In this document: positions 1 through 10,685 of the stretch, piece after piece
How positions within the stretch are numbered: position 1 is the stretch's first letter
Layout: each line of letters begins with the position of its first letter
Source of the DNA: a virus
Lineage: Duplodnaviria > Heunggongvirae > Uroviricota > Caudoviricetes
Virus record (IMG/VR): IMGVR_UViG_2690316109_000013
Coordinates: 1-10,685 of that record
DNA length: 10,685 nt
Reading direction: 5' to 3' (one strand)
Notes under the pieces: model-generated
Database searches by the model: none
Seen by the model: the letters and a program-made list of their open reading frames with translations, nothing else
Told to the model about the DNA's origin: nothing
Program-made: the position numbers and the translations under genes

Positions 1-62
1 GCACCTTCTTCCTTTATTGCCTGTTCGTCCGGAATGGCGGCGCAAATAAAGACTTTACTCAT
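1..62 (-). CDS. Hypothetical protein, N-terminal fragment; gene runs off the left edge of the window
   Basis: Minus-strand ATG at 62..60 preceded by GAGG about 10 nt upstream; reads MSKVFICAAIPDEQAIKEEGA and is still open at position 1. Not in the ORF track because it is truncated. Confidence 0.4.
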   Translation of the reverse strand, partial: MSKVFICAAIPDEQAIKEEG

Positions 63-154
63 TTTGTTTTACCTCATTACAGATTTAAGGGTGAACAAAT
101 CCCTGCCATTGCTGGCATATAAGAATGAAACCGGATATTTATTACGGAACTGTT

Positions 155-400
155 TTAAAGACCTGCCGGGATTTCGTTATTATCCTGGTGAATAACTTTA
201 TCGACCGGGTAACAGTTACCGGGAATTTTCTGTTCGGTTGCTGCAGTCACACACTCCTGCATTGTCCTGTGAACACTGACTGCAATATCAACTGGCTCTC
301 CGGAAACAAGAAAAACTGTCAGAACAAGTGCAAATGCTGTATTCATTGCCAGCATCCTTTTTGTATCGGACGTAAACGGGCCAGCATTGAAAGAATGCAT
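155..400 (-). CDS. Hypothetical small protein (81 aa) with one hydrophobic, membrane-like segment
   Basis: ORF track entry; ATG start at 400..398; hydrophobic stretch AFALVLTVFLVSG. The nearest GGGAG lies about 14 nt upstream, which is long for an RBS. Sits in an AT-rich stretch by eye. Product not recognised. Confidence 0.3.
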   Translation of the reverse strand: MHSFNAGPFTSDTKRMLAMNTAFALVLTVFLVSGEPVDIAVSVHRTMQECVTAATEQKIPGNCYPVDKVIHQDNNEIPAGL

Positions 401-1064
401 ATTTTATTTAATAGCTCCCGTTCGTGTTTTCTCTTGTTATGACACCAATTTCAAAACAACCTTCAGACGTATTAACGTTTGGTAATAACGTTTCCATTAT
501 CGCGTCCTCAACAATGAATTTTGTGATGCGGTGCCTGGTGCCTCCAGGTGACGTTAACCAGTTAACAATTAACGCCGGATACAGAGAATCCACCCATAAC
601 ACTGTTTTTGGTTTTAACTGTTCCGCGTGCGCTCAGCCGCATTCACCGCATCACAAAATTCACTTTAAAAACGGCGGCAGAGCAGTCACGGAGTAAAACT
701 GATACCGCCAAACGTCACCAGAAAATTGATAACAGAGGGCGTTGCAGCGGGGTTGTCGCTTAAGCGTATGGTCAACCTGACAACCCGGTGTCCTCAACGG
801 GGAAGGAATAACCCCGCCATACTTACCGCCGCGCCATTTCGCGGAGTGCCACAACCGGAAGCGCACGGTCGACGAAAATTTAACGACAGGCTATCTATGA
901 ACCAGCTACCTCGCCGTGCGCTTTCGCGTTATGGTCTGACTTTTCATGGAAATATCCTTTCAGTAAACTGTCAGTGCCGGATGCTCACCCGTGTCCGGCG
1001 CACGCACTCCACCTCACCCGTGGAGAACTCCTTAATTACCAACCTTAGCTTCGTTGGTTAGCTA

Positions 1065-1283
1065 TTAACGCGGGTATGTAATCATTCTGGCAATGCTTAA
1101 TGCCGCTGCTTTTTCCAGCCTGGTGATATCCTGCTCCAGAGCGGACAGATTTTCAGCCTGCTTAGCCCTGGCTTCATTGGCCCATTTCAGATCCTGCGCT
1201 GCATTAATTTTCTGGCGCATCCACTCATAAAGTTCATCATCGGTATAGTCTGGCGAGATGATGACGGGTTCTCGTTTCTGCAT
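1065..1283 (-). CDS. Hypothetical small protein (72 aa), charged and helical-looking; part of the leftward early operon
   Basis: ORF track entry; ATG at 1283..1281 with GAGGA 6 nt upstream on the minus strand; same orientation as the neighbouring small genes. Confidence 0.55.
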   Translation of the reverse strand: MQKREPVIISPDYTDDELYEWMRQKINAAQDLKWANEARAKQAENLSALEQDITRLEKAAALSIARMITYPR

Positions 1284-1312
1284 ACTGATTCCTCGCGGTG
1301 CTGCTTCGCTTA

Positions 1313-1441
1313 TCAGCCGTTAGATTTTGCCGAGCTGGAAAGCGCCTGTTTAAACTCACTGAAGCTGAGAGCTTCTTCGCCTTCGGCAAGGCCTTCGAAG
1401 TATTCTTCGTAAGCCTTTTCCATGATTGTGTCGAAATCCAT
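1313..1441 (-). CDS. Hypothetical small acidic protein (42 aa), hand-translated: MDFDTIMEKAYEEYFEGLAEGEEALSFSEFKQALSSSAKSNG
   Basis: Below the ORF-track size cut-off. ATG at 1441..1439 with AGGTGA upstream. The upstream gene's stop (1445..1443) and this start form TGAtATG on the minus strand, a typical translational-coupling arrangement. An alternative in-frame ATG at 1483 would give 56 aa. Confidence 0.4.
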   Translation of the reverse strand: MDFDTIMEKAYEEYFEGLAEGEEALSFSEFKQALSSSAKSNG

Positions 1442-1442
1442 A

Positions 1443-1679
1443 TCACTCACCTGAGTTTCTTTCCAGCCAGCGACGGGCACCATTTTCGGTTTTAAACGTT
1501 TTGCTTTTGGTATACGTCATCGCGGTGAACGTACCGTCCTGGTTGGGAAACACGCCGTACACCAGAGATTCGTTGTTGCCAAGATCGATAGTATCCATGT
1601 TGACCTCATTTCCCCTTAACGCCGGGGTAGCGGAACAAAAACCTGCTGCATAGTTATTAAAGTTGAACCCTGCCGTCAT
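1443..1679 (-). CDS. Hypothetical small protein (78 aa); first gene of the leftward operon; possibly YdaF/YdaG-like
   Basis: ORF track entry; ATG at 1679..1677 with GAGG about 9 nt upstream; lies just downstream of the pL-like promoter. An internal Met would give a 51-aa product. The Rac ydaF/ydaG assignment is unverified. Confidence 0.5.
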   Translation of the reverse strand: MTAGFNFNNYAAGFCSATPALRGNEVNMDTIDLGNNESLVYGVFPNQDGTFTAMTYTKSKTFKTENGARRWLERNSGE

Positions 1680-1779
1680 GTTCTTACGCCTCGGGCTGGC
1701 TACTTAACCCCTGACCACTGCCTGGTAACTCGAGGTATTGCCCTGTATTGTGTGGGACGGGATGGGTTGGTATGGGAAA

Positions 1780-1808
1780 ACTATAGGAAATGCCTAATTA
1801 CTTGTCAA
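1780..1808 (-). promoter_or_regulatory. pL-like sigma70 promoter driving leftward early transcription
   Basis: On the minus strand: TTGACA (plus 1808..1803), 17-bp spacer, TATAGT (plus 1785..1780). Operator-like GCCTAAT/ATTAGGC half-sites overlap the spacer and flank the -35. Confidence 0.5.
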
Positions 1809-1845
1809 TAGGCTATGCCTAATAATCTGGGCGCGACCTAATAGG
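1791..1845. promoter_or_regulatory. OL-like operator cluster of repeated TTAGGC/GCCTAA half-sites
   Basis: tgcctaatta (1791-1800), near-palindromic TAGGCTATGCCTAAT (1809-1823) and cctaatagg (1837-1845). The 15-mer 1802-1816 is the exact reverse complement of 2453-2467 on the other side of the repressor gene. Confidence 0.5.
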
Positions 1846-1880
1846 TGATGGTTTGTGGGAGAGGTAGTAGGAGTTAACTA

Positions 1881-1902
1881 ACGGGAACTAGGAATTTCCC
1901 GT
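1881..1902 (-). terminator. Hairpin just downstream of the repressor gene; possible weak terminator
   Basis: Inverted repeat acgggaa (1881-1887) and ttcccgt (1896-1902) with an 8-nt loop, immediately after the repressor stop on the minus strand. The following U-tract is poor. Confidence 0.3.
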
Positions 1903-1916
1903 CGGACCATATAAGT

Positions 1917-2393
1917 TTAAGTTCCTGTCTTGGTGATGTTCTGGCTTTTCCGTTTTGATTCTTGATTTTTCAGATAGTTAGCTACCTTCATTTCCATTGC
2001 GGCAATGTAGGCGCGAACGTCATGATCAACCCAACTAGGCTCCGTAGCATTTCCAGATAAGAGGAAAGCCACAATTGCTCTTTTTTCATCAGAGGCGGCT
2101 TGATAAAGGCTGTTTATGTCTAAAAGTTCACTTTTTGTATCTGAAGTGGATGGGGTTGGTATGGGGTATTCGTTAAGCCCCCAATGCTCTGGACCAACCA
2201 CATCAGAAAAGAAACGCCATAGTTCTGGAAGTTTGTCTTTACTTATCGAACCTTTCTTAATCCAGTCATGGATTGATGGTGGTTGGACTTTGAAATGACG
2301 TGCGATTTCCGCCTTTGATTTGACGGCTCCTGATGCAATTTTTTTGTTAATGGCCTGCTCTATCGCTCGGCCTAAGTCTTTACCACTAAGCAT
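1917..2393 (-). CDS. racR: Prophage repressor, RacR-like HTH protein (158 aa)
   Basis: ORF track entry; AGGAGA 10 nt upstream of the ATG at 2393; HTH-like segment KSKAEIARHFKVQPPSIHDWIKKGS; transcribed divergently from a Cro-like gene and flanked by operator repeats. Length and position match my recollection of RacR in the Rac prophage. Confidence 0.65.
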   Translation of the reverse strand: MLSGKDLGRAIEQAINKKIASGAVKSKAEIARHFKVQPPSIHDWIKKGSISKDKLPELWRFFSDVVGPEHWGLNEYPIPTPSTSDTKSELLDINSLYQAASDEKRAIVAFLLSGNATEPSWVDHDVRAYIAAMEMKVANYLKNQESKRKSQNITKTGT

Positions 2394-2421
2394 TGCTTAA
2401 TAGTCTCCTATGCGCATCGCG

Positions 2422-2488
2422 TTAGGCAATCCCTACTCTCGATGTGTTAGGTATAGCCTATTGACAATTGCATTAGGCTAAGCCTAAT
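2422..2488. promoter_or_regulatory. OR-like operator cluster
   Basis: ttaggc (2422-2427), ttaggtatagcctattgacaa (2447-2467) and the 7-3-7 palindrome ATTAGGCtaaGCCTAAT (2472-2488), which overlaps the PR-like spacer and -10. Confidence 0.5.
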
Positions 2489-2490
2489 AT
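2461..2490 (+). promoter_or_regulatory. PR-like sigma70 promoter driving the rightward early operon
   Basis: TTGACA (2461-2466), 18-bp spacer, TAATAT (2485-2490); followed by GGAG (2505-2508) and the ATG at 2518. Confidence 0.55.
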
Positions 2491-2517
2491 TGTTGCGTGT
2501 TTTTTGGAGTTCATTCG

Positions 2518-2841
2518 ATGAAAAAAGATAACTATTCATTCAAACGAGCTTGTGCTGTTGTCGGTGGGCAATCAGCAATGGCTAGGCTTTTAGGTGTATC
2601 TCCTCCAAGCGTAAATCAATGGATCAAAGGTGTACGTCAGTTGCCTGCTGAGAGATGTCCTGCGATTGAACGAGCAACAAAAGGTGGTGTCCTGTGTGAA
2701 GAACTTCGTCCTGATGTTGATTGGACATACTTACGACGCTCGTCATGTTATTCGCAGAATATGTCGATGAAGCAACCAAATGACGAAAACGATCATACCC
2801 GAAGCATCAAGAGGCAAATGATTCATGAAAATCAAACATGA
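2518..2841 (+). CDS. ydaS: Cro/CI-type HTH DNA-binding protein, YdaS-like (107 aa from the ATG at 2518)
   Basis: HTH motif QSAMARLLGVSPPSVNQWIKGVRQ; first gene after the PR-like promoter; GGAG 9 nt upstream. The track ORF begins at 2497, but 2518 has the better RBS. Confidence 0.7.
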   Translation: MKKDNYSFKRACAVVGGQSAMARLLGVSPPSVNQWIKGVRQLPAERCPAIERATKGGVLCEELRPDVDWTYLRRSSCYSQNMSMKQPNDENDHTRSIKRQMIHENQT

Positions 2842-3250
2842 GCACATCCGCATGGCGATGAATGCTTGGGCATACCCTGATGGTGAGAAAGTTCCTGCAG
2901 CTGAAATAGCCCGGACTTATTTCGAACTGGGGATGACGTTCCCTGAACTGTACGACGACAGCCATCCGGAAGCCCTGGCCCGTAATACACAGAAAATTTT
3001 CCGTTGGCTGGATAAAGACACCCCTGATGCTGTTGAAAAAATTCAGGCTCTGTTACCGGCGATCGAAAAGGCAATGCCGCCTCTGCTGGTGGCCCGTATG
3101 CGCAGTCACAGCTCTGAGTATTACCGGGAGATTGTCGAACGGCGGGATCGGCTGGTGAAGGATGTCGACGATTTTGTTGCGTCAGCGGTTGTTTTGTATG
3201 ACCAGATGAATCGCGGCGGCCCGGCAGGGAATGCTGTGGTGATGCACTAA
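2825..3250 (+). CDS. ydaT: YdaT-like protein (141 aa), reported as a phage CII-like regulator
   Basis: ORF track entry; start overlaps the YdaS-like stop by 17 nt; GAGG 10 nt upstream; sequence and length match my recollection of Rac YdaT. Confidence 0.7.
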   Translation: MKIKHEHIRMAMNAWAYPDGEKVPAAEIARTYFELGMTFPELYDDSHPEALARNTQKIFRWLDKDTPDAVEKIQALLPAIEKAMPPLLVARMRSHSSEYYREIVERRDRLVKDVDDFVASAVVLYDQMNRGGPAGNAVVMH

Positions 3251-3272
3251 AAGCACGGTGTTCGGGGGTTTT

Positions 3273-4235
3273 ATGAGCAGCAAGCTTCATGGTCTTGTCT
3301 GGGAAGGGTGCGCCTTCACCGGCATGATCTTATCCAGGGTGGCGGTTATGGCCCGTCTTGCAGACTACAGCAATGACGAGGGTGTGTCATGGCCTGCCAT
3401 TGAAACTATCCGGCGTCAGATCGGTGCAAGAAGTGAATCCACAGTGAAATCGGCTATTGCAGAACTGGCGAAAGAGGGCTGGCTGACGAAGGAAGAGCGT
3501 AAGGTCGGTGGGCGTAATGTAAGCAATATCTATCGGCTTAATGTGGAAAAACTCGAAGCAGCTGCGGCGGCGGCGCGTGAGTCATATAAACCGAAAAGAA
3601 AAATTAGCCCGGCAAAAAATGACCCGTTAACAGTTGACCCGTCAAATATTGACCCCTCAACGGTTGACCCGTCAAATTTTGATGGATCAACTGTTGATAA
3701 AAAACTGCCGATTAGGGGGGCGATGATTGACCCCGATCCGTCAGTATTAAAACCTGAACCGTCAGATAAAAGATCTTCTTGTCCGGACGCTTCGCAACCG
3801 GACCCGCAGACGGCTGAACAGGATTTTTTAACCCGACACCCTGACGCGGTTGTGTTCAGTGCGAAAAAACGCCAGTGGGGAAGTCAGGAAGATTTGGTGT
3901 GCGCACAGTGGATCTGGGGACGAATCGTGAGTCTTTACGAGCAGGCGGCCAGCTATGATGGCGAGATCACTAGACCGAAAGAACCCAACTGGACAGCATG
4001 GGCCAATGACGTTCGCACAATGCGGATGCTGGATGGCAGAACTCACAGACAAATTTGTGAAATGTTTGGGCGTCTCCAGCGGGATTCGTTCTGGGTAAAA
4101 AACATCATGAGTCCGGCAAAACTCCGGGAAAAATGGGATGAACTGGTTATCCGCCTGGGGCGTTCGCCTGCGCAGCGTTGCGTGAATCACATTTCTGAAC
4201 CGGACACTGAAATACCGCCGGGATTCAGGGGGTGA
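3273..4235 (+). CDS. ydaU: Replication initiation protein, lambda O-like / YdaU-like, with N-terminal HTH domain and a repetitive linker
   Basis: ORF track entry 3258-4235 (GTG start); I prefer the in-frame ATG at 3273 (MSSKLHGL). N-terminal winged-helix-like segment; linker reads DPSNIDPSTVDPSNFDGSTVD, encoded by iteron-like DNA repeats; followed by an overlapping DnaC-like gene. Confidence 0.7.
   Translation: MSSKLHGLVWEGCAFTGMILSRVAVMARLADYSNDEGVSWPAIETIRRQIGARSESTVKSAIAELAKEGWLTKEERKVGGRNVSNIYRLNVEKLEAAAAAARESYKPKRKISPAKNDPLTVDPSNIDPSTVDPSNFDGSTVDKKLPIRGAMIDPDPSVLKPEPSDKRSSCPDASQPDPQTAEQDFLTRHPDAVVFSAKKRQWGSQEDLVCAQWIWGRIVSLYEQAASYDGEITRPKEPNWTAWANDVRTMRMLDGRTHRQICEMFGRLQRDSFWVKNIMSPAKLREKWDELVIRLGRSPAQRCVNHISEPDTEIPPGFRG
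3621..3770. repeat. Iteron-like direct and inverted repeats inside the O-like gene; putative prophage replication origin
   Basis: Exact 14-bp copies of ttgacccgtcaaat at 3634-3647 and 3664-3677 (core palindrome TTGACccGTCAA), variant attgacccctcaa (3648-3660), palindrome ttgatggatcaa (3679-3690), further ccgtcag repeats (3725-3767), with A/T-rich DNA alongside. Confidence 0.45.
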
Positions 4236-4241
4236 CGTGTC

Positions 4242-4988
4242 ATGAAAAACATTGCGGCAGTTGGGGTTCTTGAACGTATTCGCAGACTTGCACCACAGGG
4301 GTCGGTTCCACCGTACCGGACGGTGGAGGAGTGGCGGGAATGGCAACTTGCTGAAGGACGAAAACGCAGCGAGGAGATTAACCGCCAGAATCGCCAGTTG
4401 CGGGTGGAAAAAATCCTGAATCGTTCGGGCATCCAGCCTCTGCACAGCAAATGCTCGTTTGCAAATTATCAGGTGCAGAACGACGGGCAAAAATACGCGC
4501 TGAGCCAGGCCAAATCCATAGCTGACGAACTGATGACCGGGTGCACGAATTTTGTGTTCAGCGGTAAAACCGGCACCGGGAAAAATCACCTTGCAGCGGC
4601 GATGGGCAACCGGCTGATGGTGAAGGGGCGCAGCGTGATTATCGTCACCGTGTCTGACGTCATGAGCGTGTTGCATGACAGCTACGACAACGGCAAATCC
4701 GGGGAAAAATTTTTACAGGAGCTTTGCGGGGTTGATTTGCTGGTCCTGGATGAAATAGGCGTTCAGCGGGAGACGAAAAACGAGCAGGTGGTATTGCACC
4801 AGATAATTGATCGCCGGACAGCATCACTGTGCAGTGTCGGGATGTTAACAAACCTGAATCATGCCGCAATGAGTACGCTTCTTGGTGAGAGGATTATGGA
4901 CCGCATGACCATGAACGGTGGTCGATGGGTGACGTTTAACTGGGATAGCTGGCGTCCAAATGTCAGCAATATGAGGGTTGTGAAGTAA
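4242..4988 (+). CDS. ydaV: DnaC-like AAA+ helicase loader, YdaV-like (248 aa)
   Basis: Walker A GKTGTGKNHLAAA (the GKN form that I recall from E. coli DnaC), Walker B LLVLDEIG, and a C-terminal LGERIMDRM...FNWDSWR segment resembling DnaC; AGGGGG RBS 10 nt upstream; positioned directly after the initiator gene. Confidence 0.8.
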   Translation: MKNIAAVGVLERIRRLAPQGSVPPYRTVEEWREWQLAEGRKRSEEINRQNRQLRVEKILNRSGIQPLHSKCSFANYQVQNDGQKYALSQAKSIADELMTGCTNFVFSGKTGTGKNHLAAAMGNRLMVKGRSVIIVTVSDVMSVLHDSYDNGKSGEKFLQELCGVDLLVLDEIGVQRETKNEQVVLHQIIDRRTASLCSVGMLTNLNHAAMSTLLGERIMDRMTMNGGRWVTFNWDSWRPNVSNMRVVK

Positions 4989-5009
4989 TTTTGTCCGGAG
5001 GAAATTTTA

Positions 5010-5780
5010 ATGGAAACCGTATCTGACGCACTGAAAGCACTGAAAAAAGCCTCTTCACATGTGGTGGCAGCTCGCCTTGGAATCACTCGTGAAGAGGCTG
5101 TCAACGAGCTGTGGGAACTCAAAAGAAATGGCGTCGTTGATAAAACTGGTCACACCTGGTTTCTGGCTGGCGAAGGTGAATCCCGGGTAACCGAGGAGCG
5201 GCCAGTAAAATCTGAAGCACAGGATATGCTGACCAGGGAGGTCGAACAAAAAGTTACCGCAGACATGATGATTGAGTTTATCGGTCAGGATGGGGCTAAA
5301 ACGTGTGAGGAACTGGCGGGTAAGTTCGGTGTCAGTACTCGCAAGGTTGCTTCCACGCTGGCGGTGGTAACCGCAACGGGGCGGCTGGCACGCGTTAATC
5401 AGAACGGTAAATTTCGTTACTGCATGCCGGGCGATAATTTACCAGCAGAGCCGAAAGCCGCGCTGGTAACGGAAAGTGATGGTAAGGCCTTTCCTCAGCC
5501 AGCAGGTGCTGCGTTACCAGTCCGGGAAGCCGCAACACAGGAAGAAATTAAAACAGAAACTGTGGCGGACATTGTGCAGCCGTTGCCATCGTTTACCGAA
5601 ACGCAAGCAGATGAGCTGATTTTTCCGTCCCTTCGCAGGGCAAACCTGGCGCTGCGCAGGGCGAAAAGTGATGTTCAGAAGTGGGAGCGAGTCTGCGCCG
5701 CGCTGCGGGAGCTGAACAAGCACCGGGATATTGTTCGACAGATTACTGATTCTTCCCGCCGTGTTGTATCGGAAAAGTGA
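5010..5780 (+). CDS. Hypothetical protein (256 aa) with two copies of a winged-helix-like module
   Basis: ORF track entry; GGAGG 9 nt upstream; two segments of about 55 aa (residues 1-57 and about 85-140) share the pattern G..T..ELA...G.S...V...L..L...G.V. Confidence 0.55.
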   Translation: METVSDALKALKKASSHVVAARLGITREEAVNELWELKRNGVVDKTGHTWFLAGEGESRVTEERPVKSEAQDMLTREVEQKVTADMMIEFIGQDGAKTCEELAGKFGVSTRKVASTLAVVTATGRLARVNQNGKFRYCMPGDNLPAEPKAALVTESDGKAFPQPAGAALPVREAATQEEIKTETVADIVQPLPSFTETQADELIFPSLRRANLALRRAKSDVQKWERVCAALRELNKHRDIVRQITDSSRRVVSEK

Positions 5781-5795
5781 TTGCCGAAGGCGCTT

Positions 5796-6221
5796 ATGGA
5801 AAAAGTATTTACACAAGAAGAGCGGGAAAAAATTAAAGGGCAGGTTGTTGAGCTAGTACGCCGGAGTGGGCGCGAGACGTTACGGCAACTGGAAGCCAAG
5901 ACAGGTGCGACAAGATATCTGATGAGCGTTCTTGCCAGAGAGCTGGTTGCCAGTGGTGATGTATATCACTCTGGCTATGGGTTGTTCCCGTCAGAACAGG
6001 CTCGTAAGGACTGGCAAAACGCCCGCAAAAAACTCTCGAGTGCAAAGGTGAAGAAACCTGTTGTGGTTGATCCGGGCCTTATCTGGACATTACCCGACGG
6101 AGAAATACGCCGCTACGACAGGCGTATGAACATAATCTGTCGCGAGTGCCGGAAGAGCGAAGCTATGCAGCGTGTACTGGCATTTTATCAAGGAAATGTT
6201 AGGTATTTTAGACGTTACTAG
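5796..6221 (+). CDS. Ren-like protein (141 aa from the ATG at 5796); third copy of the winged-helix-like module plus a Ren-like C-terminus
   Basis: ORF track entry starts at a TTG at 5781; the in-frame ATG at 5796 has GAAGG upstream. C-terminus CRECRKSEAMQRVLAFYQG resembles my recollection of the lambda Ren C-terminus (CRQSAAMKRVLAVYG). Occupies the position where ren sits in lambda. Confidence 0.5.
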   Translation: MEKVFTQEEREKIKGQVVELVRRSGRETLRQLEAKTGATRYLMSVLARELVASGDVYHSGYGLFPSEQARKDWQNARKKLSSAKVKKPVVVDPGLIWTLPDGEIRRYDRRMNIICRECRKSEAMQRVLAFYQGNVRYFRRY

Positions 6222-6374
6222 ATTAAAGAGCATTAGTTCAGATGTGAATTGACATTTTCATGGCGCAGGGTAGAGCCAGCGTGGTTGTCCGCTTTGCGTC
6301 AAAACCAGATATTACCAGATTTAGACATATATTCCCGATAGCCCTGCTCTGATGCTACACTCTGTGCTATTTTC

Positions 6375-7021
6375 ATGACCCCAATAAAAATATTTATGAC
6401 TATTGCTGATTTCAAACGGCCTAAATTGGAGCTTCCAAACGGGGCAAACAAACTACTACTGCACTCTTGCTGTGCTCCATGTTCCGGTGAAGTGATGGAG
6501 GCGCTTCAGGCCTCGGGAATCGACTACACCATCTTTTTCTACAACCCGAACATTCATCCTCAGAAAGAGTATTTAATTCGTAAGGATGAAAATATTCGCT
6601 TTGCTGAACAACACGGCGTGCCGTTTATCGATGCTGATTACGACACCGACAACTGGTTTGAACGTGCCAAAGGAATGGAATGGGAGCCTGAGAGGGGGAT
6701 CCGTTGTACCATGTGTTTTGACATGCGTTTTGAGCGGACAGCGTTGTACGCTGCTGAAAATGGTTTCAGTGTGATCAGATTAACGAGTGTGGGCGGCGAG
6801 CTGTTGCGCATTATCCGGGTATGGTGTACTGGGATTATAACTGGCGCAAGCAGGGCGGCTCGTCCCGTATGATTGAAATCAGCAAGCGCGAAAAATTCTA
6901 TCAGCAGGAATATTGTGGCTGTGTGTATTCTCTGCGCGATACCAATCTACACCGCAAATCTCAGGGACGCCCTCTTATCAAAATTGGCCAACTCCACTAC
7001 GGAAAAGAAGAGAAGGAGTGA
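6375..7021 (+). pseudogene. DUF208 / QueH-like (B12-independent epoxyqueuosine reductase family) gene split between two reading frames
   Basis: N-terminal part in the 6375-6872 ORF carries [11 protein letters not shown] and CTMC motifs; the C-terminal part, with [11 protein letters not shown] and EYCGCVYS, is in the 6821-7021 ORF in a different frame. The second frame is open from 6758, so the shift lies between about 6758 and 6872. No RBS is evident before either candidate ATG (6375 or 6396). Confidence 0.55.
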
Positions 7022-7091
7022 TTTTATGGATCACCTTTCTGATTGATTTCATATTGGCGAGGTGACGTGAGTTAAGTAGAATTGCTGCGGG

Positions 7092-7116
7092 TGCCTGAGG
7101 CTGTCTGCCTCAGGCA
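7092..7116 (+). other. Perfect 9-bp stem-loop in the leader upstream of the methyltransferase gene
   Basis: tgcctgagg (7092-7100), 7-nt loop, cctcaggca (7108-7116); no adjacent T-tract on either strand. A weak promoter candidate TTGGCG-17-TAGAAT (7054-7082) lies just upstream. Confidence 0.3.
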
Positions 7117-7199
7117 TGAACACCAAAAGGCAGATAGAGAAAGCCCCAGTTAACATTACGCGTCCTGTAAGACGCTCAACATTAATCTGAGGCATATGG

Positions 7200-8324
7200 A
7201 TGCGGATGAAAGAATTAAATAAATTCAGAGTGATAGACCTCTTTTGTGGGGCAGGTGGATTATCTTATGGTTTTCTTCATGGAGAGATGTCTGACTACTT
7301 TGAAAGTATCCTTGCTATTGATAATAATGCTGCAGCTATAAATACCTACAATGCCAATTTTGGTTTGCATGGAGTTCAGGCAAATATTGAGGAGTGGGCA
7401 TCCAGCAATACTGTTCCTGAGGCTGATGTGGTCATAGGTGGCCCCCCGTGTCAGGGATTCAGTTTATTGAATAAGAATCGTTATGGTGATCACCGAAGAG
7501 CATTGTGGGAGCCTTATATGGATGTCATTGAGCGTTCAAGGGCTTGTATGTTCGTCATGGAAAATGTCCCCGGATTGCTGATAAGCGATGAGTTTGCGGA
7601 CATTACGTTTAGAGCGAAATCCATGGGCTTTATTCTGCTTAATCCAATGGTGTTGAATACTGCTGACTATGGAGTACCTCAGACAAGAAAACGAACGATA
7701 GCAATCGGTATCAAACGAGAACTCTTCGATGTGCATAGTATTCCGGCGTTCCCGCCAGCACCAACGCATCGTTCCCCTGATAAGGATGTCGCTTTGCCTG
7801 AATGGGTCTGTACGCGTGATGCAATTGGTGACTTACCTGCTCCTGTTGGAACTGATATTCGTAATGAACTTCCTCCGCTGAACTTACATTTTGGGCGTAA
7901 TCCCACACCTGTTTCTCTGGAGCGATATAAAGCGGTTCCACCAGGAGGTAACCGTTTCGATTTACAGAAAAAAAGACCTGATATAACCCCGGCGTGCTGG
8001 CTAAAAAAGAAATCTGGAGGGACCGATTTGTTTGGACGTCTGTGGTGGGACAGACCTTCAGTAACGATTCGTACTGAGTTTTTCAAACCGGAGAAAGGGC
8101 GATATTTACATCCGGAAGAGGATCGGCCAATAACTCATCGTGAGGCAGCGAGATTAATGTCTTTTCCTGATAATTTCATTTTTACCGGTTCAAAAACTGA
8201 GATTGCAAAGCAGATCGGGAATGCTGTTCCACCGCTATTTGCGGCAAAAATCGCACAATATGTGTATGGAGTTTTGCAGGGACGGTATAAGAATAACATC
8301 AGTAAGAATAGTCAAGCAGCCTGA
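7200..8324 (+). CDS. DNA (cytosine-5)-methyltransferase, type II R-M modification subunit (374 aa)
   Basis: C5-MTase motifs: FCGAGGLSYGF (motif I, AdoMet binding), GGPPCQGFS (motif IV, catalytic Cys), VMENVPGL (ENV), QTRKR and C-terminal GNAVPP. TGAGG RBS 7 nt upstream of the ATG at 7200. Confidence 0.9.
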   Translation: MRMKELNKFRVIDLFCGAGGLSYGFLHGEMSDYFESILAIDNNAAAINTYNANFGLHGVQANIEEWASSNTVPEADVVIGGPPCQGFSLLNKNRYGDHRRALWEPYMDVIERSRACMFVMENVPGLLISDEFADITFRAKSMGFILLNPMVLNTADYGVPQTRKRTIAIGIKRELFDVHSIPAFPPAPTHRSPDKDVALPEWVCTRDAIGDLPAPVGTDIRNELPPLNLHFGRNPTPVSLERYKAVPPGGNRFDLQKKRPDITPACWLKKKSGGTDLFGRLWWDRPSVTIRTEFFKPEKGRYLHPEEDRPITHREAARLMSFPDNFIFTGSKTEIAKQIGNAVPPLFAAKIAQYVYGVLQGRYKNNISKNSQAA

Positions 8325-8337
8325 AGGAAATCCAGAA

Positions 8338-9216
8338 ATGAATGGAGATTTGGTTGACAGCATAGTTGGTTTTGCTGAAGCCAGAAAGGAGTTTCATGCC
8401 CAATTGTTACTGAATACGCTCACAATTAATACTGCCGGAGTTGTTAGTAACGCAGATAGCAGTAACAAAAACAGTAAAGCTATAGCAAGAGAAATTGCTC
8501 GCTTCTTGCAGGCTGAAACGATTGGTGAACGTGTTGCAGGGCAAACATCTGGTAATCAGTTTGAGAGTATCTGCGCAGAGTTTATAGAAAAAACCTTTTT
8601 TAAACTCAGCCACTTACGCCCTGGAAAATGGAATGTACATCAGGTTTCTGGTAGAAACAGATTAGAGATAGCTAAATATGAACAATATGCCCATCTTATA
8701 GCATTGGATAGTGCTGCAAAAAGTAATCCTCAGCTAGCTGCTGCACTGGGGAGTGATTATACGATTTCACCAGATATTATTGTTGAAAGAGAACCTGAAT
8801 GTGATCAAGTTATCAACAGTCCTGAATTACTGGTGGATGATTCTGTTACCCGCATGTCAGCTCTCAGGAGTTCGAATGGTGGGAAACCAATATTACACGC
8901 AAGTATTTCCTGCAAATGGACAATAAGAAGCGACCGGGCCCAGAATGCTCGTTCTGAGGCATTAAATCTTATTCGCAACCGTAAGGGAAATCTCCCTCAT
9001 GTAATGGTTGTTACTGCTGAGCCTACTCCAAGTCGTCTGGCGTCTATTGCTCTTGGTACTGGTGATATAGATTGCGTGTATCATTTTGCGCTTTATGAAC
9101 TTATATCAGCAGTTGAAATACTGGGGCTCAGCGATGCAGCTGACATGCTTTCCGTGATGGTTAATGGTAAAAGATTAAAGGATATTTCTGATCTTCCCTT
9201 GGATCTTGCAGTCTGA
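8338..9216 (+). CDS. Type II restriction endonuclease, NgoMIV/Cfr10I family (292 aa); predicted CCGG-core target, probably GCCGGC
   Basis: ATG at 8338 lies 13 nt after the MTase stop, with AAGGA 9 nt upstream. Catalytic-motif candidates SPDIIV (D146), SCK (K193) and ARSE (E207) have the D-to-K (47) and K-to-E (14) spacing that I recall for NgoMIV D140/K187/E201. The track ORF 8203-9216 extends upstream into the MTase gene in another frame. Confidence 0.8.
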   Translation: MNGDLVDSIVGFAEARKEFHAQLLLNTLTINTAGVVSNADSSNKNSKAIAREIARFLQAETIGERVAGQTSGNQFESICAEFIEKTFFKLSHLRPGKWNVHQVSGRNRLEIAKYEQYAHLIALDSAAKSNPQLAAALGSDYTISPDIIVEREPECDQVINSPELLVDDSVTRMSALRSSNGGKPILHASISCKWTIRSDRAQNARSEALNLIRNRKGNLPHVMVVTAEPTPSRLASIALGTGDIDCVYHFALYELISAVEILGLSDAADMLSVMVNGKRLKDISDLPLDLAV

Positions 9217-9288
9217 CATCTCTACGTAAATAGAGTCTGTCATATTTTAACTGTGATGGCACGTCATTGACTTCAGTACATTTTTACT

Positions 9289-9316
9289 AACCCGCTTCGC
9301 GGGTTTTGTTTTTTCC
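9289..9316 (+). terminator. Rho-independent terminator closing the R-M cassette
   Basis: aacccgc-ttc-gcgggtt GC-rich stem followed by the T-tract ttgtttttt (9304-9316); located about 70 bp after the endonuclease stop. Confidence 0.7.
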
Positions 9317-9386
9317 TGGCATTCTGGTTTACAATCCACACGCCAGCCTGAACAACTGGCACCTGCTGCGCCAGCAGAGACAACCG

Positions 9387-9659
9387 ATGGCGCACAATAC
9401 CAAACACCACAATTCTGATGCCGACCCTGCCAGCAGACACGGACGGCGCTCTCACGCATTCAAATATGACTGGTACCAGCATGACCAATGCACTGAAGAA
9501 CAGGCCGAGTGGCTGATTCAGAATTACCGCAGACGTGGATACCAGTTTCAGAAAGGCCTCAGTCCTGACTTCCGACACTGGATAATTTCCGTCAGGCTCC
9601 CTTATTCCGAACGCCCGCCGCGTCCGTCCCGCACATATCAGCAACGCATCTGGAGGTAA
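9387..9659 (+). CDS. Hypothetical small basic protein (91 aa from the ATG at 9387)
   Basis: The track ORF 9306-9659 begins at a TTG inside the terminator T-tract; the in-frame ATG at 9387 is more plausible but has a weak RBS. Product not recognised. Confidence 0.3.
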   Translation: MAHNTKHHNSDADPASRHGRRSHAFKYDWYQHDQCTEEQAEWLIQNYRRRGYQFQKGLSPDFRHWIISVRLPYSERPPRPSRTYQQRIWR

Positions 9660-9732
9660 CGTGCGGGTATTACTTCGACCTGTTCTGGTACCGGAACTCA
9701 GTCTGGTTATCGTTAAGCCAGGCCGTGAATCA

Positions 9733-10685
9733 ATGTCAGTATTCCATAACGGCAGAATATTGGTGGAACCGGAACCCAAAAACATGCGCAGTCTTCCGTC
9801 CGGCGTCGTTGCAGCCGTTAGCCAGCCGTTGGCTGAGGATAAAACATTACTACCATTTTTCAGCGATGAGCGGGTAATTCGTGCAGCAGGTGGTGCAGGT
9901 GCACTGTCTGACTGGTTATTACGTCACGTGAAATCCTGCCAGTGGCCACACGGCGATTATCATCACAGCGAAACAGTCATTCACCGTTACGGTACCGGCG
10001 CGATGGTGTTGTGCTGGCACTGTGACAACCAGCTGCGCGACCAGACATCAGAATCACTCGATCAACTTGCTCAGCAGAATCTGGTTGCCTGGATGATTGA
10101 CGTCATCCGTCACGCAATAAGCGGCACGCAGGAGAGGGAGTTATCGCTGGCCGAATTATCCTGGTGGGCGGCCTGCAATCAGGTGGTGGATGCACTACCT
10201 GAGGCAGTAGCGCGTCGTTCTCTGGGATTACCGGCGGAAAAAATCCGCTCCGTATACCGTGAAAGCGACATCATACCGGGAGAACAGACCGCCACCAGCA
10301 TACTGAAGCAGCGCACAAAAAATATTGCGCTACCGCCTCACACCCACCAGCAACAGAACCCACCACAGGAAAAGACGGTGGTCAGCATTGCCGTTGATCC
10401 GGAGTCTCCGGAATCCTTCATGAAACGACCTAAACGTCGCCGCTGGGTAAATGAGAAATACACACGCTGGGTAAAGACACAGCCGTGTGCGTGTTGTGGT
10501 AAGCCAGCGGACGATCCTCATCATCTGATTGGTCATGGTCAGGGTGGAATGGGAACAAAATCCCACGATATTTTCACGCTACCGCTGTGTCGGGAGCATC
10601 ACAACGAGCTTCATGCGGATCCGCTGGCGTTCGAAGAAAAGCATGGTTCCCAGGTTGATTTAATTTTTCGTTTTCTTGATCACGC
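9733..10685 (+). CDS. DUF968 / YdfU-like nin-region protein with C-terminal HNH-like Cys/His motif; 3' end lies beyond the window
   Basis: Hand-translated open frame, absent from the ORF track because no stop is reached. ATG at 9733 (MSVFHNGRIL...), GTG alternative at 9661. C-terminal CACCGKPADDPHHLIGHGQGGMGTKSHDIFTLPLCREHHNELH resembles a zinc-binding HNH nuclease motif. Confidence 0.65.
   Translation, partial: MSVFHNGRILVEPEPKNMRSLPSGVVAAVSQPLAEDKTLLPFFSDERVIRAAGGAGALSDWLLRHVKSCQWPHGDYHHSETVIHRYGTGAMVLCWHCDNQLRDQTSESLDQLAQQNLVAWMIDVIRHAISGTQERELSLAELSWWAACNQVVDALPEAVARRSLGLPAEKIRSVYRESDIIPGEQTATSILKQRTKNIALPPHTHQQQNPPQEKTVVSIAVDPESPESFMKRPKRRRWVNEKYTRWVKTQPCACCGKPADDPHHLIGHGQGGMGTKSHDIFTLPLCREHHNELHADPLAFEEKHGSQVDLIFRFLDH

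Follow-up and report, generated by a model that had tools for sequence, protein, structure and literature searches.

In phage lambda, the replication origin is a set of four 18–19-bp iterons in gene O, after which comes an A/T-rich region (NC_001416 annotation; PMC7466680; PMC6022878). The number of iterons is four in lambda and six in Stx phages; in 933W and P27 the six lambda-type iterons also lie in O, and synonymous mutations within them abolish plasmid replication (PMC7466680). oriJ of the Rac prophage, with ydaU/ydaV, is cited as a functional origin in E. coli K-12 (PMC3945230, PMC11014345). A full-text literature search by motif string and keywords found no paper describing the repeats or the origin presented here, with the motif string leading to unrelated papers only. 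An origin inside an initiator gene is an already known design, and in the HTH_36-type family of initiators it seems to be undescribed.

The gene at 3273–4235 (+) of the 10,685-nt (10.7-kb) stretch of DNA analyzed here (the window) is carried by a lambdoid prophage of the Rac type in E. coli. Its product is a 320-aa replication initiator made up of a winged-helix N-domain, a disordered linker, a lambda-O-like C-domain and a DnaT-like tail. The RefSeq name is only 'helix-turn-helix domain-containing protein', but the protein matches PHROG 391 ('replication initiation O-like') over its full length (residues 1–320 on profile positions 1–298, E 3e-115), and it has 912 homologues at E <= 1e-10; homologues occur in many Enterobacterales. 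The presumed iteron reader is the winged-helix DNA-binding N-domain (aa 1–104; 3273–3584, +), assigned from the Pfam HTH_36 match (residues 25–71) and the predicted structure, which has the secondary structure order H-H-H-H-E-E-H at pLDDT 73–89. Foldseek returned only generic matches to the winged-helix folds of MarR, PadR, ArsR and the DnaD N-domain, with nothing at an E-value below 1e-3. AlphaFold predicted two folded domains (1–104 and 180–297), and linker residues 110–179 had a pLDDT of about 32.

The segment homologous to the C-terminal half of lambda O (aa 153–300; 3729–4172, +) aligned by BLASTP with lambda O residues 145–277, showing 35% identity over 148 residues (E 3e-26). The C-terminal tail, ...SEPDTEIPPGFRG (4176–4232, +), is common to DnaT and Rac YdaU; it corresponds to positions 159–179 of 179 of NCBIfam DnaT, has PDB matches 2ru8, 6aep and 9zbt, and is 68% identical to Rac YdaU residues 267–285. 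It may be a docking peptide for the DnaC-type loader; the preprimosome paper gives no binding partner for the extreme C-terminus of DnaT. Directly after the initiator is the gene for a DnaC-like helicase loader (4242–4988, +), supported by full-length NCBIfam PRK12377 (506 bits) and DnaC equivalog (299 bits) matches, IstB_IS21/AAA and PHROG 50. The PHROG match, the lambda-O-like C-domain and the adjacent loader gene together bear out the description of the gene as O-like in the first-pass annotation. The sole promoter-like match in 2300–4400 is a pR-like sigma-70 promoter (TTGACA-18-TAATAT, 10/12 consensus matches) at 2461–2490 (+), upstream of the cro-like ydaS. There is no terminator-like site between this candidate promoter and the initiator gene, and, judged from the sequence, it is the likely source of transcription reading through the origin.

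Two exact copies of the 14-mer TTGACCCGTCAAAT, as already claimed in the first-pass annotation, are found at 3634–3647 and 3664–3677, with no further copy in the window and none in any of 200 dinucleotide-preserving shuffles. When up to two mismatches are allowed, the 12-mer TTGACCCGTCAA occurs at five positions (3619, 3634, 3649, 3664 and 3679) spaced by exactly 15 bp, and at none in the window outside these sites. The seven strand-hits observed compare with 0.93 expected, and 0/200 shuffles reach seven. Tandem Repeats Finder reported both a 15-bp period (5 copies) and a 30-bp period (2.5–3 copies, 80–84% matches) at 3599–3697. The array is composed of five head-to-tail 15-bp units at 3618–3692, each a small palindrome of the form TTGAC-NN-GTCAA (TTGAC-CC-GTCAA), and all units are given here on the + strand. 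Unit 1 (AATGACCCGTTAACA, 3618–3632) is degenerate, with two mismatches to TTGACCCGTCAA at 3619, and is absent from alleles L003 and L092. Units 2 and 4 (both GTTGACCCGTCAAAT, 3633–3647 and 3663–3677) contain the first and second exact 14-mer copies, unit 3 (ATTGACCCCTCAACG, 3648–3662) has one mismatch, and unit 5 (TTTGATGGATCAACT, 3678–3692) retains the palindrome as TTGAT-GG-ATCAA and includes a GATC. The array is closed by a half unit (GTTGATAAAAAACTG, 3693–3707, +) that is in register at +15 and has the left half-site only; it overlaps a 1-mismatch DnaA-box-like 9-mer at 3692–3700 (−), which is not above chance. Degenerate copies (GAyCCGTCAG) follow at 3735–3744 and 3756–3765, and the palindromic units bear out the short palindromes mentioned previously. 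The array units are in frame and encode NDPLT-VDPSN-IDPST-VDPSN-FDGST, and the DPSN(I/F)D repeat claimed for the protein is therefore real. It occupies residues 116–141, placing the repeats, as had been stated, in the linker-coding part of the gene, within the predicted disordered segment (AlphaFold, 110–179) between the two folded domains.

Both flanks of the array are richer in A+T than the gene (48%). Upstream is an A-tract-rich stretch (ATATAAACCGAAAAGAAAAATTAGCCCGGCAAAAA, 3584–3618, +; 69% A+T), a candidate bent or easily melted flank whose 20-bp stability ranks among the lowest ~1% in the window; 3' of the iterons is a moderately A/T-rich segment (3735–3782, +; 62–65% A+T), a candidate unwinding region whose 40-bp stability ranks among the lowest ~4%. 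The adjoining A/T-rich DNA is the least secure element of the first-pass annotation: the enrichment is only moderate, with neither flank being the extreme of the window and both being below the 74% of the lambda stretch. Next to the array lies a G-run and then an imperfect palindrome (GGGGGGCGATGATTGACCCC, 3714–3734, +), read from a comparison of L011–L017 with the window; in these clade relatives the palindrome is perfect (GGGGTCAA-tgg-TTGACCCC).

The palindrome is followed by a family-wide conserved box, GATCCGTCAGTA (3735–3746, +), which combines a Dam site with an iteron-like half-site and includes the nearly invariant GATCCGTCAGTAA box 3' of the array. The consensus over 50 loci is GgngggGATCCGTCAGTAA, with 1.3–2.0 bits at every third codon position, against an average of 0.33 bits for synonymous N-domain sites. 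A second copy of the box (TGAACCGTCAGATAAAAGATCT, 3755–3776, +) has GAAC at 3756–3759 in the window and GATC in relatives, including 80/80 near-identical viral contigs, and a further GATC is found at 3772. The density of GATC is 26.2/kb in the box segment vs 3.2/kb in the remainder of the genes. By eye, the sequence at 3760–3776 (−) resembles the oriC 13-mer GATCTnTTnTTTT (11/13 match), a similarity that was not relied on. DnaA boxes, which would mark a DnaA-dependent origin of the plasmid or oriC type, reach chance level only and were not taken as an origin element: the only matches, at 3542 (−) and 3692 (−), have one mismatch, 46/200 shuffles do as well, and they are not conserved, the one at 3692 not being kept in alleles L003 and L004.

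The number of units is polymorphic, and the comparison of copy number among homologous prophages that had been suggested revealed proteins of 320, 315, 310 and 305 aa, whose alleles differ by 15-bp deletions. Some close alleles (P0015, 305 aa) have only about two units; in such cases few sites may suffice, or the prophages may be defective. A scan of IMG/VR returned 80 nearly identical copies, informative only for allele and copy-number variation. DNA matching the N-domain and repeat part is present in 1,521 of 5,426 complete E. coli genomes. N-domains of the window clade pair with RTTGA...TCAAmT and those of the SfIV clade with TCTGA...TCAAAA, and more distant N-domains (about 50–62% identity) are accompanied by repeats of 30–33 bp. 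A recombination (module) junction was located at 3768, where Megablast identity begins (query position 496). Beyond it the gene shows 86% DNA identity to phages of the mEp460 type, although these have an unrelated N-domain and unrelated repeats. At the protein level the junction lies at ...RPEASQPDPQTAEQDFL, and it leaves the N-domain and repeats together as one module. Since the repeat flanks follow the clade of the adjacent N-domain and are replaced with it, the N-domain is the likely reader of the repeats.

With a period that is a multiple of three, the locus in the window is, taken by itself, compatible with a role for the peptide, in which an Asp/Pro/Ser-rich, flexible pentapeptide linker grew by replication slippage and the DNA repeats are merely its shadow. 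The 15-bp period is then five codons in frame, the region is predicted to be disordered, the number of units shifts by whole units as expected of slippage, and an x-[DE]-x-S-x repeat occurs in all HTH_36-type homologues. This explanation becomes very unlikely when the codons of 209 units are compared, drawn from 49 loci across many genera; their profile is nnT-GAc-nnn-TCA-AAa. Codon 1 ends in T in 87% of units, even though it may encode Ser, Phe, Ile, Val, Pro or Tyr, the Ser of codon 4 is TCA in 88%, and the middle codon is free, its residue being unconstrained. TCA encodes 156/190 (82%) of the array Ser residues that precede K, N or T, compared with 137 of the 908 Ser codons (15%) outside the arrays in the same genes, and the choice depends on position, TCT being used at codon 1 but TCA at codon 4. 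Third positions of the arrays carry 1.25–1.34 bits, whereas conserved codons of the N-domain, taken from the same loci, have randomized synonymous sites (mean 0.33 bits). The equivalent repeats of mEp460 are spaced by 23, 23, 23 and 24 bp and encode no peptide repeat; a period of 23 bp is indivisible by three, which precludes one. Judged by this codon usage, it is as DNA and not as peptide that the repeats have been conserved in homologues from other genera (about 50). A homologue that has kept the protein and lost the DNA repeats, named beforehand as the case that would count against an origin, was not found among those compared.

The same sites could instead bind the initiator for autoregulation, titration or copy control, with replication starting elsewhere in the prophage. 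Iterons of plasmids and of Vibrio chromosome II do act in negative control as well (PMC3401445), and the weak A/T-rich flank would agree with such a function, yet it is an unlikely one for an array that has no second motif cluster in the 10.7-kb window and lies ~350 nt into the gene, >1.1 kb from the sole promoter-like site, which is poor placement for an operator. The conserved, non-coding-type box beside the array suits an origin core better than an operator, and the order of iterons, weaker segment and C-domain coding sequence is that of lambda, where this position is the origin. Binding of the palindromes by a different protein (such as a host factor, a prophage repressor or SeqA/Dam), or a hotspot for recombination at a module boundary that plays no part in replication, would fit with the mosaic junction just past the repeats and with the GATC sites enriched close by. 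This reading is nevertheless highly improbable, given that the repeat flanks track the N-domain clade and were swapped along with the N-domain, and that the cI/cro intergenic region does not carry the motif. A repressor operator was rejected for the latter reason, since neither the operator region nor any other part of the window outside the array has the motif.

The 15-bp repeats are, in our assessment, most probably the iterons of the prophage replication origin, located inside the initiator gene. An origin at this position had been proposed in the first-pass annotation, and the proposal held when tested for the gene as an initiator, the place of the repeats in it, selection on the DNA and co-variation with the N-domain; that the initiator binds the repeats, that the DNA opens and the helicase is recruited there, and that the origin is active are inferred. 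Weighing against this assessment are the moderate A+T content of the flanks, the alleles with only about two units and the loss of a conserved GATC from the allele of the window. Upon derepression, transcription from the pR-like promoter would both produce the initiator and read through the origin. Dimers of the N-terminal winged-helix domain would bind TTGAC-NN-GTCAA, and four or five units at 15-bp spacing would give a complex resembling the lambda 'O-some'. Strain from this complex would open a nearby weaker segment, for which the best candidate is 3735–3782 with its GATCCGTCAGTAA box and the alternative is the upstream A-tract. The lambda-O-like C-domain and DnaT-like tail would then recruit host DnaB via the DnaC-like loader of the prophage. 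The pentapeptide repeat DPS(N/T)(V/I/F) would be mostly a by-product, tolerated because it lies within the disordered linker.

Whether HTH_36-type initiators have an origin design of their own, combining 15-bp in-frame sites, a Dam box and a DnaT-like tail that docks a DnaC-type loader, is a more tentative and rather doubtful matter. On such a design, the strict 15-bp in-frame unit would require a single stretch of DNA to both encode the linker and provide the binding sites, and the GGGGATCCGTCAGTAA Dam box, with a second GATC ~21 bp away, would be the point of unwinding or helicase loading, gated by methylation or SeqA. If true, gating at the Dam box would tie firing of the prophage origin to host replication and methylation state.

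The iterons (3618–3707) and box (3735–3776) provide a concrete candidate origin for a very common, poorly annotated prophage replication module, as prophages with HTH_36-type initiators are present in over a quarter of the complete E. coli genomes and elsewhere in Enterobacterales. The rule known from lambda, that N-domain and iterons form one exchangeable module, extends to unrelated DNA-binding domains on the same O-type C-domain. Possible uses are the annotation of prophage origins, the prediction of replication specificity and incompatibility between co-resident prophages, and mini-replicons; the general understanding of phage replication is unchanged.

Among more distant systems, origins inside initiator genes are found in phages of Gram-positive hosts (SPP1 G38P/oriL and lactococcal phages), and in these phages, as in iteron origins of plasmids, direct repeats within or beside the initiator gene are bound by its product. 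P1 oriR, one of the plasmid iteron origins, has GATC repeats, and the GATC clusters of P1 oriR and oriC make initiation methylation-dependent. The protein families and hosts of the SPP1, lactococcal and P1 systems differ from those of the window, and the likeness is one of general design. The Rac prophage of K-12, suggested earlier for comparison, shares the prophage type and the gene order cI-like, ydaS, ydaT, initiator and DnaC-like loader, and YdaU has both the ...IPPGFRG tail and short mid-gene repeats. The comparison goes no further, because the YdaU N-domain is DUF1376, only the last 19 residues are in common, and its repeats are of the GTTCAAAC type at 33-bp spacing; YdaU is a different initiator and was rejected as a direct homologue.

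The Stx phage origins resemble the candidate origin in that the number of iterons varies among relatives, lengthening the initiator, and in the double use of the DNA for coding and for binding, but they have true lambda-type O proteins and iterons, whereas here the iteron sequence and N-domain family are different. The phiP27 record contains an HTH_36 homologue, while the Stx 'P27' origin paper deals with a lambda-type O and iterons instead. In mEp460-type phages (mEp460, HannyBb and PhiR42_1), the initiator gene has 86% DNA identity over the part coding for the C-terminal half, and its repeats have the same location, with an A/T-rich stretch after them; their N-domain, in contrast, is unrelated and has no Pfam match, and the repeats number five and recur every 23 bp.

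The differences from lambda begin with the N-domain, which is HTH_36 and lacks Phage_rep_O (PF04492); lambda O matches PF04492 at E 6e-36 and the window protein matches HTH_36 only. Comparison of the two N-domains gave nothing by BLASTP and a probability of 0.2% by hhalign, so that for this domain the parallel is functional and not one of descent. The iterons are 12–14 bp long and recur in frame at exactly 15 bp, whereas those of lambda are 18 bp long with 20–24 bp spacing; their sequences are unrelated (TTGACCCGTCAA here vs ATCCCTCAAAACGAGGGA in lambda), the partner is a DnaC-like ATPase and not lambda P, and the 3' flank has 62–65% A+T vs 74%, together with an extra conserved GATC box. The likeness to the lambda origin within O that had been noted is nonetheless close in arrangement: the position of the repeats within the initiator gene is almost identical (nt 347–421 of 963 here, 349–433 of 900 in O), the iterons have internal dyad symmetry and lie between a DNA-binding N-domain and a homologous C-domain, weaker DNA is found 3' of them, and the early rightward operon reads through the repeats.

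Five head-to-tail 15-bp units lie within the initiator gene, where the first-pass annotation had proposed a lambda-like iteron origin from two exact 14-bp repeats accompanied by degenerate copies and short palindromes. The 14-mer TTGACCCGTCAAAT does occur exactly twice (3634 and 3664), and no shuffled window contained a copy. Searches with a 12-mer core (≤2 mismatches) returned five sites within 3619-3679, at exact 15-bp steps, and no match elsewhere in the 10.7 kb; the 7 strand-hits compare with 0.93 expected, and 0/200 shuffles reached 7. Tandem Repeats Finder reported periods of 15 and 30, the 30-bp periodicity being the stronger. Every unit is palindromic (TTGAC-NN-GTCAA), and in frame the array reads NDPLT/VDPSN/IDPST/VDPSN/FDGST, confirming the repeated peptide segment described earlier. 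The adjacent A/T-rich DNA that was also claimed is only partly borne out: A+T is 69% at 3584-3618 and 62-65% at 3735-3782 against 48% for the gene, and in stability the flanks rank in the bottom 1-4% of the window without being its extremes; the equivalent stretch of lambda reaches 74%. A further palindrome, TGACGTGTCA (4233-4242), runs from the stop codon of the initiator into the beginning of the DnaC-like gene; its sequence matches TGA-N4-TCA, an agreement that may be due to chance.

PHROG 391 ('replication initiation O-like') covers the whole initiator protein (E 3e-115). In an AlphaFold model with 20 homologues as input, a winged-helix N-domain (aa 1-104, pLDDT 73-89) is joined by a disordered stretch (aa 110-179, pLDDT about 32) to a helical C-domain (aa 180-297), and a flexible tail follows. 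The repeats encode aa 116-141 and therefore fall in the linker, as the first reading had placed them. A lambda O Phage_rep_O domain was considered for the N-domain and rejected, the Pfam match being HTH_36; its predicted fold, a winged helix as in MarR, PadR or the DnaD N-domain, is generic, and those families bind palindromes as dimers. Residues 153-300 align with lambda O 145-277 at 35% identity (E 3e-26), which indicates clear homology of the C-domains. The last ~20 residues (...SEPDTEIPPGFRG; 4176-4232) resemble the very end of E. coli DnaT; K-12 Rac YdaU (L002 4918-4974), a protein otherwise unrelated to the initiator, ends in a matching tail. In E. coli, dnaT is directly upstream of dnaC in one operon, an order resembling that of initiators upstream of a DnaC-like gene, and this tail may work as a transferable peptide on which DnaC-type loaders dock. 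Taken together, the HTH_36 N-domain, O-homologous C-domain and DnaT-like tail make the protein a domain-shuffled O relative, with a different DNA reader joined to an O-type C-domain and a DnaC-type loader as partner. That partner is not fixed, since several homologous initiator genes (L003 and L004, from E. coli 2022H048 and D217-5; L005 and L006, from phages 689R6 and SfIV) have a YfdN-like gene or DUF977/DUF1627 genes downstream in place of a DnaC-like one; in some elements host DnaC may take the role.

Because 15 bp is also five codons, interpretation depends on whether DNA or protein is conserved. The sample comprised 54 loci, one per species, including Erwinia, Edwardsiella, Morganella, Proteus, Providencia, Yersinia, Gilliamella and others, and several phages (SfIV, phiNP, YeP1 and Kp4866-6). 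In 49 of the 52 initiator genes analysed, 1-10 in-frame units directly follow the N-domain, with the profile nnT-GAc-nnn-TCA-AAa (209 units, 49 loci). Codon 1 ends in T in 87% of units, even though it variously encodes S, F, I, V, P or Y; the Ser at codon 4 is TCA in 88%; and the middle codon is under almost no constraint, encoding P, A, G, T, S, R, V, H and others. Serine before K, N or T is TCA in 156/190 cases within arrays, against 137/908 serine codons elsewhere in these genes, and before D, E or V it is TCT in 60% versus 9%. Third positions of the array carry 1.25-1.34 bits; those of conserved four-fold codons of the N-domain in the same loci, serving as control, are randomised (mean 0.33 bits, maximum 0.88). 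With silent sites saturated and the repeat still fixed as DNA, the codon data show selection on the nucleotide sequence T-GA-N4-TCA-A. They contradict a pure protein linker repeat, as do the mid-gene repeats of phage mEp460, whose 23-bp period cannot encode a repeated peptide.

The repeats also vary with the N-domain. Among HTH_36-type proteins, window-clade N-domains pair with RTTGA...TCAAmT and SfIV-clade ones with TCTGA...TCAAAA, while distant ones (50-62% identity; L055, L047) have instead 30-33-bp repeats around CCTCCAGAATCTGGAGG. This perfect palindrome occurs in these most divergent members at L055 1838-1996 and L047 1846-1968, 30-33 bp apart; SfIV-type loci have a single copy (TTTGACCCGCCAGAATCTGG) between the iterons and a GATC-containing box. 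From window position 3768 on, the gene of phage mEp460 is 86% identical as DNA, giving it the same C-terminal half, but its N-domain is unrelated and without a Pfam match. Its five repeats (L010 1332-1503; spacing 23, 23, 23 and 24 bp) occupy the same place in the gene, are followed by 2.8 copies of a 12-bp A/T-rich tandem repeat, ACAGAGAATACA, and are likely an origin of a different specificity type. YdaU of K-12 Rac has a DUF1376 N-domain and its own mid-gene GTTCAAAC-type repeats, direct and inverted and about 33 bp apart (L002 4472-4578); these are possibly the iterons of oriJ, the known origin of Rac. Reader and repeats are thus swapped jointly, as a single module whose junction lies directly 3' of the repeats. 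Such joint exchange has long been known for lambdoid O/ori modules from comparisons of lambda, 434, phi80 and 82.

Just 3' of the array is the box GgngggGATCCGTCAGTAA, common to 50 loci; a second GATCC(a/g)TCAG, with an A-run, comes ~21 bp further on. As GGGGATCCGTCAGTAA with the downstream second GATC, it is nearly invariant DNA in about 50 loci (L011-L062) of many genera. Its third codon positions carry 1.3-2.0 bits, and its conservation greatly exceeds that at silent sites of the adjoining DNA-binding domain. GATC density is 26.2/kb in this 81-nt segment versus 3.2/kb elsewhere in the genes, and Asp is encoded by GAT followed by C in 99/138 cases, whereas the array prefers GAC. In the window the box and second GATC together span 3735-3776, and 3756-3759 reads GAAC where 80/80 near-identical IMG/VR contigs and most homologues of other genera have GATC; one of the two Dam sites that the family conserves beside the iterons has been lost from this allele. 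This element and the A/T-rich region of lambda flank their iterons on the same side, and the element is the best candidate for an unwinding or loading site, one that may respond to Dam or SeqA.

Many E. coli chromosomes (e.g., ATCC 25922) match the window at 99.9-100% identity; the window represents the early region of a lambdoid prophage of the Rac/CP-933P type. A toxin-antitoxin pair (RelE/ParE-RelB; paaA2-parE2-like) and a leftward repressor-like gene are followed by cro-like ydaS (2497-2841), cII-like ydaT (2825-3250), the initiator gene (3273-4235), the DnaC-like ATPase gene (4242-4988), and DUF1627 and DUF977 genes. CP-933P has the same published layout, its gene after ydaT being named an 'o' homologue (PMC8630535). 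DicF RNA (672-723, minus strand, 72.5 bits) and the sok antitoxin RNA of a hok/sok module (7089-7269, plus strand, 61 bits) were matched in Rfam. Between a pR-like promoter (2461-2490) and the initiator gene, no terminator-like site was found.

Transcription from this promoter would both produce the initiator and cross the origin. Winged-helix dimers would bind the palindromic units, and the 15-bp spacing would set neighbouring dimers on nearly opposite helix faces with every second one roughly in phase, in agreement with the stronger 30-bp periodicity. The complex could then destabilise 3735-3782 or the upstream A-tract, and homology and gene order suggest that the O-type C-domain and DnaT-like tail recruit DnaB via the prophage DnaC-like loader. 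Sites bound by the initiator could serve control only, but the lambda-like layout, the occurrence of the sites in one cluster and the conserved GATC box beside them make this less likely; binding of the repeats by some other factor is unlikely, as they track the initiator N-domain.

Textbook accounts of lambda and its relatives place the origin within the initiator gene and the iterons in its linker, and the assignment of array and box as an origin is unsurprising, though useful for annotation and easily tested. Literature searches found no description of strict 15-bp in-frame TGA-N4-TCA iterons, the GATC box or a link to HTH_36-type initiators, and within the literature that could be searched the iteron family, the conserved box and the link of both to these initiators seem not to have been described. 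The copy-number comparison among homologues proposed in the first-pass annotation gave differences of whole units: close E. coli alleles encode 320, 315, 310 or 305 aa, exactly one 15-bp unit is missing in L003 and the viral contig L092, and a Providencia locus (L045) has about ten. This variation parallels the difference between lambda, with 4 iterons, and Stx phages, with 6 (PMC7466680).

Follow-up and report, generated by a model that had tools for sequence, protein, structure and literature searches.

Intact QueH is an iron-sulfur enzyme that converts epoxyqueuosine to queuosine at position 34 of tRNA Asp, Asn, His, and Tyr without cobalamin, and its conserved cysteines reportedly hold a [4Fe-4S] cluster together with an adjacent iron. 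Escherichia coli, which has no de novo cobalamin synthesis, carries out the same reaction with QueG (YjeS), a cobalamin-dependent enzyme that is unrelated to QueH in fold and cofactor and whose chromosomal gene lies outside the DNA analyzed here. QueH has been described as a non-orthologous replacement of QueG in the last step of the queuosine pathway (PMC5372724); QueH uses iron and QueG uses cobalamin (PMC9508795, PMC13443448), and in Staphylococcus aureus the two are redundant enzymes with different cofactors (PMC13443448). It is well established that E. coli needs a cobamide for oQ reduction (Frey et al., 1988, as cited by PMC5372724).

The locus considered here lies in a window of 10,685 nucleotides (the whole stretch of viral DNA that was analyzed; IMG/VR record IMGVR_UViG_2690316109_000013). 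The original prediction, made from the letters alone, had placed a QueH-like (DUF208) gene in a prophage at this locus, with the cysteine motifs CCAPC, CxxC, and YCGC distributed over two open reading frames (ORFs) in different frames, and all of this was borne out. Comparison with annotated relatives identifies the window as the early part of an E. coli lambdoid prophage of the Qin/Rac-like type. Both ORFs are on the plus strand, at 6375-6872 (165 aa) and 6821-7021 (66 aa), and both match the Pfam QueH family PF02677 well above its gathering score of 23.5 bits: the first ORF reaches 137.4 bits on positions 1-108 of the 175-position profile, and the second reaches 43.9 bits on positions 138-174. 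Neither ORF matches positions 109-137, and nowhere in the window copy is the whole domain encoded in a single frame. The motifs CCAPC and CTMC (the predicted CxxC) are in the first ORF and YCGC is in the second. Each of the three is at least 97.5% conserved among the QueH proteins translated from 80 species-level genomes (Enterobacterales, Pseudomonas, Stenotrophomonas, Sphingomonas, Neisseriaceae, and others).

Compared with the QueH family at large, the window gene is interrupted, and it is borne by a prophage rather than by a chromosome. It has the CCxP-, CxxC, and CGC cysteine motifs in common with QueH of Thermotoga maritima (7LC5); the T. maritima protein reads CCAPD where the window gene reads CCAPC. 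The intact form of the gene is 666 bp long and encodes a protein of 221 aa (WP_000150294.1, RefSeq name “epoxyqueuosine reductase QueH”), residues 20-196 of which align with residues 4-178 of 7LC5_A at an E value of 7.6e-22. No NCBIfam model matched this 221-aa protein, and in PHROGs the phage family is phrog_3217, annotated as “unknown function.” In E. coli lambdoid prophages, the WP_000150294.1 gene occupies the same place as the window gene, downstream of a DUF977 gene in the early-right region.

Compared with the WP_000150294.1 allele, 40 bp (codons 128-140 and one further nucleotide) are missing from the window, and position 6779 is A in place of G; outside the deletion, that one base is the only departure from 100% identity. 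The disruption had been foreseen as a change of frame, to be located by alignment to QueH relatives. The frames do differ; the lesion itself is larger than a single-base slip, a 40-bp deletion that removes a conserved block. Alignment to two close intact prophage loci places the junction at 6776/6777 on the plus strand, with codons S128 to Q140 and 1 nt missing, and every IMG/VR locus that we inspected breaks at the same point when aligned to the window gene. The sequence of the intact allele is ...GTGAT CAGTAGTTCACTGGGCATTTCACGCTGGAAAAATATGCAG CAGGTTAACG..., that of the window is ...GTGATCAGATTAACG..., so that the deletion runs between two CAG triplets; this CAG microhomology leaves its placement ambiguous over those 3 nt. 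The junction sequence in the window is GATCAGATTAACG. At 6779, the A (V142I in the intact frame; G in the nearest relatives, by alignment) is probably an ordinary polymorphism, since one intact allele also has it.

What is left of the gene can be read as three segments, all on the plus strand. The 5' part (6396..6776) encodes codons 1-127 in the native frame, including CCAPC and CTMC; it covers Pfam positions 1-108 and is identical to the WP_000150294.1 allele there. An out-of-frame tail follows at 6777..6872, in which translation, when set against the intact protein, gives 31 codons (RLTSVGG...RPV) and then a stop. Translation from the ATG at 6396 would thus yield 127 native residues and 31 out-of-frame ones. 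The 3' part (6821..7021), which includes YCGC, starts at Met156, an internal residue, and ends at the native stop; it covers Pfam positions 138-174 and is identical to residues 156-221 of the intact protein. This second ORF has no translation signals of its own and lacks both a Shine-Dalgarno (SD) sequence and a promoter. The lost codons 128-140 encode SSSLGISRWKNMQ, and the one further base that is lost shifts the frame. Residues 142-155 are still encoded, yet in neither ORF, and residues 128-155 are therefore absent from both products. Across the 80 species-level genomes (QueH 74-100% identical to the prophage protein), the conservation of the deleted stretch is 0.91 against a protein mean of 0.83, and the LGISRWK block within it is at least 97.5% conserved. 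This central block, S-x-L-G-I-S-R-W-K in this subfamily, aligns with STTLLASPRKN of T. maritima 7LC5.

The intact gene is common and well conserved. A search with the queH coding sequence finds it in 995 of the 5,426 complete E. coli genomes (18%). Forty matches sampled across the ranking are all annotated “epoxyqueuosine reductase QueH,” and all are two-piece matches about 40 bases longer than the query covered; 39 of these cover the full gene over 655-669 bp, and the one short match, the weakest of the 40, proved to be an intact, full-length, 669-bp divergent allele. Carriers of the prophage gene include O157:H7, O104:H4, and ST131 strains, 189 viral contigs of IMG/VR encode relatives of the product, and an intact copy is present in HannyBb, a deposited phage genome. 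Intact orthologues in related prophages, suggested earlier as a check, are thus plentiful, with the 221-aa allele at the same position in 995 of the 5,426 genomes. The slot downstream of DUF977 is fixed, in 80 of 80 IMG/VR loci as well as in prophages with differing immunity regions. Alleles that are 91-97% identical in DNA differ at very few amino acids, and dN/dS between them is 0.03-0.04, a measure by which the prophage gene is under strong purifying selection. Together, the 18% prevalence, the fixed slot in otherwise mosaic prophages, and a dN/dS of about 0.035 indicate that the function of the protein is generally maintained; the copy in the window would be a recent casualty. What the window holds is therefore ordinary, a broken copy of a gene that is already annotated.

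Where might a prophage have acquired this gene? Full-length chromosomal QueH proteins of Enterobacter, Kluyvera, Scandinavium, Serratia, and other Proteobacteria show 74-92% amino acid identity; those of Enterobacter, Kluyvera, and Scandinavium are 88-92% identical to the intact prophage protein, and those of Enterobacter and Serratia are 81-90% identical to it. In the Enterobacter locus that we examined, the neighbors identifiable by Pfam are chromosomal (a DeoR regulator and a GH28 hydrolase), and in the Serratia locus they are TonB, an MFS transporter, and one transposase-type integrase-core ORF, none of them genes of the prophage in the window. Among the species loci compared, only that of E. 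albertii shares the prophage neighbors. Since the neighbors are chromosomal and yet the proteins are 81-90% identical, the data fit a scenario in which a lambdoid phage captured queH from an enterobacterial chromosome. In the Serratia proteamaculans locus (4891-5634), the chromosomal queH is directly upstream of a tonB-like gene, which may hint at a link to iron.

The start of the gene and its leader bear on one reading that did not survive. The ATG at 6396 is the real queH start: it is the RefSeq start, and it and the codons that follow are conserved; the upstream ATG at 6375 is missing from the divergent O7:H15 prophage allele and from the Enterobacter orthologue. Neither the intact prophage alleles nor the orthologues on the chromosomes of Enterobacter, Kluyvera, and Scandinavium have an SD sequence in their leaders. 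The original prediction had taken the missing ribosome binding site as a sign of decay; because intact alleles under purifying selection and chromosomal orthologues are equally SD-less, we regard it instead as an ancestral trait.

Upstream of this leader is a putative extended -10 element, TGcTACACT (TGCTACACT), at 6353..6361 on the plus strand, about 35 nt from the queH start, which was recognized by its conservation. ATGCTACAC is invariant when four prophage alleles, an allele from IMG/VR, and the chromosomal orthologue of Enterobacter are aligned, even though their flanks cannot otherwise be aligned. Among genome loci that have such an element, the eight closest read TGCTAC[A/C][A/C]T at positions -39 to -44 relative to the start codon, and the closest chromosomal queH loci have TGCTACA(C/A)T about 40 nt upstream together with an SD-less leader, as the prophage does. 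The element is found in the closest Enterobacteriaceae and not in distant relatives. A consensus promoter scan did not report it and found no full promoter, because there is no good -35. Based on conservation that is limited to the closest Enterobacteriaceae and that sits at promoter distance, we infer that 6353-6361 is an extended -10 promoter traveling with queH. A preQ1 riboswitch had also been suggested by the conserved upstream GCUACAC; this candidate was rejected, as no Rfam riboswitch matched in 6150-7260 even at E values up to 10.

In total, the observations above make it likely that this region is a recently inactivated copy, or pseudogene, of a prophage-borne queH. We propose that codons 128-140 were lost, and the frame shifted, through a deletion between two short CAG repeats, that the last 66 codons with the C-terminal Cys-Gly-Cys motif would be left as an orphan ORF without start signals, and that the host of this prophage would depend on its chromosomal QueG. 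The inactivation would be recent because only 5 substitutions over 10.2 kb separate the window from the nearest prophage. That the gene as written could not give a full-length protein had been anticipated, and the 40-bp deletion and frameshift relative to intact alleles account for it. With the conserved cysteines split over two pieces and the conserved block gone, the window copy would be expected to yield no active enzyme.

Could the two ORFs nevertheless provide QueH activity between them? Every conserved cysteine motif is still encoded across the pair, so one might imagine a split enzyme, in which the ORFs are expressed separately and their products reassemble. We consider this exceedingly improbable: residues 128-155, with the LGISRWK block, are in neither product, the second ORF has neither SD nor promoter and opens with an internal Met, and no split arrangement occurs in the 995 E. 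coli genomes with queH, in the 80 loci from IMG/VR, or in the 80 species-level loci. Nor do we give any real credence to programmed ribosomal frameshifting as a way back to the full-length protein, for which the overlap of the two frames at 6821-6872 is the only support. The change of frame stems from a deletion that no relative has, so there is no conserved recoding site, and even a perfect frameshifting event would leave the protein short of 13 residues, most of them conserved.

A different question is whether the deletion is in the genome at all, or whether it arose in sequencing, assembly, or editing and the true genome has an intact, functional queH. The junction is unique among all sequences searched. 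A 50-mer across it has no full match in the 5,426 complete E. coli genomes, where only its left 28 bases match; an exact 33-mer is absent from the GTDB species representatives and from the contigs of 241 million metagenome records; and the junction is absent from the compared relatives' loci, the 80 IMG/VR loci among them. Neither of the two possible truncated products has an exact protein on record. The 66-aa ORF is on record, and the six places listed for it, from 24 contigs read, are contigs that start inside queH or a scaffold junction with an N; these hits are contig-edge effects, and the deletion is in none of the six. Every E. coli copy that we inspected individually is full length. Beyond queH, the window carries a second private deletion, of 34 bp, at 439/440 in dicB (minus strand; ORF 408-602), 6.3 kb from the queH lesion. 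It removes ATGGCATCTTCAGTAAATACAGGGTTACTGATAG (positions 3434-3467 of the nearest-relative locus), with a frameshift after METLLPNVNTSEGCFEIGV, and a 50-mer across its junction is absent from all 5,426 complete genomes of E. coli. Window positions 440-10685 (10.2 kb) are separated from the nearest relative, NZ_CM136167.1, by the 5 substitutions and are otherwise 99.95% identical to it. Two private out-of-frame lesions within 10.7 kb of such DNA are unusual; they leave room for an assembly or sequence artifact and call for read-level confirmation. We nonetheless judge an artifact unlikely. Deletions of 34-40 bp are not typical base-calling or polishing errors, the queH deletion lies between CAG microhomologies like genuine deletions made by replication slippage or end joining, prophage cargo genes do decay, and the loss of a toxic dicB is a plausible selected event. 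An origin of the deletions in escape from CRISPR was also considered and dropped, as their sizes and flanks, judged by eye, lent it no clear support.

If the window copy is a pseudogene, what do the intact copies do? We found no paper on B12-independent queuosine via a prophage queH, and no experimental work on the phage family. Because QueH uses iron, and QueG and oQ reduction in E. coli need cobalamin or a cobamide, the idea in the original prediction that an intact prophage queH would make the last queuosine step independent of B12 is plausible; it could apply to the intact copies and not to the copy in the window. More specifically, we speculate that the intact copies are a case of lysogenic conversion, in which a chromosomal queH captured from a neighboring enterobacterial lineage, native promoter included, would give an E. 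coli lysogen B12-free queuosine. This is a tentative proposal, to which we assign slightly less than an even chance, and both the promoter and the physiological role of the intact copies are what we infer for them. If prophage queH is expressed in lysogens, the last queuosine step would be uncoupled from B12 supply; if the lysogenic-conversion reading is true, the window would carry that trait in a naturally inactivated form. Taken alone, the window matters little, being a single strain's broken copy of a gene already named by RefSeq. The wider point is a modest one, namely, that roughly a fifth of the complete E. coli genomes have a well-conserved prophage queH besides the chromosomal, B12-dependent queG. 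The natural Δ40 allele and its near-identical intact relatives also offer a convenient comparison.

The surroundings of the gene are those of a lambdoid early region. By annotated relatives, the order begins with the end of an exonuclease gene, dicB, the DicF RNA, ydfC, ydfB, and a DUF1391 gene, followed by a RacR-like repressor (1917-2393, minus strand), a Cro-like regulator, and YdaT, and then by a replisome organizer, a DnaC-like ATPase, a DUF1627 gene, a DUF977 gene, and queH; downstream come a DNA cytosine methyltransferase, an NgoMIV-family endonuclease, a small hypothetical gene, and a DUF968 gene that runs off the window end. The DicF antisense RNA (672-723, minus strand; Rfam RF00039, 72.5 bits) is to be expected in a Qin-like prophage. 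The original prediction had found no sign of a joint function between queH and the adjacent restriction-modification (R-M) pair; the two are independent modules, as the counts and the cassette boundaries show. The type II pair, a Dcm-like methyltransferase and the NgoMIV-family endonuclease, is present in 60 of the 5,426 complete E. coli genomes, versus 995 for queH, and in 20 of the 80 IMG/VR queH loci; it forms a separate cassette of 2.1 kb (7194-9287) that begins 172 bp past the queH stop. Comparison with an ST131 prophage shows that the cassette stands in place of 287 bp holding hokD, and in other prophages hokD or a DUF1971 gene follows queH.

One addiction-type module has thus been swapped for another, the R-M pair for the hokD toxin gene. 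A remnant of a hok/sok leader is still recognizable at 7089-7269 on the plus strand (Rfam RF01794, sok antitoxin/hok leader; 61 bits against a gathering score of 59 bits). The 3' end of this match overlaps the start of the methyltransferase gene, and a hairpin at 7094-7117, GCCTGAGGC-n6-GCCTCAGGC, is the first stem of the RF01794 element. Related prophages also carry three tRNA genes, tRNA-Ile, tRNA-Arg, and tRNA-Arg, downstream of the equivalent of the window (16382-16631 of the nearest-relative locus), none of which is a queuosine-modified tRNA.

Follow-up and report, generated by a model that had tools for sequence, protein, structure and literature searches.

Replacement of hok by a Restriction–Modification Cassette in a hokW-sokW Locus of an Escherichia coli Prophage

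Introduction

How does a complete type II restriction–modification (R-M) pair come to lie in the nin region of a lambdoid prophage, and whose signals surround it? The question is raised by a stretch of DNA of 10,685 nucleotides (IMG/VR record IMGVR_UViG_2690316109_000013; hereafter the window), which belongs to a Rac-like lambdoid prophage of E. coli and carries a C5-cytosine DNA methyltransferase (M) followed by an NgoMIV-family endonuclease (R). The first-pass annotation had described this pair as a moron that ends in a strong intrinsic terminator of its own. Both enzymes are of well-known kinds; the setting in which these ordinary enzymes are found is unusual and apparently undescribed, as the pair stands within what was a type I toxin–antitoxin locus.

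Setting and Composition of the Cassette

The following features of the R-M block and its surroundings are referred to throughout:

6375–7021: disrupted queH
7194–9287, plus strand: imported R-M cassette (2094 bp), delimited by alignments with phages Evi and HannyBb and with strain A34
7206 (alternatively 7200)–8324, plus strand: C5-cytosine DNA methyltransferase M (PF00145, TIGR00675, conserved motifs)
8338–9216, plus strand: NgoMIV-family type II restriction endonuclease R, 292 aa (PF09015, PDB 1fiu)
9217–9287, plus strand: 3′ untranslated stretch of the cassette
9387–9659: open reading frame of 90 aa

The stop codon of M (8322–8324) and the start of R at 8338 are separated by 13 nt, which bears out the tight junction described earlier. 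The composition of the cassette is foreign to the prophage backbone: Its GC content of 0.427 compares with 0.512 at 2497–6221 and 0.531 at 9288–10685, in agreement with the AT-richness that had been assigned to this block, and GC at third codon positions is 0.365 in M and 0.300 in R as against 0.50–0.62 in most backbone genes. Moreover, the codon-usage divergence of the cassette amounts to 0.069, while the maximum among 500 resamplings of the backbone is 0.054. The neighbours named by the first-pass annotation, a Ren-like and a DUF968 gene, lie in the same region, but direct adjacency on the left does not hold: Between the “Ren-like” gene (DUF977) and M are located the disrupted queH and a remnant of a hok leader (7054–7193 including its promoter-like site). 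On the right, the 90-aa reading frame lies between the cassette and the DUF968 gene.

Both Genes Are Intact

The reading frame of M opens at 7200 and would yield 374 aa; RefSeq (CDS WP_001427299.1) and the homologues use the next ATG, at 7206, which gives 372 aa. The identification of the upstream gene as a C5-cytosine methyltransferase is confirmed by a match that covers the whole PF00145 profile (E 4e-54), by a score of 154.5 bits against TIGR00675 (cut-off 100.65), and by the conserved motifs of these enzymes: I (FCGAGG at 13), IV (PPCQGFS at 80), VI (ENV at 119), VIII (QTRKR at 159), and X (GNAV at 338).

The assignment of R to the NgoMIV family likewise withstands profile comparison: R matches PF09015 (NgoMIV_restric) over positions 1–275 of 275 (E 6e-127), the PADLOC model REase_II (E 8e-126), and NgoMIV itself (PDB 1fiu_A; residues 12–292 against 5–286, E 1e-118), to which it is about 70% identical with a sole gap of one residue near the N-terminus; no NCBIfam model matches R. 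The catalytic motif of the family, PD-X46–53-K-X13-E (PMC3413111), is kept as P145-D146, K193 (46 residues on), and E207 (13 on), which align to D140, K187, and E201 of NgoMIV, and the equivalent of Gln63, which contacts the outer C in NgoMIV (PMC3413111), is conserved within the stretch GQTSGN. The RXDR motif that reads CCGG takes the form RSDR at 197–200. Equivalents of NgoMIV Asp34 (NADSS) and Arg227 (PTPSR), which we take to be the contacts to the outer G:C pair, are conserved as well. R, which shares these catalytic, RSDR, and Gln63-equivalent features with the tetrameric type IIF enzyme R.NgoMIV of Neisseria gonorrhoeae (PDB 1FIU/4ABT; G/CCGGC), is predicted from its sequence to cut G/CCGGC. 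The window itself contains no GCCGGC site where 2.6 would be expected, which is not significant; avoidance of this site was dropped as a candidate signal, and because of the low expectation its absence from the window is uninformative either way.

An Unusual Methylase Partner for an NgoMIV-Type Enzyme

A C5 methylase was detected in 74 of 80 related loci, in nearly all of these directly upstream of R, and the window shares the order M then R with about 70 related loci. The methylases themselves are another matter: In most loci (about 70 other taxa), M of the window is 22–30% identical to the methylase beside the NgoMIV-type gene, often over the N-terminal half only; rare partial matches attain 32–42%. 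Across the 80 related loci, M did not prove orthologous to the M.NgoMIV-type partner. Unlike these partners, which measure about 313 aa, M has 372 aa and falls among enterobacterial enzymes of similar length (about 371 aa). By these comparisons, M is not the usual partner of NgoMIV-type enzymes and represents a different C5-methyltransferase lineage. Because of the identity of only 22–30%, we infer the specificity of M solely from its co-inheritance with R.

Pairs with the same methylase lineage and the same M+R pairing are found in a prophage of Klebsiella michiganensis (M 80%, R 80%) and on the chromosome of Cronobacter dublinensis (M 78%, R 84%). Both resemble the window pair in their tight junction (9–13 nt) and low GC content, and the Klebsiella pair is likewise located just upstream of a DUF968 gene. 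The repetition of this pairing, co-inherited in three genera at similar divergence, argues indirectly for M and R being cognate, and so does the purifying selection on both genes in 60 viable genomes. Unlike the window pair, neither is surrounded by a hok leader or a hok terminator. Their homology is limited to the coding region (7218–9221), and with no more than about 72% DNA identity neither of them is the immediate donor. The 3′ untranslated stretch is specific to the E. coli version, since homology to Klebsiella and Cronobacter ends at 9209–9221 and homology to the hok locus resumes at 9288. The search for a donor yielded nothing above about 84% amino-acid identity: Among species-representative genomes the relatives of R are no more than 78% identical and are accompanied by a different methylase throughout, and among plasmids nucleotide identity is at most 67%.

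Retained Signals of the hokW-sokW Locus

Four features that flank the cassette derive from a hokW-sokW locus:

7054–7082, plus strand: putative hok promoter (TTGGCG, 17-nt spacer, TAGAAT; 9 of 12 consensus positions matched)
7089–7193, plus strand: remnant of the hok mRNA 5′ leader (Rfam RF01794 and alignment)
7136–7193, minus strand: promoterless 3′ portion of the gene for the sokW antisense RNA; its −10, start site, and 5′ tail were lost in the replacement
9288–9316, plus strand: intrinsic terminator of the hok locus, part of the backbone (terminator scan; same sequence in Evi and A34)

In alignment, the leader is near-identical to that of the hok-carrying phages Evi and HannyBb up to 7193, and the sequence diverges from 7194. 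The retained left part comprises the putative promoter, which is also present upstream of hok in Evi, and a leader composed of a long 5′ hairpin (7089–7145), a second hairpin (7146–7188), and the mok Shine–Dalgarno sequence GAGG (7189–7192). Against RF01794 this leader scores 61 bits (gathering score 59) and aligns well only over the first ~88 of 157 model positions; intact hok loci score 113–115 bits. Compared by eye, it is closely similar, apart from a few differences, to the deletion primer YO-351 for hokW of the Stx2 prophage Sp5 (PMC8621323). The window shares the promoter-like site, what remains of the leader, the mok Shine–Dalgarno sequence, and the terminator with that locus and the RF01794 family, and these elements occupy the same lambdoid position upstream of the DUF968 gene.

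Unlike hokW-sokW, the window has an M-R operon in place of the toxin–antitoxin core: The Hok reading frame of Evi and HannyBb with its overlapping mok is absent from it, and so is the fbi element (CCTCAACGCACCC in Evi). The −10 of sokW, located by the mutagenesis primers YO-421/422 (PMC8621323), is the complement of TAGGTTA, 21 nt past GAGGC in the hok sense; alignment with hok-carrying phages reveals this stretch to be missing from the window. A consensus scan detected no minus-strand promoter-like site near 7200–7260, and an internal or antisense promoter replacing that of sok was not found near the junction. A 10/12 promoter match at 7300–7328, inside M, was discarded as chance level (5 sites found, 6.4 expected).

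Downstream of the cassette, the hairpin AACCCGC-TTC-GCGGGTT and the subsequent T-run (9289–9316) constitute the terminator, which differs from that of Evi and A34 by a 1-nt loop deletion. The hairpin is real, but it is not the pair's own as had been supposed: The same terminator and downstream sequence follow hok in Evi (there after fbi) and in HannyBb, both of which are without R-M, and it consequently belongs to the resident hok locus. It now serves the M-R unit. An Rfam match to RyhB at 9255–9312 (24 bits; gathering score 55) overlaps this hairpin and was taken as chance. The moron-like appearance thus stands with respect to absence from relatives, deviant composition, and a flanking promoter-like site and terminator, but not with respect to ownership of these signals: Since promoter-like site, leader, and terminator are all those of hok, the layout is inherited from the replaced locus.

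Junctions, Frequency, and Age of the Replacement

The cassette stands where the coding part of mok/hok, the promoter of sokW, and fbi used to be, and comparison with related prophages that lack the insert defines its boundaries as 7194 and 9287:

Left junction (hok leader to cassette): …AATCTGAGGC then ATATGG…
Right junction (cassette to hok-locus terminator): …TTTTTAC then TAACCCGC…

The pair is complete and intact, and it is absent from the related phages Evi and HannyBb. Between these flanks, 2536 of 5426 complete E. coli genomes carry the hok allele and 60 the R-M allele, so that the same genes are by no means present here in all related prophages. The R-M allele is always a single chromosomal copy; its carriers include O157:H7, O111, and O103 lineages, and RefSeq already names both enzymes.

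In strain A34, a 97.4%-identical cassette with the same two junctions resides in another prophage backbone, which points to one old event. There, the spacer and the DNA upstream of the promoter differ and the promoter hexamers are conserved (TTGGCA-17-TAGAAT). The dN/dS ratios relative to the A34 copy, 0.13 (M) and 0.10 (R), indicate purifying selection on both genes since the split. Five further IMG/VR loci share the left junction exactly and have the terminator 2093 bp beyond it. Among 120 IMG/VR loci that hold the 3′ end of the leader, about 105 continue directly into hok and 5 have the same R-M junction; the remainder are IS-associated disruptions (L113, L140, L167), one locus with an additional insert behind an intact hok (L145), or loci whose shortness or divergence precluded classification. 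The idea that the frame of hok leader and terminator acts as a general cargo slot was rejected, as in these 120 loci the R-M genes are the only ones that stand in for hok at the leader junction.

Proposed Mechanism and Alternatives

We consider it probable that the locus arose by a single replacement within hokW-sokW, and that the incoming pair uses the signals of hok and confers defence and addiction. A 2.1-kb M-R cassette would have been inserted once into this type I toxin–antitoxin locus by illegitimate recombination. The mok/hok frames, the sokW promoter, and fbi were lost in the exchange, and the putative hok promoter, the terminator, and the leader as far as the ribosome-binding site of mok survived. 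In the lysogen, M and R would most likely be transcribed as one M-first operon from the putative, constitutive hok promoter; after induction, transcription would occur through read-through from the early operon. The in-frame ATG at 7200, located 7 nt past the mok Shine–Dalgarno sequence, may be the start actually used by M. In the predicted minimum free energy fold of the chimeric leader, whose ensemble frequency is low, the Shine–Dalgarno sequence and both candidate starts are paired, and translation of M could therefore be weak or regulated. M would protect GCCGGC (or overlapping CCGG-containing) sites of host and prophage, and R would cut unmethylated incoming DNA at G/CCGGC. Upon loss of the prophage, the chromosome would be exposed to residual endonuclease, as with other type II systems, so that one post-segregational killing module would have been exchanged for another.

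By analogy with known systems, defence and addiction are plausible roles of the pair. The Stx2 phage of O104:H4 reportedly carries a PstI-like type II R-M system, and type II R-M systems are said, following Kobayashi, to act in post-segregational killing as addiction modules. The window pair resembles such systems in placing defence genes on a temperate phage and in its proposed stabilisation via residual endonuclease. It differs from the NgoMIV system in being carried on a prophage, inside a toxin–antitoxin locus, and from prophage-borne R-M and addiction systems in that it physically takes the place of a different killing module and draws on the expression signals of the latter; literature searches yielded no parallel. 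Among R-M systems of this kind, regulation by an antisense RNA is documented for EcoRI (PMC3141266).

Other explanations have to be weighed against this replacement. If the cassette had brought a promoter and a terminator of its own and been inserted between phage genes, its foreign composition, tight operon, and terminal hairpin would be expected; we nevertheless judge this very improbable, as the terminator and the sequence beyond it are identical to post-hok DNA in phages without R-M, upstream there is no promoter-like site other than that of hok, to which the leader belongs as well, and the homology to Klebsiella and Cronobacter spans the coding region only. It is also unlikely that R is inactive or silent and that M is the useful gene, shielding phage DNA from GCCGGC/CCGG-type restriction in new hosts. 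Solitary methylases are frequently encoded by phages, and in a Yersinia P2-like prophage a methylase of this type (77%) has an HNH nuclease behind it instead of an NgoMIV-type enzyme. However, R is full length in 60 of the 60 genomes listed with every catalytic and recognition motif kept, its dN/dS is as low as that of M, and the two genes co-occur in three genera.

A further alternative concerns regulation: Because M now starts where mok started, behind an intact hok leader, the R-M operon may be a target of SokW. SokW RNAs from other hokW loci would base-pair with what is left of the leader and with its ribosome-binding site, whereby M would be repressed or the M-R mRNA cut by RNase III. The leader at 7140–7193 differs from intact Evi at 2 of ~54 positions and ends in the Shine–Dalgarno sequence, and carrier genomes match parts of 6200–9400 at 2–7 places with R-M as a single copy, which fits further hok-type loci in these genomes. 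SokW acts in trans (PMC8621323). On the other hand, repression of M before R would be hazardous to the host. Moreover, the window no longer contains the sequence complementary to the initial ~15 nt of SokW; in the R1 system, it is the 5′ tail of Sok that starts pairing. We regard such control as improbable, and equally so that it would couple M-R expression to the presence of sibling prophages in a multi-prophage genome.

Implications

The replacement of hok by the M-R cassette provides a clean, datable case in which one selfish killing/defence module has displaced another from its site and taken over the predecessor's promoter, leader, and terminator, and it illustrates the recycling of prophage accessory slots. 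The cassette, moreover, joins an NgoMIV-type nuclease to an unusual methylase lineage. Control by SokW, if true, would be a case of cross-talk in which a type I antitoxin RNA acts on an R-M system. If active, the pair would place m5C at GCCGGC in some of the pathogenic E. coli, a modification that standard PacBio methylome surveys largely fail to register. Among carrier strains, the susceptibility to phages, the efficiency of transformation, and gene flow could all be influenced by this mark.

Gene Content and the Two Enzymes

The window covers the early region of an E. coli prophage of the Rac-like lambdoid type, in which the genes and RNAs lie in this order:

672–723, minus strand: DicF RNA, full length (72.5 bits; gathering score 48)
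1917–2393, minus strand: racR

The latter is followed by a ydaS-like, a ydaT-like, an O-like replication and a DnaC-like gene, then by DUF1627, DUF977, queH, the methyltransferase gene (M), the endonuclease gene (R), a 90-aa ORF and a DUF968 gene. DicF is adjoined by an STnc100-like match (465–674, minus strand), which remains below threshold (39.8 bits vs 47); the pair fits the dicB/ydfC-type region of the matching RefSeq genome. The frame of queH (epoxyqueuosine reductase QueH, PF02677; 6375–7021) is shifted by a 40-bp deletion, with the break near 6775/6776. The best complete-genome matches in E. coli, including 57 with the full R-M context, carry an intact 222-aa queH, and the deletion occurs in none of the matches listed among these genomes; an intact-length match to the queH stretch is found in 983 of 5426 genomes.

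All elements listed in the first-pass annotation were found in the window, and both enzyme assignments held: The ORF described as a C5-cytosine methyltransferase (7200–8324) matches PF00145 over the full profile (E 4e-54) as well as TIGR00675 (154 bits) and contains motifs I, IV, VI, VIII, and X, its start being placed by RefSeq and by homologues in other genera at the second ATG, 7206. The ORF assigned to the NgoMIV family (8338–9216) matches the whole PF09015 profile (E 6e-127) and aligns with the solved NgoMIV (1fiu; E 1e-118) with one 1-residue gap near the N-terminus. The catalytic motif of this family consists of PD, 46 residues, K, 13 residues, and E, CCGG is read by RXDR, and Gln63 has been named as the contact to the outer C (PMC3413111). 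R contains the catalytic residues P145-D146, K193, and E207, the CCGG-reading motif R197-S-D-R200, and a conserved equivalent of Gln63. The junction between the two genes, noted as tight, measures 13 nt, and the block is AT-rich as had been judged by eye, with a GC content of 0.427 vs 0.512 and 0.531 in the backbone to either side and a GC3 of 0.30–0.37 vs about 0.50–0.62 in most backbone genes. In codon usage, for which a comparison had been proposed, none of 500 backbone resamplings diverges from the backbone as far as the cassette does. The ydaS-like (cro-like) gene (2497–2841) is equally AT-rich (GC 0.426, GC3 0.313), so that low GC alone is no marker of foreign cargo in this prophage.

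The Cassette Occupies a hok Locus

An Rfam scan placed the hok/sok leader RF01794 at 7089–7269 with 61 bits, barely above the gathering score (59); of the 157 model positions, only the first ~88 align well, and the alignment ends at about 7193. The intact hok loci of Evi and HannyBb, two phages that lack R-M, score 113–115 bits against the same model, and both cassette junctions were set by alignment with these phages. On the left, the stretch from about 7020 to 7193 is near-identical in the window and in both phages and carries the following signals:

7054–7082: promoter-like site TTGGCG, 17 nt, TAGAAT, within the left hok flank common to the phages
7189–7192: mok Shine-Dalgarno GAGG, at the end of the retained hok mRNA leader

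Past 7193, the next genes are mok and hok in Evi and HannyBb and M in the window. On the right, hok is followed in the phages by the fbi element and then by TAACCCGCTTCGGCGGGTTTTGTTTTTTCCTGGCATTCTGG, and the window regains phage homology exactly at TAACCCGC (9288), minus one base in the loop. The imported DNA thus comprises 7194–9287 (2094 bp). The terminator, a seven-pair G+C-rich hairpin with a T-run at 9289–9316, is present as described, but it is not the cassette's own: Since its sequence is common to Evi and HannyBb, it is the hok terminator. Its loop (9289–9305) reads TTC in the window and in the RefSeq match H1, and TTCG in Evi and in E. coli A34, a strain whose cassette lies in a different prophage; the loss of this one base may be a marker of the main R-M lineage.

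The hokW-sokW locus of the Stx2 prophage Sp5 has been characterized experimentally; a deletion-primer sequence from that work closely resembles the window leader when compared by eye, and mutagenesis primers show the sokW −10 element to be the complement of TAGGTTA (PMC8621323). This position, 21 nt past GAGGC, falls inside the part absent from the window. Consequently, nothing is left of the toxin frames, the promoter of the antitoxin, or fbi, and sokW persists only as a promoterless tail on the minus strand.

Frequency and History of the Replacement

We reconstructed a hok-occupied query from the window flanks and the Evi hok segment and required matches of at least 80% of its length. Of 5426 complete E. 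coli genomes, 2536 have such a site, annotated with QueH, a HokD-type toxin, and a hypothetical protein. The R-M cassette was found in 60, O157:H7, O111, O103, and O39 strains among them, always as one copy on the chromosome; 59 of the copies reach at least 99% identity. In 120 IMG/VR phage contigs containing the leader's 3′ end, hok directly follows the leader in about 105 and an R-M junction identical to that of the window is found in five; the remainder show IS-associated disruptions, one insertion after an intact hok, or are too short or diverged to classify. Apart from the R-M pair, no gene stands in for hok at the leader junction in these 120 contigs.

In one IMG/VR locus (L145), hok and fbi are intact and an insertion of about 1.5 kb, containing three ORFs (295, 79, and 130 aa), separates fbi from the hok terminator. 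It lies almost at the R-M right junction, which hints that insertions recur at a point immediately 5′ of the terminator. In three others (L113, L140, and L167), the hok start codon region is broken by an element encoding a 437–446-aa transposase-like protein; among the ORFs after it, two resemble RelB and RelE by eye.

The A34 cassette is 97.4% identical to that of the window, with both junctions the same and the promoter hexamers kept (TTGGCA, 17 nt, TAGAAT), while the prophage sequence is different on the far side of the −10 element and of the terminator. The same two junctions in another backbone point to a single replacement event, after which the unit of hok promoter, leader, M, R, and terminator appears to have passed from one prophage backbone to another. 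Over the time since the window and A34 copies diverged, dN/dS is 0.13 (M) and 0.10 (R), so that both genes have stayed functional for as long as they have occupied the hok slot. Upstream in A34 (L084:1373–3008), queH is replaced by a divergent pair, 'sce7726 family protein' and 'beta family protein'.

Origin of the Pair

Endonucleases of the NgoMIV type with 60–78% identity to R are unusually conserved and spread over many phyla. A C5 methylase lies directly upstream in nearly all of 80 fetched loci (L004–L083; R at about 5001–5876), but these methylases, of about 313 aa, are mostly 22–30% identical to M, which belongs to a separate lineage common in Enterobacterales; the nuclease has thus changed its methylase partner at least once. 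The pairing of the window recurs on the Cronobacter dublinensis chromosome (M 78%, R 84%) and in a Klebsiella michiganensis prophage (L085–L087:4001–6004; M 80%, R 80%). The latter pair lies just upstream of a DUF968 gene, as in the window, but without a hok leader; with a DinI-like gene on one side and a LexA-like DNA-binding gene on the other, it looks like an independent use of the same nin-region neighborhood. At about 72% DNA identity, confined to 7218–9221, the Klebsiella and Cronobacter cassettes are, by sequence, relatives and not the donor; no donor was found, the closest M+R pairs being those at about 72%. In a Yersinia kristensenii P2-like prophage (L089:4001–6092), a methylase 77% identical to M is followed by an overlapping 330-aa HNH-domain protein in place of the NgoMIV-type R, and a PvuRts1I-like/SRA protein and a HicB protein are encoded upstream.

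Alternative Readings and Proposed Function

The first-pass annotation had regarded the block as a self-contained moron, a reading contradicted by the terminator and leader, which are both shared with hok loci. That only the methylase is useful and the endonuclease is dead is unlikely given the intact motifs of R, its low dN/dS, and the recurrence of the M-R pair in three genera. M-R might still be controlled by SokW RNAs that other hokW loci of the genome produce, as about 54 nt of near-perfect target is retained, including the ribosome-binding site; such control is improbable, since the part complementary to the SokW 5′ tail has been lost.

Prophage-borne R-M systems are well known, and M and R are ordinary enzymes already named in RefSeq. 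In the literature, we found no description of a hok toxin replaced precisely by an R-M operon inside hokW-sokW with reuse of its expression signals, nor of an NgoMIV-type nuclease combined with the non-canonical methylase lineage. The setting of the cassette is thus unusual.

In place of the hok toxin, the pair may work as follows: In the lysogen, where the early operon is repressed, the retained hok promoter likely drives a putative M-R transcript that would start near 7089 and end at the hok terminator. The in-frame ATG at 7200 lies 7 nt past the mok Shine-Dalgarno, almost exactly at the mok ATG position of intact loci, and the homology-supported start at 7206 lies 13 nt past this Shine-Dalgarno; in the predicted minimum-free-energy fold of the chimeric leader, whose ensemble frequency is low, the Shine-Dalgarno and both start codons are paired. 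M would protect GCCGGC (or overlapping CCGG-containing) sites and R would cut unmethylated incoming DNA, presumably at G/CCGGC. If the element were lost, residual endonuclease would act on a chromosome no longer methylated. In this way, the M-R module could stabilize the prophage, much as plasmids are stabilized by hok/sok.

Follow-up and report, generated by a model that had tools for sequence, protein, structure and literature searches.

A predicted GCCGGC restriction–modification pair at the hok/sok locus of a Rac-like lambdoid prophage of Escherichia coli

To which family does the endonuclease gene of this prophage belong, what sequence does its product recognise, and has the system left a mark on the frequency of its own target? 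These questions are raised by a stretch of DNA of 10,685 nucleotides, analysed here in full and termed the window, which encodes a protein resembling the restriction endonuclease NgoMIV and from which GCCGGC seemed to be missing. The window corresponds to the early region of a Rac-like lambdoid prophage of Escherichia coli, and the explanation that we favour, at a probability of roughly 0.85, is that this region carries an intact Type II restriction–modification (R-M) pair with a predicted GCCGGC target. Of its parts, the homology, the residue conservation, the order of the genes, the boundaries of the insertion and the site statistics are shown directly, and we infer the specificity, the behaviour as a tetramer, the use of the promoter and the activity. 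Both genes have already been annotated by PGAP and the family is well known. What is new is that the methyltransferase is not M.NgoMIV-like, and that the two-gene cassette appears to have replaced the hok gene of a hok/sok locus. The methyltransferase gene (M) and the endonuclease gene (R) are as follows.

7200–8324, + strand: C5 cytosine DNA methyltransferase with a predicted GCCGGC target (374 amino acids; PF00145)
8338–9216, + strand: NgoMIV-family type II restriction endonuclease, predicted to cut G^CCGGC (292 amino acids; PDB and Pfam matches, residue conservation)

The endonuclease is translated from ATG 8338, an internal start in an open reading frame closing at 9216, to give a product of 292 amino acids; PGAP chose the same start for WP_001012717.1, labelled 'NgoMIV family type II restriction endonuclease'. 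When compared by phmmer with all PDB sequences, the protein matched NgoMIV (1FIU/4ABT) alone, with E=1e-118 and residues 12–292 of the query against residues 5–286 of the chain, and global alignment gave 65.8% identity (185 of 281 aligned residues). The Pfam family PF09015 is matched at E=6e-127 and 423 bits, against a cut-off of 23.2 bits, with residues 19–292 covering positions 1–275 of the 275 in the profile. The translation has E at residue 76, D at 146, K at 193 and E at 207. [quoted passage not shown] It had also read a constant offset of six as a six-residue N-terminal extension. The offset is indeed 6 at all the catalytic residues, but it is 7 across the first ~25 residues, and NgoMIV has one residue more near residue 25; the window enzyme (292 amino acids against 286 in NgoMIV) thus differs from R.NgoMIV by a seven-residue extension together with a one-residue deletion.

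The arrangement of these residues is that of a permuted active site, in which P145-D146 is followed by 46 residues, K193, 13 residues and E207, while E76 lies upstream. This D-X46-K-X13-E spacing agrees with the active-site motif of the CCGG family, PDX46-53KX13E (PMC3413111), and the protein would accordingly be expected to adopt a PD-(D/E)XK fold with a permuted PD...K-X13-E active site. Twelve functional positions were tested in an alignment of 84 sequences, comprising NgoMIV, the window protein, 80 species-representative genomes (Proteobacteria, Acidobacteria, Planctomycetes, Firmicutes and others) and two Klebsiella loci, and all twelve were invariant. As judged from sequence, the window protein is a genuine NgoMIV-family endonuclease and an orthologue of NgoMIV, with E76, D146, K193 and E207 as its predicted catalytic residues.

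Recognition of the CCGG core in this family is attributed to an RxDR motif (PMC3413111, PMC5389614), and the outer G:C pair is contacted in NgoMIV by D34 and R227 (PMC5389614) and by Q63 (PMC3413111). The window enzyme has R197-S198-D199-R200 aligned to NgoMIV R191-S-D193-R194, and D40, Q69 and R233 in place of D34, Q63 and R227; all of these are invariant in the 84 sequences. With the RxDR motif and the contacts to the outer G:C pair conserved to this degree, the specificity is very likely to be G^CCGGC. The enzyme would read CCGG through RxDR and the outer G:C pairs through D40, Q69 and R233, cutting at G^CCGGC.

A relaxed or different specificity, such as the R^CCGGY of the Type IIF enzymes Cfr10I and Bse634I, has to be weighed against this prediction. 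The window endonuclease shares with those enzymes the CCGG-family fold, the PDX46-53KX13E motif and RxDR (PMC3413111); since the active site and RxDR are common to all CCGG-family enzymes (PMC3413111), they do not by themselves fix the outer base pair, and the partner methyltransferase, discussed below, is not of the M.NgoMIV type. Yet the 65.8% identity is to NgoMIV itself, Cfr10I and Bse634I went unmatched in the PDB search even at E<=1, the outer G:C contact residues are kept and invariant family-wide, and the methyltransferase lineage is tied also to NaeI, another strict GCCGGC enzyme. An R^CCGGY enzyme is therefore very unlikely. NgoMIV is described as tetrameric (PMC3413111, PMC5389614), and Cfr10I and Bse634I show tetrameric two-site cleavage (PMC3413111). 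By analogy with NgoMIV, and judging only from 66% identity to it, the window enzyme may likewise be a Type IIF tetramer that would bind two sites and cut them together.

With G^CCGGC as the predicted specificity, the nearest characterised counterpart is R.NgoMIV of Neisseria gonorrhoeae (Type IIF, G^CCGGC), which the window enzyme resembles in length, in its PD...K-X13-E active site with the upstream Glu, in its RSDR motif and in its outer G:C contact residues, and from which it differs in being carried by an enterobacterial lambdoid prophage. Eco56I (G^CCGGC) is an E. coli isoschizomer, which carries no weight here as evidence; a literature search for papers on the present E. coli system found none.

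The methyltransferase gene starts at ATG 7200 (374 amino acids) or, according to PGAP, at 7206 (372 amino acids; WP_001427299.1, 'DNA cytosine methyltransferase'), and its product matches PF00145 with E=4e-54. It ends 13 nt upstream of the endonuclease gene on the same strand, and the AGGA Shine-Dalgarno sequence of R, 13 nt ahead of its start, overlaps the stop codon of M. Translation of R would be coupled to that of M, and the upstream C5-methyltransferase would shield the cell's own GCCGGC sites. The window was searched beside the R-M pair for a controller (C) protein gene and a Vsr gene, and neither was found. A Vsr-like (very-short-patch repair endonuclease) open reading frame, called by eye from the sequence, follows one methyltransferase homologue elsewhere (L148 1728–2195).

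Is the pair, then, simply an orthologue of the Neisseria system? That idea was dropped once the methyltransferase proved to be of another type than M.NgoMIV. The comparison used methyltransferases beside NgoMIV-family genes as stand-ins for M.NgoMIV. In the 80 species-representative loci a gene for a shorter C5-methyltransferase precedes that of the NgoMIV-family nuclease; its product is 23–34% identical to the window methyltransferase in 22 of them and too remote to be picked up at E=1e-10 in the other 58. By this measure the window methyltransferase is outside the M.NgoMIV-type lineage, at about 25–30% identity to the methyltransferases beside most NgoMIV-family genes. It is a member of a lineage of 370–380 amino acids that is common in Enterobacterales, and the E. 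coli R-M pair, which couples an NgoMIV-type enzyme with a methyltransferase from a different lineage, is a mosaic and no straight orthologue of the Neisseria system.

The database names of the methyltransferase homologues are generic ('DNA cytosine methyltransferase') and uninformative on specificity; the specificity of the lineage was approached through neighbouring genes. Three kinds of partner were found. An NgoMIV-family nuclease accompanies the lineage in a Klebsiella prophage (methyltransferase and nuclease each 80% identical to those of the window) and, among 80 metagenome loci, in 11. A NaeI-family nuclease (PF09126; PDB 1EV7, E=8e-35) adjoins it in one genome, where the two genes are convergent and the methyltransferase is 66% identical to that of the window, gap-free and with the variable target-recognition region included. 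An HNH protein of 330 amino acids is the partner in a Yersinia P2-like prophage and in 57 of the 80 metagenome loci. This HNH protein (L092 5100–6092; L096–L173) has a C-terminal HNH domain with a weak match to McrA (PDB 6GHC), and presumably represents a third family of nucleases, unrelated to the other two, that shares or covers the GCCGGC target.

GCCGGC is the target of both NgoMIV and NaeI, and the partnership of lineage relatives with both enzymes gives independent support for GCCGGC methylation. From the nucleases that adjoin its relatives, the window methyltransferase is predicted to target GCCGGC, but with an HNH nuclease beside 57 of 80 relatives the lineage could have as its target some related word within which GCCGGC simply falls. 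The likeness to the NaeI system (GCC^GGC; PDB 1EV7), for which GCCGGC would be expected on both sides, is a likeness to one NaeI-linked relative and is confined to the methyltransferase; the window nuclease belongs to a different family and, if NgoMIV-like, has a different cut position.

How the pair came to lie on this prophage can be approached from its distribution and its surroundings. A prophage that adjoins yccA/tRNA-Ser in a commensal strain from humans (NZ_CM136167.1) matches the window at 99.9% identity, and the central 2.4 kb of the window recur at 100% identity in a prophage of O157:H7 strain 9000 and in many other O157:H7 strains; the same two proteins are annotated in strain 9000 and in the commensal strain. 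The R-M cassette occurs in 60 of 5,426 complete E. coli genomes, at an identity of at least 99% in 59 of them. Several features of the window lie apart from the cassette. The prophage queH gene (epoxyqueuosine reductase, PF02677; 6396–7021) has a frameshifting 38-bp deletion at about 6776–6778, between short CAG repeats, and the gene of 221 amino acids is intact in both L001 and L002. A full-length DicF small RNA (RF00039, 72.5 bits; 672–723, – strand) adjoins dicB/ydfC-type genes, and an STnc100-like match at 465–674 (– strand) reaches 39.8 bits, below the 47-bit gathering score. A second difference in length from the closest genome, of about 34 bp, lies at 439/440 (L002 19933–19968), and identity is lower, at 98.4%, across 7–439.

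The cassette occupies the slot that hok/sok takes in lambdoid prophages, flanked by the replication genes on one side and by the DUF968/rusA/Q genes on the other, and the elements that surround and include it are as follows.

7054–7082, + strand: promoter-like site TTGGCG-17 nt-TAGAAT, candidate promoter of the M–R operon (consensus scan only)
7089–7193, + strand: 5′ leader kept from a hok/sok-type type I toxin–antitoxin locus (Rfam RF01794, phage homology)
7194–9287, + strand: two-gene R-M cassette in place of the hok coding region (homology breakpoints, G+C content)
9289–9315, + strand: intrinsic terminator-like hairpin (9289–9305; 7-bp stem with 5 G-C, by scan), then the T tract TTTTGTTTTTT

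Homology to the hok-carrying phage vB_EcoS-640R1 runs up to 7193 and resumes from 9288; between these breakpoints the phage holds the hok 'host killer' gene (replaced segment, L174 2626–2912). The cassette has a G+C content of 42–44%, against 49–53% in the flanks. On its left, the leader is 93.6% identical to L174 2501–2625, an identity that ends at 7193, and it now abuts the start codon of the methyltransferase directly. The Rfam model RF01794 (sok) matches 7089–7269 with 61 bits (gathering score 59, E=7e-12) and aligns well only to 7193, while the intact hok/sok locus in L174 scores 112 bits. The promoter-like site lies just upstream of the start of the Rfam model at 7089, and of its two hexamers the second is identical, and the first nearly identical, to those upstream of the hok leader in vB_EcoS-640R1; promoter- and terminator-like consensus matches are no more numerous in the region than in shuffled sequence. 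On the right, the terminator region is nearly identical to L174 from 9288 on, with one 1-nt gap, in the hairpin.

The locus thus keeps several parts of known hok/sok loci (a promoter-like site, a leader of about 105 nt and a terminator, at 84–94% identity) and differs from them in that the hok open reading frame and the 3′ fbi element are replaced by M and R. Tested as a hok/sok locus, the window retains the leader and the terminator alone. Also lost in the window is the 3′ hok mRNA element complementary to the 5′ end of that mRNA (GCACCCGC), and a consensus scan of the region turned up nothing promoter-like for an antisense Sok RNA. The related cassettes of Klebsiella and the metagenomes share only the coding sequence with the window (7218 to about 9210–9220, at ~72% nucleotide identity), with different flanks; the hok leader is missing from them, which indicates that the leader belongs to the E. 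coli insertion site and not to the cassette. These boundaries suggest that a bare two-gene cassette would have replaced the hok toxin gene, and we infer that the hok promoter, leader and terminator now serve the cassette, M and R probably being transcribed from the promoter through the kept leader to the kept terminator.

It might be argued that such an arrangement no longer yields an active nuclease, and that the pair is kept as a methyltransferase with a silenced or attenuated passenger gene. The predicted fold of the leader is stable (z=–3.6), with the GAGG/ATG region of the M gene paired, so that the start region of M would be sequestered, and NgoMIV E201A is reported with only 25% of its activity left, so the fold tolerates attenuation (PMC5389614). 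Against this, the endonuclease reading frame is intact and of full length with all catalytic and recognition residues present, its identity is at least 99% across 59 genomes of unrelated lineages, and the Shine-Dalgarno sequence and gene spacing fit coupled translation. We regard an inactive endonuclease as very unlikely, and an intact R-M pair remains the favoured reading.

If the pair does act on GCCGGC, has it shaped the frequency of that word? The original prediction reported a window free of GCCGGC, with six ACCGGC/GCCGGT sites and one ACCGGT, and judged this a merely weak depletion against 2–3 expected sites. Exact counts agree (0, 6 and 1). The expected number of GCCGGC sites is 2.1 from base composition, 2.4 under a maximum-order Markov model and 2.58–2.62 from dinucleotide shuffles or first-order simulations, and the probability of finding none is about 0.07–0.12, which is not significant. 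Counts in other DNA were as follows.

Complete prophage of the closest genome, with R-M: 53.5 kb, 17 GCCGGC (18.0 expected from composition, 34 Markov), 0.32/kb
Same prophage less the window and both IS66 copies, with R-M: 37.6 kb, 12 GCCGGC, 0.32/kb
O157:H7 strain 9000 prophage, partial (L001 8700–42401), with R-M: 33.7 kb, 4 GCCGGC, 0.12/kb
Carrier strain chromosome sample: 218 kb, 8 GCCGGC (66 expected), 0.037/kb
K-12 MG1655 sample, without R-M: 100 kb, 4 GCCGGC, 0.040/kb
Lambda, without R-M: 48.5 kb, 1 GCCGGC, 0.02/kb
Phage Evi, hok allele, without R-M: 40.0 kb, 9 GCCGGC, 0.22/kb
Phage vB_EcoS-640R1, prophage part, hok allele, without R-M: 37.0 kb, 4 GCCGGC, 0.11/kb

It had been suggested that the missing sites could reflect site avoidance in this phage lineage or the system's own history; on that reading, selection on the phage lineage or the host would have acted against the target of the system. 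The empty window and the strongly depleted carrier chromosome, at about 0.1 of expectation, are what such selection would leave. Beyond the window, however, GCCGGC is as frequent in the prophage as its base composition predicts (17 sites in 53.5 kb), at a density 8.6-fold that of the host (0.32 against 0.037/kb; binomial p=2e-7, and p=4e-6 once the window and the IS elements are removed). The original prediction had named GCCGGC at its expected frequency in the rest of the prophage and in the host as grounds for refutation, and the counts show this for the prophage but not for the host. The depletion of the host is about 10-fold, and K-12 and lambda, which lack the system, are depleted to about that extent; a similar species-wide depletion is seen for GGCGCC. 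Densities in the non-carriers Evi and vB_EcoS-640R1 are similar to those in the two carrier prophages, the homologous early regions of both phages have no GCCGGC either, and a self-methylating element needs no avoidance of its own site. Avoidance is thus most improbable, and this part of the original prediction falls away. The scarcity of GCCGGC is a general property of E. coli and coliphage DNA, unrelated to the R-M system, and its density in prophages is unrelated to R-M carriage; given a depletion of about 10-fold across the species, the absence of the word from a short window of E. coli DNA is uninformative.

Within the complete prophage, the 17 sites cluster in late and accessory genes (esterase, capsid, portal, the end of J, lom and tail fibre), and five of them lie inside two IS66-family elements (L002 41952–44368, L003 16156–18771). 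The clusters in late and accessory genes are located as follows.

L002 34501–35189 and 45027–47809: clustered prophage GCCGGC sites
L003 644 and 11636–12930: clustered prophage GCCGGC sites

Among related words, TCCGGA occurs eight times in the window against 2.4 by base composition, and 46 times in the whole prophage against 14.5; the count equals the Markov expectation, which points to common pentamers rather than to selection on the hexamer. A bias of the six ACCGGC sites towards one orientation (p=0.03) was put down to chance, the prophage-wide ratio being 40:31.

The low frequency of GCCGGC bears also on what the pair might do for its prophage. As a tentative suggestion, about which we are more doubtful than confident, the R-M pair, expressed from the hok promoter and the structured leader, may be the successor of the hok/sok addiction module, stabilising the prophage by post-segregational killing. 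If so, killing would act through some 180 chromosomal GCCGGC sites, a figure extrapolated from 0.037 sites/kb, and the pair would not serve phage defence, since a two-site Type IIF enzyme would cut E. coli phages such as lambda poorly, with so few sites to act on (one).

The analysis provides a prediction of specificity (GCCGGC, m5C) for a prophage system that about 1% of complete E. coli genomes carry, O157:H7 lineages included. It may be of use in interpreting transformation barriers and the m5C methylomes of carrier strains, and otherwise adds little beyond annotation. For the evolution of R-M systems, the locus would offer two examples of modularity: an NgoMIV-type nuclease joined to a methyltransferase lineage that also partners NaeI-type and HNH nucleases, and a possibly addiction-type R-M pair that appears to have precisely replaced hok/sok at a prophage hotspot.
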